This document shows positions 1 to 64,000 of a stretch of 64,000 nucleotides of DNA, one piece after another (position 1 is the stretch's first letter; each line of letters opens with the position of its first letter). The notes under the pieces were generated by a model, which saw only the letters and a list, made by a program, of their open reading frames with translations, was not told the DNA's origin and did not search any database. Source of the DNA: Mytilus edulis (lineage: Eukaryota); contig NC_092344.1 in NCBI RefSeq assembly GCF_963676685.1, forward strand, positions 71,734,001 through 71,798,000, in the 5' to 3' direction. The position numbers and the translations under genes are program-made.

Positions 1-159
1 TAGTTGAGCAGAAATATAAGAGCTGTTGATCCTGTCAAATGGCAATCTACATACATGTACATCTGTTTTAAGGCTGTTTAAAATAGCAAATGTTATCTAT
101 CGCTGTACGGTTAGGTTAAATTAAATTCTAATTATGGTTATCAGTCTGTATGCTGCACC

Positions 160-625
160 TCTCGTGATCGTATAATTGTAGAATGCGTTATGTTATGAAG
201 TGAAAAAAAGACGTCTATACTGTAGATACAAATGGATGATTTAATGCTGTAATACAATGACGTTAACATATAGCAACCATGACGTTACAAATAGAGCGCT
301 TATGCGTATAAGAACATGTACGATTCCCGCGGTACTGTGATAGTCTCTATTTATCCTAGACATACTCAGGGCCGTGAGTTTGTGCAATTAAAGTCTCAAT
401 GAGCAATTTATCTTATCTCCTGGTCTCGGTACCAATCTCGTTATCGTATAATTGTAGAATGTGTTGTGTTATAAAGTGAGAAAAAGACATCTATACAAAT
501 GGACGATTTAATGCTGGAATACAATGATGTTAACATATAGCAACAATGACGTTACATATAGAGAGCGCTATCGTGTATAAGTACATGTATGATTCCCGCG
601 GTACTGTGATAGTCTACCTATCCTG
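160..625. repeat. Imperfect direct duplication (about 160-357 and 436-625)
   Basis: Block 'tctcgtgatcgtataattgtagaatg...cccgcggtactgtgatagtct' occurs twice about 277 bp apart with substitutions and small indels. Confidence 0.8.
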
Positions 626-1911
626 GACAGCACCACTGGCACAGCAGCAGAGGATTATAACATTACTCTCAGGCCTATTAAAATCATTTCTACAGTCCAA
701 TATTGGCAATAAAATCAAAAAATTAGAACTACGCCTGTTGAGTGTAGATTTAAAAGTTCATCGTGAAGACTGGGTTAACGGTTATGTGTCACTCATTGCA
801 GACTTCACTAACATGCATACAAATTATTTGATACAGGTCTCATACATTTTGTACATGTATAAATAAATTTTGATTATTGAAAACTACTTCAACTGTGTAT
901 TACTATTAAAGTTGAGCCCTTTCATTCTCATGTTTTAAGAAACCCCGAAACCCCAGTTCATAATACTTATCACTTCACTAAACGCTCATTGTTTAAGTTT
1001 AATATCTTGAAATGAGAACAAATTTTTCGATTGAAATACCCCTCCCCCTTTTTTCAACATGTTGGATTCCACACGTTTTTTGTGTTAAAATGTTTTTTCA
1101 AACCGTTTCGATGTAAAATTCATTTGTCGTTACCTTTCTGTTTCTTTTAGTAAAGTGATTATTCAATAGTCACTATATTAATTGTTGTTTTGATTACTGT
1201 TGACAGTTTTGTTTTTCTTGTTTGGACAAGCTTTTTGTGTTTAAAGTTTACCGCTTCGTAATTGGTCCGTTCAATTTTGTAATACAACATCTCATTGGTC
1301 CATTTTCCTAAACAAAAGTTGCAAAATGTTCTAAAAGAAATATTTCGCCCCGATATGTTAGGTTCATCTACGATTAATATTTTTTGTATTTACTTATTCT
1401 GTTTATTCAAATTAAGAAAAAAAAGATGTCGATTTTACCAAATATGTTGTTTTAGTCATTACATGTATCTAATTAAATCATTGGAATTCTTGTTTCTAAA
1501 CTAAAAATGTAATTATCAGATGAAATTTACCTATTAATTTAACGTTAGATAAAAGTCCATATATTTATCTTGTACTTCGTCATTAACAAAATATGTTCAT
1601 GAACCTATTCTGTATGTTTTTCGACTTTTGTTTTGCATAAAAAGTATGTATGTAAATATATTTATTATATTATTGTATATTTTGAATTATTCAGAGGGAC
1701 TGATTTTATCCTCTTTAAATAAAGTATTTATTATTATTATACCTTTGTATTCTTTGATCTGCCGACAGGTGGTAATATGTTGGCAATCAAGGAAACTACA
1801 CTGAGCAGTGTCTCATCAAGTTGAAATTACATGTAGTCAAAACAAACAGTAATTATAATTACTGCTGTAGGCAATTTTTGTTTGTTCTTTTGAATTAGAT
1901 AAATATTTTAT

Positions 1912-2286
1912 TTGTCGCAATTATTTTTTTCTGTTACATTGAAATGCGGAAACTATTTTAAGATCCTAGATGATAAAAATATTATTACTTTTTGTAGATT
2001 CAGGATACTCAGTCATAAACTTCCTATTGAAACTGGAAGGTGGAAAAATGTACCTAGAGAAAATCGAAATTGTAAACTATGTAATTCAGGAGATATTGGG
2101 GATGAATTCTACTATATTTTTAAATGTTCGAAATTTAATCATGATAGAGAAAAGTTTTTGAAACCATATTATCTAAATAGACATAACATATTGAAATTTC
2201 ATGATTTGATGAATACTAGAAACATCAGTATGTTGAATCATTTGTGCAAATTTATCAGACTGATTAATAAACAGCTGGACTCTTAG
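1912..2286 (+). mobile_element. 3' fragment of a non-LTR retrotransposon (LINE) ORF2, C-terminal Cys-rich region
   Basis: Translation FRILSHKLPIETGRWKNVPRENRNCKLCNSGDIGDEFYYIFKC resembles the post-RT zinc-knuckle region of invertebrate LINE ORF2 proteins; no RT upstream, so 5'-truncated. Confidence 0.75.
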
Positions 2287-3189
2287 GGGAAACATTGTTT
2301 AATAACTTTTTTTATATAATATTGTATACATGCATAATGCGTTTTTTTTATATTACATGTAGCTGGAAATATTTTTCCAGTTGTAGATCATACATTTGTA
2401 TTAATTCTGACTATATGTTATATTATTAATTGTTTATATCTCTGTACCATGGATTTTGGTTTATGAGAATAAAGATATATCTAGAAGGATTTTTTTTAGG
2501 AATGATTAAAAACATACTTTTCAGCTCTTGTTCAGTGTCAGATCAACAAGACTATTCCTAAAAATAACTGAAATAAGGTATCTCATTTACTCTATGTATT
2601 TGACCAAGGACGTGTATGTGCACAATACAAATACTTGGACTAAATTTAGTATACTAATTATAGTAAAATATAGTCTCAGAGATATACTAGTCAATAAACA
2701 AGCACGCGTAATATATATATATATTAAATAGAAAGAACACTTATTTATGCACATACATATCTGAGATAATGGTATACTAACATACACAAAAATTAAAGCA
2801 CATATATAACAATATTTTATATTAAAAAAATATACTATATAAAATAGTCACGGGAATAACAAGAACACAATATTTTGTCATTCATTTTTAGTTCTTGAAA
2901 GTCTAGAAGGTACGTGCCATAAGTGAGGGGTCATATAATCATTGATCTATAATAATTAAGGATGGGGAGATCATATGTTAATCTTGCTAGTTCAAGTTTT
3001 CACAAAATTACCAAAGTATGGTGTTCAAGAAACTGTGTGATTTAAAAAACTAAATGCAGTATCTCAAACATTTCTCCATTTGTCTGAAGCAGACATAACT
3101 TGAAAGCCATACTACTCACTTTTTTTTTATAACCGAATCCATTGAAAGCAGTGAAAATGGATGTTATCTATAGAAATAAGTATGCACAC

Positions 3190-3797
3190 GCTGTACCCCA
3201 ATTTTTGACTTTTGACTTAATATATCTGTTTAATTTGCTCACACATTATTGTCAATATCTTGAAATTATATGCGACTATCATACAAGTTAGAGGTTTAGC
3301 TAGCTTTTAAACCAGGTTTAATCCAACATTATATAAAGAAATATTTCGCCCCGATATGTTAGGTTCATCTACGATTAATATTTTTTGTATTTACTTATTC
3401 TGTTTATTCAAATTAAGAAAAAAAAGATGTCGATTTTATCAAATATGTTGTTTTAGTCATTACATGTATATTAAATCATTGGAATTCTTGTTTCTAAACT
3501 AAAAATGTAATTATCAGATGAAATTTACCTATTAATTTAACGTTAGATAAAAGTCCATATATTTATCTTGTACTTCGTCATTAACAAAATATGTTCATGA
3601 CTTGAAATTATATGCGACTATCATACAAGTTAGAGGTTTAGCTAGCTTTTAAACCAGGTTTAATCCAACATTTTCTACATAAGGAAATGTCTGTACCAAG
3701 TCAGGAATATTACAGTTATTTTCCATTCGTTAGATGTTTTTAATCTTTTCGTTTTGAATTTCCCCAGGAGTTCGGCATTTTTGTTATTTTACTTTTT
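3190..3797 (+). mobile_element. SINE-like dispersed repeat ('...gtaccaagtcaggaatat...cctcggagttcagtatttttgtgattttactttt' family), interrupted by a templated insertion
   Basis: Related copies at about 23560-23900, 30838-30976, 32820-32945, 33455-33740 and 24730-24965, and on the minus strand near 22611-22680. Confidence 0.7.
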
Positions 3798-4102
3798 ACA
3801 CTATTTCATTTGATTCTTTGAGTTTACGGTTTAATAAAAAAAAAATGAGCAGCCTTTTAATTATTTCATGAAATAGATGGTTGTCGGGTGTCATCATTTT
3901 TAAAACATTGCCCTGAAATAAAAACCTATGTTTCCTCTTTATCTCAAGTGTTACAACAAATAAAAGTTCTGCCACTTAGACTAGTAATATATCACGAAGC
4001 CCTCCAGTCTCAATTCTTAAGTTTATCATGAAATGCAGCGCGGCTCAAAATGGAAACACATTTTATCTATTCCAAAATTGTATTTAAATATATAATAAAA
4101 TT

Positions 4103-4204
4103 CAATCTAATTAAAAACCGATCTCTCATCGCTCCTGTTTCTGATATCTCCCACGCGACATATCAGAAACAGGAGCGATGAGAGATCGGTTTTTAATTAG
4201 ATTG
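4103..4204. mobile_element. 102-bp hairpin MITE with 45-bp perfect TIRs and 9-bp TSD (Mutator-like)
   Basis: Arms 4103-4147 and 4160-4204 are exact reverse complements; aataaaatt is repeated at 4094-4102 and 4205-4213. Confidence 0.85.
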
Positions 4205-4342
4205 AATAAAATTGAGAATAGAAATGGGGAATGTGTCAAAGAGGCAACAACCCGACCACAGAACAGACAACAGCAGAAGATCACCAATTGGTCTTCAATG
4301 CAGCGAGAAATTCCCTCACCCAGCGGAGTCCTTCAGCTGGCA
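4205..4342 (-). mobile_element. Short 3'-end fragment of the Naiad-type retroelement family
   Basis: Reverse complement matches the last ~140 nt of the element at 8501-11612 (…ttgacacattccccatttc…ttctcaattttatt). Confidence 0.8.
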
Positions 4343-5233
4343 TAAGTTTACAATCTGAAACGTTAGTTTTTCGGAGTACCATCAAAGACAAGTCTCTGGT
4401 ACCAATGATCATTAAGTTTTCTCCAAATTAATTTTGTGACTATTCAATTTCACTGATTTCAAGTTTGTTGGATATGAAGCTATATAATGATTGATGTCTG
4501 TGATTATTTCAAGAACTTACCGAGAAGAGTTATACCGTGACGCTATGTTTTGTTTTTTTTTGCCGGGCTTTACAGAAGACAATATGATTATAGTTCTGAG
4601 GGAGTGGTAAAGTTCTATTTATGAATATTGCTGGAAATATTGTTAGTTGTGCTTATAGTTTCAGGATTGTTCTTAGATTTTAAGTTATGCTTTAGTTTTA
4701 GCATGTTTGGATGTGTAGCCTAGTTATAATTTGCAGATTTTCAATATGCATGAGCATGCTATTTCAATGCATTTGAAATAATTGCTGCTTTTAGTCTTAC
4801 TAACTACATCTTCTGTGTTTTAATGTTATGCTAATGTTCAATTATATTCGATAAAAAGCTTTTAAGAGCTTATGTTTGTATTGTTTTATGTGAATCAATA
4901 TAAAGCTTTCTGGTATAAATATCTCTGGTTTCACGACTGATTTCATACTACAAAATTTTTATATATTTACATTTCGCACCTTAAAATACATAAACAACAA
5001 CTGGACTGAAAAAAAATGTTGTTGTGTTATAAAAATGGTTAAATAGACAATTCGTCAAGATTATTCTCAAGTCAATTTTTGGAACAGAAACCGAAACCGA
5101 TGCAGGGTTTTAGGTATTTTTTTCCCTCACTTAATTATCGCCCCTGAATTTCAGAATACACGTTGAAGACAAACCACGTTGCAACGTCTAAACAACTGAA
5201 AGTGAATAAATAAAGTGACAACAGTCTATCATC

Positions 5234-8200
5234 ATGGTGCATCAGAGAAACTTAATTTATATTTTATTAATAATTTGTTCTTTACTGTACATCGTAAAGA
5301 GTAAAGACGAGAACGACATAAACTTTGCAAGCAAACAAAGTGGATATGAAAAAGCAGACGACGCTTGGGATGAAGATGAGGATGACAAAAGTGATGAAGA
5401 TGTTGAAGAGGATGCCAAAGATGAAGATGTGAAAGAGCAGGTTAAAAGAGACACTGGTGGGAATTTTTACAGCTTTACAGTGCTTGATTCAGAAGGAAAG
5501 AGTGTTGACTTGGGGCAATACAAAGGAAAGGTAAGAACAAAACTTTCGACACTGACAGAGTCAAATCCAAGACGAATCGTCCAACATTTTCACCAACTCG
5601 CCCCACTTGCTAAAAATTTGCCCCACTTTTGTTTAACAACTCGCCCCAATTTATGAAAAATGGTAAAAAATCCCACAGATAAAAGATCTACCAACAAACC
5701 CCACTCATGATGATAAACCACAATGAATTTAGTCACGCAACTCATGTACTTATGAAAAGATGCATTTCCCTTTCATATTTATGTTCCTGCCCCACTTATA
5801 AATAAAATGAATACCTTTGAAAACCAAAGATAATAGTTATCAAAGGTAACCATCATGTCTTTGTAGTCCTTTTCCATTTGTTGTAATAAAGCAGAAAGAA
5901 GTGAGTATCAACGGGGCAGATTTAGGAGGGAGGTTGGCGGACGTGTTCCCCCTGAAATTTGCAAAGCATGGGTTGTCCTCGAAAACTAATGTCGTCGCAT
6001 TGCATCTGTTATAACATTCAAAGAAGTACAAATGTATATAAAACAGTAAGTTTAACAGAATCAACGTGATAACTGATAAACTAACCTACGGTTTATTTAT
6101 AAATTCTATAAATATTAAATACTTTAAAGAAAGGTGTCAAAAGTGGTACTGCGTTTGATGACAAATATCATACTAGGCTTTAAGCAGTTAAAGTTAAACA
6201 AATGTGACAGTGTAGTTGCGGATTTTATAAACAATTTCTTTGATACTCAAAGTTCAAAAACATCCCTACCTCACTTTCCTACGAAGTCCCCTACCCACGG
6301 TTGGGTTGGTTTTTTATCATTGCATGGCCAAGAAAACAGTCCAAATTAGATTCTTTCTCAATGGAAAGATAGAAATACTGGTTCAAGCGAAAGGTTAGTT
6401 TATTAATTTGTATCATTATTTAATATCTTTATCCAGAGTTCGCGAAAAGTGTCAGTCCTCAGGATTTTACCACCAAAATTTTGCATCGGACTGACACAAT
6501 TTTAGTGTTTTTCAATAGAGTTAATAGTGAGGACCAGCAAATATCTTCAAGGACCACCAGGGAAAAAAAGATTTGGCGAACTCTGCTATCAATATATATT
6601 TCTCACTTGCAACCTGTAAAGTTTGCTGAAACATGCATAAACGGTCAAGGTCCCAACCTGTACTTCCCTATTACATAGGTCCCAACCTGTACTTCCCTAT
6701 TACATAGGTCCCATGAAAATAAGCAATATCTTCGTAATGATCTCTTTCTTATTTAAGTGGTTTGTAGTAAAAAAATGTATATAAAAAGTTTGGCACTACC
6801 TCCCAAAAAAACAAAAAATAAGAATAATTTTTTTTAATGAAGAGACAATTAAAAATTGCTGGCAAAAGGAGAAATTTTTGTTTTATTGGTCAGGTGATCA
6901 GCTATTGTTGAGTTAATGAATAGAAGCTCACATATTTCTTGTTAATTATGGTGATTGTAGATTGACAGGGGTGAATTTATGCGGTTTTAGCTTGAAACTG
7001 TAATTTCTCGCTAATTTTACCCTAAATATTTCTCGACACATTTTGCTTGGCTAGATATACATGTATTTACATTGTTCCCTCTCTAGAAGAATATTTCAAA
7101 AAATTTTATAATTATACCTAAACAAAATTTGACTTTGCGCCCCCCCCCCCCCCATTCCTCCCACCCCTCCCTAATCTAAACTCCTGGATCCGCCCCTGAT
7201 CAGTATTTGGTATCCAATAGTTAAGTCCCCAAACCAATCTGGCCTCAAGTTGGTCCGGCCCAAAGTTGATGTGCCTAATTTGATCATGTTGATCAGTCCC
7301 ACGTGAAATATGGAATAAACTAGATTTTAGGTTTGCACATCTACATAACCAATGCATAAGTATATATAACAATAATATTTAAAACAAACATACATTAAAT
7401 TATTTATGACAAGCACTTGGATGATATTAACATAAAACGAAGAACTAGAAGAAATTTTGTCAGCACTAGAAACATGAACATGAAATTCATTGATAACACA
7501 TATATGGCATACAATAGATTGTCATGGAATTGTGATTCTTCATGAAGTATGAGGTGGTAGAGTGCTGGCTTGTCATCATTATCATCTGTTCCAGCCTTCT
7601 GCTGTGCATTTGACCGACATTCAAGACATCACAATACAAGTTGTCAACAATACTGTGAATGTATAAAAAGTATTGCTTAAATTCAGTTCATAGATTAGAG
7701 TGGAGGCCTAGCTGTATCACAACTTTAGCTCATATTTTAAAGCATTGGCATACTATGCAGGGGCCCTAGAGTTATATTTATGGTTGATTCGTGTACAGTA
7801 GTGGTCCTGTATCATTAAAAAAATATTTTTAGAAGTCAATGTACACTAAGAAAATATTTGAGTGGAACATACTATCAAATATTTGCCACTGGACATTTAT
7901 AAAAAAAAAAACCCAGCTTTTGATCTGCCATCTAGTGCCAAAGGAAAAGAAACACTAAGATATTAACTAAGACAATCACTTTAAAACAAGGCTCTTTACA
8001 GTTACTTTGGACAAGCACAATATAAACATGGGTTGATATATATAAAAAAAAAAAAGATCAATCATCACTTTTCAATTTCCCTGTCAAACTAAACACCGAG
8101 GATAATTAAACCATGTAATATATACATATGTACAAATGGTTAAATATCACAGCAAAATTAGAATGGAGATAAAAGAGTAACTAAAATATTATAGTGATAG

Positions 8201-11200
8201 TTTCCCACTTAGAACTTGATAAATTCATTATTAGGAATTTGATATTGCCTTATTTAATAAAGCTACATGTACATGTTATATATATTTTATTTTTTAAGAT
8301 AACATTGGTTGTAAATGTTGCGTCTGAATGTGGATATACTGATAACCATTACAAAGCACTATCAAAGATACATAACCATTTAGTTACAACTGGAAGATTT
8401 TCAGTATTAGCCTTCCCATGCAACCAGTTTGGAAAACAAGAGCCAGGAGTAAGTACATAACCTTTCTGTGTAGCATTCATAGTAAGAGCCAGGAGTAAGT
8501 AAAATTACAGACAGTCTACCCTCTCGGTCTTAATGATAATATCATGGGAATTGGCAATATATCAAGAACCGATTCTGTTAACATTTTGGATATAGTTTCT
8601 AAAACTGTTCGTAAAAATCGTTCTCATGGACGCAGAAAAAATCGCAATCAAAGAAAATTTCGGACCAACCATACAAATATTTCGGACCTAATTTCCATTT
8701 CAAAAAACAACGGCAGACATTATCTGTTAACCAAGCTTTGTTCTTTACCTATAAATAAATTAAATAAAATTTTAGAGGATTGCAACACAATTTCATATTA
8801 CAGTCCTAAGTATGAAATTGTCCAAATTATAATGGCATATTGTTATTCTAAACTGTTTCCAAAAATTGATCGCCCTGAAGATCATAAAAAACATTTTATT
8901 AAAATAAAGTATGTCAATAAAGGTTTTGATTTTGTAAATATTGCCGGTATTTTTAACGACCATTCTGTTAAAGACCAAATTCCTGGATATTTTGATAATA
9001 CTGAACTCCCTCTCATTTGTTATATTTACAAGAAATCTACCCGAAAATATGTGTTTAATTATAGCCAATTGTGTAAAGATGTAAATATCACTGAAAATAC
9101 ACCTATGTCGTGTAATTGCAGTAATTCAGAATACACCTATGGACCAATTTCCCATGTTATAACAGGAGACCTTAACATCGTTCGCGACCGAGAGTTAAAA
9201 TCATTCCTCAGTAAAGGACCTAAATATCGTCCCCCGTCAACTATTAACTGGAATGAGTGTCGTAATATCATCAACGACTCACTCCGCGCCTACTGTTTGA
9301 AATGGGTAAAACGGGAAAAAGCTGACAAAAAATCTTTGGACTCTTTTTTTAATTCAGTAATGAAGATAGTTGATATTCGAATACAACATTTTAAAGAACA
9401 TTTTACCCTCAACAAAAACTATAAAAACCCTATTTCGCGTATCAAAAATAAACTAACAGAACTAGCCAAGGAATTTGTTTTTGTCCCGGCTGATAAAGCT
9501 GCTAATAATATCATTATTGTTTGACGTAAATTTTATATAGAGGTTCTGCAAAAGGAAATCACGAATTCACCAACATTCCAACTGACTTCATTTTCAGAAA
9601 ACGACATCTGTAACAAACATAAACTTTTAGCTACTTCTTTACAAGCAGAACCAAACACAATGAAAGTCCCAACTATGTACTGGCTTCCGAAGCTGCACAA
9701 AAAACCTTACAAATATAGATTTATTTCATCTTCCAGCCATTGTTCAACTACTAAATTGTCTGTTTTACTTACTAGTACACTTGGTACAATAAAAAACCTG
9801 ATAATAAATTGTTCAAATAAGGCCTTTGAAAATAGTGGAATTAATTACTTTTGGAGTGTCAAAAACTCGTTGGAAGTACTTGATAAATTGCATGCATATA
9901 TTGGTGATTTTGAATCTGTTCAAAGTTTTGATTTTTCTACCCTATATACCACTTTGCCTCATATTCTTATTAAGAAAAAATTCACATCCCTAATTAACTG
10001 GGCATTTAAAAAGTCGGAATGCGAGTACATATGTTCAAACTCTTTTAGATCATTTTTTAGTAGCAATAAACAAAAGAACTATGTCAATTGGACATGCTTT
10101 GATACTATTTATGCACTTGAATTTTTACTTGATAACATTTTTGTTCGCTTTGGAGATTCCGTATATCGTCAAGTTATTGGAATTCCAATGGGGACTAACT
10201 GTGCACCACTTATTGCGGACCTGTTTTTGTATTGTTATGAGTTACAATTTATGACTAAAATTAGCAAAGACCCATCAAAACAACATTTGATACAAAAATT
10301 TAACAATACTTTTAGATATTTGGATGATATATTGGCTCTAAATAATGACGACTTCAGTATGTATACTAAAGAAATTTATCCTGTAGAACTTACTTTAAAT
10401 AAAGCTAATGATAACAATGACCACTGCCCTTTCCTCGATCTTGATATCTATATCATAAACGGGAAGCTTAATACAAAAATTTATGATAAAAGAGATGATT
10501 TTTCATTTCCTATTGTTAATTATCCATTTTTAGATGGTGACGTTCCCTTGTCACCATCTTATGGTGTTTATATATCTCAACTTGTACGATTCGCTCGTGT
10601 ATGTAACAATGTATTAGATTTTAGCGAGAGAAATTTATGTATTACTGAAAAATTATTACACCAGGGTTTTCGATATCACAAACTGGTCAAAACATTTACT
10701 AAATTTTATCACCGGTATAAGGAAATAATTCGTAAATATAACTCAACATGCAGACATCTTATACGTTCAGGTATTTCACATCCAAAATTTTATGGAAATA
10801 TTCTTTATAAAGCACAAAAATGTCAGTATTCTCCTCAGAAACTAACAAAACCTTTAAATAGACTTATTAAAAGGGGATATAGTTACGATACTGTTGTCAG
10901 GTCATTAAAGATTGCATATTTTGGCTTTAACATTGGTTCACTGATAGGGTCTTTGCATCGGAACTAAACACATTTATTTCTAAAAAAACAGTTGTTGGCA
11001 TGACACGGGTTATGTTCTTCTCATATATTTTATGATAGTATGATACTAAACCCCTAACGGGAGGGATTGTACCTGATATTCATATGATGAAGACATAATC
11101 TTTCAATCAGTTTAATTGAGGTCTGGAGCTGGCATGTCAGTTAACTGCTAGTAGTCTGTTGTTATTTATGTATTATTGTCATTTTATTTATTTTCTTTTG

Positions 11201-14200
11201 TTACATCTTTTGACATCAGACTCGGACTTCTCTTGAACTGAATTTTAATGTGCGTATTGTTATTCTTTTACTTTTCTACATTGGCTAGAGGTATAGGGGG
11301 AGGGTTGAGATCTCATAAACATGTTTAACCCCGCCGCAATTTTGCGCCTGTCCCTAGTCAGGAGCCTCTGGCCTTTGTTAGTCTTGTATGATTTTAATTT
11401 TTAGTTTCTTGTGTATAATTCGGAGTTTAGTATGACGTCCATTATCACTGTACTATTATGCATATTTTAGGGGCCAGCTGAAGGACACCTACGGGTGCGG
11501 GAATTCTCGCTACATTGAAGACCCATTGGTTGCCTTCGGCTGTTGTTTGCTCTATGGTCGGGTGGTTGTCGCTTTGACATACTCACCATTTCCTTTCTCA
11601 ATTTTATTTTTTACATAACCTCTATGTGTAGCATTCATAGTAAGAGCCAGGAGTAAGTACAATAACCTCTCTGTGTAGCATTCATAGTTTTAGATAAGGG
11701 TGTTACTTAAAGTTTTCATGGTTGAATTTCTTGTTGCATTATCTACCATACATGTACATCATAAATTTTAACTATAGTAAGTCTACAACCTTCAATGTTA
11801 GAAATATAAGCAACTTACTATAGTTACAACTACCCGTTTATTCAGTCTTTAATTCTACCATTAAATTTATTAGTACCAGACTTGGTTTCTAGATCTACTT
11901 TATGGTTGTAAAGTTGTTTTTCTTGGACATCATTGTTACAATCTGTAGTATGACAAAATTTATAATGAAAGAATGTTTAGACTTTTTAAGTTAATACATT
12001 GTAACAAAATTCATATCAATTTTGTTAGACAGTCTTTTCAGGAAAAAACTGTGTCATGAAATCAATAGTTTACGTTTTTGGTTTGATGTGGCAAAGATTT
12101 ATTATGATGTGTTGTAGATGTGGACAATCATACCACATCATCAAATATAAAATGTATTTCATAAAGGTGTGCATGAACTATATTGATTCCCATGATTTAT
12201 AGAAATGTATATTGTTAACTTGACTTCTTAGACAAACAAAATTTACACAATCTGGACAAGACACCACCAGATGTTACAGTCAATACGTTCTATAAAAATA
12301 TGTTGTAATATAGTATTAGTTATCAATGATTTTATCATAAAAGGCCATTGATTGATATTGAGTGGCTTAAAATTTTAATTCCCATTTCATAGAATCATTT
12401 AACGTAACACAGACTAGGTTTAACTCTTTTGCTTTCCAAGAACTATTACAAATTGAAATTAGAATTAATCTGTCTCATTAATGGTCATTTAAAAAAACAA
12501 TTGGTATTATAGGTCACATGAAGTAAGCATGGTTAGTTTGGAGAATTTTTTTTTGAAAAGTAAAAAACAATGTTCATTGTCAATTGTCTTTCCAAAACAT
12601 ATGTACTGTTAATCCTATAGTTTTTTAGCTCACCTGGCCCGAAGCTTTTCTCATCACTTCGCGTCCGTCGTCATCCTCGTCCGGCGTCGTCTGTTAACTT
12701 TTACAAAAATCTTCTCCTCTGAAACTACTGGGCCAAATTAAACCAAACTTGATCACAATCATAATAGGGGTATCTTGTTTAAAAAATGTGTCCGGTGACC
12801 CGACCAACCAACCAAGTTGGCCGCTATGGCCAAAAATAGAACATAGGGGTAAAATGTAGTTTTTGGCTTATAACTCAAAAACCAAAGCATTTAGAGCAAA
12901 TCTGATATGGGATAAAATTGTTTATCAGGTCAAGATCTATCTGCCCTGAAATTTTCAGATGAATCAGTCAACCCGTTGTTGGGTTGCTGCCCCTGAATTG
13001 GTAATTTTAAGGAAATTTTGCTGTTTTTGTTATTATCTTGATTATTATTATAGATAGAGATAAACTGTAAACTGCAATAATGTTCAGCAAAGTAAGATTT
13101 ACAAACAAGTCAACATGACCGAAATGGTCAATTCACCCCCTAAGGAGTTATTGTCCTTTATAGTCAATTTTTGACAATTTTCATAAAATTTGTAAATTTT
13201 TACTAACATTTTCCACTGAAACTACCGAGTCAAGTTCCTTATAGATAGAGATAATTGTAAGCAGCAAGAATGTTCAGTAAAGTAAGATGTACAAACACAT
13301 CACCATCATCAAAACACAATTTTGTCATGAATCCATCTGCTTCCTTTGTTTAATATTCACATAGACCAAGGTAAGGGACACCGGCTCTTTAGAGCCTCTA
13401 GTTAAGGGTCATAACAAGAGATTTTTACAGGAATAAATTTCGAAAGTTTTTTGGGGAATTTTTAGTTTTACAAGGTATATAACTAATTATCATTGATTGT
13501 CCAGTGAAATTTTGTTTGGTTGAACAAATCATAATTGCCCACTGGACTGAGAGCTCAAGGTAGTCCAGAACTAACAATATAGAAGGTTGTACAATAAACT
13601 CTAAATACACCTTTTTAGCTCACATGCCCTGATGTGCCAAGAGTTTGTCCAAAATATACATGTACAAGAAACAGTAAAATACTCAATTCAGACGAGTGCT
13701 TGGATATTTTTATATTTTGTATTTTTAACTTGTTCAAATATTGTTAGTCAACCATTTGATCTTTTTTTTTCTTTTAATATTTTATAACTTCCTTTTTTGC
13801 AGACTAATGCAGAAATCCAAAAATTTGCAAAGGATAGATACAGGGCTAAATTTCCTGTATTTGGAAAAGTTAATGTTATTGAAAGTGATGTATCACCAGC
13901 ATGGCAGTATTTAATAGGTAAGTTGATAAAGAAACAGAAATTAAAACCTTTGTATTGATAATGGAAACTAACATGTTCCTGTGCTACTTCATATAATGTT
14001 TATGCTCCAGCTTAAAACACTTGTAATCATACATGTATTTTTATGTACCAGAGAGAAAACCCCTCCAAAAAAAAATAACATCAGTTGGTTTAATCACTTC
14101 AGTATATCTGGTGTAAAATGTTCAACTATTTATGAAAATTGCATTGAATTTCACTGAAGGCGATAATAAGTAGAATTTGTTTTTTTTTATTGATTTGGGT

Positions 14201-14891
14201 TTTTTTTACATAAAATTTCAATTATTTTATGCATATTCAGGACAAATATTTTTTAATTGAAAGCACAATTTTTCTCTTATGCCAAGGTTTTAATTTTTCA
14301 CATTAATGGATGCTTTTAGTATTAAACAGTGCTGAAACCATCTGGATATGAAAAAAGTTTTACACGACAACCTCTTATTTAACAATCTTGAGTTTGAAGA
14401 AATATCATTACACACTGGCAACAAAATAAGAATCTATATGTAAATGGCAACAGTCAAACAAAACAAAAAAACAAATATCAAAGATTGAAAAAGAGGGACG
14501 AAAGATACCAAAGGGACAGCCAAACTCAGAAATCTAAAATAAACTGACAACGCCATGGCTAAAAATGAAAAAGACAAACAGACAAACAGACAAACAATAG
14601 TACACATGACACAACATAGAAAACTAAAGAAGTTTTATACCACAGGTATTTTAAAACTGAAGAGACGTTGATTTTGAATGAGGTGATATATTTTTTTTTA
14701 AATATTAAAACATTTTCTCTCTCACAGATGAAACTGGTGAAGCTCCTTCCTGGAATTTCTTTAAATATCTTGTCAATGAAAATGGTGATGTACTGCATGC
14801 ATGGGGTGCTTGGACATCAGTAGATGAAATCTATTCAGTAGTACAACAAGCAGTGACAAATGCAATGAGAAGACCAAAAACAGAACTGTAA
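5234..14891 (+). CDS. GPX7: Glutathione peroxidase 7-like (Cys-type, ER-luminal), 241 aa; exons 5234-5530, 8299-8448, 13803-13917, 14728-14891
   Basis: Signal peptide, FYSFTVLDSEGKSVDLGQYKGK|ITLVVNVASECGYT (peroxidatic TGT Cys), VLAFPCNQFGKQEPG, PSWNFFKYLV, C-terminal KTEL ER-retention signal. All introns are GT-AG with consistent phases (0,0,1). Confidence 0.93.
6648..6712. repeat. 30-bp tandem duplication
   Basis: ggtcccaacctgtacttccctattacata occurs twice in tandem. Confidence 0.8.
8544..10967 (+). CDS. Retroelement reverse transcriptase ORF with one in-frame TGA (9522-9524) predicted to be selenocysteine; 807 aa from Met
   Basis: Track ORFs 8544-9524 and 9660-10967 are in the same frame; 9525-9659 is open (RKFYIEVLQKEITNSPTF...). 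TGA sits in ADKAANNIIIV-U-RK, and a SECIS follows the TAA stop. Confidence 0.82.
11008..11100 (+). promoter_or_regulatory. SECIS element (type II) in the retroelement 3' UTR
   Basis: Helix I ttatgttcttctcatat/atatgatgaagacataa; core ATGA 11032-11035 and GA 11075-11076; helix II gtatgat/attgtac; apical AAA 11048-11050 plus ccc/ggg mini-stem. Confidence 0.8.
12621..13403 (+). mobile_element. Non-autonomous Helentron/DINE-1-like element
   Basis: T-run start, subterminal gctcacctgg, (GTC)n microsatellite, 3' ccaaggt subterminal repeat and hairpin ggctctttagagcc, ending ...ctagtt. Confidence 0.7.
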
Positions 14892-17800
14892 CTTGTTAGA
14901 TAATCAAGATGACAAACACAGACATGCAAAAAAGTTTCTCACTTTTCATTTTTTTTCCCCGTATATATTAAAGAGGTCATTTTAATTTTTTTTACAGAAT
15001 ACATACTTGTAGGGATGTCATCTTTATCATTGGCTGTGTCACTAAATTTCGTATCTTTGCACATTTTTTATTTACATACCTTGTTCTTTAAGCTTGTCAT
15101 AGAATAATTTTTTATGGGTGAAATTTTATGTCATTGGTTAATTTAACCCCACTCAACAGGTGTTGAAAATATAGAAAGATTTTGTTTAAGTATATGAAAT
15201 ATGAAAAATGTCGTTCAAAAAAATATTGAATATAGCTGCAATCTTTCACTGAAATGTTTTTATGCACCTACTGAATTGATTATATCTGGTTTGCAATAAA
15301 GTAGAAATTTGCCAGGTTCTATCACAAAACTTATTGGGCTAAATGACTTATTATACCTTCTATCTATCTACATCTATCAACATAGCCCACTTACCCACAT
15401 ATAAATGTTTGCATGTCTGTAGTTTGTATTGTTAGTGCCTGTTACTTATCACTTTTAAACTTATTGAAACATATCAAATCATAATATATTGTGTACATGT
15501 GTGTGTCTTAATTGATAACATAAATAATGTATAGTTTTGTAATATGTAATATTTTTAGAATATCTAGAATTTGATGTTTTGTTTGTACATGAATTAATTA
15601 TTTTTGTATTTAGTTTTAAATTTTTTCTCATCCATGATGATCTTTGTATATTGAATTACATTAGGACTATTGCAAATTACAATTAAGGAATGACTGTAAT
15701 AATTTTTATGTCTATGAAGAAATAACATAAAAAATATGGTGCACACTGAATAACGGGCGCGTTTTAAACCGTAGAAAACCATGAAAAAATGTTGATAACG
15801 TCATGTTCACATGACTTAATTATGTTAATGGGCTGATAACAAAATAACGTCAGCCAATCAGAAGACGCGTTACATCCAAAATTAAATTATTACTTAATAA
15901 TATGAAAGATGAACTTGAATTTCTCACAAAGTACAATAGTTTTGTAATCATGATATGGTAAGGACTGATCTGAATTTGCCACATCATAGATCTACGAAAA
16001 TGTTTTCGAATAAATCATTACAAAATACAATGTATATCTTTACTTGGGATTTTACAAGCTTAACTTTTAGATGCATAAAGACCTGGTTTCATTTGTTTAT
16101 ACTTCGTTTTATTAGTTCAGTATTATTTTTGTCAGAATTTTACTTAAAAATATTTTACAATTTTGTTTTAATTGGTTATATTTATTTGAGATATACATTC
16201 TTTTTGCATGATATTTTTGTTTGTTTGTTTTTATTTTCTTATGAATGATATTCAGATGTATATATTGTTCTTCATCTCATCATTTGCAAGAGTTCTGATC
16301 ATTAGAACTTTTTCAATATTATGTACGATTGTCTGAAATTGTGATTGTGTTAATACAAATATGTAGGTCAACTTGCACTTTTTTCTTGAAACCCTTACAA
16401 AATAGTTTACCAATCTGTTGTATTTTTGCATTGACAATTACTAAATGGCTTTTGGAAAATTAATAACCATTTCTATATTAATGTTTGCTACTTCTATTTG
16501 AGAATAAGCTACTTTATAACATAGTTAACATACAAGAAGGTTATGATATATTTTTATATAGTTGGATACCAGATTTTTGTGTGTCATACGGTAACAGGTG
16601 ACCACAAATATAAATGTTCATTTAAAATTTTTATGCATATACATACTTTGAAAAACCAACAAAATCAAATGTCCATTATATTTTTTTTCAAGTTTTACTC
16701 TATCCAAAAAAATCGATACTGACAATACACAGTTGTTTATTAGGTTTTTTAATCCTTAATATTGTCAAATTAATTTTCTAAACTAGTTACCCAATAGAAG
16801 TCATTTTGACCATAAATATGATAAATATGATCAAAAGTGTGTTTTTTGTTGTTGCTTTTAATGTAATTTGAATGGTCTTTAACACTCATGACTGGAATTT
16901 TGTAATTTAATCTGGTAACTTTTCATGGGAACATAAATTTATTTGAAGGCATTAAATTGTCAGAGAAGTAGGTAGAATTCATCTATGTGCCTAGATAGGG
17001 ACAGCAAAAGTAAGATGATTAAATTGAATGAAAGAGTATGTCTGTTATCATTGTTTATTAGGATATTTTTGTTATGTTGACAGGATTTTTGTAACTTGGT
17101 GTGAAATATTATGTAGCAAAACAATGGACCATTTTTTATTGGTATTGTAGATACTAATCATTTTATGTTTAGTTATATGCATAAGCAGTGTAGCAAAAGG
17201 GGCTTTTCATCAATTAATATATGAAATTGGGAGAATATATAGATATGATGATTGTATCCACTAGGGGTAGAATATTTATTTCTTTTGAAACTTTTGAAGT
17301 AAGGCTTTTACAGCTTTTAAAATTAACAAGCCATACGAAAAACTGGTAATTTTTTAATTCAAACACAAAGAGTTCGCAATAGCAATAGAAAAATCAACAA
17401 TTTGTTCAAAAGTGGATAATCAATTGAAGAATTAGATAAAAATATATGAAAAAGAAATGTGAGTTCTTCAAATATTAAAGTTACACACGACAAACAAGAC
17501 AGTTAAAAAATGTTTGTTTTTTTACTTTTGGATTTGTCAAATGCATGTAGGATTGTTAAAAATACAACTATCCCTTTCCTGTTGATTAAGAGGTCTGAAA
17601 CTGTTATTGTTCAACATGGCAGCTGATATTGTTGTTCCCACTGGGATATTTAGTTCTCATTAATTATCGTTGCCATCAAATTTCTTTACACTGCTTATGC
17701 TATTACTTTTAGGGATGGGAAATATATATGGTGCTACTGAATCTCAATTTGTGCAATATTTTTTGTTTTGTTTTTTAGAAATAAATACTTTTGTTTGTAT

Positions 17801-18115
17801 ATAAGTGTTGTATTTGGCCTTTTTAGACTTAAAAGATGTAATGTGGAGCATTTTGCCATTACACAATTGCTGTTGAAACAAAAACTTTTGATTTTTATCA
17901 ATATGATGTTCTGTAGAAGTTGTTACTAATACTAATAATAAGGAAGGAATAATAGGTGTTGGAATCATCCAACTGACAGGTCCATCTCAGTATTTGGTTG
18001 TGGCCTGTTATCTATTTCCTGCATGAAAAGCTATTTATCTTATCACATTGAACAGAGTGTGGTATGAATAAGTGTTACACAATGTGTGACATAAATGCTT
18101 AATTTTGTGTGCTTA

Positions 18116-19448
18116 TTATACCCCTCGCAACGAAGTTGCGGAGGGTATAATGTTTTTGACCCATCCGTCCGTCCGTCCGTCAGTCGTACCGTCCGTCCGT
18201 CCGTCCGTCCGTCAGTCCGTCAGTCCTGTTTCTTGTCATCGCAACTCCTCTCAAACCACACAACAGAATTTCACGAAACCTTTTCAGATAATAAGGACAT
18301 ACTATGTAGTTGTGCATATCGACGGGAAATTGCGATTCAATTTTTTTTCTAGGAGTTACGCCCCTTTGAACTTATTTACTTTAATGTACTACTGCAACAG
18401 TTTGTCATCGCAACTCCTCTCAAACCACACAACAGAATTTCACGAAACCTTTTCAGATAATAAGGACATACTATGTAGTTGTGCATATCGACGGGAAATG
18501 GCGATTCAATTTTTTTTCTAGGAGTTACGCCCCTTTGAACTTATTTACTTTAATGTACTACTGCAACAGTTTGTCATCGCAACTCCTCTCAAACCACACA
18601 ACAGAATTTCACGAAACCTTTTCAGATAATAAGGACATACTATGTAGTTGTGCATATCGACGGGAAATTGCGATTCAATTTTTTTTCTAGGAGTTACGCC
18701 CCTTTGAACTTATTTACTTTAATGTACTACTGCAACAGTTTGTCATCGCAACTCCTCTCAAACCACACAACAGAATTTCACGAAACCTTTTCAGATAATA
18801 AGGACATACTATGTAGTTGTGCATATCGACGGGAAATTGCGATTCAATTTTTTTTCTAGGAGTTACGCCCCTTTGAACTTATTTACTTTAATGTACTACT
18901 GCAACAGTTTGTCGTCGCAACTCCTCTCAAACCACACAACAGAATTTCACGAAACCTTTTCAGATAATAAGGACATACTATGTAGTTGTGCATATCGACG
19001 GGAAATTGCGATTCAATTTTTTTTCTAGGAGTTACGCCCCTTTGAACTTATTTACTTTAATGTACTACTGCAACAGTTTGTCATGGCAACTCCTCTCAAA
19101 CCACACAACAGAATTTCATGAAACCTTTTCAGATAATAAGGACATACTATGTAGTTGTGCATATCGACGGGAAATTGCGATTCAATTTTTTTTCTAGGAG
19201 TTACGCCCCTTTGAACTTATTTACTTTAATGTACTACTGCAACAGTTTGTCATCGCAACTCCTCTCAAACCACACAACAGAATTTCATGAAACTTTGTAG
19301 ATAATAAGGACATACTATGTATATTGACAGGAAATTATTATTCAATATTTTTTCTTATACAATTTTTTTTTCTTATACTTAATTAATTTCTCCAATGACA
19401 ATGTGGGGACGTGGGGTATGTGAGCGTGCTCACTAAGGTTCTTTAATT
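18116..19448 (+). mobile_element. Helentron/DINE-like (pearl-type) element carrying a 169-bp tandem array
   Basis: 5' hairpin ttatacccctcgcaac...gttgcggagggtataa, (GTCC)n microsatellite, tandem core, 3' ggggtat subterminal repeat and hairpin gtgagcgtgctcac. Confidence 0.8.
18233..19320. repeat. 169-bp tandem repeat, about 6.4 near-identical copies
   Basis: The repeated track ORF ends at 18352, 18521, 18690, 18859, 19028 and 19197, exactly 169 bp apart. Confidence 0.95.
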
Positions 19449-19699
19449 CTGCATTTGTTTTGAAATAATGACATTATCATGTCAATGTTGACGTTCAAAG
19501 TCTTTATTCATTCTTGACAACATGTTTGTGATTTCATCAATAATAAACAAACCATTCAAATGTTTGACCTAAAATAAACATTTTGAAAATAAAGGCAACA
19601 GTAGTATACCACTGTTCAAAAGTCAAAAATCGATTCAGAGAAAACAAATTCCGATTATTAAAACCGAGGGAAACACATCAAAAAGATTTCACCAGAACA

Positions 19700-21679
19700 T
19701 TTTTATACGACCGCAAAATTTGAAAAAATTTTCGTCGTATATTGCTATCACGTTGGCGTCGTCGTCTGCGTCGTCGTCCGAATACTTTTAGTTTTCGCAC
19801 TCTAACTTTAGTAAAATTGAATGGAAATCTATGAAATTTTAACACAAGGTTTATGACCACAAAAGGAAGGTTGGTATTGATTTTGGGAGTTTTGGTCCCA
19901 ACATTTTAGGAATTAGGGGCCAAAAAGGGCCCAAATAAGCATTTTCTTGGTTTTCGCACTATAACTTTAGTTTAAGTTAATAGAAATCTATGAAATTTTG
20001 ACACAAGGTTTATGACCACAAAAGAACAGTTGGGATTGATTTTGGGAGTTTTGGTTTCAACAGTTTAGGAATTAGGGGCCAAAAAAGGGCCCAAATAAGC
20101 ATTATTCTTGGTTTTCGCACAATAACTTTAGTTTAAGTAAATAGAAATCAATGAAATTTAAACACAATGTTAATGACTACAAAAGGAAGGTTGGTATTGA
20201 TTTTGGGAGTTTAGGTCCCAACAGTTTAGGAATTAGGGGCCAAAAAGGGACCCAAATAAGCATTTTTCTTGGTTTTCGCACCATAACGTTAGTATAAGTA
20301 AATAGAAATTTATGAAATTTAAACACAAGGTTTATGACCATAAAAGGAAGGTTGGTATTGATTTTGGGAGTTTTGGTCCCAACAGAATAAGGGGCCCAAA
20401 GGGTCCAAAATTAAACTTTGTTTGATTTCATCAAAATTGAATAATTGGGGTTCTTTGATATGCCGAATCTAACTGTCATGACTGTGTATGTAGATTCTTA
20501 ACTTTTGGTCCCGTTTTCAAATTGGTCTACATTAAGGTCCAAAGGGTCCAAAATTAAACTTAGTTTGATTTTGACAAAAAATGAATCAGTTAGGTTCTTT
20601 GATATGCTGAATCTAAAAATGTACTTAGATTCTTGATTATCGGCCCAGTTTTCAAGTTGGTCCAAATCGGGGTCCAAAATTAAACTTTGTTTGATTTCAT
20701 CAAAAATTGAATAAATGGGGTTCTTTGATATACCAAAATCTAACTGTGTATGTAGATTCTTCATTTTTGGTCCTGTTTTCAAATTGGTCTACACTAAAGT
20801 CCAAAGGGTCCAAAATTAAACTTAGTCTGATTTTAACAAAAATTGAAATCTTGGGGTTCTTTGATATGCTGAATCTAAAAATGTACTTAGATTTTTTATT
20901 ATGGGCCCAGTTTTCAAGTTGGTCCAAATCAGGATCTAAAATTATTATATTAAGTATTGTGCAATAGCAAGTCTTTTCAATTGCACAGTATTGCGCAATG
21001 GCAAGAAATATCTAATTACACAATATTGTGAAATAGCAAATTTTTTTTAATTAGAGTTATCTTTCTTTGTCCAGAATAGTAAGCAAGAAATATCTAATTG
21101 CAAAATATTGTGCTATAGCAAGATTTTTTTTTAATTGGAGTTATCTTTCTTTGTCCAGAATCAACTTAAATCTTTGTTATATACAATATACAATGTATAT
21201 TCACTTTTTACTACCAACTGATAAATTAAAATAATCTTTACCATTCAGTGATAACAAGCAGTTTTTTTTACATCTTAATATTTTATGATGTATTTAAATG
21301 AGTAGTTATTGTTTCAAACTCCATTAGAAATTTTAATTGAGATTAGTTTTGGAATAAGGGAAAGGGGGATGTGATTAAAAAAATTGGGTTCAATTTTTCT
21401 CATTTGAAATTTAATAAATAAAAAAGAAAATTTCTTCAAACATTTTTTTGAGAGGATTAATATTCAACAGCATAGTGAATTGCTCTAAGAGAAAACAAAA
21501 TTTTTAAGTTCATTAGAACACATTCATTCTGTGTCAGAAACCTATGCTGTGTCAACTATTTAATCACAATCCAAATTTAGAGCTGAATCCAGCTTGAATG
21601 TTGTGTCCATACTTGCCCCAACCGTTCAGGGTTCAACCTCTGCGGTCGTATAAAGCTACGCCCTGCGGAGCATCTGGTT
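19700..21679 (+). mobile_element. Helentron/DINE-like element with two internal tandem arrays (~160 bp x3.7 and ~270 bp x2)
   Basis: Subterminal inverted repeats tttatacgaccgca (near 19701) and tgcggtcgtataaa (21641-21654), (GTC)n tract, 3' hairpin gctacgccctgcggagc. Confidence 0.8.
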
Positions 21680-23029
21680 ACCATTAGATAAATGGGTTTA
21701 ATTGGCAACTGCTTGGCAATATCCAATTCTCACTCATGCTATCATTTGGCCTCTTGAATTAAGAAAATAGTGAAATCTGCAACTCCTTTAACATGTTAGT
21801 TCTGTTGACAAATGAATAAGATGACCTGGACTATTTAGTATTGAAATATCGATTGTGATATAGTATGGTATAACCATGTTGAAACTGTTATGGTCCCATA
21901 TAATCGGAGAAGGATACATATTTACTTCAGTGTAACTATTTGTAAGGTCAAAATTTACTTACAACATGGACAGGAATTAAGGCAAAACATAGTTTCCAGA
22001 AGCTAATAACAGATTGAACAAAACTGAAATGTAGGGTCTCATATTTTGATTTGGAGATTGCTTTTAATTTTGAGACCACTGTGTTCAGAGTCAAGCTCCA
22101 AGCTACTGAAAATAGACTGAAATTAGCACTTTTTTGATAATAACTCTAGAACCTTACATGGAATTGCATGGACATGTGTATATATATTGTCACACATAAT
22201 GAGAGAATTATCTCCAATTTTGAGGTCAAGATCAAAGTTACTCAAATTATACTGAACTATATATATTCAGAAAAGAAATTTCAGGCTTATGATACTACAA
22301 CTAAACCTCAAACGAATGTATAGCAACTGTCATTCATATTCCTGACCTAGGAAAGGCATTTTCTTAGCATAAAAGTCCAAAATTTTGACAATTCGTACAT
22401 AAAACAATGGTAAAAAAGTCGAGAAGGGGGTAAAATCACTTTCGATGAAACAGCACTGACCTATCCAACAGATGATGAGTGTTTTCATGCAGTAAACTGT
22501 ATTTCTGCTTGTTATCCTTTGAAATGATTTCATGTTTTGGATAATTAAAAGATTATTAATTCACAAAGTACAAAATGTTAAGCCAATTCATCTTAATGTT
22601 GAACAATAAAAAGTAAAATCACAAAATGTATACTGAACTTCTAGAAAAAACGAAAGTCCCTAATCAAATGGCAAAATCAAGTACCGGTACATCATGCAAA
22701 TAATCAAATTTACAATAATTCCATTTCTTACATATATCTGTGTGATAATGATGTTTGATAATCACCATAACCCTCATTTTGGGAGGCCAGAGTTGCCAAT
22801 TTATCAATAAACAGGTGATTTCTAAAGATTACATTTAGCGAGGGGGTAATGTGAGTATTAAAACAACATGATACTAATAACTGATTGCCAATGAGAAACC
22901 CTCAATGGAGACCAAAGTATTCAGACAGATGGTTTGCCATTTAGGTCGCCGTACGGCTAACGAAGGTTCTAATACACATATAGTTGTTCGAAAAATTAGA
23001 TACATTTGCCAAGTCGTACATCAAAAGTT

Positions 23030-23152
23030 GTTTTGCCGTATTTGGCACAACTTTCTGAAACTTTGGGTTCTCAATGCTCTTCAATTTTATACTTGTTTGG
23101 CTTTCTAACCATTTGATCTCGGCGTCACTGACGAGTATTATATGGACGAAAC
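23030..23152 (+). mobile_element. Fragment of the hammerhead-ribozyme-bearing repeat family (retrozyme/PLE-like)
   Basis: ggcgtcaCTGACGAgtattatatggacGAAAc, preceded by family sequence shared with 35040-35300 (-) and 30560-30680 (-). Confidence 0.6.
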
Positions 23153-24966
23153 TATTTACCCATGTCAAAATCTTTTAAAAATCTGTAAGCAAAGAATCTT
23201 TTTGAGTAAGCCCTTGACTCAAAATGAAGATGTGATGTTTTGCATTAAACGCAAGATGTTGTGCACCCAAATAATTTTATATTAAAAAACATAAGTACTG
23301 ATATTTGACAATTTGATATCGTGTGAAATTTGACGGCTGTTAATTAAAAGATTTTAACGACTTTTAAATTCATTGGGGAAAATGGAGATTTATCATACCT
23401 TCTCCTTCGGTTTCATAAATTCAGTATTCGGAAATTACTGCTATCAATACCTAATGCAGATCTAATTTTCTCGATATTTCCTGTGGTTGCAACTGTTATC
23501 TAATGGGAATATATCTGTGGTCCAGCAATGTTCTCTGCATCTTAACATAATTTTGTTACATATTTGTTTGTTTTTATAGTGATTAAGATTATAACACTAT
23601 GTTGACTGCAGTATTCCAATTTTTGACATTTTTATCTATTGTGTCTGTTTGTTTTGTTTACACATCGTTGTAAATATAATTAAATTTTATGCGACTTCCA
23701 TATACAAGTAAGAGGTTTAGCTAGCTATACAACCAGGTTTAATCCACCATTTTCTACATAAGAAAGTGCCTGTACCAAGTCAGGAATATGGCAGTTGTTA
23801 TTCATTCGTTAGAAGTGTTTAATATTTTGATTTTGCCATTTGATTAGGGAAAACGGTTTGAATTCTCATCGGAGTAAGATATTTTTGTTATCTATTTTTG
23901 ATTGTAAATTTTGTATTAGAAATACACATGTATAAGTACTGATATCTGACAATTTGATACTGTGTGAACTTTGATGGCTATTTATTTGAGATTTTGATTA
24001 GAGACAACGGTTTGAATTTTCCTCGGAGTTCGGTATTTTTGTTGTTTTACTTTTTTTCATACAGGAATACGATTGCTTTCGCCTTTAACGTGTTTAGCTT
24101 GATTATAGTGTCACTGGTATAGACGAAACGCACAATTGAAGTACTAGATTATAGGTTTGACATCTTCGGTGTTCAGTGTTTTGTGAACGGATGTCTTATT
24201 TCTTATTGTGATTTTTTTTTCTTTCAAACAACCACTGGTTATACATGTTATATACCACTGCTCAGTGATAACTATTCGTACCGAATGTACCCCAGCCTTG
24301 TATCGCGTCGACAGTGTTAGTTTTTTGCTTAGCGTGCAACGTGAATTTACACGTACTATATAGTCAAAATGTCTTAATCATAAGTAAGACACAATCGATA
24401 AATTTTCAGTTTTTCCTATGTATAAATGACCGATTTAGTAATTTTGAGTAAGACCTTCAACCTATTTTGATTTGAGCGAAATTGATGAACTTATCACAGT
24501 GTAGAAGAATCACGCGACTGGGAGGTTGGATTATACATCCATGTTACGCACAGCTCATGATTCTATTGTGCTATTGTGAGAATATCGTCAATTCATTTTA
24601 GATGTTCGTTTTTATTCTGTGCTTTACATGTTGACATAAACTATAATGTTGTTTATTTCTGTATTTCTCTGTCTTGAGTATTCTTGCATTTATTTATGCT
24701 GTTAAGGAATGTCGTCATTTTAGCGATATTTTAACATTGTCATTAATCGGGGAGTGGGGGTGGATGGTTGGCCAGCCATAAAACTTTTTTTTCTTTCTAA
24801 AAATGTCCCGTACCAAGTCAGGAAGATTGCAGTTGTTTCTATGTCTGAAGGCGTTTGTTTTTGAAGCAGTACATTGTTTTTGTTGTTCTGTTGATTTCCA
24901 TTCGGTTTGTAACCCGGGTTTGTTTCAGTTAAATCAATTTATGACTATTGACCAGCGGTATACTAC

Positions 24967-25345
24967 TATTATCCTGATTTAGAGTAATTTCTCGCAATTT
25001 GATTGGCTGATATTGTTCTAATAAATTTCAGTACAATTTTTTATCACGTCAATTGGAATTATCTCCCTTATTTATTACGTCAATTGAAATTATCTCCCTT
25101 ATACCATTGACCTAATAAAAAAAAATTGATTTGTCTTAATCATAATATTTTTAATTTTTCACAGTTTTAGATTAAATATCTAAAATATATTTGTTGATAT
25201 TGTCCTAAAATTTAAATTGAATATAATAATGTGTAATATAACAAAATCAGGATAAATTCGTTACACAGTGTTCAATTGTCCTAATACGGAATTTATTGAC
25301 CCGATAAATTCTCGTATTAGGACAATTGCACACTGTGTAACTAAT
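24967..25345. mobile_element. Non-autonomous element with short internal inverted repeats and an ~82-nt terminal hairpin
   Basis: atcctgattt (24971) and aaatcaggat (25244); hairpin gttacacagtg...cactgtgtaac at 25260-25341. Confidence 0.55.
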
Positions 25346-26530
25346 ATTGCCTTTGTTTATAGCTTTTTGCTACAATTTTGGTTGATGTTTCGGTTCAATG
25401 CTTTAACCAGCTCATTTATATCAGCAGTCATGTGGTGTTATGATTAAATGATAAAATATTATTGATGCTGTCATTTTCTATGTTTTTTCTTTTAAAAATG
25501 TTATAACGATTCTCACTACAAAGTTTTTTCTAGCCATTATTAGATGGGCTATGCCAGATTCGGCAAAACGCATAATAATTGTTTTTCTCCGAGCGCCACT
25601 AAAAAGTGTGTTGTAACTGATCATAAAAAAGAGTCAAGCACTCAAATGAAATAACTGATATCTTTGATGTTAATTTAGTAGGTTCTTTTTTCCATGTTCT
25701 TACAAATTGAGTCGGATTTGAAACTTTTCGGACGCACGAATGAATATAAGTGTTATTTTCATCTAAGAACCGCGAGCCGCTGAAGAAGTGTAATGTAGAT
25801 GAAAGGCAAGTCTGGTGTACTGAATTATAAACCTAGTATCTTCGGTATTATTTATACAGTTTAGAAACACTTGTTAGAAATCTTAACTGTAATCAATACG
25901 AAAATGCCCAGCTCAGAATACTCATACCTAGTGCCACTATACATGTGTCATTAACGGTCATAAATATCCTGAACGTTTGCTTTGCTTGCAGCAGTCTGAA
26001 TTCTAAAGGAAAACACAACCATTAATCAAAAGAAAGAAGTGAAAAATCAATTAGAAAGACATGCGCACTAGAAAACGACAAACACTGACAAACTTTGCTG
26101 AACCTCTGGAAAGTCAAAGATGAAACATCCCTAATATTACAAAACAAAAACAGTCTACAATTAATTCATGTTCATGGCTGTTAGTCCTTTTCTAAGAGGC
26201 GACGGGATCATTGCACACAGAAATCCTCGTTGATCACCTTTATCAACTACTAGCTTTTTCTTTAATGAGCTTGAATTATCAACTATTAGCGTGTAAATAT
26301 TTTGTATACAGATTATTACATTATGATGGTATCTGTAAACTTGACGAAAACAGAAAATTGACATTAATGACAACTAACAATGGAACGAAGGAACAGAAAT
26401 TATACAAAAATGTGGACATATGTAAAATCTTGATATATTTTGAATACACCGACTCGTACACCAGACTGTAAGTGAAAAAAATACCCGTCATACAATAAAT
26501 ACAAGCAAAGAATCAAGTTATTAACCAAAG

Positions 26531-26536
26531 TTTATT
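26531..26536 (-). terminator. Candidate polyadenylation signal (AATAAA) of SELENOP
   Basis: AATAAA on the minus strand about 45 nt downstream of SECIS2. Confidence 0.5.
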
Positions 26537-26581
26537 ATATAAATGTAAAAAAAAAAAACAATTTTGTAAACATGATCTAAA

Positions 26582-26663
26582 GATCGGTTGTATGTCGATT
26601 GTTCTAATCCATTACCCTATTGTGTAGTTTCGTAATGAACCGTCATCCTGACAATATCCAATC
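26582..26663 (-). promoter_or_regulatory. SELENOP SECIS 2 (type II)
   Basis: Minus strand reads gattggatattgtcagg ATGAC ggttcattac g AAA cta cacaa tag g gtaatggatt AGAA caatcgacatacaaccgatc; 10-bp helix II pairs fully with WC/GU pairs. Confidence 0.85.
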
Positions 26664-26764
26664 TCAAGATCACAGGATACAATAATATAAACAGGTCAAA
26701 TACACAACAACAATATTTGCTAATTTTATAAAAATAATTTTAGCATACTGACAACGAGTTCAAG

Positions 26765-26845
26765 GTTTAATCTGTTCAGCAATCAGTCAACAAAATATCG
26801 TTTAAACGTTTTATTTTGAAGCGTCATCGTTAACAATTAAACGGT
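26765..26845 (-). promoter_or_regulatory. SELENOP SECIS 1
   Basis: Minus strand reads tttaattgttaacg ATGAC gcttcaaaata AAA cgtt taa acg atattttgttgac TGAT tgctgaacagattaaa; AUGA/GA core and apical A-run present, lower helix II imperfect. Confidence 0.7.
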
Positions 26846-26940
26846 GAACTCGAAGTGTGCTAATGGTACATATTACACAAACTAATTTAAAAATTATGCA
26901 CAATTTTAAAAGGAATTGGAAATTCCGCCGGCGACCCAAT

Positions 26941-29900
26941 TTACGAAAGCCTGTGACTGTTCTGTCATCGTCAAGCATGTGAAGCATGGTGTCAGAGTCA
27001 AATACCATGTACGTCATTTTCATTACGTCAACGTCAAGCGCCTACTTGTCACTGACATCTTGTCTGTCAAGGTCAAAGTTGTCCGTCCTGGCGACTCTCC
27101 TCTCATGTCTGCCCTGATGAAGTCAATCCTTGTCATTGTCAGTCATTACCAACAGTGTGACATTGTCAAGTTCTGGTTGACCTACGACCAGAACTAGGTC
27201 AAGTACAAACGTCTGCCTCGTAGTGTTGTCCTGAGCAGTGTCAGTTCAAAGATGGTCCCTCGCTATGTCACTGGCATCTCCTCTGGCATCTTCATGTCGG
27301 AGAACTGCTTCTTGGACTTGTTCATTGACATTGTTCTTCTTGACTCACGGTTGTTTGTCATTGTCAGCGTTCGTCTGATTGGCTACTTTGTCATCGTATT
27401 TCAGCAGAGACGGTTTCCCCAATTGGTCAGTTTCATGCAAGTTCTCCACTGTCTGAAGTTATGCATTGTCACATGCAGTTTCCCGATAAATGGTCTCACT
27501 GTCATGTCTTCGTTCCAGATTCGTTGTTTTGTCAGCGTCAAGGACTTGAAGTACTCTTTGTAGAACATTGTCAAGGTCCGGAACTTTGTGGTCAATTGCA
27601 TACCTGCTGGTTTGGACACTGTCAACTAACGTTATCGCCCTCCGTCTGTCACGAGCATGTGTCGTCTGTTCGAGGTCATGAACATACCTGAACACCAGTC
27701 TCTTCAGTTAATCACTGTCAAGATGGGTTGGCTGATATATCCAAAGGTCACTTACAAGTAGCAGATGAGTTAGTTGAATGAAAATCACAAGGTCAATCAG
27801 TCAAAAATTCTCAATTTGGTCTAGCAATTTCACTATGTAAAGAGTGACGTCTTAAAAATGAATCTCAATTAAATCATACACATTCTTGAACAACAATCAA
27901 ATTGAGCTCTTCACAAGAGCACAGGCCGAGTCTTTCGGGAAAAAATGCTTGTCTACAAGCACAGTTATTTTCTAGATCTGATGAAACGGACGGACAAACT
28001 CATGCGCGTCTGTTTCTTTGATTTCTATAATGTTTTTTCATAAAATTTCATAATTTTCTAATTACTTTATGCGTGGGTATTGGACGGTTTCATCTATTTC
28101 TAGTTCAATTTGGTGTACGATTCATGTCTCGTACTGCTGATCTTCCCATTCCTACAACAATGGCGCTACCTCCAGATCTATGACTATGCGGACGTTCGTG
28201 GTTGTGCCTTCTACGACGTCGGCGTGATCTACGTATACTTCGTTGACATCCGCATGCATCTGTATCGTATGCAGTACGTATTGCCCAATCAGTAAGATGA
28301 TAACGCAACAAGCTTGATGGAAACGGTATAAAGTAAACTAATTTGCCGCATCTGTGAACAAAAAAAAGCATTATGTTTGACCAACGCGTATTGCATCCCC
28401 TCCATATCATTATGCAAAGATTTAATAAGATATATACATTACCAATGTAACGTTCTCACTCATTTTCGCACAAGTTATATACATGATCGTTTTCATGTTA
28501 GCACACATTTCACTGTCACAAAATAAGCATAAAAAAGAGCTCCGACAATGATCAATAAATGCCATGCAGTAGATTATATTGAATGTCATTAATACTGATT
28601 TAAACTTGAGAATAGAAATTGTTTTTTTTAATTCTCTCGTTTAACGTTTATGCTATCAAGCCTTAGTTCAATAGCTTAACTATAGGAATCTTAAATGTGT
28701 CCTCTGTTTTGATGGTCTTTCAGTAGCTCACAATGTATCTGTATTATAACTGCAATGATTTATGTGTTGTTTTTAATTATTTTGCGCAATAAATGTACAG
28801 GAACTTGATGTTCAGTGGTTGTCGTTTGTTGATGTGGTCCTTAAGTGTTTCTCGTTTCTCGTTTTTTATATGATTTGACAGGGACTTTCTATACGATGTT
28901 TGTATGGATTTGACCATTGGTTTTCCCGTTTGAATGATTTTACACTAGTAATTTTTGGGGCCCTTTATTTCTTGCTGCTCGGTGTGAGCCATGACTCCAT
29001 GTTGAAGACCGTACTTTGACCTATAATGGTTTACTTTTACAAATTGTGACTGGGATGGAGAGTTGTCCCATTGGCTCTCATATTACATCTTCATATATCT
29101 TCATATATCTATATGATAATGTTGCAATACTTTTTCAATTCCTACAAATTGTGACTGGGATGGAGAGTTGTCCCATTGGCTCTCATATTACATCTTCATA
29201 TATCTATATGATAATATTGCAATATTTTTTTCAATTCTTACAAATTGTGACTGGGATGGAGAGTTGTCCCATTGGCACTCATACTACTACATCTTCATAT
29301 ATATCAATATGATAATATTGCAATCTTTTTTTTCAATTCTTACCTATCATATATCAATACGTCATCTTTCCCGCCATTTAGTTTATTCCATATGTTTGTA
29401 GCGTGTGTGTCTTGGTACACAGGAAAGTTGGTTCTGCTTGAAAGTTGTCCAATTTGTTCTGGGGCTTCTTTGGAATTTACAATCATAAAACTGATTTCTG
29501 TACGGCCATGGGCGATGTATTCTTGACGAATAGTCTCAAGCCTACATTGTAAAAACATAAATTTATTTGAAGTAATCTTAATGAAGAAAGACGAATGCAA
29601 CGAGGGGATTACACAATTAAAATGCTGCTAATTTCCTAACTACTTTTTTTTTAAATCCCAAATCCCATTTTTTTTCTCGAATCTTTTCCCCAGATAAGAT
29701 TCATTTTAACGCCTATTTCTCAGAATCCCACTTGTTTACATGCTATAACCTACATCTCAAACTTGTATTTAATCTCACGAGTTTTTGATACAATAATGTG
29801 ATATAAGAAGTTAATACATTTTTCATTAAATAATAAATCTTAAATCTAAAATTATCCAGACATAAACGTTTTTTACTTTCAGACTATTCATATAGTTAAT

Positions 29901-30412
29901 CATTTGCAATCATTTTTTAAAGATGAAAATAATATAAGCCTGGTTGAATGTGAAGAAAAGGAATAAGAAATATTCAAATATTACAAATTTGTAGTATGTT
30001 ATTATAAACACAATCAAATTAAATAAAGGAATTGATATTTGCTAATCCTTTCCCATACACGAGGATGTGGATGGGGGTTTACAGAATACAAAATATTGGA
30101 CAAAAAATATAAGGTGTAAAAAATAAACATAATAGACGAAAATGATTTATACGTATAACACCATTCAATATTGCAATACGCAAATATTTATTTAATAATA
30201 ATAAAAGATGACACATACCCTACCGCTTGTTGCTGACACATGGGTCATGTAGCCAGCAGTAGTGCCACTACTGTTACTTTGCCACGAGTGTCCAGCATCG
30301 GCTGATCTCCACTGGGGGTTCGCCAGGTTGGTGGATCCTGACAGAACCTTCCAGATACGCTGACAAGTAAAGCAGCAGCGAGCAACCCGGTCAACATACC
30401 GGGGCTCCTCAT
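26941..30412 (-). CDS. SELENOP: Selenoprotein P, 600 aa with 45 in-frame UGA (Sec); coding exons 30412-30219, 29541-29344, 28351-26941
   Basis: Signal peptide; RGKVTVVALLLAT-U-PMC (UxxC, TGA at 30245-30247); FPVYQDT...IWNKLNGGKDDVLIYDR|CGKLVYFIPFPSSLL (SelP N-terminal domain); Arg/His-rich linker; last exon has 44 TGA and no TAA/TAG until 26941-26943; two SECIS downstream. Confidence 0.95.
29040..29343. repeat. ~100-bp tandem repeat x3 at the 5' end of the SELENOP intron after coding exon 2
   Basis: caaattgtgactgggatggagagttgtcccattggc at 29040, 29145 and 29241; derived from the 3' end of a SINE-like repeat at about 28800-29100. Confidence 0.85.
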
Positions 30413-32958
30413 TGTTCCTCTTCTGAAAGAAAAAAAATGAGTTAACTAAATATCTGTCATTAAGCTAAATGAAAGGTATTCCTATTGGCCGGGTTTACAA
30501 CAAAATCATTATAATAATTATAATATGAAGCTTCGTAAAAAAAATTGAAGGTAATATGAAAAAAGTTATCAAAGGTACCTGGATTATAATTTAATACGCC
30601 AGACGCGCATAAGACTCGCAAGTGACGCTCCGATCAAAATAGTCATAAAGCCAAACAAGTACAAAGTTGAAGACATTGATAATCATGAAAGTTTAACATC
30701 GCAAGAATATTTGTATATTTCTCCGTAAACCCCGAATAAAAATACGTACAAAGGACGGGGAATTAGTTTAAATCAATATACATTTACATCTATGTGTTGC
30801 AATAAACGTTCTGAACGAGTGAAATTTAGAACTTTGAAAATGCCTGTACCAAGTCAGGAACATGACTGCTGTTGTCCATTCGTTTGATGTGCTTTATCAT
30901 TTAATTTTGCCATTTGGTTAGGGACTTTCTGTTTTGAATTTTCCTCGGAGTTCAGTATTTTTGTGATTTTACTTTTTAGACGCAATTTTACAATGGTCAC
31001 TATTTTCAGCATACGGCCCCTTACTAAAAGCAATTTTATTTTTTATTGACACAATATTTGTCTTCATTTTTTCTATGATGGAGCTTCTGAGATTAATTGT
31101 GTAACTAACTGTGTAAACTTCATGTGTTGTGGTTACATGCAAACCACTTATACTTTAACAAATATTTCCGGATAGGTCGTTATAGTAAATAAAGTAATTG
31201 GGATTATTGCCAAAACCAAAAGTCTAATATAACGCTAAGTTTAAGATTCATTTCATCAGAGATACTAGGATTATAATAATTATGTACGCTTTATGCACGA
31301 TTTGTCTACAAAAGACTCATCAGTAACGCTTGAGTAAAAAAGTTAAAGTCCAAAGTTGGAAATCCTTAATTTTTCGAACAAAAAAGTTTTGAATTAGAGA
31401 GCACAGCAATAGGAACGGTGTTATCTGAAGTGAAAATTAACCATATGATTATATGATGTCCTTAATCTTCTTTAAGTTTGTAATTTCGGATACTATATAT
31501 ATATATATGTAACCTCCAATTGATTGATGTGGGAGACGGATTTATAGAAGTTTTTCTTGTTTCAGAATCCCAGTACTTATATTGTATAATTATATTTCGT
31601 GCACTTTTTGAAAGAATATAATATTGTTTAAACTAATTGATTGTGTTGTGTTTTACTGTTGCTCTCATTGACATTAAACTATTTTCCCCTAAAAAATAAA
31701 CTGGAAATACAATCAGCTTCACATGGACCACGAAATTCGGACTCCTGCAGAATCAGTTGTGCTAGCATTTAAATTTACGTTTTCGTTAAATCAGCCCAAA
31801 GCGAGACAGACCGTGCGACACCCTAATGTGTTGTCATGGTCGTTAAACACCCCTATCAGTAATACAGTACCTCTCAACTATGTAAAAGCACACCAAATTG
31901 GCCAAATAAAATTATGTCTTTTAATTGTCAGTGTGCAATTTTCTAAAAATCACATTATTTATTCATCTGTCCATTGTCAATAACGTTATCTATATATATG
32001 GTTTAAACTCCAGTTGATAAATATATGAAAAACAAGTTCAACGGCCCTATGCTCCTGTACTTGAAATAGATAATAGGGCAATAAGATGTAAGAATTTAGA
32101 TTTTGAATATGCTTTTAAAAATTCTACTTGTTCCTGTTTTGCCCATCTTGCCAGAAGCTCAGGAGATATAAAACGCTGACAGGAATACAGTGGCGGATCC
32201 AAAACAAAACAAAAAAAAAGGGGGGGGGGGGTTGGTTCCGGGGGTACGAACCCATATTTCCTGTGACGATACCGACTGTAAAATTACAAAACCATTGAAG
32301 GAAGTTCACAGTGCGACGGCTTTATAGTTGGAACATTTGTCATCTGTGTTATCATACAGCTTATATTTTTACTTCTCAACCGATATTAACTGATATTCCA
32401 AAGGATAAAGATACGATAGACATAGTCAACCTAAAACAATTTTTATGATGAAATAAGTCATAATGGTTAACAGTAATTAAAGCAAATTTTTGGACAAAAC
32501 TGGTGAACGTACCACCAACACCTGAAATAAACAAACAAACAACTACTAACAATAACACACGGCCCAGATAGTCTGACACAAAGCGACTATTTAGACAACA
32601 ATCAACAGGAAAGGGCATCGATCAATCTGTATACTTGATTCAAATTCAGTAAACATCAGTAAAAGCCTAAATTTACTGATCTTCCTATGTTTGAAAGGGC
32701 TATAGGACGCGCAATCGGACGCCATTATACTTCTTCTCTCACGACAAGATTAAAGTATACTTTCATGACATAAAATGTTTTTTTTTAGATTTCTTCATTT
32801 GAGTAATTGTGTGTTTTATGTCAAGGAGTATGACAGTTGTTGTCCATTCGTTTGATGTGTTTTATCATTTGATTTTGCCATTTGAAAAGGGACTTTCCGT
32901 TTTGAATTTTCCTCGGAGTTCAGTATTTTTGTGATTTTACTTTTTACAATTACTTACT

Positions 32959-33180
32959 CGTGTATATAATTTATAAATGTAAGAAAGGACTGGATTTTCT
33001 AACAAAATTAGATGGTCGGAAGTCTCTCATCACACCACCTACAAAGCTAAATGCAACATGGATTGAAAACTACATTCCTACCTTATATGTTTAAGTGTTC
33101 CTGTGCGAAAAGTTGATGTCGATTACAGTTTATTCGTAATAAAATGTAGACAACAATTTTCCTAGGCTTTTATATATACT
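32959..33180 (-). promoter_or_regulatory. Possible TATA box and non-coding first exon of SELENOP
   Basis: The ATG exon starts at a splice acceptor (tttcag, exon start 30422), so an upstream exon is required. Minus-strand gtatatataaaa near 33168-33179 and donor-like gtaagt near 32952-32957 fit, but are not proven. Confidence 0.3.
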
Positions 33181-34065
33181 TTGTGGTGGACGTGATATGA
33201 ATATTCAAAGGGGCAAAGATTATGTGACAAGTATCTAATTATAAACTAACTTTAATAAAACCTTATGTAAGATTAACATATAATATGCAGGTACATAACC
33301 TGTGTTGCAGTGGATAAGATAAATGACAAAACTGGTTGTTGCAACAGGATATCTTGTTTTATCTAGTCACTTATGTAAACAACCAATTTTGGCAATTATA
33401 TTTTACATTTCTTCAGAATGCAAACTAGATAAAACGAGTTACTAAGACCCCCCTTTTGTCATAAAGCGAGAAGTTTGGCAACCCATTAAACCAGGTTAAA
33501 CCCATTATTTTTCTTAAAATGTCATCTACCATGCAAGTAATATGGCAGTTGTTATTAAATACACCAATGTAGTTCGTTTCTATGTATGCTGGCGTTTGTT
33601 TCTGTTGCACTTCAGTGTTCCTGTTGTTCCCCCTATTTTTCCTCTTATAGTTGATAGTTTAAGTTTGTTGCACGTTTCTCTCTCTCTCTCTCAATCGATT
33701 AAGACTTTGGAACACCGGAGTACTACTGTTGCCTTTACTTATTCATATACATTTGTATCGTTAAACAATGAATACAAGTTATAGACCTGAAATTGGACCC
33801 AAAACCAAATTCCATGCAGATAAACTGAACTTTCATTTGAATTTGACAAACGCATTTCAATTATTAAGATGTTGCAAGTTCGTTGTATATTTTGATTATC
33901 ATGTATATGTTTTTGAACATGTTCTTTTCCTTGGTTGAAATTGATATTAGACCCCAGAAATATTCAAAGGCTACAGCAGTGCAACATATACGTACAATGA
34001 CGTGAAATTTTTCAATTTACTTGACATAAATTTGCAGAGTTGCAAAACACATGTAAATAAGATAT

Positions 34066-34716
34066 AACAAGTGAAACTGCGAGCTACTGCTCACTGATGA
34101 TACCCCCGCCGCAAGTGGATAATATTAATAGTGTAAAAATATGCAAGTGTTCGGTAAACATGAAGTTGTTGAGTGATGAATCTGAAAACGCATCACACGG
34201 TATAGCTGACTTATATTGACCCTTAAACCAAATTTCAGAAATCCCTGTATTGTAGTTCCTGAGAAAAATGTGACGAAAATTTTCAACTTGGCTATCATGT
34301 GTAAAATCATACAAGTGTTTGGTTAACAGGAAGTTGTTGAGTGATGAATCTGAAAACGCATCACACGTTATAGTTGACTTATATCAAGCCTGAAACCGAA
34401 TTTCAGAAATCCTGGTAGTGCAGTTCCTGAGAAAAATGTGACGAAAAATTTTCAACTTGGCTATCAGGTGTAAAAATGATACAAGTGTTCGGTAAACAGG
34501 AAGTTGTCGAGTGATGAATCTGAAAACGCATTAAACAGTATAGCTGACTTATATCAAGCCTGAAACCAAATTTTAGAAATCCTGGTAGTGTAGTTCCTGA
34601 GAAAAATGTGACGAAAAATATTCATGGGACGGACGGACTGATGGACTCACGAACTGACGGAAGGACAGACAGAGGTAAAACAGTCAGATACCCCCTTTTT
34701 CAAAGCGGGGGTATAA
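34066..34716 (-). mobile_element. Helentron/DINE-like element with ~169-bp tandem core (x3)
   Basis: Hairpin atacccc...gggggtat at 34688-34714, (GGAC)-type microsatellite, gagtgatgaatctgaaaacgcat at 34171, 34339 and 34509. Confidence 0.75.
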
Positions 34717-35077
34717 TTAACATTAAACAACGCACAAACGATCGTGACATTACTTCGATGAATTCATACTAAGAGACAAATGACAAATTGACTTAGGCCG
34801 TACGGTGACCTATAGTTGTTAATGTCTGTGTCATTTTGGTCTTTTGTGGATAGTTGTCTCATTGGCAATCATACCACATCTTCTTTTTTATATTAAATCT
34901 TGACAAAAAATAGTTACGGACCCAAGTCGCGATTTTACTGCTGCATTTACTTTAAACAGCATGGAATGAAGCTGTATACTTCGCCTACTTAATCTACCAA
35001 TAGTGCCCATCGTTAAATGATCGTAAGGTCACATCATAAACTCATCATAGATATACCAGGATTGAAATTTTGTATTT

Positions 35078-35122
35078 GCTCCAAACGCGCGTTTCATCTA
35101 CAAAAGACTCATCAGTGACACT
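35078..35122 (-). ncRNA. Minimal type I hammerhead ribozyme motif (slightly degenerate) within a dispersed repeat
   Basis: Minus strand reads agtgtca CTGATGA gtct tttgt agat GAAA cgcgcg tt tggagc: both catalytic boxes, stem II and palindromic stem III. Confidence 0.65.
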
Positions 35123-35299
35123 CGAGTCAAACTTAGTTAAAAAGGTCAAATAAAGTACGAAGTTGAAGAGCATTGAGGATAAAAAAAAATCCTAGTTGAA
35201 AGTTTTGCCGTATACAGCTATTTTATTCATGAGGTAGAAAAGCCTAAGTATTTAAAAAAATCAAAGTTTTGTAAATAGTTAATTTATAATTATGACCAT

Positions 35300-36748
35300 A
35301 TAAAATTGAGAATGGAAATGGGGAATGTGTCAAAGAGACAACAACCCAACCAAATAAAAAACAACAGCAGAGGGCCACCAACAGGTCTTCAATGTAGCGA
35401 GAAATTCCCGCACCCGGAGGCGTCCTTCAGCTGGCCCCTAAACAAATATATACTAGTCCAGTGATAATGAACGCCATACTAATTTCCAAATTGTACACAA
35501 GAAACTAAAACCAAAATAATACAAGACTAACAAAGGCCAGAGGCTCCTGACTTGGGACAGGCGCAAAAATGCGGCGGGGCCAAACATGTCTATGAGATCT
35601 CAACCCTCCCCCCCATACCTCCAACCAATGTAGAAAAGCAAACGCATAACAATACGCACACCACTCAGCCCAAGAGAAGTCCGAGCCTGATGTCAGAAGA
35701 TGTAACCAAAGAAAATAAACAAAATGACAATAATACACAAATAACAACAGACTACCAGCAGTCAACCGACATGCCAGCCCCAGACCCCAACCAAACCGAC
35801 CGAAAGATTATGATTTCATCATATGAAAATCAGGCACAATCCTTCCCGTTAGGGGTTTAGTATCATACCATCATAACATATATGAGAAGAACATAACCCG
35901 TGTCATGCCAACAACTGTTTTTTAGAATAAATGTGTTTAGTTCCGATGCAAAGACCTTATCAGTGACTCAATATTAACGCCAAAATATGCAATCTTTAAT
36001 GACTTGACAACAGTATCGTAATTATATCCCTTCTTAATAAGTCTATTCAAAGGTTTTGTAAGTTTCTGAGGTGAATACTGACACCTTTGTGCTTTATAAA
36101 GAATATTTCCATAAAAAATTGGATGTGAAATACCTGAACGTATTAGAAGTCTGCATGTTGAGCTATATTTACGAATGATGTCTTTATACCGATGATAAAA
36201 TTTAGTAAATGTTTTGACTAGTTTGTGATATCGAAAACCCTGGTGTAATAATTTTTCAGTAATACATAAATTTCTCTCGTTAAAATCTAAAACATTGTTA
36301 CATACACGAGCGAATCGTACAAGTTGAGAAATATAAACACCGTAAGATGGTGACAAGGGAACGTCACCATCTAAAAAACGGATAATTAACGATAGGAAAT
36401 GAAAAATCATCCCTTTTATCATAAATTTTAGTATTCAGCTTTCCATTAGTGATATAGATATCAAGATCGAGAAAAGGGCAGTGGTCATTGTTAGTATTAG
36501 CTTTATTTAAAGTAAGTTCAACAGGATAAATTTCATTAATATACATACTAAAGTCGTCATTATTGAGAGCCAAAATATCATCCAAATATCTAAAAGTATT
36601 ATTAAATTTGTTTATCAGATGTTGTTTCGATGGGTCTTTGATTATTTTTGTCATAAATTGTAACTCATAACAATACAAAAACAGGTCCGCAATAAGTGGT
36701 GCACAGTTAGTCCCCATTGGAATTCCGATAATCTGACGATATACGGAA
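35300..36748 (-). mobile_element. Second, 5'-truncated and frameshifted copy of the Naiad-type retroelement
   Basis: ORFs 36364-36717 and 35937-36422 match the C-terminal RT of the copy at 8501-11612; +1 T frameshift near 36375; full 3' UTR with the same terminus. Confidence 0.92.
35806..35898 (-). promoter_or_regulatory. SECIS element of the second retroelement copy
   Basis: Minus strand reads ATGAT ggtatgat act AAA ccc ctaac ggg aagg attgtgcc TGAT; core identical to copy 1 and helix II still pairs despite substitutions. Confidence 0.78.
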
Positions 36749-36858
36749 AAAATAAGTCATGTCAACACAGAAGTGCTGACTACTATCATATTAAAGAATT
36801 GTAGGTGGGCGTACAGTTTAATTATGATTTTATATATATTTGACATTTTTTTTATTTT

Positions 36859-36905
36859 AGCGTCACTGGTGAATCTTTGTAGACCGTGAAACGCGCGTCT
36901 GGCGT
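36859..36905 (+). ncRNA. Degenerate hammerhead motif of the same repeat family
   Basis: agcgtca ctggtga atct ttgt agac cgt GAAA cgcgcg TC tggcgt; stem I and GUC site intact, CUGAnGA box mutated. Confidence 0.5.
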
Positions 36906-36972
36906 ACATATACGAAATTTCAATCCTGGTATCTATGATGAGTTTATTTTTAACCAAAAATGTAGTATTATG

Positions 36973-37060
36973 ATCCCTCGGCGAGATTCGAACTCAAGCT
37001 GACCGACACATACGACAACTGCACTGTGTCCTAGGCAACGCCTAAGACAATATACTCGAT
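36973..37060 (-). mobile_element. tRNA-derived SINE-like head
   Basis: Minus-strand B box gagttcgaatctcgccgaggga, similar to ggttcaaatcccggcgaggga at 51642-51662. Confidence 0.45.
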
Positions 37061-38654
37061 CAACAGAGCTATATAAAACACATCCGTCTTAGACGGTCAG
37101 TCGGAAGATGCTGGGTTAATCTTTGGCTGAAACATGATACATGATCCATCGTTATTTTGGTAAAATCGTTCCTCGTCTGCTAACAGAACACAGTGATATA
37201 TAGTGGTATGGACGGGTACATAAAGTACAGTTAGTTTCTATTACTATTAATAGTACACTTATTGCTTTGATCTTATGTCGAATATAATTACATCAGTGCA
37301 TCTTATACGTAAACAAACCGTGACGTAAACAAACTAATGCATGTAAAAAAGTAAAATATCTCTACTAAATCATTTATGAATTTATGTATTTTTCTCACGT
37401 GAGATGTGCATGTATATAGGCCATGCAATGAACTCCAGTCTGTTCTAAGAATAGAAAATTAGTAAATGTTATACGGTCATACGAAAGAATAACTTAGATA
37501 GAAGAAGAAAATGATGTACAGTCGGCTGTAGTTGACCCATTTTCTTGGCAATGCATACAGGACCCAAACCCTTGTTGTCGTGGTATTTGATATCAAGAAT
37601 TGGCCTGAAAAGTCACAGTAATAGAAGATAAAAAGCATAAGCGAAGAACTATCTCTGGAGTTACTATATGAAGTTCTTGTATTCCAAAGAAAACTAAACA
37701 GGTTACAACGTAAATGATTTTGGCAACACTCGAAACAGTCATGGGAATTCAATCAAAGTATATAGAATCTTTCCAGACACTTTGATGATATCGTTTGCGG
37801 ACAAACATTGATGTCTTTTTGTAAATCTAACAATTGAAATGTGACAAAGAGGGACATGAACTATAAATCCAATTTACTTAACCACAGAACGATACACTGA
37901 TGATTCCGGTGTGTTGAAATGCTCATCCTTTGCTCATGTTGCTATATAGTATAGATAAAATAAACATTCAATGACGGATCTTCATCAGAACACACAAACA
38001 ATTACGTACATAATTTATCTGTTTTTCATCTCCTTTCTTGAAATGATAGTTAATTTAAAAACCACGGTAATCGGCAGAGTTGTAGTCATTGGTACTACGA
38101 TATGTATTATCAATATGTTTGTAAGGTACTTCACATTCTCGTTTGAATTGTCCGACACGTTTACATTTGTGATTTTGGGGGCTTCATTGTTGAAGGCCGT
38201 ACGGTGACCTATAACTGTTTATTTCTGTGTCATATGGTCTCCATTGGAGAGTTGTCTCATTGACAATCATACCACATCTTTTTTTTTATATCAAGATACT
38301 TCATTTTAACCTCAGAATCTAAGTCCTTAAGTTTAAGTTTACATTTACACATGTTAGTTCTTACATATACACTATCACACCTAGTAACTATAGGCAATGA
38401 TCATGCTTTCGGGTTGAAAATAAAACCGTTTGTCTGACGACTGACGACTGAATTAAAGGTTGTTTGAAAATATGTGCTAGTGGCGGGAATATGTTTATAA
38501 CTAACATAGTTATATACGTCCTTGATTAAAATTTGATGTGAATATCCTAAAACAGTGCACTTCACTTGTTCCCGATTTCTACGGTTACTAGTACTGCTTT
38601 TGGCATATTAACAAATATGCAAGCCACTAGCAACAGACATATAATTATTATAAA

Positions 38655-38815
38655 GGAATGATGTAAACAAAGCCATGTGACTGAGTCACGTGTATTTGTT
38701 GATATATATATTTTAACCAATCAAAATTTTTCTAATTTTACAAACACCAATCAAACAGAGTTATAATCTTCAGTGCCGAAACATTTTATCTACTTCCTGC
38801 AAAATATAAACAATT
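38655..38815 (+). promoter_or_regulatory. Proximal promoter of the FBXO25/32 gene: forkhead, AP-1, E-box and CCAAT motifs
   Basis: GTAAACA 38663-38669, TGAGTCA 38682-38688 overlapping CACGTG, two CCAAT boxes (38717, 38747) and ATAAACA near 38806, all within about 200 bp of the ATG. Confidence 0.5.
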
Positions 38816-38863
38816 ACGCACAAACCAAAACAAAGGAAAGTGAAAAGTGAAAATTGTTAAAAC

Positions 38864-41800
38864 ATGCCGTTTCTTGGACAAGACTGGCGATCACCAGGGG
38901 ATCAGTGGGTTAGAACAAAAGAAGGATGGGAAAGACTTAAGTTATGGAGGATAAAAGTGTTTGAAAATTTAAACGAAAGCATCCTTGCAAGGTAAGTAGC
39001 TAAATATCGATCAGCTGATTTTCTTGTAATATTTCCGCACGTTTAACTTTAGAACCTCTTAGTCATGACATTAGATTTACGTGTCAAAACAATATCACGA
39101 TACCGTTAAAAAATCATTGCAGTAATAAATAATGTAAAAATATGCAATATTGCATTTCAAAAAATAGTTATGCTAATTTATTCCAAAGATTGACAATTAA
39201 TATTAATCGAAAATATTGTATATAAAGGCACAAAGAATAACCCCATTTCTTGTCATAAAAGTATGTCATTCTTAAGAGTGGTCTAATAAAACAAAGACTC
39301 CAATTTTTCATTTGTCTAATCATTTTTTATAAACCCAGTATACTAGTTTTCGGCCTATGGAATGCAACAAACAGGCCTGTACGGCTACTTGGCTATCTCC
39401 ATGGTTTCCACGGCGGATACACATATGAATATTTATAGAATAGTTGCGAAACAAGAGGAAGGAAGATGCAATATGATTCCCCTCATCCTAAAATTTAGAG
39501 GTGGCCAGTTTGCAAAAAATCTGCTCTTAAATTGTTTCCGGCAAGCAAACCTATAGTTCAGTAAGCCCGGGAAAAGTTAAGCGGAGATAAGGAAAAATTA
39601 TATAAGTCTTATGATTTGCACAACGGATATACAAGTATATATATAAATTGCCTAACAATGTTATTTTAATATTAAGCATGTAAATATAAAAATGTTAAAC
39701 AGATTTAAAATGCATTAAAAATAAATGCAAAGCATACATGTACATCGATAGACAAACTTGCTAGCTACCAGCTATAATTATATAGGCTTCATCGAGCGTG
39801 CATCTTATCAGGTGCAATCGGATGATGACGATAAGAAACTTTTGCATGTCATTGTATATACTTTTTCTGCCTAATATATAAATTGGATGAATTTCAAAAT
39901 CATTTATTTTTATTCAAATTATGTGAAATCTGTTGTTGAAGTTAGGGACGTTAATTTGCAACGTCCATTGGCGTTTATTAATAAAGAGATACATGTGCTT
40001 TATTGTTCTTTGTCTTTCCTGTATTTTTTTCTTTTCCATTTAAACCATCAGAAAAACCCAAAAGTTTTTTCTTTTCCTTCTCGCCTTAGGTGTCCACTCA
40101 GTATTCACTTCTATAATTTGAAGAGTAACATAATTTTTACATAATCAAAAGGATGTGTCTTAGAGTGGCGACTGAGATGTCTTGTGAGGGGACAAAAATT
40201 GTTGGTTGTGTACCATGATCGATGGTTATTTAACCGAATATAATTTGTCCATTGTTTCTCCCACGTACGAACAGAATGCAACAGGTGATATATAAATTGA
40301 GCTCTAGATCTCCGTTCAAGTTACAGATAGTTTTATATAAATATTTGTATTGACCCTTGAATTTTCTGAATTGTTATGAAAGTACATGCATCTCGACAAA
40401 CTTCGTTTTCCTGTTTACTAGTGAAAAAGTGTTATTGCTTCCTCTATTTACGAAACTTACAATCTTTTTGTCTTCTAGTCCTTCGATATCTCCCCTAAAT
40501 AAAGAGGATAAATTTGTCCTCTCTACGGGATAACTTGGGTATATTAAACTAAAGTGACTACTCTCAAAACTGTGTCAGACTTTATGTTTCAAAACCCGAC
40601 GTACCTGCCCAGCTGCAAATGCATGGCAAGATGTATACTTATGAGATCCAATTTACGACTAACACTGGCAAAATGTATATATTTATGAGATCGAATTTAC
40701 GACTATCACTGGCGAGATGTATATTAAAGAGATTCAATTTATTGTGTTTCTGAATCCCTCTTCCGATACAACATATAATATTACTGGCATCCAAAAAAAA
40801 AGAAGTAACGTTATAATTTACCAGTCAGACTCCTTGATAAGGACCACAGTCACACTTGTCTCAAATTCCCCCCGTATATACCTTAATATGAGTTATATAG
40901 GTTAATTTTTTTTTTACAAAGAAACTATAGTGTTTATTTTTTTTTACCTTAAACCCTACTCAAAAAGGAACTCATGTCTATTACAGGTTAATCCGATTAG
41001 CTGTATTAAATTTTGAAGGCGAGAATGGCAATGACCAGTACACACACCAACCAAGGATTCATTTCATCAAAACTTTGTCAAGAGAGGTAAGAATAACTTT
41101 AGACTGTCTTGGAGCGGTAAGTATACTCGGTCATACGCGAAAACGGATGATCGGAAATTGTAAAAGTAAGAGAAAATAATTTGATTTTCTAGTGATCCAT
41201 GGTATTATCGTTTGTTCTCTTTCACGCGAAAACGGAATCAGAAATTGTAAAAGTAAGAGAAAAGAATTTGACTATTTAGTGACCCATGGTAATATCGTTT
41301 GTTCTCTTTCACACGAAAACAGATGATCAGAAAATGTAAAATTAAGAAGAGAATTTGACTAGTAAGTGACCCATGGTAATATCGTTTGATCTCTTTCACA
41401 CGAAAACGGAATTAAGAAGAGAATTTGACTAGTAAGTGACCCATGGTAATATCGTTTGATCTCTTTCACACGAAAACGGAATCGGAAATTGCAAAAATAA
41501 GAGATATTAATTTGACTTTTTGATAGTGATCCATGGTAATACCGTTTGTTCACGGAATCGAAAATTGTAAAAGTAAGCGAAAAGAATTTGACTATCTAGT
41601 GATCCATGGTAATATCGTTTGTTCTCTTTCAGCGTAAAGTGGTGACAACATTGAGCGAATCTTTCATCCTTCTGGATATGACAGGTGCTGTGAAAGATAT
41701 CAGAAGATTTAATTATGTCAAGAAGGTAAGATACAAGTTAACAGGAAAAGGTGTTACAGATCCGTATACTTTCTATCAGAGACATATTATACCGGTACAT

Positions 41801-44800
41801 GTAGTATTACTATTATATGACTCTGTTTCTATGTTTGTTCATCCCAGAGAGCCATTTCTGCTTCTTCTAGTTCTCAGTAATTTCAGAAACGATGTTTGCA
41901 CAAAAACGAGTTACGACCATGTGGTTTTACCGGGTAATCTTGCGACTTGACGTCTAGTTAAAAAGGACCTATGCCCTTAAAAAATCATATACATGTAACT
42001 TTAGACATGGACTTGCTATACTAACACTTAGTATAGAAAGTCCCTGCTTTAGAACTGAAAATTTTGCTGAAAGGAGTCCTGGCGACATGTACATGAGGCA
42101 ATTTTTAATGGTGACAATGTGACCTAATGGGATCATACACTACTGGAACCTTGTCCAATACGCGGTCAACCTGTCAGTGTTACCAATGCAACAATCTTAT
42201 TGAAATACATATGAGATGCAGTGGCGGATCTAGAAATTTTCATAAGTGGGGGCCCATTGGCTGCCTACAAGGGGGCCCGATCTCGTCACGCTTCAGTGAT
42301 TCCCTATATAAGCAACCAATTTTTTTTCTCAAAAGGGGGGTCCTGCCCCCCCCCCCCCTACATCCTCCTCTGAGATGTACGTGATGGTGCCGATTCTGTG
42401 GTTGATTGATTGGTGTTCTGAGATTGACTTGAGTTGACCAAACCTTAGCATAAAGTTACGGAAATGACCATCGTGGTGCCTACCAACATACAAAGGGAAC
42501 AAAAGTTAATATTTTAGTTAACTTTATATTTCAACAGGTATATTTTAGTATGGTTAGAAAAATTAAGAATCGTATCAGAGTTGGTAAATTCAAAAAAGGT
42601 TGTGCTAATTGTGTGCAGGGATATATTAAAGTCCCTGTTGTGTGTGGCACAAAAAATCTAAAAAATTGAATATTCACTTATTCAGTGCAAACTATGAAAA
42701 ATAGAACAATATTCAAATCTAGTACCCAAGTGCCTATAATGGATGATGTAGTCATGTATATATACTATAACTATAAGTTTCGTTTTTTTTTGCAGATACT
42801 ACATGTATTGTTGAGTAATAGTTTAGTGAACATGTCAGGAACTTCACAGAAATATATCTTCAGTATATTAGACGAAATGGTAAACCAAGGTAAAGATTAC
42901 TTTAAAAAATGGACATTTTGTAGTCTTTCCCAATTTAGAAGAAAATTAGTCTGAGGATTGTACAGTTAGTTAATGGTATTTGACATAAAGGGCACAGGCG
43001 CGGATCCAGCCATTTAAAAAAGGGGGGGTTCCCAACCCAGAGTAAAGGGGGGGGGTTCCAACTATATGCTCCCATTCAAATGCCAAAAAAGGGGGGGGGG
43101 GGGTTTCCAACCCCCAGAACCTCCCCCCCTCTGGATCCGCCACTGGAGCATATCATCTGGCTGTGATCATGACCTTCACTTTTGACCTCATTTTATTAAA
43201 CATTTTTTACCTGAAACAAAACTTTTATATCCTATGAAATCGGCTTTGATATATGACGCAATGGAAGCATTGCATACCAAGGAAGATGACCTTAGACCTT
43301 CAAGGTAAAAAAAAGATTTTTAACTGGATTTTCAAAGGGGAGGGAAAAAAATCGGTTATTGATATGGGGATGTACTACAGACGGGGCACTTGCTGGCTTG
43401 CAACTGCTTAACACTGCTCCTTCAATAACATGAAAACGTTTTGACAATTTTTTTTCAAATTAAGATTGAATATGTTTTTTCCATTGACAAAATGAAGGCC
43501 AAGTACAATTTCATACTTTAAAAAAGCTTTTTTTTCGTTGCGTTTTAGACCCTTACAGTAGCCATACTTATTAGGCACTGGCTACGGTTACATGGAAATG
43601 TAACAATAATAAAAATATTATTGTTACATTGGAGACTAATTGCCGGAATGCAAAGTTGGGTGAGGAACCGATTAATTACAAATGTAACAATAATTACTGA
43701 GGCTACGGTTACATTATGTTATTGTTACATGAAAAACAGCAATGTACGCTAGATTGATTAAACTTAAATATTTTATAGTTGTATTGCTTCATTCTTTCAT
43801 ATGTACTAAACAATACTTGTAATTTAATACTGATAAATAATAAAATATTATTATTCAACAAATGGTGTACAACTTGAATAGTTTTACTACGTATTAATGG
43901 TTTTGATGTTCTTAAAGATACTACTCAAGATTAGGAGTGTGACTGTCAAAGGCGAAAAAGATAGTTCAATGGTTTCACTTTTTAAAAGTATTTAACTGCA
44001 CACCCACTCTTATTACTGCCATTATACTTTGGACCAATTTTGTTTATGGTGAAAAAAAAAATAATCTTGGGATGCCTTTTAAACGAAACTGAAACAATAT
44101 CAAGACATACATTTCATACAGCTTTATAACTTGACGCAAATTGATAATCAAAAGCAAAGTTTGCTAACTGTTACTTAAATACTAAGAAATTATGTATGTA
44201 CGTATACACATATCCTTGGAGGACGTAATTTCGTTCATCAAAAATGTGTCGGACTTTAAAAACAACTTACTGGATTTGTAGAAATTGTCATTGTAAATAA
44301 AAAATTACAGTAAATAAATTGTATGTTATAAATGTATGTAATAAATGTCCTCAACTTTTATTATTTCGTACATATATATTACTAGTCCCATCGTACATTG
44401 CTTTTTTTCATGTAACAATAAGGCAATGTAACCGTAGCCTCAATAATTATTGTTACATTCGTAATTAAACAGGTCCTTACCCAACCATGCATTCCGGCAT
44501 TTAGTCTCCAATGTAACAATTATATTTTTATTATTGTTACATTTCCATGTAAGCGTAGCCAGTGCCTACTTATAATGTGATTGAGTTATTTCCCTTGAAC
44601 TGAAATTAATAAGTTATGTAAAGATAGTCTATCAATGATTGTATGATCTATCTGTTCAATTTATAAGCCAGGAGTTTTCATAAATTTCTGGAATGTGTGT
44701 GTTGGGCCTTTTCTGTACTTAAATGACTTTTATAGATGAAGATGATTTTAGTAAACTGAAACAGTTCTACATGCAATGCAGCTCATATCTTAATTGTTAA

Positions 44801-47044
44801 TCATTATAAATTTGTTCTAACAAATAAACCTGTTTCATGTTTATATTATGAAGATGTCCTGTCCCACAAAGAAGTGAGAAATTCTCCATTGGAGTGCCTT
44901 ATGTCTGACTAAACACTTCCTTGTAAATTTTAGTTGTAAAGACCAAGAACAACATGAAAGCCATGACAGATTTACTGGATTGTGCCACAAATTCTCTCAA
45001 TGATGGTAGATACAGTCATATTGGATGTACAACCTTGTGGAACAAACATTTCCAAGCAGTTCAAAAAATGAAAAACAAATTGAATGGTTGCAAAACTTTC
45101 ACGGTAAGGATACAAGAAAGACGTGAAGTAGTCTCAGAAATTAAATAATTATTAGGATTAACAAATCAGTATTACTTCATTGAAGTCACATGGGTAGATA
45201 CAACTACTTTTGAAAAAAAGGGGGGTGATAATTTGGTCCTTGAGGTTTTTTATATGAGAAAAATGGAATTTATTCTATTCTAATTCTGCATAACCTTTCA
45301 ATAACATTCTAGAGACCTCTCCCTTTTTCATATCAATATATATCAAGTAATACAAAAGACATTATTACTTACAAATACAAATACTGAATAAATATTCTAG
45401 GGCACTTTTTCCTAGATAATTTTGGTAAAATATAAGCCCTAAAAAATCTACATAAGTCATTATTGATTGATTTGAAGCAGTCACATATTCATTTTTACTT
45501 TTATATTTTCAAGAGAAAGGAAGATGGTAAACCTACAATATCTGATTTACCAGAAGACTGTATTAGATGTATCTTAGAAAGATTGGCCGACCATAAAGAT
45601 GTAGTCCACACTGGCATGACAAAGTCAAGCATCTTTCACATCACAGAATCACAGCTGATATGGAAACACATGAGTTTATTTCATTTCACCGACAGACAGT
45701 TACTTACCTTCGTACCAGATCAACTTGGTGTTGACGAAGACTTTATAAATTGGAAACATATCTACAGAAAATGCTTCTTGTAGGTTATTTTTAGTAGAAG
45801 GGGAAAAGTGTTGGAATGCTGAGATTAATACGAGAAAAAAACATCGATCAGATTACATCTAGTTTGGGATATGGGGTAGTGAATGAGATAATTTTTTGGG
45901 TTAAATGTAAAAAAAAAATATTTTTACCTCTTCAGACAAGGTGTGAATAGATTTAGAGAATAGAGTAGACCATATATATTGAACCAGTGTTTAAGTTTAA
46001 ATAGACGATCAAGTAAATAAAAACTAACACTAAGGAAATTCTTCTTGTATCATTTAAAGGTAAAAAAACTGACAACCTATTTAAAATACAGGTCCTATTA
46101 CATCAACAAACATGACTACATTTGTTAAAATTGTAGATGCTTGCTTTTGCAAAGTAAATAACATTATACTTAAAGGGATAGAATCAATCTAATCAGATAA
46201 TATGGTAAACTTATCAAGACATTTTTCCTTTTATAAGGGGGTCTCATTTCTCATTTGGGGTATTGTGATCCAGGACCTGACTTATTTTTTGTAAGAATCC
46301 TATCCAGCTTATTGATCATTGCAATAATAGTGCTTGTAATTTCATGTGTCGTGCCAGGCTCCGTTTCCCATTTTTGTAAAAAATAATTTGACTTTCACAT
46401 GTCAGGCTTACAAAAAATTTCCCAATCCCATGTCACCCTGAGACCCCTAAATGAAACCCACTTTCAACACATTATGAACAGATAATTTAAAAGTATAAAA
46501 AATACTGGTGATGGCGTCAATTATTAAAGTTTGTAACAAGGTTACATAGCTATATATATATAGGCAAGCATATAGGTGACATATATCTTTCTGTTTACAG
46601 TTTAATAATGTTGTCATACTGGTTCTCATACTGTATTTTTTTTTTTAATAATTAAGGAGATATGGAAGAAAAGAAATCTATGCAGACACATTGGCAATAT
46701 GTTTACATTGTGACAACATCTTTTGGAAGGTAAAATATATAAATGATACTTTTATTGACAAATTTTTACTATCAGTCTAAAATATTGTATTAATTTGTAT
46801 TCTTACAATGTCTTAGCAAAGATATAGATTTTGTTTATTTTAGATAAGCACATGATACCTGTGCTCATTTATAATGTCATAAAACATTGTATAAATCAGA
46901 AATGATGCAATGCAAACAAAAAAGAAAACCTCTAACAATGATTTTTTTTATATTTAGTCAATTGGTCATCCCTGTATCAGTGAACAAGAGCCAGCTGCCA
47001 GAATCCTCCAGCCAGAGGCTTTTCTAAAACTGTTCCATTTCTGA
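38864..47044 (+). CDS. FBXO32: F-box only protein 25/32 (atrogin-1/MAFbx family), 336 aa; exons 38864-38991, 40987-41086, 41633-41725, 42796-42889, 44934-45103, 45514-45779, 46657-46729, 46958-47044
   Basis: Diagnostic N-terminus [39 protein letters not shown]-box [18 protein letters not shown]-terminal [16 protein letters not shown]...FLKLFHF; phases consistent. Probably co-orthologous to vertebrate FBXO25 and FBXO32. Confidence 0.92.
41138..41632. repeat. 70-90-bp tandem repeat x6 filling the second FBXO intron
   Basis: ccatggtaatatcgtttgttctctttca-like core at 41197, 41284, 41371, 41441, 41531 and 41604. Confidence 0.88.
42995..43145. mobile_element. GC-rich palindromic MITE (CAG...GCGGATCCAG termini)
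   Basis: caggcgcggatccag / ctggatccgccactg ends with poly-G/poly-C interior; related pieces at about 7130-7199, 32188-32250 and 42219-42372. Confidence 0.65.
43572..44568. mobile_element. Non-autonomous DNA transposon with ~165-bp TIRs and 5-bp TSD
   Basis: Termini taggcactggctacg.ttacatggaaatgtaacaata / inverse; cttat at 43567-43571 and 44569-44573. Confidence 0.85.
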
Positions 47045-47246
47045 ATCTCCATGGAAACAACAGATCTCAGCGCAAGGATAATCATACTATCAGATCTGAT
47101 ATTATTTACATATACATGTAGCAATAAACATTTATTGGAATATGAGTGTTCATCCAGAAAAATCAATAAATATGTGATACAAAAATGGCAGGACAAATCA
47201 AAGCAAATGAAACTGCCAGAACTTGACAATTTGTTATTTCTGAATC

Positions 47247-47553
47247 TAATGCTGAGTTCACACGTAATTCGTATTTGATTTGCATTAACTAATTCAAATT
47301 AGTTTAATTCGCATTCGAAACGTTTTACATCCTAACGTCAATTCTAATTGGAATTGCAATGCGCGTCAAATCGCTTCACTGTCCAAACCACGTTAACGTT
47401 TAATTCGTATTCACAAAAGCGTATTTCTAATGCGAATTGGATAATTCGAATCAATTCGAATTAAAAAAGAAGAGTGTGAACGCGATTAGCGAATTCGGTT
47501 CGCATTCGATTCAAATTCAATTCGAATTAAATGTCTGTGTGAACGAGGCATTA
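47247..47553. mobile_element. MITE in the FBXO 3' UTR/flank
   Basis: Imperfect TIRs taatgctgagttcacac / gtgtgaacgaggcatta; interior made of (aattcg/cgaatt) subrepeats. Confidence 0.65.
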
Positions 47554-48169
47554 AAGGTCATATTTTCAAGGGCATCAGAATATTGCTGTGATTGGTTATA
47601 ATTAACCAATGAACATTCAGCAAATGCAATGGCATACTGTTTCTTTCCTTTTAGCTTAACAAAAACAAAATACAAATGGCTAGTCAAATTCTGAAATCCA
47701 ATGGATTCTTTTATATAACAGAAATATGTTATCCTTTCTTGTTTGTTTGTGTGTGTGTGGTTTTTTTTTTTTTTATTGTTGACAGTGTTGTTTGTCTAAT
47801 GTACTATTTTGGTCCAACTTGGCAAGAGTTTTTTTTTTTACCTGATGTATATAATTTGGTAAGATATTTTTATAAAAGATGTGATGAATGCTTGCCAATT
47901 TCTCAACATTCTGTGATATACCACTTTTACCACTTAGTTACTGTTGTTATGGTGATATGCTACCATTTTACCACAAATTATTGTTGTCAAGATATATTTG
48001 TTAATCATCTAGTCTATACTAACTAGTTAGACAGTCTTTCAATATTGTCCCATTTTAAATTCTAATTAGTTTGTAGTACATGTTTTTATTCCAAACTTTT
48101 CTTATTTAGTTTTGCCTAAAACTTTTCATGTTCTGTCAAAATTAGATATTATCAAGTAACATTTCAGAT

Positions 48170-48205
48170 CAGAGACATATAATACAATTGTATTATATGT
48201 CTCTG
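48170..48205. mobile_element. 36-bp perfect palindrome with 7-bp TSD (minimal TIR-only transposon)
   Basis: cagagacatataatacaa|ttgtattatatgtctctg flanked by ttcagat at 48163-48169 and 48206-48212. Confidence 0.75.
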
Positions 48206-51186
48206 TTCAGATATAACAAAACTTTTAACAAATTCATTGGACATAATTATTTACTTTAAACAGATCTGTATTAGCTGATATAAATAAATCCTTACCAGGT
48301 TTTCTTTGGTTAAAATTTTTATTAAAATGTTGAACAATAGCAGAAGGCTGCCAACAATTTCCATACAATAACTTATGAACAGCGAAAACAATAATTTAAA
48401 ATTTTTAAAATATTCTTACTGATGACAAAATATGTCTCAAGGGAGCTAACTCATACTGAATTTAGAGTAGTTCAGTTGAATCTCAGAAAACACAAAAATT
48501 ATACTGATAATAAAGAAAATTTAGTGCTTTGTCCTGTTATATTTAGGCAAGTTTTATTAGTGCATTTACCACACGTTCTACTTTTTTTTGTTATATTTTC
48601 TGGATTTTTTCTATTGACCATGTCAATTTTTATATAAAAAAAAGTGTATAATATTATGTACATTTTTGAATATCTCATGCTTGTCATTTTGAAGTCTTTC
48701 ATGTTGTTGGTTGAACTTATATCAATCTATATCATTGTTACATATTATTTTACAAGTTTGTTTTTTTTTACTTGTCTCAAGCATTTATTGTTGTTGAAAT
48801 ATATAAATCAGAAAGTTTTTGTGTCTATTTTTAATGTTGTTATGTTGCCCATACATATAAATCCTTTTTAATGCAATATAGCTTTTTGTCTATTTGATAA
48901 ACATGTATACAAATTAATACAAGATCATAAAATCAAATTTGAAACTTGTATATTGTTCATAGCTAGGTAAAAAAGTATGTCAGCTGGAGCAAAGGTCACA
49001 TTTTGCAAATAGTGCATGTATAAACATGTTCAATTTCTGACTGTATCAGTCTTGATTGTTAATTACTAGCATAGCAAAAATATGACTGAGGCCATGCAAA
49101 AATTGTTGTTGGTTCCCCCTTATCCTTCTGGGTCAGTTTTTACCCTCCACCCTCTTGGTTAGTTCGTTTTTTTTGGCAGATGAAAAAAAATGTTCCTCTG
49201 GTTCCTTTTGACAATTTACGAGGATGCGATTTACAATCTCTTAATTGTGTCAAAATTACTCAAATATCATCCATTTAGATTACACAGCTTATATCACATA
49301 ATAGAATTTAAATCAAGAATTTACTGTCAGTTTAACAACAACATTCTCTGACTCTATATAGTGAAACTGATTTTTCAGAAAAAAAGTTAAAAAAATTACT
49401 AAAAATATTTCTTGCTTGCCAGGCCATGATAATTTCACATGTTACAGGAAGCAACATTTATTTTTTAATGGCCTGATCATGTGAGATTTTCACTTACAGA
49501 CCTGTACAATAGTAAAAAGTTTCAAGTGAGGGGGGAAATCTGTATTGTGTAGACTGCAGTTTGTATGTGATATTATTGTTGTTCATATTGTTCTTGTTCA
49601 TTTTAACAAGTATAAAATTTATAAAGGATGTTTTTGTGTTTTTAAAGCCATATAATCATAAAAAAGTTAATCTTTTGCTGGGCACAAAAATGTGTACCTG
49701 TATTCAATTCTTCATTGACACACATTTTCATGGATTTTAGAGATTAAGTATTTTAGTGGATAATTGATTTTACTGTTTTTGACAAATTTTACAAACAATC
49801 CAAAGACATGTGTACTTAGCTCAATACTTAAATTTGAGGTTTACTTTTACCATTGCAATACAAAAAAAAAATAGTACCAGTGCTTAACATATAATTACGA
49901 AATTTACTGTATATCATTCAGGTTATGACAATGAACACAAACTACAGTGAATCATGAAAATGTCATAAACATGCATCAACAAGATAATTGATTGGTGTTT
50001 AATGCCACTTTCATCACTTATTTTCTACTTCTTGGCATTGAGTTTGTATTGGTGGAGAAGCGGGAGAGAACCATAACCTTTGATAGGGAAACTGACAATC
50101 CTAGTCAATTAAGATGAGAATCTAGCACACCAGCCACACAGTGAATACGATGTCTGTGATACAGTAGTTTAGACCAATATAACACCAAAACCCCTTCCAA
50201 AAGATGTAATCTGCACTATTGCTCACTAATGGTGCCATCAAACTTGAGTTATTATATAAATTTAATATGAAAAGATACTTGTAAAAAATTTAGCATACAC
50301 TATAATTATAACTTTCATGTGTAAATTTTAATATACAATACATTAAGTACAATCTTAACTCATAAATGCATAGGTGTAATAAGTTAAAGAGACACACAAA
50401 AGTCATCAATCAATAACAAAATTTAAAATTTCATTTGAAAAATTAAATAATTTCGAGTTATCTCCCATTAACTTTAAATTTGCTAGGAGTGCAACATCTA
50501 AACTTTTGGGATCATATTTAGAGTTAAATCCCCTTAACTATAAATTTGCTAATACAATGTAATAGTGCAACATCTCAACTTATCTGGAATTTGTATGCTC
50601 TTTTGAATTGGTATGATGAATCTTTCAATGTGAGTCAATTTTATCAACGAAGATTTTAAAAATTCTTCTTTATATCTGTGTATTGCAAAATCTTCAGGTG
50701 TTGGGAGCAGTTTTCCAGGATGTCAATACCTCATTAAATCTCTGACAAATCTTTGCAATATTGGTGACCCAAGTCATTATTGGAGAGGTATGAAAATATG
50801 ATAATCCATTATTCCTCTGGTAAGGTCTCAATCATCATGATGGTTTCTGGGAATAAAAGAAAAATAAATCATATTATTTTCAATACCTTTAAATATATTT
50901 ATTTATGCATTACTTTTCATGTTAATGCATGTACTTGACATTCCAAATTGTAATCATAACTATTAAGATGACTTGAAATACATCTACTACATGTACTGTA
51001 ATGGACAATTCATAAATCGTTTTGCAAATATGACAACCTCACATCAAAATTAACCAATGTGCAAAGTCACACAAAAATCCTGCATTTTACAATATTTTAC
51101 TTATCTGGATAAGACAAAACATAAAGTAAATCTGCTTATGTTCATGCTCAACTAATAAGTTAAAATACTTACAGTTCTTATGCAGC

Positions 51187-51727
51187 TTAAACTTTATTTG
51201 AAACACACAATGCTACTCCTAATACAACCATAGCCACACCAATGAATGTTTCTGAAAAAATGTATTTAAAAATAAAATACACTAATGAATATCTTTCAAC
51301 TATATAAAAAAAAAGGTACAGGGCAAAATAACCTTATCAAAAATTGAAAAAGCCAATCCTAATACATTACTGCAATTATATAAGATATAAACAAAGACAA
51401 CCACTGAAAAGGTCTCTAATTTTATACAGGAACTTACACATAGATAATTTAGCTGATCTGTAACAATAACATCTTCGTGCCTTATATATCATGTACTGTA
51501 GTACGCCGCTAGATTAAAACTGACGAGGAAAGGTAACACACGGCCAGCGAAAGCTCTTTTTATGAGAGCCCAGGTGGTCGTGTGGTCTAACGGGACGGCT
51601 GCAGTGCAGGCGATTTGGTGTCACGATATCACAGTAGCATGGGTTCAAATCCCGGCGAGGGAAGAACCAAAAATTTGCGAAGGCAAATTTACAGATCTAA
51701 CATTGTTGAGTTGATGTTTAGACGAGT

Positions 51728-51782
<55 letters not shown>

Positions 51783-51786
51783 CGAG

Positions 51787-51817
<31 letters not shown>

Positions 51818-54298
51818 TCAAACGTCTTTCCGCAAGCCCAAAAGCCTTAAAGACTTGCTGGTGAGAGCTGAGTTATCCTCTCAAGCAGGCTCTTCGTCAG
51901 TGGGCTCTTGTAAGGGTTGTGGAAACAAACGATGTCTGACTTGCAAACAAATACTGGATACCCAGACTTTTAAGTCACTCCACTGGTACAGAATACACCA
52001 TATTTTGCAATGTTAATTGCAAGACTACAAATGTTGTGTATCTCCTACAGTGTAAATGTGGTAAACAGTATGTAGGCGAGTCAGAACAGCCGTTTCACAA
52101 ACGAATGAACGGTCATCGTAGCGACTACCAATGCAAGCCAGACCTCCCTCTTAGTCGACATTTGAGATCCCCTGGCCACACTAAGGCAGATCTCAATCGA
52201 CTGACCATTACTATCATTGACCACAACTCTGCTTGGTCTAGGGAGGATAGACTTACTCGGGAAAGATTTTGGATAAGAAAATTAACAACTATGGCACCAA
52301 ATGGGATAAATGAAAAGATGTAGTTCGACACCATGCAGTGCTTCACATCTGGGTTATATTACTTATTATTACAGTCTCCGTTTCTATTTCTTTACCTTAC
52401 TCATCTCTAAAATAAATCTGTTGAATATAACAATTTAAATTGCTTAATTTTTTGAGGGATGTATAAGTACCAAGCCACGTCCAACTATTTTACTTTAGTC
52501 AAAATTTGTTATTATATTTTAATGGCCGTTTGTTTTAAACATCGCAGACTCTAATGTAACTACACTACAGTTGTCAAATCTGAAATATTTAGAAATTCAG
52601 ACCGTTCAGTGCTGTTTATTTGGAATTCTTATTGACGTAATCTTTCTTGTAACATCATAATATCGACACCGTTAAAGCTTTAAAATTGTGCTAGTTCACA
52701 GCACACATTATTATTTTTATTTAAAGCATATATTTGAACTCTCTGATGTAATTAGTCATATAACCTATGTCATATTCAACAAATTTTTAGAATGGTGCAA
52801 GCGTCTTAACTGATGTTAGGTTTGCCTTTTTTTTGGTATAAATTTCAAGATTTAGTAAAAGTTTAATCTAAGAAGACTTAAAGATGATTCATTTAACATC
52901 AGAATCTGACTGACGAAGGATATCTGTTATCCGAAATATTTATAAATAATTACATTTATAGTTCCTTTTTATATCATTGGTGTTGTTATGTACACTTTTT
53001 AGGTGTTTATATATATATATATTGAAAGGTGAAATGGATGAGAGAAAACAAAGTCTGTAATCAATTTGAAAACTAAGAGCTAGTTAAGGGCATCAAAATC
53101 CTTCCCCTCCTCGTAAGGATATCAGATATCACTGGGTTCATGTTTATCAAAAATGTCATATACTGGTGCCCTGGTATCATAATTTAATTTAAAAAATCTA
53201 TAACTTTAACTCACCTAAACTCTGAATCTTCTCTCCCAAGAAATGACCAGATAACATAGTAAATATGAAAGTAAGAGAATTTGTCACAGGAACAGCTAAG
53301 GACAACTCTACAATTAGATCAGACAAATAAAACTTGATTATAAAATATCTAGTGTTTTTTAGACTGTCCGTGAAAGTAAAACATATAGTTCTAAGCTAAC
53401 ATCCTCAAAAAGTAATTTTTATATAAGTTATAAAAAAAGTAATTAAGCATGGCAAGTCAAAATAAGAAATACATTCATAGGTTTCAGACAAAAACTTAAT
53501 GACATGTATGTTATTCTTTTATCAGAAATTCATACAAAAATGAAAGCTAATAATTACTTTTTTTCTTGATATAGATATAAATTCTATTTTTATATAATTT
53601 TTTTCTTTTTGAAATTTCATTTGAAAAGTGATGAAGGGAGATAACTGAAGTGTCTATAGATTTCTGTACGGTATGGGTTATGGTCACTCTTTGTTTTTTC
53701 TTATTTTTGCTGGTAGCGGTATATATAGATTTTAGTGGTTTAAACATCATGTACATACCAACAGAAGCTAAAGTCAGGTAAAATAACACAGATCCAGATT
53801 GATTCAGAAGAAATGCCATACAGTACTGAAATGAAAAGTTCCCATACATGTATATGTTTCTGTAAAGTTCAGCGATTTCAAAAGCGGGTTATAGTGAACT
53901 GCAATTTAATTAGTCTTATTGTGTCCCTCAGTGATTTAATTACAATAATTAAAGGTAAGTATGGGATCCAATACATGGATAATAAAGGAAGAATTACACA
54001 TTTAACTAAAACGGGTGACATGGTATTTTGATAAACTGCTGTGGACACAGGTTCATATTTTAAAGGTATGTACTGTTGAGGAACTGGAATAAATATTTGA
54101 AAAAAGTAAAATGGAATACATGTACTACATAATAAAACAAACCTTCCAGTTAGAAAATAGGAAATAGAGCTCTGCAAGAATCTGTTTAACTTTGCAATTT
54201 CTTTTTATTCTTTCAACTCCTTGACTTTCTCTTTTTATGAGAGGATTTGTTCCACCCCACAAGGTGGCCACAACTACAAACCATAAGACTTGTGTCAT
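51187..54298 (-). CDS. TMEM234: Transmembrane protein 234, 126 aa; exons 54298-54143, 53825-53759, 53307-53215, 51251-51187
   Basis: MTQVLWFVVVATLWGGTNPLIKR...FLFSNWK|YCMAFLLNQSGSVLFYLTLASV|ELSLAVPVTNSLTFIFTMLSGHFLGE...|ETFIGVAMVVLGVALCVSNKV*; GT-AG introns with consistent phases. The start may extend into an upstream exon. Confidence 0.9.
51568..51729 (+). mobile_element. tRNA-related SINE-like repeat ending in (TA)n
   Basis: A box tggtcgtgtgg and B box ggttcaaatcc; no closing acceptor stem or clear anticodon arm. Confidence 0.55.
51721..51815. repeat. (TA)n microsatellite, duplicated with the leading gacgagttgt
   Basis: gacgagttgt(at)n at 51721 and again at 51781. Confidence 0.9.
51816..53007 (+). 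mobile_element. 5'-truncated Penelope-like element (Neptune-like; Cys-rich linker plus C-terminal GIY-YIG endonuclease) in a TMEM234 intron
   Basis: RKPKSLKDLLVRA...CKGCGNKRCLTC, frameshift near 51975, then NVVYLLQCKCGKQYVGES...RERFWIRKLTTMAPNGIN (stop 52323); (TA)n on both sides. Confidence 0.85.
52904..52950 (+). ncRNA. Hammerhead ribozyme core in the Penelope 3' region (partial)
   Basis: CTGACGA (52910-52916), a, ggata tctgt tatcc, GAAA (52933-52936); the 3' strand of stem I could not be identified. Confidence 0.5.
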
Positions 54299-54929
54299 AA
54301 TATTTCTGAAAAAAAAAATTCAATAACTTTAAATAATCTGATACAAAAAATGTTTACTTACTAAATTTTATATAAAAATTAAGTTCAGTTGGTCATCGAT
54401 AATTCTATTTGTGACATAGTTGCCCTCCACATATATTGCATATTTTTCTGTTACCATGAAACTAAATTCAAACAAGGATTATTATAGTAAGACTTGATTC
54501 AAAAATAAACTTCATAATATTTTAAAAAGCAAACAAATTTTTCTTAATAATTTGAAATTTAGAACTATTAGAGCTATGAGATGAGTTAAATCTACTGTTT
54601 AACAGTAAGGTGATAGGATCTTTGCCATAAAGAGTAAATTTCATCAATCTCACTTTTAGTGAGTCCCAAAGGCAGGTGAGCATTTTACACCCATCCCCCT
54701 TTTTCAAACACCTACAATATTTGAAGTCATGTTTAATGTTGTAAATAGTTACATCTATGATAGTATTAGAACACTATTAAAATTGATGTTAAGACCTGTA
54801 GATTACAGTGACAATGTTTTATGTACGAAAAGTCATTTTCAACAACCAGTGGCAGTGTGGGGAAAGTCCAATCCAAAGATATTTTTAGGGTATGGGTCAA
54901 GGACGTCTGTGATTTATGCGCCACCTTCC

Positions 54930-56090
54930 ATTTGTCAACTTCCGGTATATTTTCGAAGTAAGTTGTCACTTTTATGAGTTTTTCTTTAACAGCCCTGCCA
55001 TATTATCTTATGTTTGTTTACATTGTGTAGGAAACCAAACTAGTATAGTTAACTATGAAAAAGATAGATATATCAAAACAAAGCATTATTTTCCTCCATT
55101 GTTTACAATGTCAATGTTGCCCCTTCTTTGCTGCAAAAATGTATGGAATGTAGGTGTAATCTACTTGTAGCCGCTAGTCTGGTGTATCTTTTACAAATAA
55201 GAACTTATCTCCATACCCCGAATTAAAGGCCTCTAACGTAATTTAAAACGTACATGTATGGAAAAAATAAAATGAACGAATATGGTGTATCTCTATCCCC
55301 GAGGAACCAGTAATGACGCACCTAACGTTGTGTTTGTCTCTGCATTTAATCTACCATTTTAAAGAAAAAGAAACACGGAATAGAATGAAAGATTGATCAC
55401 TTGTTAATGTATTTCAATCATTAAACAGTTGATTTTTGAAACAGTAAAAGCAATAAAAATCATGTTTGCTAACATTACAAACGGACTGTCAACTTATGAT
55501 GGGTACCAGTAATGACGCACTATAAACAAACCAGTAAAAACCACTTGCAGTGTACCTGATGTTCGAAAAATTGCTTCAATCCGGATAATTTAAAGTTAAC
55601 ACTATTCAACAAATTTAATTTTAATAACAAATTTTGACATTTTCAGTCACTTTTATGATCATGTTGATAGCAACACAATTTTTTTTATTAATTTAATTGT
55701 AACCTATATTTTATTTCAAATTTTATATAAAATTGTTCAAAATTTATCAAAGTGACATATATATTCCATATACTTGAAAATAAGAAGTAATTGCATTCAT
55801 AAAACAACATTGACATTAAAACATTTATCAATGCAAATGCAATGTATACTTCGTACAATGAATGAAAAAAATCGATAAACAATAGAAAATTATATAAGCG
55901 ACGATCATTTGTTCTACAGTGATTCCCGCTTAAATGTAAAACCATGTCACATGACAGTCATATGATTTGAAAAACACAAACTGGGGCAGCATGTGCTTAC
56001 ATACTTTTGCCGGCCAAAGTGGATTTAGGACTGATAATCATTCTGGGAAGGGTAGACTGTTTTTGACCTTAATAAAATGGCGGAAATTGC
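54930..56090. promoter_or_regulatory. Probable divergent promoter region between TMEM234 (-) and MPDZ/PATJ (+)
   Basis: ETS-like ccggaagt on the minus strand near 54938-54945 and YY1-like aaaatggcgg on the plus strand near 56074-56083; the genes are head-to-head. Confidence 0.35.
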
Positions 56091-56861
56091 ATTATCTTTA
56101 CTAATTCAAGCAATAATAACATTTCTGGACAGAGTTTGAGGCATCTATGTTGTAGTCATATGACCTTCACCATCATGTTATGAATAGTAATTATCGATGA
56201 CGTCACAGCTTTTGTTTAGAAATATAAAACCCAAAAATAAATTGGTGCGTCATTTCTGGTCCGCGTCAAAACAGGTACCAAGACGATATCATAACTTGAT
56301 AAGGATAAAGTACATGTATGATGTACAAATCAAATGGTAACAGATAGACATATGTTATTGTTTTTGTTAAAAAAATGTATGTAAGATAAAAGTCCCAGAT
56401 ATATAACTGTATAAAGTAATGCATGTTTTAATTTAAAAAAAACAACAATTGAAATCAGATTTTAATAAAGAACTCAGAGTATATGTAGTTGCATTTCAGT
56501 CAAAAACTTTCTCAGTGCACATGTACATCATTTGCGAGTTTATGGGCGTCGTCACTTCTGTTCTCATGTTGAGCAATCGGTTAAAAAAAATAATGCTAAT
56601 TGTATGAATTTTTTCAGCAAATTAAGATTTTAGAATTGATATTCATCTGACACTGTTGTCAATAGGGCAAAAATGTACCTCCTGAACAAACATTATTTCT
56701 AATTTTATCCTGCATAATAATACATGTCAGGAAGATGCTTGATGAACTTGAAAAGTACATTGATACAGGCAATCCCCTCTATCATGTCCATCAGGTAAAT
56801 GACACCATAAAGGGGTGCATAATTTATGAACTTTTCTGGTGATGTAATTCTGAAGTAGTCT

Positions 56862-56956
56862 ATTGAAGACCTGTTGGTGACCTTCTCCTTTTGTCTGTTC
56901 TATGGTCGGGTTGTTGTCTCTTTGACACATTCCCCATTTCCATTCTCAATTTTATT
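56862..56956 (+). mobile_element. Short 3'-end fragment of the Naiad-type family
   Basis: attgaagacctgttggtgacc...ttgacacattccccatttccattctcaattttatt matches the element terminus. Confidence 0.8.
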
Positions 56957-59900
56957 GCTCCATTACTTAATAAATAATGATGATTTCCTGTTCATAATCA
57001 TTAGGTTCTTCTTTACCATAGTCGATACACTTTAACATCTGATCATTACAAAGCTATTTGGTCCAATCCGGAATATGAGTGACAGAGTCACCTTCCTATT
57101 GTTGGTCAAGTGTTGCAAAAACTAAGGTCATCAGTAAAAGAGGGACAAAAGATACCAGAGGGACATTCAAACACATTAATAGAAAATAAACTGATAGTGC
57201 AACATGATACAATGGCTAAAAAAAATAAAACTATAGTCCACAAAACAAAAATTAAAGACTAAGCAAACACTAACCCCCTGAAAACTGGGGGTAATCTCAT
57301 GTGGTCCTGGAGGGTTAGTACATGTAGATCCTGCTCCACATGTGGCACCCGTCGTGTTTTACATGGTAGTTCAATCTCCGGTAATAGGTCTAAAATTGGT
57401 AGGTCACAATAGACACATTCATGAAAAGACAACAGGATTGCAGTAAGGACACAAGGAACATATATCTGCTATCATCTGTGAAACAGATATTCCATTATGG
57501 TCAACCAATTTCACCATTTGGAATTCTTGGTCTTATAACTTCCTTGTGCACAGCAATCCTCTATCAAGGAAATCGTGACAGGAAATACAAGCCGATGAAT
57601 ATAGTATCAATTGGGAGACATATATATACATGTACTCCTTATTCAGGGGCTGCATGAATGTTGCTACGTTGTACAAAGAAATGGAAAAATCACAATTGAG
57701 AAGCTGACTAATCACTTTTGTCGTAACAGTCCCTCATTGTCATTTCTAGTTGCAAGATATGAGGCAGACTTACATTTAAGCTATATGTTTTATCCTTTAT
57801 TTCTAGTTAAATGGGATAGATGTGTTCAACATAGTCCCCAAATTTTGAATTATTTATTAAAAAGTGAGAGAAAATCATCTATCTATAGTGAAAAGTAAAG
57901 TTGAAGGATACTGCTAACTTCTTTTTTTTTCTTCTCAAGAAGTTCATGTATAAAGTCAGCCTCATAAGAATAAAGGAATAAGCAGGCAAGGAGAGGGAAA
58001 CATTTGGTTTTCATGGTAAAAACGTGTTCTCCAAACGTAACCAATATGCTGTCAGTCAAGAAATCAAGCAGCTTGATAATGTCTGTTTCAGAGAATTTTT
58101 TGTTTTTATCAGATTGATTTTACTAAGTTTTATTTATTTATACCTAAAACAAGATACTTGTTTCTACATTGGCCATTATATTCCTTTTTATGAAACAAAG
58201 CAATACCAACTCTGTCAATTTGTCTTTTTGTTTTGGAATGGATGGGAATACTTGTGTAAAGTGTAGAAAAGTCAAATGTTTTAATATAATACTATCATGA
58301 CTTCTGCAAGATGAAAAAGTCTTAGATTCATTGCATTGTATGTAAATCACTGAGAGAGGAAAAAGTTAGAAAGTGAATATTTTGAAGTTTTGATGGTTTA
58401 TGATCCAATTTGAAAAGTTTTAAACACAATATAATTCAAACAGGGGCTCGGCCTCAGATAGCTGCAACTGGACTGTGAAGTCATAAAAAGTTGTGTAATT
58501 TGAAAACTTACCCAGATTGGAGTAAATAATGACAAGTGAAGGTGTATTATAGTACATGTAGTTCTGACATTACTTGGACAGGAATCTCCACGAAATGTTT
58601 TATAATGTTAGACTGCTATTAGTAATGTATTTTCCACCCTTGTCCTGTCAGTCCAACAAATGGAAGTTTTTAGCGACCTTGACTGGCTATACAGCCCTTG
58701 CACGGTCGGCACCTTTCTTTTTTTTTAAACTCTGGATTTATAGTCATGAGTTGATATAAAATATATTTTAAAAGCAACCAATTTTTTGTCATGTCTACCC
58801 CTCCCATTCCAAACACATGTACAAAATGTATACAATCAGGAATTTTTCTGATACATTGTAGTTGAACGTCATAGAATAACATGCCGTAATAGATCAATCT
58901 CCTTATACATTTGTTGTATTGATTATTTATTTTAAAAAAGTTATTGACTTTGAATGATTTTTTTTTATAAAATATTGAATATTATTACGGCAAACTCCTT
59001 AGTTTTATCACAATAAAAATACTCAAAATGCAAACACTAGAAATGTTTAAGTAATGGACTTATGTGTAAATTCAATATATTGTAATCTGCTTTGTTTTTT
59101 CAATTTCATATATTCCAATTGTATTAGATCAAGTTTCACTTTTTTTTTCGACAACTTCTCCTGCTATTGAATGCACAAAATAATTAGTTAGAACTAACCC
59201 CCTGATTTGCATTTAACCTACAGTTTTATAATGAAAATTGCAAATAAACAGTATGACCTAAAGGTATCACCTCTGATTTGAATTGACAAATTTGTCAATG
59301 AGGATAAATAACACAAATTTTCCCAATTCTGACAATTTTGAAAATAGTGTGAAAGTTTCCAGAGCATTTGTCACAATGTAATACAATACAAAAAAATCCA
59401 TGAAAATCATACAATTTGCACAAGAATGTCAATTCAAATAAAAAGTAGTTTAAGTAATTTTCCATATATATATTTAAGATTTACAAACAAATGTCCTATG
59501 ATTTCTTTTGCTCCAGCCGTAATGGCTTTAAGTTTTATAACATAATGTGCTAGTGGGGTCATCTGTCCCATGGACACATTCCTGTTTTATTTGTTTTTTA
59601 AAGTTTTGCACAACACAATGGTGTCCAATTTCAAATGGTACATGAATGACAATAAGGATGAAATCTGTAACATTATTCAAAAAAGATATTTCATTTGACC
59701 TACAGTATATTATAATAGGCCTAGTTATGCAAACTTGAAAAAATAATTTTAGATGTTGAGGGAAACCTGATTCACATGTAATCAAACTCAAAGCTTGACA
59801 TTATGATTTAATTCTCAAAACTGCTTTAAATCATTAACTTCTACAAAATATTGAAGCAACATACCGGTAAGTATTTATTTGAAAAATAAATCTTTGTAAG

Positions 59901-60075
59901 TCTAATGTAAGATGAGCATTTCTTTTCATTTATGATGATGTACATGTAACCTACATTTGTTAAGGAGGATGGGACTAAGTTGTAAATGGTCGAAGCAAAA
60001 TAAACACAAAAGGTGTGAGAGATACCTGTATAACTTTACCATGCTCGATCTATACATTTGTAATTGAAACACACT

Positions 60076-60217
60076 CTGGCCTTGCGGTCATAAAACTTTC
60101 GAGCACGGTTTTTGTACTCGGACTCGAGAATCAACCAATCAAAATGCTTTATTTCATGTTTCGAGCATGATCTTTGTGCTCTGAGCACTGAGCAAAGTTT
60201 TATGACTTCAACCCCAG
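60076..60217. mobile_element. Small MITE
   Basis: Imperfect TIRs ctggccttgcggtcataaaacttt / aaagttttatgacttcaaccccag. Confidence 0.6.
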
Positions 60218-60339
60218 AAGTCTACATCCATGTACCTTTTAATGTTTTTAGATACAATGCACATTGTATGTGATTTATTTTGTTCTTTTTCAGATTATTA
60301 TGGTAATTTGAAGATTTTATCCACCAGAGAAAATTTAAA

Positions 60340-63300
60340 ATGTCGTTAGTGACAGGTGAGTTGAAAAGGAATAGATGCACTTGTCATCAATAGATTATGC
60401 ACATAACATTCAATTTCCTCACTGTGATTCACTGTACCATTATGAGCTCACCTCAGTCAGACAATGTCAAATTTAAAAACAGTCATGTCTTATTGGTTTT
60501 TTTTTTAATGAATATTTCATCATTGGACAAGACCTTAATAGATATAAAAGTCCTTAAACTATTTGTTTATGTTGTTTACATGCATTTTTCACATGAGTGA
60601 TTGCCTACATGTAGCTCAGATTTTACATCTAGCAACAGTCCAAAAAAAATTAAATTAAAAAATTTCAACATCTTTGAAATGTTTGATGATTGTTTGAAAA
60701 GAATTCAAGCGATAGTATTTCGAGAGAAAAATGGGATAAATGCATTATTTTTTTCGATTTTCAGTTGTAGTTCATCTAGCCGCATTTATATACAAAATTT
60801 TACTGAAATCTAATTCTGTTACTAAGCCCATTTATTTGCCCTTAAATGAATTTTCTGACTTATCAAGTGTTGGAATAAGTCTTTTTTTTGCGGACAGTTT
60901 ATATTAAAAAAAAATGAAGCCATTAAAGGGTAAAATGCAATACATGTTTGTATTTGGTCTTTTTTTTTTCCGAGTGATTCAGTTTTGCATATTTAATTTA
61001 TATGCATGTAGTTATGGAAAAAAGATAAATGTTAAATGATAATATTCCTTGAATGAAATAAATAAATAACAAAATTGGTGAGAAAAAAACTGTTGTACAT
61101 GAATATAAACTCAAGCAGTTTTCTAAATATTAAAATATGTTGTCAGTTTAAATATTATTCATAAATCAAATAGTATTGAATAGATTTATAATCCAATGAT
61201 TTATTTGGTGTAATATCCATAAAACATAAATCAAGCTATTTTGTGGGTAATCTTTGTTTCCTACCATAGTGAGACAAATTACAAAATAAATCTAGCCAAT
61301 ACATATGAAAAATGATATGATTTTTGTGATAAGAATTAAATGCATCACTGGTTAAATCTGACAGAATAAAAGCTGAAATTGTGACTTTGCCCATTTTTCA
61401 AAATCATGTATTATTGTGTTGTAAAAAATGCATTTTATCGACTGTTATAATAGCTGTTATTTTTTCAAAGTCTTTGTAATGAAATATAAGTTTTTTTTAT
61501 ATTAAATTTGTCTTGTATTGAAACCTATGAAAATCCAGAAAACGCCATTGTACGTACATATGCATGTATCAGAAGAAAATATAACATACAACATTCAATC
61601 TCCTGAAGATCTTCTTTCACTGAAAAAAAGCATGTTTTTTCTTTAAAAAGATAAAAAGAGTTTATTTTATAAGTTAATCAAGTCAAAACCAAATTTTTAA
61701 ACATTAAATGGTCTGAGCACTTTGTACAAATGTATACAGCAAATATTTGTATATATTTATGGTAAATTTTGCAGTCTGCTCGAGCAGTCTTTTAAAAAAG
61801 TTGAAATTCATGTCTGGCATGATCACATCTGTTCAGGCAAATGAAAAAATTTGCCTGACGATGATGTGATTTGCCTGGCAGATATATGTATCAAAATCCC
61901 ATAAAAAATATTTAAAACAAATCTGATATTTGGCCAAAACAACTAGCAATACTTGTCTGACAGAATCTAAATTTGCCTAACATGGCTTCAATATTTCATT
62001 GTACATGTATGTGTTATCTGTATATATAATACTAATTGAAAGTTTTGAAAATGTTTTACATATTTTGCAGACACAGATCAAGCTTCAGGATTCCTGGATC
62101 ATTTACAGAACAAGTTACGTGAACAAGGGGACTACACAAAGGATGATGACATCACATCAATCCTGTCTATGTTGGAGAGTCCATTGTTTAAACAGCTCTT
62201 GACCTTACAAGAATCACTTCATGAACTTAAACAGGTCACAAAAACCTACCCTGTAACAGAGAATGCATTTGAAATCTCTAATTCAGGTAAAGAAATAGAT
62301 TGTATCTATTATAGTGATCGATAGTCCCATTTAATCCTGTTGTATACATGTACATTTGTTTGTACAAGCATGATACAGTATATACAGAACAAGTACAGAT
62401 GTAATTTTCCATAGCAGTACACTTTCTCCAAAACAGTAAAATCAAGTGTCAAGATATTTAAAAATGTAATTCAGCTACACATGTAATTTTACTTTCAATT
62501 AAATATGTTAAATATATTTTAAAAATGCATAACTTTTCAAAATATCAAATTTAATTTGATTTTCAGGTTTGGCTCATCTAAATTTTCTTTCATTGTAAAT
62601 GCATACAAAATATGCTGGTCTGGCAGTCAAATCTTTAAAGTCTCAAAAGATAGTAGATAAGTCAAACTATAATTTATATTTGTAAATATCATCTACAACA
62701 TAATATAAACAACAAAAATCAAGAGTTTAATAAAAAAAAAATATACTAGAATGATGATTGCTTTACAACTTAAGATTTAGATATATAGAAGTTGTTCTTT
62801 CAAAATTAACATCACCATTATGACCTATCACCTGTAATTTTGATGTTTTTCACTTTTTGAAAAATTCAGATAAATTTGTAAGATAGTAAGTGACTAAGTG
62901 TTGGAAGAAAAAAATATACTCTGATCTTTCATGAGACAAAAGACAAAGAAAGATAACTCTGACATTTAAAATTTTATTTAGCATTTTGGTCTAACATTTA
63001 GATTTGATTAAACATGTACATTGTATGAGGAAAATGCATATGTGATATCACATGAAACTGCTTTAGTTTTTACATCAAAATGCAAAATGTATGTCAAAAT
63101 TCTATCACGATCAAGTTGTTTAAGTTGATTATTAATAATAATCAAGCTTTTAGGAGATGTGACATGTATAAATTTATGAAAATTTGACGTCAGCTTGAAA
63201 CTTTATCAATATAAAATTCTAAATGTAAACAAGTAAAAGTAGTTTAATTACAAGGTTAAGGGGTAACAGTTCTATATTACATTTAAGTTTGTTATTAATA

Positions 63301-63711
63301 AATAAAGCTATTCTTGTATTCATAAAAGCATAGAATGGACACATACACTTCTTCTAAGGAGAACATAAAAAGTAGTCAGTATATAATGTAGATTTTCATA
63401 TTCAACTTTTTTACAGGAGAATTGATCTTAAATGTACCCCCAGATGGAATCACCAATCCTAGTTTTAATGATACGACTGCTGATCATGATACATATGCTG
63501 TTTCTGAGGGACCTATTGCCATGCCTAGTTACGATGTGGAATTCCAAAGGGCTGTGGAAAGATCAGCTCAAGGGAGAGAAGTGGAAACTATCAAGTTATT
63601 TAAGCCAGAGAACAGCAGCTTGGGATTCAGTGTGGTCGGAATGAAGAAGAAGGATAATGCTGAGTCGGGAATATTTATACAAGATATACAGCCTGGTGGA
63701 ATCGCTGCAAG
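60340..63711 (+). CDS. MPDZ: Multiple PDZ domain protein / PATJ homolog, 5' part only; exons 60340-60355, 62071-62286, 63417-63711, continues beyond the window
   Basis: MSLVT|DTDQASGFLDHLQNKLREQGD...MLESPLFKQLLTLQESLHELKQ (L27 domain), then AQGREVETIKLFKPENSSLGFSVVGMK...GIFIQDIQPGGIAAR (first PDZ). Confidence 0.9.
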
Positions 63712-63833
63712 GTAAGGGGTTTATATATAGAATAATGGAGAATCTTTATCATTCATGGGATATCAATTTTCATGGATTTTGTGAGTAAAGGTAACCACAA
63801 TTTTAAATGTTGACAGAAGTTCACATTTTTCAA

Positions 63834-64000
63834 TAGGTTTGTAGATAGATCTTGACTGAACCTAGGTTTGTAGATAGATCTTGGCTGAACCTAGGTTTGT
63901 AGATAGATCTTGGCTGAACCTAGGTTTGTAGATAGATCTTGGCTGAACCTAGGTTTGTAGATAGATCTTGGCTGAACCTAGGTTTGTAGATAGATTTTGG
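63834..64000. repeat. 29-bp minisatellite, about 5.7 copies
   Basis: aggtttgtagatagatcttggctgaacct repeated to the window end. Confidence 0.92.

What the first reader, a model, noticed from the sequence alone, without database searches (positions are those of the whole stretch)
26941..30412. Hidden 600-aa selenoprotein P with 45 UGA (Sec) codons
Seen: the minus-strand last exon 28351-26941 is 470 codons with 44 TGA and no TAA/TAG until the final TAA; one more TGA forms UxxC in the first coding exon; two SECIS follow. Sec alternates with Cys in U/C-x-U/C pairs (UQU, UQC, CQU, URU) every ~7-10 residues. Established: human SELENOP has 10 Sec, and bivalve SELENOPs with dozens of UGAs have been reported (Baclaocos et al. 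2019), so the class is known. Inference: standard annotation would truncate or mis-splice this gene, and this exact Sec count may be undocumented.
Basis: partly seen in the sequence, partly recalled or inferred. Interest (0 to 1): 0.85.

Follow-up and report, generated by a model that had tools for sequence, protein, structure and literature searches.

The report
Mussel selenoprotein P, 45 selenocysteine codons
This is the real, single-copy selenoprotein P gene of a Mytilus mussel: a 600-residue secreted selenium carrier whose message has 45 UGA "stop" codons read as selenocysteine. The kind of gene has been known in bivalves since 2019, but public annotations of Mytilus cut it down to 155 residues.

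Summary
Minus-strand exons 30412-30219, 29541-29344 and 28351-26941 have clean GT/AG borders and give 600 codons. There are 45 in-frame TGA and no TAA or TAG before the final TAA. None of 15,000 shuffled frames lacked TAA/TAG.

All three exon pieces hit Pfam SelP_N in colinear order. Sec56 sits in a U-x-x-C motif. The gene is single-copy in the 1.37 Gb genome.

Full-length orthologues were recovered from intron-less 2.2-3.4 kb contigs, called with TGA read as Trp. They include M. coruscus (599 aa), three other mussel-like lineages and an oyster. At our 69 Sec/Cys columns of exon 3 they keep W (=UGA) or Cys at 67-69, while other tail columns are only 24-57% identical.

A SECIS lies at 26654-26588 (28 bits). 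A weaker full-length one lies at 26836-26772 (17 bits). The genome holds at least five tRNA-Sec genes.

RefSeq's M. edulis "selenoprotein P-like" (155 aa) is identical to residues 58-212. Other Mytilus annotations skip Sec56 or change frame.

The class is established (oyster 46, unionid 132, lamprey 162 UGAs). This is a new, mis-annotated member, not a new kind. Direct RNA evidence for this species could not be obtained.

The parts
33082..33145 (-). Inferred non-coding 5' exon. The donor GT is at 33081-33080 and a TATA-like TATATATAAAAG lies at 33177-33166. The 5' end is approximate.
   Evidence: Read directly. The junction ...CATATAAG|AAGAGGAACAATG is the one used in annotated Mytilus proteins P0106 and P0108 (TLKHIRRGTM...) and P0149. 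There is no RNA evidence for this genome.
30219..30422 (-). First coding exon (acceptor AG at 30424-30423). The ATG is at 30412. It encodes a signal-peptide-like N-terminus and the start of the SelP_N domain, and ends with two bases of codon 65.
   Evidence: Pfam SelP_N E 2.9e-7, profile positions 3-35. Donor GTATGT.
30245..30247 (-). TGA codon 56, the Sec of the U-P-M-C redox motif.
   Evidence: The orthologues have W-P-M-C at the same place.
29344..29541 (-). Second coding exon (residues 65-131).
   Evidence: Pfam SelP_N E 2.6e-9, profile positions 47-116. AG/GT borders. Identical to residues 9-73 of RefSeq XP_071131665.1.
26941..28351 (-). Coding part of the last exon: the end of SelP_N, a basic/His-containing linker, and the Sec-rich tail with 44 TGA (first at 28107-28105, last at 26967-26965). 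The stop TAA is at 26943-26941.
   Evidence: Pfam SelP_N E 2e-5, profile positions 118-161 for the first 81 residues. Orthologue alignment.
26772..26836 (-). Proximal SECIS candidate, with AUGA ... AAA ... UGAU in register. It begins 105 nt after the stop codon.
   Evidence: RF00031 full-length match, 17 bits, E 0.52 over 4227 families, so about 1e-4 for this one family. The MFE fold has z = -2.1. This is a weak match.
26588..26654 (-). Distal SECIS.
   Evidence: RF00031 full-length match, 28 bits, E 0.0027. The fold has z = -3.6. A 28-bit hit is expected about once by chance in the whole 1.37 Gb genome.
26531..26536 (-). AATAAA, the likely polyadenylation signal. It implies an mRNA of about 2.3 kb.
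   Evidence: Read. The predicted length matches the 2264-2346 nt orthologous cDNA contigs.

Best explanation
This is the orthologue of selenoprotein P (SELENOP) in a Mytilus mussel, most likely M. edulis. A three-coding-exon mRNA of about 2.3 kb encodes a secreted protein of 600 residues. It has an N-terminal thioredoxin-like SelP_N domain carrying one Sec in a UxxC redox motif. Behind that comes a tail of about 390 residues carrying 44 more Sec, arranged with Cys in [U/C]-x-[U/C] dyads about every 11 residues. The UGAs are redefined from stop to Sec by SECIS element(s) in the 3' UTR. This needs the Sec machinery; at least five tRNA-Sec genes are present here, while the protein factors (SBP2, eEFSec) were not looked for. 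Once decoding has started it proceeds processively along the tail. The product serves as a selenium-dense carrier or store. Shown here: the gene structure, homology, UGA-only stops, selection on the Sec/Cys columns, the SECIS matches, the tRNA-Sec genes, and intron-less full-length transcripts in related species. Inferred from published work on oyster and vertebrate SELENOP: full-length translation, secretion, and the selenium transport role.
For: There are 45 TGA and no TAA/TAG in 599 codons, and 0 of 15,000 shuffled frames match this. The frame is unique in the window. SelP_N scores above its Pfam cut-off in each of the three exon pieces, in colinear order. The gene is single-copy in the genome. 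RefSeq XP_071131665.1 'selenoprotein P-like [Mytilus edulis]' equals residues 58-212 exactly and spans both predicted splice junctions. Full-length relatives of 566-623 aa come from contigs of 2.2-3.4 kb, which is shorter than the 3.47 kb genomic CDS span and so must be intron-less. They are read with TGA as W. Orthologues keep W or C at 67-69 of our 69 Sec/Cys columns of exon 3, while other tail columns are 90, 57, 49, 24 and 27% identical. They never show W or C where we have another residue. The three true Trp codons are TGG. SECIS matches appear, and tRNA-Sec with anticodon TCA. The literature records multi-Sec SELENOP in hundreds of metazoans: oyster 46, bivalve 132, lamprey 162 (PMC8230778, PMC13134290).
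Against: No spliced full-length contig from the M. edulis complex itself was found. Its members in the collection are genomic exon-3 readings of 488-550 aa. That W in the orthologue proteins stands for TGA is an inference, since their DNA could not be fetched. Both SECIS matches are below Rfam's gathering score, and the proximal one is weak. The stem-loop over the start codon reported for oyster is not supported here (z = -1.0).
Confidence: 0.93

Rival explanations
1. The gene is SELENOP, but the tail is seldom translated. Most ribosomes stop at UGA56 or UGA213, so the main products are short N-terminal forms and the 45-Sec protein is a minor species.
For: Known from the literature (own knowledge of Baclaocos et al. 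2019, not readable here): decoding at the first UGA is inefficient, about 5% in oyster, and mammals make truncated SELENOP isoforms. The proximal SECIS is weak here.
Against: 67-69 of the 69 Sec/Cys columns of exon 3 are preserved against 24-57% identity at other tail columns. TAA/TAG are wholly absent over 388 tail codons in six lineages. Both require that the tail be translated and selected. In oyster the distal UGAs are decoded at nearly 100% (own knowledge of the same paper).
Confidence: 0.12
2. The TGA-rich stretch is a decayed or non-coding 3' region (a pseudogenised tail), and the real protein ends at residue 212, as RefSeq annotates.
For: Public annotations end there.
Against: Decay would scatter TAA and TAG, with about 21 expected and none seen. 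Decay would also bring frameshifts. The frame is kept over 566-623 aa in all the lineages found, and the Sec/Cys columns are kept.
Confidence: 0.01
3. The UGAs are read as Trp or Cys, through a variant code or near-cognate read-through, not as Sec.
For: The gene callers that produced the orthologue proteins chose a TGA=Trp code.
Against: True Trp codons here are TGG and align to conserved W in the N-terminal domain. The UGA columns exchange with Cys only, which is the Sec signature. SECIS elements and tRNA-Sec genes are present. Mytilus nuclear genes use the standard code, and RefSeq stops at TGA213.
Confidence: 0.02

Closest known systems
Pacific oyster (Magallana/Crassostrea gigas) SelenoP, 46 UGAs (Baclaocos et al. 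2019, J Mol Biol 431:4381; cited in PMC8230778, PMC8557442)
   Same: Both have a SelP_N domain with U-P-M-C, a tail of about 400 residues made of U/C-x-U/C dyads, a nearly equal Sec count, a length of about 600-620 aa, and SECIS in a short 3' UTR. The oyster-cluster protein P0023 (623 aa) keeps 67 of our 69 Sec/Cys columns.
   Different: Only about 27% identity at other tail columns. Individual positions differ between Sec and Cys. The start-codon stem-loop described for oyster is not supported here, and a leader ORF could not be assessed without the 5' end of the transcript.
Mytilus coruscus SELENOP transcript (P0129 cluster, 599 aa, Logan contigs 2264-2346 nt; species assigned through annotated protein P0149)
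   Same: 92% identical over exon 3. The exon junctions are the same and all 44 tail Sec are shared.
   Different: It has 48 putative Sec instead of 45, because three of our Cys are Sec there. It is one residue shorter.
Human SELENOP (10 Sec, two SECIS)
   Same: The same family: an N-terminal UxxC thioredoxin-like domain, the conserved stretch ending ...IYDRCG, a Sec/Cys-rich C-terminal tail, and a secreted selenium carrier.
   Different: The human protein has 10 Sec against 45 here and a long His-rich linker, where ours has a short Arg/His stretch. Its tail is far shorter and its coding sequence is split over more exons (own knowledge).
Freshwater mussel Elliptio complanata (132 UGAs) and lamprey SELENOP (162 UGAs; PMC13134290)
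   Same: The same modular expansion of the multi-Sec tail, with UGA as the only in-frame stop type.
   Different: These have three to four times more Sec. The Mytilus gene lies in the middle of the known range.

Membership tests
Selenoprotein P (SELENOP) | N-terminal SelP_N (PF04592) domain | tested here: met
   The three exon pieces score 30.5, 37.2 and 24.6 bits against a cut-off of 23.2. They hit profile positions 3-35, 47-116 and 118-161 in order. A six-frame genome search finds only this locus.
Selenoprotein P (SELENOP) | Sec in a UxxC redox motif in the N-terminal domain | tested here: met
   TGA at codon 56 gives U-P-M-C. W-P-M-C or W-P-T-C stands at the same position in five orthologue lineages.
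Selenoprotein P (SELENOP) | C-terminal tail with multiple in-frame UGA and no other stop type | tested here: met
   44 TGA and 0 TAA/TAG in 469 codons, matched by 0 of 15,000 shuffled frames.
Selenoprotein P (SELENOP) | UGA positions align with Sec or Cys in orthologues | tested here: met
   At our 44 tail U columns the orthologues show W (=UGA) or C, with a single P in each of the two most distant lineages. 67-69 of the 69 U/C columns are kept. That W stands for TGA is inferred, not read from DNA.
Selenoprotein P (SELENOP) | SECIS element(s) in the 3' UTR (two in multi-Sec SELENOP) | tested here: inconclusive
   The distal element scores 28 bits (E 0.0027) and the proximal 17 bits (E 0.52). 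Both are full-length RF00031 matches with the AUGA/AAA/GA core, and both are below the gathering score of 35. SECISearch3 and orthologue UTRs were not available.
Selenoprotein P (SELENOP) | Transcript carries the N-terminal domain and the Sec-rich tail contiguously | tested here: met
   This is met in relatives: six M. coruscus contigs of 2264-2346 nt encode the uninterrupted 599 aa, and the same holds for four other lineages.
Selenoprotein P (SELENOP) | Secreted (signal peptide); selenium actually incorporated | not testable with these tools
   The N-terminus MRSPGMLTGLLAAALLVSVSG looks like a signal peptide by eye only. No labelling or mass spectrometry data are available.
Sec-decoding capacity of the host genome | tRNA-Sec gene present | tested here: met
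   Five RF01852 hits at 77-79.6 bits against a cut-off of 47. ARAGORN calls tRNA-SeC with anticodon TCA for the three copies examined.

The most novel reading that the evidence does not exclude
The full-length Mytilus edulis SELENOP (45 Sec) is absent from every public annotation. Its Sec count is still changing: 45 here, 48 in M. coruscus, 47 and 36 in two other mytilid-like lineages, and one Sec/Cys difference (residue 582) among contigs of the same species complex. This high Sec demand may go with an amplified tRNA-Sec gene set of at least five intact copies, four of them in a segmental duplication on one chromosome. If so, mussels would be a natural system in which the selenium load of one protein varies between individuals and co-evolves with tRNA-Sec dosage.
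Probability: 0.25. Interest if true: 0.45.

Novelty: new member of a known kind. Interest (0 to 1): 0.3.

Why it matters
The main value is in correcting annotation. The most selenium-dense protein of a major aquaculture and biomonitoring species is represented in RefSeq and ENA by fragments of 114-217 aa, or by a wrong-frame model. Expression, proteomic and selenium or mercury toxicology studies in Mytilus therefore miss it. The orthologue set recovered here gives a clean example of Sec/Cys turnover at fixed positions in a fast-diverging tail. It does not change what is known about recoding, since processive multi-UGA decoding in bivalve SELENOP has been shown experimentally in oyster.

Tried and rejected
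W=TGA and SECIS covariation therefore remain unchecked.
- Baclaocos et al. 2019 is not held by DOI or PMC id. Its content is cited from other papers or marked as own knowledge.

Searches that gave little:
- A metagenome scan with the exon-3 protein P0118 found nothing. With exon 2 (P0113) it found only two distant contigs at 38-41% identity and no mytilid DNA. L003 is so poor in TAA/TAG that the TGA-frame scan is uninformative there.
- A second protein search with P0135 found no spliced full-length cluster for the M. edulis complex.
- TRF finds no DNA-level tandem repeat in the Sec-rich exon, apart from a 29-nt AT-rich patch. The dyad modules are therefore old and diverged.
- Folding of 30424-30325 around the AUG gives z = -1.0, which offers no support for an initiation stem-loop.
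- The bacterial promoter scan is irrelevant to a eukaryotic gene.
- The pseudogene and variant-code readings were rejected, as set out under the rival explanations.

Handling of the spliced model: the joined protein was not sent to any search tool. Exons and stop-free pieces were searched separately by reference. Joining was done only inside local scripts, for counting and for one string comparison with P0109.

Full report
OBSERVATION

On the minus strand, the frame that starts one base into exon 28351-26941 runs for 470 codons. It contains 44 TGA, no TAG and only the terminal TAA. The other two frames hold 7 and 10 TGA mixed with 8 and 25 TAA/TAG.

Base composition predicts about 8 TGA and about 21 TAA+TAG. 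Among 15,000 dinucleotide-preserving shuffled frames the maximum was 35 TGA, and none lacked TAA/TAG. A scan of all six frames of the 64 kb window finds no other TAA/TAG-free stretch with more than 8 TGA.

GENE MODEL

The coding exons are 30412-30219, 29541-29344 and 28351-26941. The acceptors are ...tctttcag...caatgtag and ...gttcacag, and the donors are GTATGT and GTAAGA. The phases are compatible and the CDS is 1803 nt. This gives 600 residues with 45 U, 27 C and 3 W, all three W encoded by TGG. TGA56 forms U-P-M-C.

A non-coding 5' exon ending at 33082 is inferred. Its junction with 30422 is the one used in annotated Mytilus proteins P0106, P0108 and P0149.

An AATAAA at 26536-26531 predicts an mRNA of about 2.3 kb. 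The introns are 677 and 992 nt. The second contains a 96-bp tandem repeat.

IDENTITY

Each stop-free exon piece was searched separately by reference. All three hit Pfam SelP_N above its cut-off, colinearly at profile positions 3-35, 47-116 and 118-161. A six-frame search of the whole assembly (1.37 Gb, 2368 contigs) finds SelP_N only at this locus.

An exhaustive HMMER search with exon 2 returned 104 relatives. The best, P0001, is RefSeq 'selenoprotein P-like [Mytilus trossulus]'. Its cluster holds XP_071131665.1 'selenoprotein P-like [Mytilus edulis]' (P0109, 155 aa). P0109 is letter-for-letter our residues 58-212 and spans both splice junctions. The window is therefore from M. edulis or something indistinguishable from it at this locus.

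ANNOTATION STATE

- RefSeq M. edulis and M. trossulus start at Met58, after UGA56, and stop at UGA213.
- M. galloprovincialis VDI10809.1 has 114 aa.
- M. edulis CAG2198612.1 and CAG2245080.1 splice around the segment holding Sec56 and end at UGA213.
- M. coruscus P0149 does the same and then enters a wrong frame of the tail.

ORTHOLOGUES AND SELECTION

The protein collections also hold full-length relatives that automatic gene callers translated with TGA as Trp:
- P0129 (599 aa), assigned to M. coruscus through P0149;
- P0002 (590 aa);
- P0130 (592 aa);
- P0017 (615 aa);
- P0023 (623 aa), in one cluster with a Saccostrea protein;
- P0131 (566 aa).

They come from contigs of 2.2-3.4 kb. Six independent M. 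coruscus contigs measure 2264-2346 nt. That equals the mRNA length predicted here and is shorter than the 3472 nt genomic span of our CDS. These contigs must therefore be spliced transcripts that carry the N-terminal domain and the whole UGA-rich tail in one piece.

Members of 488-550 aa (P0135 and others) begin with a translation of our intron 2. They are genomic readings of exon 3 from the same species complex, 98.1-98.7% identical to ours.

Exon 3 was aligned locally to these proteins. At our 44 U columns the orthologues show W or C only, except for a single P in each of the two most distant lineages. Over all 69 U/C columns of exon 3, the number kept as W/C is 69, 69, 69, 67 and 67. Identity at the other tail columns is 90, 57, 49, 24 and 27% in the same order. 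No orthologue has W or C where we have another residue.

This is the classical Sec/Cys exchange signature, under strong purifying selection in a tail that otherwise diverges fast. Putative Sec counts are 45 here, 48 in M. coruscus, 47 in P0002 and 36 in P0130. One genomic contig of the same complex (P0143) has Cys at our Sec582. The caveat is that W=TGA in these proteins is inferred, because their DNA could not be fetched.

RECODING SIGNALS

Rfam SECIS_1 gives a full-length match at 26654-26588 of 28 bits. Its E-value is 0.0027 over 4227 families in a 661-nt search. The genome-wide scan shows that 28 bits is expected by chance about once in 1.37 Gb. Finding it in sense orientation 290 nt behind this stop codon is therefore highly non-random.

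A second full-length match at 26836-26772 has AUGA, AAA and UGAU in register but scores only 17 bits. Its E-value is 0.52 over all families, which is about 1e-4 for this one family. Its helix II is AU-rich with mismatches. I treat it as a plausible proximal SECIS that needs SECISearch3 or covariation evidence.

32 of the 45 UGAs are followed by C.

The genome has five tRNA-Sec genes at 77-79.6 bits. The three examined with ARAGORN have anticodon TCA. Four of the five lie within 560 kb on contig 7. Three of these were compared and sit in surroundings about 92% identical, with an upstream TATA-like box.

MECHANISM

Shown here: gene structure, family membership, UGA-only stops, selection on the Sec/Cys positions, SECIS-like elements, tRNA-Sec genes, and contiguous transcripts in relatives.

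Inferred from the literature: SECIS-dependent processive Sec insertion giving a full-length secreted protein that carries or stores selenium. Oyster SelenoP with 46 UGAs is translated full-length, inefficiently at UGA1 and nearly fully at distal UGAs. That comes from my own knowledge of Baclaocos et al. 2019. The class and the counts are confirmed in PMC8230778, PMC8557442 and PMC13134290.

COMPARISON AND NOVELTY

Multi-Sec SELENOP is described for hundreds of metazoans, with bivalves among the richest: oyster 46 and a unionid 132, with lamprey now at 162 (PMC13134290). This gene is a mid-range member of that class, so it is not a new kind.

Three things may be new. The first is the correct full-length model for M. 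edulis, which no public annotation holds. The second is the Sec/Cys turnover within Mytilus. The third is the multi-copy tRNA-Sec set. Whether Baclaocos et al. already listed a Mytilus count could not be checked.

LIMITS

The key paper is not held. No RNA, ribosome or protein evidence for this species was obtained.

The joined spliced protein was not sent to any search tool. It was assembled only in local scripts, for counting and for one string comparison.

Earlier notes of this scan report Sec-coding Naiad retrotransposons in the same Mytilus genome. That fits the many identical-score SECIS hits, but I did not test it here.

Noticed in passing
G000:C7:74815896-74815981, 74942257-, 75215219-, 75374377- and C1:49149863-49149948 (loci L005-L007): There are at least five full-score tRNA-Sec genes. 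ARAGORN gives anticodon TCA for the three examined. Four lie within 560 kb; three of those were compared and share about 92% identical surroundings, including an upstream TATA-like box. That points to a segmental duplication. Most animals have one or two copies (own knowledge). The amplification may relate to the 45-Sec SELENOP.
   Followed up: partly
G000:C10:14401393-14442259 and C945: A tandem array with a period of about 895 bp and at least 45 units. Each unit gives a sub-threshold hit (45.9 bits) to the tRNA-Sec model, so it is probably another long-variable-arm tRNA.
   Followed up: no
G000, dispersed: About 50 RF00031 SECIS hits share the identical score of 33.8 bits and are spread over all chromosomes. 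That pattern indicates a repeat family carrying its own SECIS. It is consistent with earlier notes on Sec-coding Naiad retrotransposons in this genome.
   Followed up: no
window 29093-29343: A 96-bp tandem repeat (2.6 copies, 90% matches) fills the start of intron 2 and ends exactly at the first intron base. A Mytilus-type interspersed repeat follows at about 28790-29090.
   Followed up: partly
P0143 versus window 27000-26998 (Sec582): A genomic contig of the same species complex has Cys where the window has TGA (Sec582). This is a possible segregating Sec/Cys polymorphism.
   Followed up: partly
P0149 (annotated Mytilus coruscus protein, 305 aa): This public model skips the Sec56 segment. After the N-terminal domain it continues in a wrong reading frame of the Sec-rich exon.
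   Followed up: yes
L003:3779-3976 and L004:1395-1547: Two JGI metagenome contigs (11.9 kb and 2.0 kb) encode an exon 38-41% identical to the SelP_N exon 2. They are presumably from unidentified marine eukaryotes.
   Followed up: no
window 8544-9524 (+), 9660-10967 (+), 35937-36422 (-): These are the only ORFs of 150 aa or more in the window. None has a Pfam hit. The third lies in repeat-rich sequence upstream of the SELENOP gene.
   Followed up: partly
window about 34160-34650 (minus strand reading): About three direct copies of a unit of roughly 170-180 bp (...TTTTCGTCACATTTTTCTCAGGAACT...). They were seen by eye, in the region between the inferred 5' exon and the next upstream sequence.
   Followed up: no

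Follow-up and report, generated by a model that had tools for sequence, protein, structure and literature searches.

Clustered sense-strand A-to-G changes in Naiad insertions of Mytilus edulis: probable traces of RNA editing copied into germline DNA

ADAR-type A-to-G hypermutation has been described in exogenous retroviruses, among them Rous-associated virus, avian leukosis virus, HTLV-2 and STLV-3 (PMC12925331). The tracts reported here resemble those cases in that dense, regional A-to-G change in a reverse-transcribed RNA, reaching up to about half of the A residues, is recorded in DNA. They differ in that Naiad is a resident non-viral retroelement and the record, of at least 16 insertions, stands in a germline assembly. 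Our literature search for ADAR edits fixed in retroelement copies, which took in few subscription journals and no supplements, returned only this exogenous-retrovirus case. The G-to-A fossils left by APOBEC enzymes in LTR retroelements are likewise strand-, cluster- and motif-biased and fixed in the genome, and they call for the same controls (the complementary change and the subfamily majority); unlike the Naiad tracts, they arise by C-to-U change in the cDNA of vertebrate LTR elements (PMC4866542). The same screen came out empty for G-to-A in invertebrates, and ADAR goes unmentioned in its main text (PMC4866542). Hyper-edited repeat RNA of animals shares with the present tracts the link to ADAR, the depletion of a 5' G and a Penelope-type target, Penelope being a major target in lizard, but it was observed in RNA reads and not in fixed DNA, and the preference of invertebrates was for a 3' A, compared with the 3' G preferred in the Naiad copies here (PMC5625713). 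If our reading is true, RNA editing has a route into inherited DNA in an invertebrate, and the tracts are the A-to-I counterpart of the APOBEC fossils of vertebrate LTR elements.

The element belongs to a described group. Selenoprotein Naiads of clams and spiders combine an N-terminal GIY-YIG, a CxC linker and a C-terminal RT with UGA at particular cysteines, a SECIS past the stop codon, pseudo-LTR (pLTR) tandems and frequent 5' truncation (PMC8557442). The mussel copies share these features, including UGA at the same cysteines; the distance from stop codon to SECIS is about 50 nt in them, compared with 1-21 nt in the clam and spider elements, and that description contains no mention of ADAR (PMC8557442). 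The window, by which we mean the whole 64,000-nt stretch of DNA that was analysed, contains two copies in opposite orientation, with the following features:

8501..11609, plus strand: copy 1, a Naiad of the young subfamily A, 5'-truncated, unedited
11022-11086, plus strand: SECIS of copy 1, a full-length match to Rfam SECIS_1 (31-32 bits, E 4e-4, below the gathering score of 35)
35300..36748, minus strand: copy 2, a Naiad Penelope-like element of subfamily B, 5'-truncated, the last 1449 nt of a ~4.0-kb unit
35937..36748, minus strand: 3' part of the RT ORF of copy 2, to the stop codon; no A-to-G change, a 1-nt insertion relative to copy 1
35820..35884, minus strand: SECIS of copy 2, a full-length match to SECIS_1 (E 3e-4; its 31.9 bits fall short of the gathering score, 35); no A-to-G change
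35511..35801, minus strand: A-to-G tract in the 3' UTR of copy 2; 23 of 59 ancestral A changed to G, two other substitutions
35300..35422, minus strand: 3'-terminal ~125 nt of copy 2; one A-to-G change, at 35375, with ten other hyper-edited copies nearly unedited there too

The shared parts of the two copies (10157-11607 and 36748-35300) are 90.6% identical. Copy 1 carries an in-frame TGA at 9522-9524, eight codons past the DKA motif, and is a member of subfamily A, the best 30 copies of which are near-identical to one another. Copy 2 has no pLTR and sits inside another repeat, its flanks being deep-coverage repeats; its nearest subfamily B relatives (best 40 of 2,689 candidates) share 95% identity with it in the UTR and 96-97% over the whole length. 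A 22-nt UTR motif of the family matches the 1.37-Gb genome at 7,587 places. Full-length relatives measure ~4.03 kb, and in L164 and L166 a single frame of 1045-1048 codons results when TGA is read through. Our motif reading of these two places GIQYVGETG, of GIY-YIG type, near the N end, followed by the RT motifs in one ORF; copy 2 is without the N-terminal part, and a Pfam search of the Naiad protein recognised neither GIY-YIG nor RT. The CxC linker motif reads CNC in copy 1 and L166, in L164-L166 UGA stands in frame at two places, the cysteine that precedes GIY-YIG and eight residues past DKA, and partial pLTR tandems are present in L164, L165, L166, L167 and L172. These features, with the SECIS_1 matches, bear out the labels Naiad and SECIS that the preliminary description had assigned. 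An Rfam scan of the UTR found no known ribozyme and no twister match. Two further short 3'-end fragments of the family lie in the window, at 4205-4341 (minus strand) and 56862-56956 (plus strand). Copy 1 stands between direct repeats of ~45 nt (8458-8502 and 11617-11661) and L172 between similar repeats of ~80 nt, either from insertion into tandem repeats or as long target duplications.

When copy 1 was taken as reference, positions 35460-35810 of copy 2 (element sense being the minus strand) showed 25 A-to-G changes among 73 A, one G-to-A change and 14 other substitutions, in agreement with the preliminary description, which had put the numbers at about 25 in some 350 nt with almost no G-to-A. 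Its quoted example of nine differences, all A-to-G, is correct on the same comparison, and the mixed divergence it attributed to the ORF was also seen (8 A-to-G, 11 G-to-A). Because copy 1 belongs to the other subfamily, we re-polarised the changes of copy 2 against the majority of its 29 nearest subfamily B relatives. Over 1449 nt there were 32 differences, of which 24 were A-to-G and none G-to-A. All but one of the A-to-G changes fell at 35801-35511 (23/59), with 0/311 upstream and 1/39 downstream (Fisher p = 1e-20, the tract ends having been set post hoc). Two sites changed their standing: 35800, one of the nine in the quoted example, is a subfamily difference and not an edit, and 35786 is a true A-to-G change that is masked if copy 1 serves as reference. 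Since the subfamily B majority has A at the tract sites, G is not the subfamily state, and the polarity that had been assumed from copy 1 holds against the 29 relatives. A block at 35545-35620 (minus strand) is near-invariant between subfamilies A and B and contains two short palindromes; the copy 2 edits 35590, 35581 and 35580 lie inside it.

Clusters of this kind, which the preliminary description had thought worth seeking in other copies, recurred across the family. A locus was scored as hypermutated when a single kind of change occurred at least 7 times and accounted for half or more of all substitutions relative to its nearest relatives. A single-site search for A-to-G yielded 30 loci, 6 of them hypermutated (5/29 without copy 2), whereas the mirror search for T-to-C in the same palindrome yielded 26 loci and none hypermutated. 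Hypermutation of any kind was absent from 30 unselected loci and from 59 nearest relatives. The first multi-site search gave 5 A-to-G matches compared with 0 for T-to-C, all five passing the cut-off; the second gave 14 and 2 matches, with 7/14 and 0/2 passing. The union of these matched searches held 12 hypermutated A-to-G loci against 0 for T-to-C, and unmatched searches supplied four more (L190, L192, L204 and L243), for a total of 16 hyper-edited insertions including copy 2, all with A-to-G on the sense strand and drawn from subfamilies A and B. Each carries between 7 and 65 edits, and the tracts in some extend into the ORF. L149, L152, L153, L156 and L159-L161 from the A-to-G search, and L162 and L163 from the T-to-C search, fell below the cut-off and were not counted; L063, L148 and L151 are duplicates of L031, L065 and L076. 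With 12 edited loci covering the 22-nt motif among its 7,587 matches, the frequency is at least about 2 per 1,000 copies. Edit patterns varied from copy to copy (median overlap 0.47); this overlap is as expected from shared hot sites, and some copies may descend from a partly edited parent. The sense-strand G-to-A clusters of an APOBEC-type DNA-editing fossil were absent: copy 2 has no G-to-A change, and no G-to-A or C-to-T hypermutated copy occurred among 145 loci, none of which had been chosen for G-to-A.

The neighbours of the edited A residues were examined in a pool of 11 copies from which 8 selection sites were excluded. Edited fractions by 5' neighbour were 65/159 for A, 138/337 for U, 45/164 for C and 31/175 for G (p = 4e-7), and A followed by a 3' G was edited at 83/198 (p = 0.004); the top triplet was UAG (41/78). 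With sites taken as units (n = 113), the 5' bias gave p = 6e-6 and the 3' bias p = 0.02. The pooled depletion of 5' G together with the UAG preference matches the ADAR pattern. Depletion of 5' G is a preference common to metazoan ADARs (PMC5625713), and it has been seen for the molluscan ADAR1 of oyster and abalone, in which the downstream preference was not strong (PMC6651903). The ADAR neighbour bias anticipated in the preliminary description is thus present in the pooled copies and not significant in copy 2 alone (5' G 4/12, p = 0.75). As to RNA-seq, which it had suggested scanning for editing, three raw runs of bulk RNA under a related species label had, among the places listed, 63/65, 54/42 and 61/45 A-to-G versus T-to-C places, compared with 26/23 in DNA, so that no clear excess appeared at the 2% level. 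RNA coverage was about a hundred times deeper at the 3' end than at the 5' end, likewise in DNA, and reads, from libraries of unspecified strand type, ran in both orientations. RNA depth tracks DNA copy number and displayed no separate edge of the kind that a fixed antisense start, a conceivable reason for the 3' boundary of the tracts, might leave.

The tract of copy 2 begins 19 nt past a SECIS without A-to-G change, as the preliminary description had noted in calling the SECIS intact and the tract close behind it. The shielding of the SECIS by bound protein that it offered as a reason is rejected. In four other copies with a tract start upstream of the SECIS, 21 of 80 SECIS A residues were edited, compared with 27.1 expected, and the apical A run was edited in three of the four. 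In copy 2 the 800-nt ORF part is equally unedited; the tract simply does not extend to its SECIS or its ORF. Edits in a SECIS or ORF would probably disable new copies. While the 5' ends of the tracts varied widely between copies, their 3' ends gather near a point some 125 nt short of the element end, beyond which 11 copies together had 3 edits in 185 A, compared with 55.6 expected. Absolute protection of the 3' end was rejected, since in the short copy L243 editing runs to within about 90 nt of the end. A direct search for edited 3' ends gave 20 matches, of which L243 alone passed the cut-off; most of the others are older diverged copies in which G is the normal state. Small A-to-G clusters limited to the 30-90 nt before the spared 3' end were also noted in L182, L187, L192, L201 and L204, from a search biased to G there. 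Any one of three causes could account for the spared end: RT binding, a stable fold, or edited ends that fail to prime. A search for a conserved fold in it gave a weak consensus energy of -5.4 and z of -0.7 and 0.0, with no unusual stability. Edit patterns of this sort would show where the RNA is exposed and where it is protected during transposition.

We consider it highly probable that the tract of copy 2 and its recurrence in the family represent ADAR-edited RNA fixed by retrotransposition. In this scheme ADAR would edit a single Naiad RNA molecule while part of that RNA is double-stranded, and the reverse transcriptase of the element would read inosine as G and copy the edited RNA into germline DNA. 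The partner strand would most likely come, as an antisense or inverted stretch, from another copy of the family, of which there are more than 7,500, and varying 5' ends of partner copies would give varying tract starts. The preliminary description had likewise proposed A-to-I hyper-editing as dsRNA followed by germline reverse transcription. The core of that proposal stands on private, clustered sense-strand A-to-G changes, their presence in short-read data, recurrence and ADAR-like context; the double-stranded partner stays a supposition, the neighbourhoods of ten hyper-edited loci (~5 kb on each side) having revealed one inverted piece, of 53 nt at L174, and those of 14 further loci no inverted partner. 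Inverted neighbours do occur in the family, both orientations being present at 9 of 197 short loci. Fold-back within the element was rejected as the substrate: there is no long inverted repeat, and UTR editing per site did not follow predicted pairing (rho 0.10, p = 0.37). L167, a pLTR-body insertion without its 3' end, faces an inverted 3' fragment 580 nt away and is a possible source of fold-back RNA. If the scheme is true, the tracts are genomic evidence for ADAR meeting retroelement RNA in the germline.

One hyper-edited insertion carries the same edits in both of its repeats:

G000:C5, about 2144172-2148665, minus strand: L172, inserted at full length, its pLTR 514 nt long and its junction of the usual form

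The pLTR of L172 has 49 A-to-G changes and the 3' end of its body 50, with 48 common to both. The lone extra edit of the pLTR adjoins an alignment gap, and the two extras of the body lie just upstream of the pLTR start. The 48 common edits place the changes in the template before duplication and argue against change after insertion. This suggests, from a single locus, that the RNA stretch behind the 3' end was copied a second time to give the pLTR; 3'-end re-entry, a circular template and copying of the new cDNA are indistinguishable here as routes. A tandem-transcript model of Penelope-like transposition likewise treats the origin of pLTR tandems and of insertion ends, invoking a multi-copy mRNA and leaving later steps open, but copies lying separately in a single RNA would each acquire edits of their own, unlike the repeats of L172, which share theirs (PMC11167929). 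No second insertion with edits common to pLTR and body was found in 14 extended and 197 short loci. The repeats of L172 could instead be alike through an already-edited DNA parent or through gene conversion, without one RNA having been copied twice. We regard this as unlikely, though as a serious contender: the shared-edit case is a single one, a parent may be lost or missing from the assembly, and the pLTR start lies within 20 nt of the tract start, an unexplained coincidence. Against an edited parent, scoring of the best 40 of 2,715 candidates turned up no further locus with the pattern, the next best reaching 91%, and a parent with matching repeats would need the same explanation one round earlier. 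The two body edits just outside the pLTR mark the pattern as native to the body. As for gene conversion, the repeats differ by 7 substitutions in 521 columns, near the body's own drift from its subfamily, which speaks against recent homogenisation; an early conversion may still have taken place. Where edits made a run of G, the pLTR (L172:4142-4665) has 8 more G than the body, likely from slippage enabled by the editing.

Other explanations of the A-to-G tracts leave out RNA editing altogether. The Naiad RT might insert C opposite A in bursts, through an error-prone phase or an imbalance of nucleotide pools. Such bursts would likewise give sense-only A-to-G change and patterns specific to each molecule, and they sit well with bulk RNA that lacks a clear editing excess. 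Nevertheless, we judge them very unlikely, because the 5' G depletion and UAG preference fit ADAR, and because 18-57% of the A residues per copy were changed with other changes near-absent. RT error rates are far below such fractions. Two independent error-prone passes are excluded by the 48 common changes in L172, unless its pLTR was copied from the first cDNA. Marginally less probable again is that adenines were deaminated or miscopied in DNA after insertion, for instance if ADAR edited the DNA strand within an R-loop. ADARs do edit the DNA of DNA:RNA hybrids in vitro (PMC12925331). However, copies lie in both orientations to host transcription, and T-to-C clusters would then be expected; 0/26 and 0/2 were seen. 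The same 48 changes would also be improbable in two L172 repeats 4 kb apart.

That the G letters are an artefact of assembly, polishing or base calling has, in our estimate, a very small probability. The preliminary description had named base calling and polishing as possible sources of error, and the G letters are found in short-read contigs from two studies. Four contig sets were compared, runs with small shares of the sampled words being left out; we guess that X1 and X2 derive from DNA, X1 perhaps from the very sample that was assembled. An X1 contig of 72 nt at 35726-35797 spans 10 edited sites with 0 differences, at a depth of 105 compared with 67-92 at unique flanks. An X2 contig of 154 nt (35704-35857), from another study under another species label, has 3 differences where an unedited relative would show 12. 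Its depth of 56 compared with about 10, some five times single-copy, could come from an old shared insertion, from a number of descendants left by the edited copy, or from an overstated depth of the contig. In X4 and X8 the edited piece was not found among the 8 pieces listed for each. The empty form of the repeat flanking copy 2 is present in all four runs, which makes presence or absence between individuals unreadable. In favour of an artefact, this evidence consists of contigs, the best run contained 0.61 of the sampled words with 8 pieces listed per run, and clustered sequencing errors exist, although the G-to-A errors reported in Sanger traces (PMC2873906) are of a different pattern from the A-to-G here. 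Against it, an artefact would not track the element sense at loci on both chromosome strands, nor would it reproduce an ADAR context. Least probable of all, to the point of being negligible, is that an unsampled subfamily normally has G at these sites, or that the tract was recombined from such a subfamily. The relatives scored were the best 40 of 2,689 candidates, and a few sites, 35791, 35639 and 35622, are polymorphic in subfamily B. Against this, the best relatives are alike at the level given above and have A, at 14 of the 23 tract sites G was seen in no covering relative or subfamily A copy, and G at both 35767 and 35763, as in copy 2, occurs in just 3 of the 7,587 motif matches, all of which diverge from copy 2 elsewhere.

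We therefore return to RNA editing, and lean guardedly towards a wider joint reading in which ADAR edits regularly enter the germline through Naiad retrotransposition as molecule-specific barcodes, the pLTR of L172 would be an RNA 3' end copied twice (by template re-entry or from a circular template), and the spared 3' end would be the part that the RT holds. RNA-specific edit patterns could then serve as molecular barcodes for how Penelope-like elements build their pseudo-LTRs.

Several loci of the genome scored above the cut-off for the A_deamin domain; this domain also matches ADAD and ADAT proteins, and the loci are candidates for ADAR. The Naiad 3' fragment L211:1-990 (G000:C2, about 61889441-61890430) is flanked by A_deamin-matching exons at C2:61880602 and 61890941, and is probably located within an ADAR-family gene. 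L159-L161 (G000:C14:57.37-58.00 Mb) probably stem from a segmental triplication, all three being near-identical versions of a single old truncated element.
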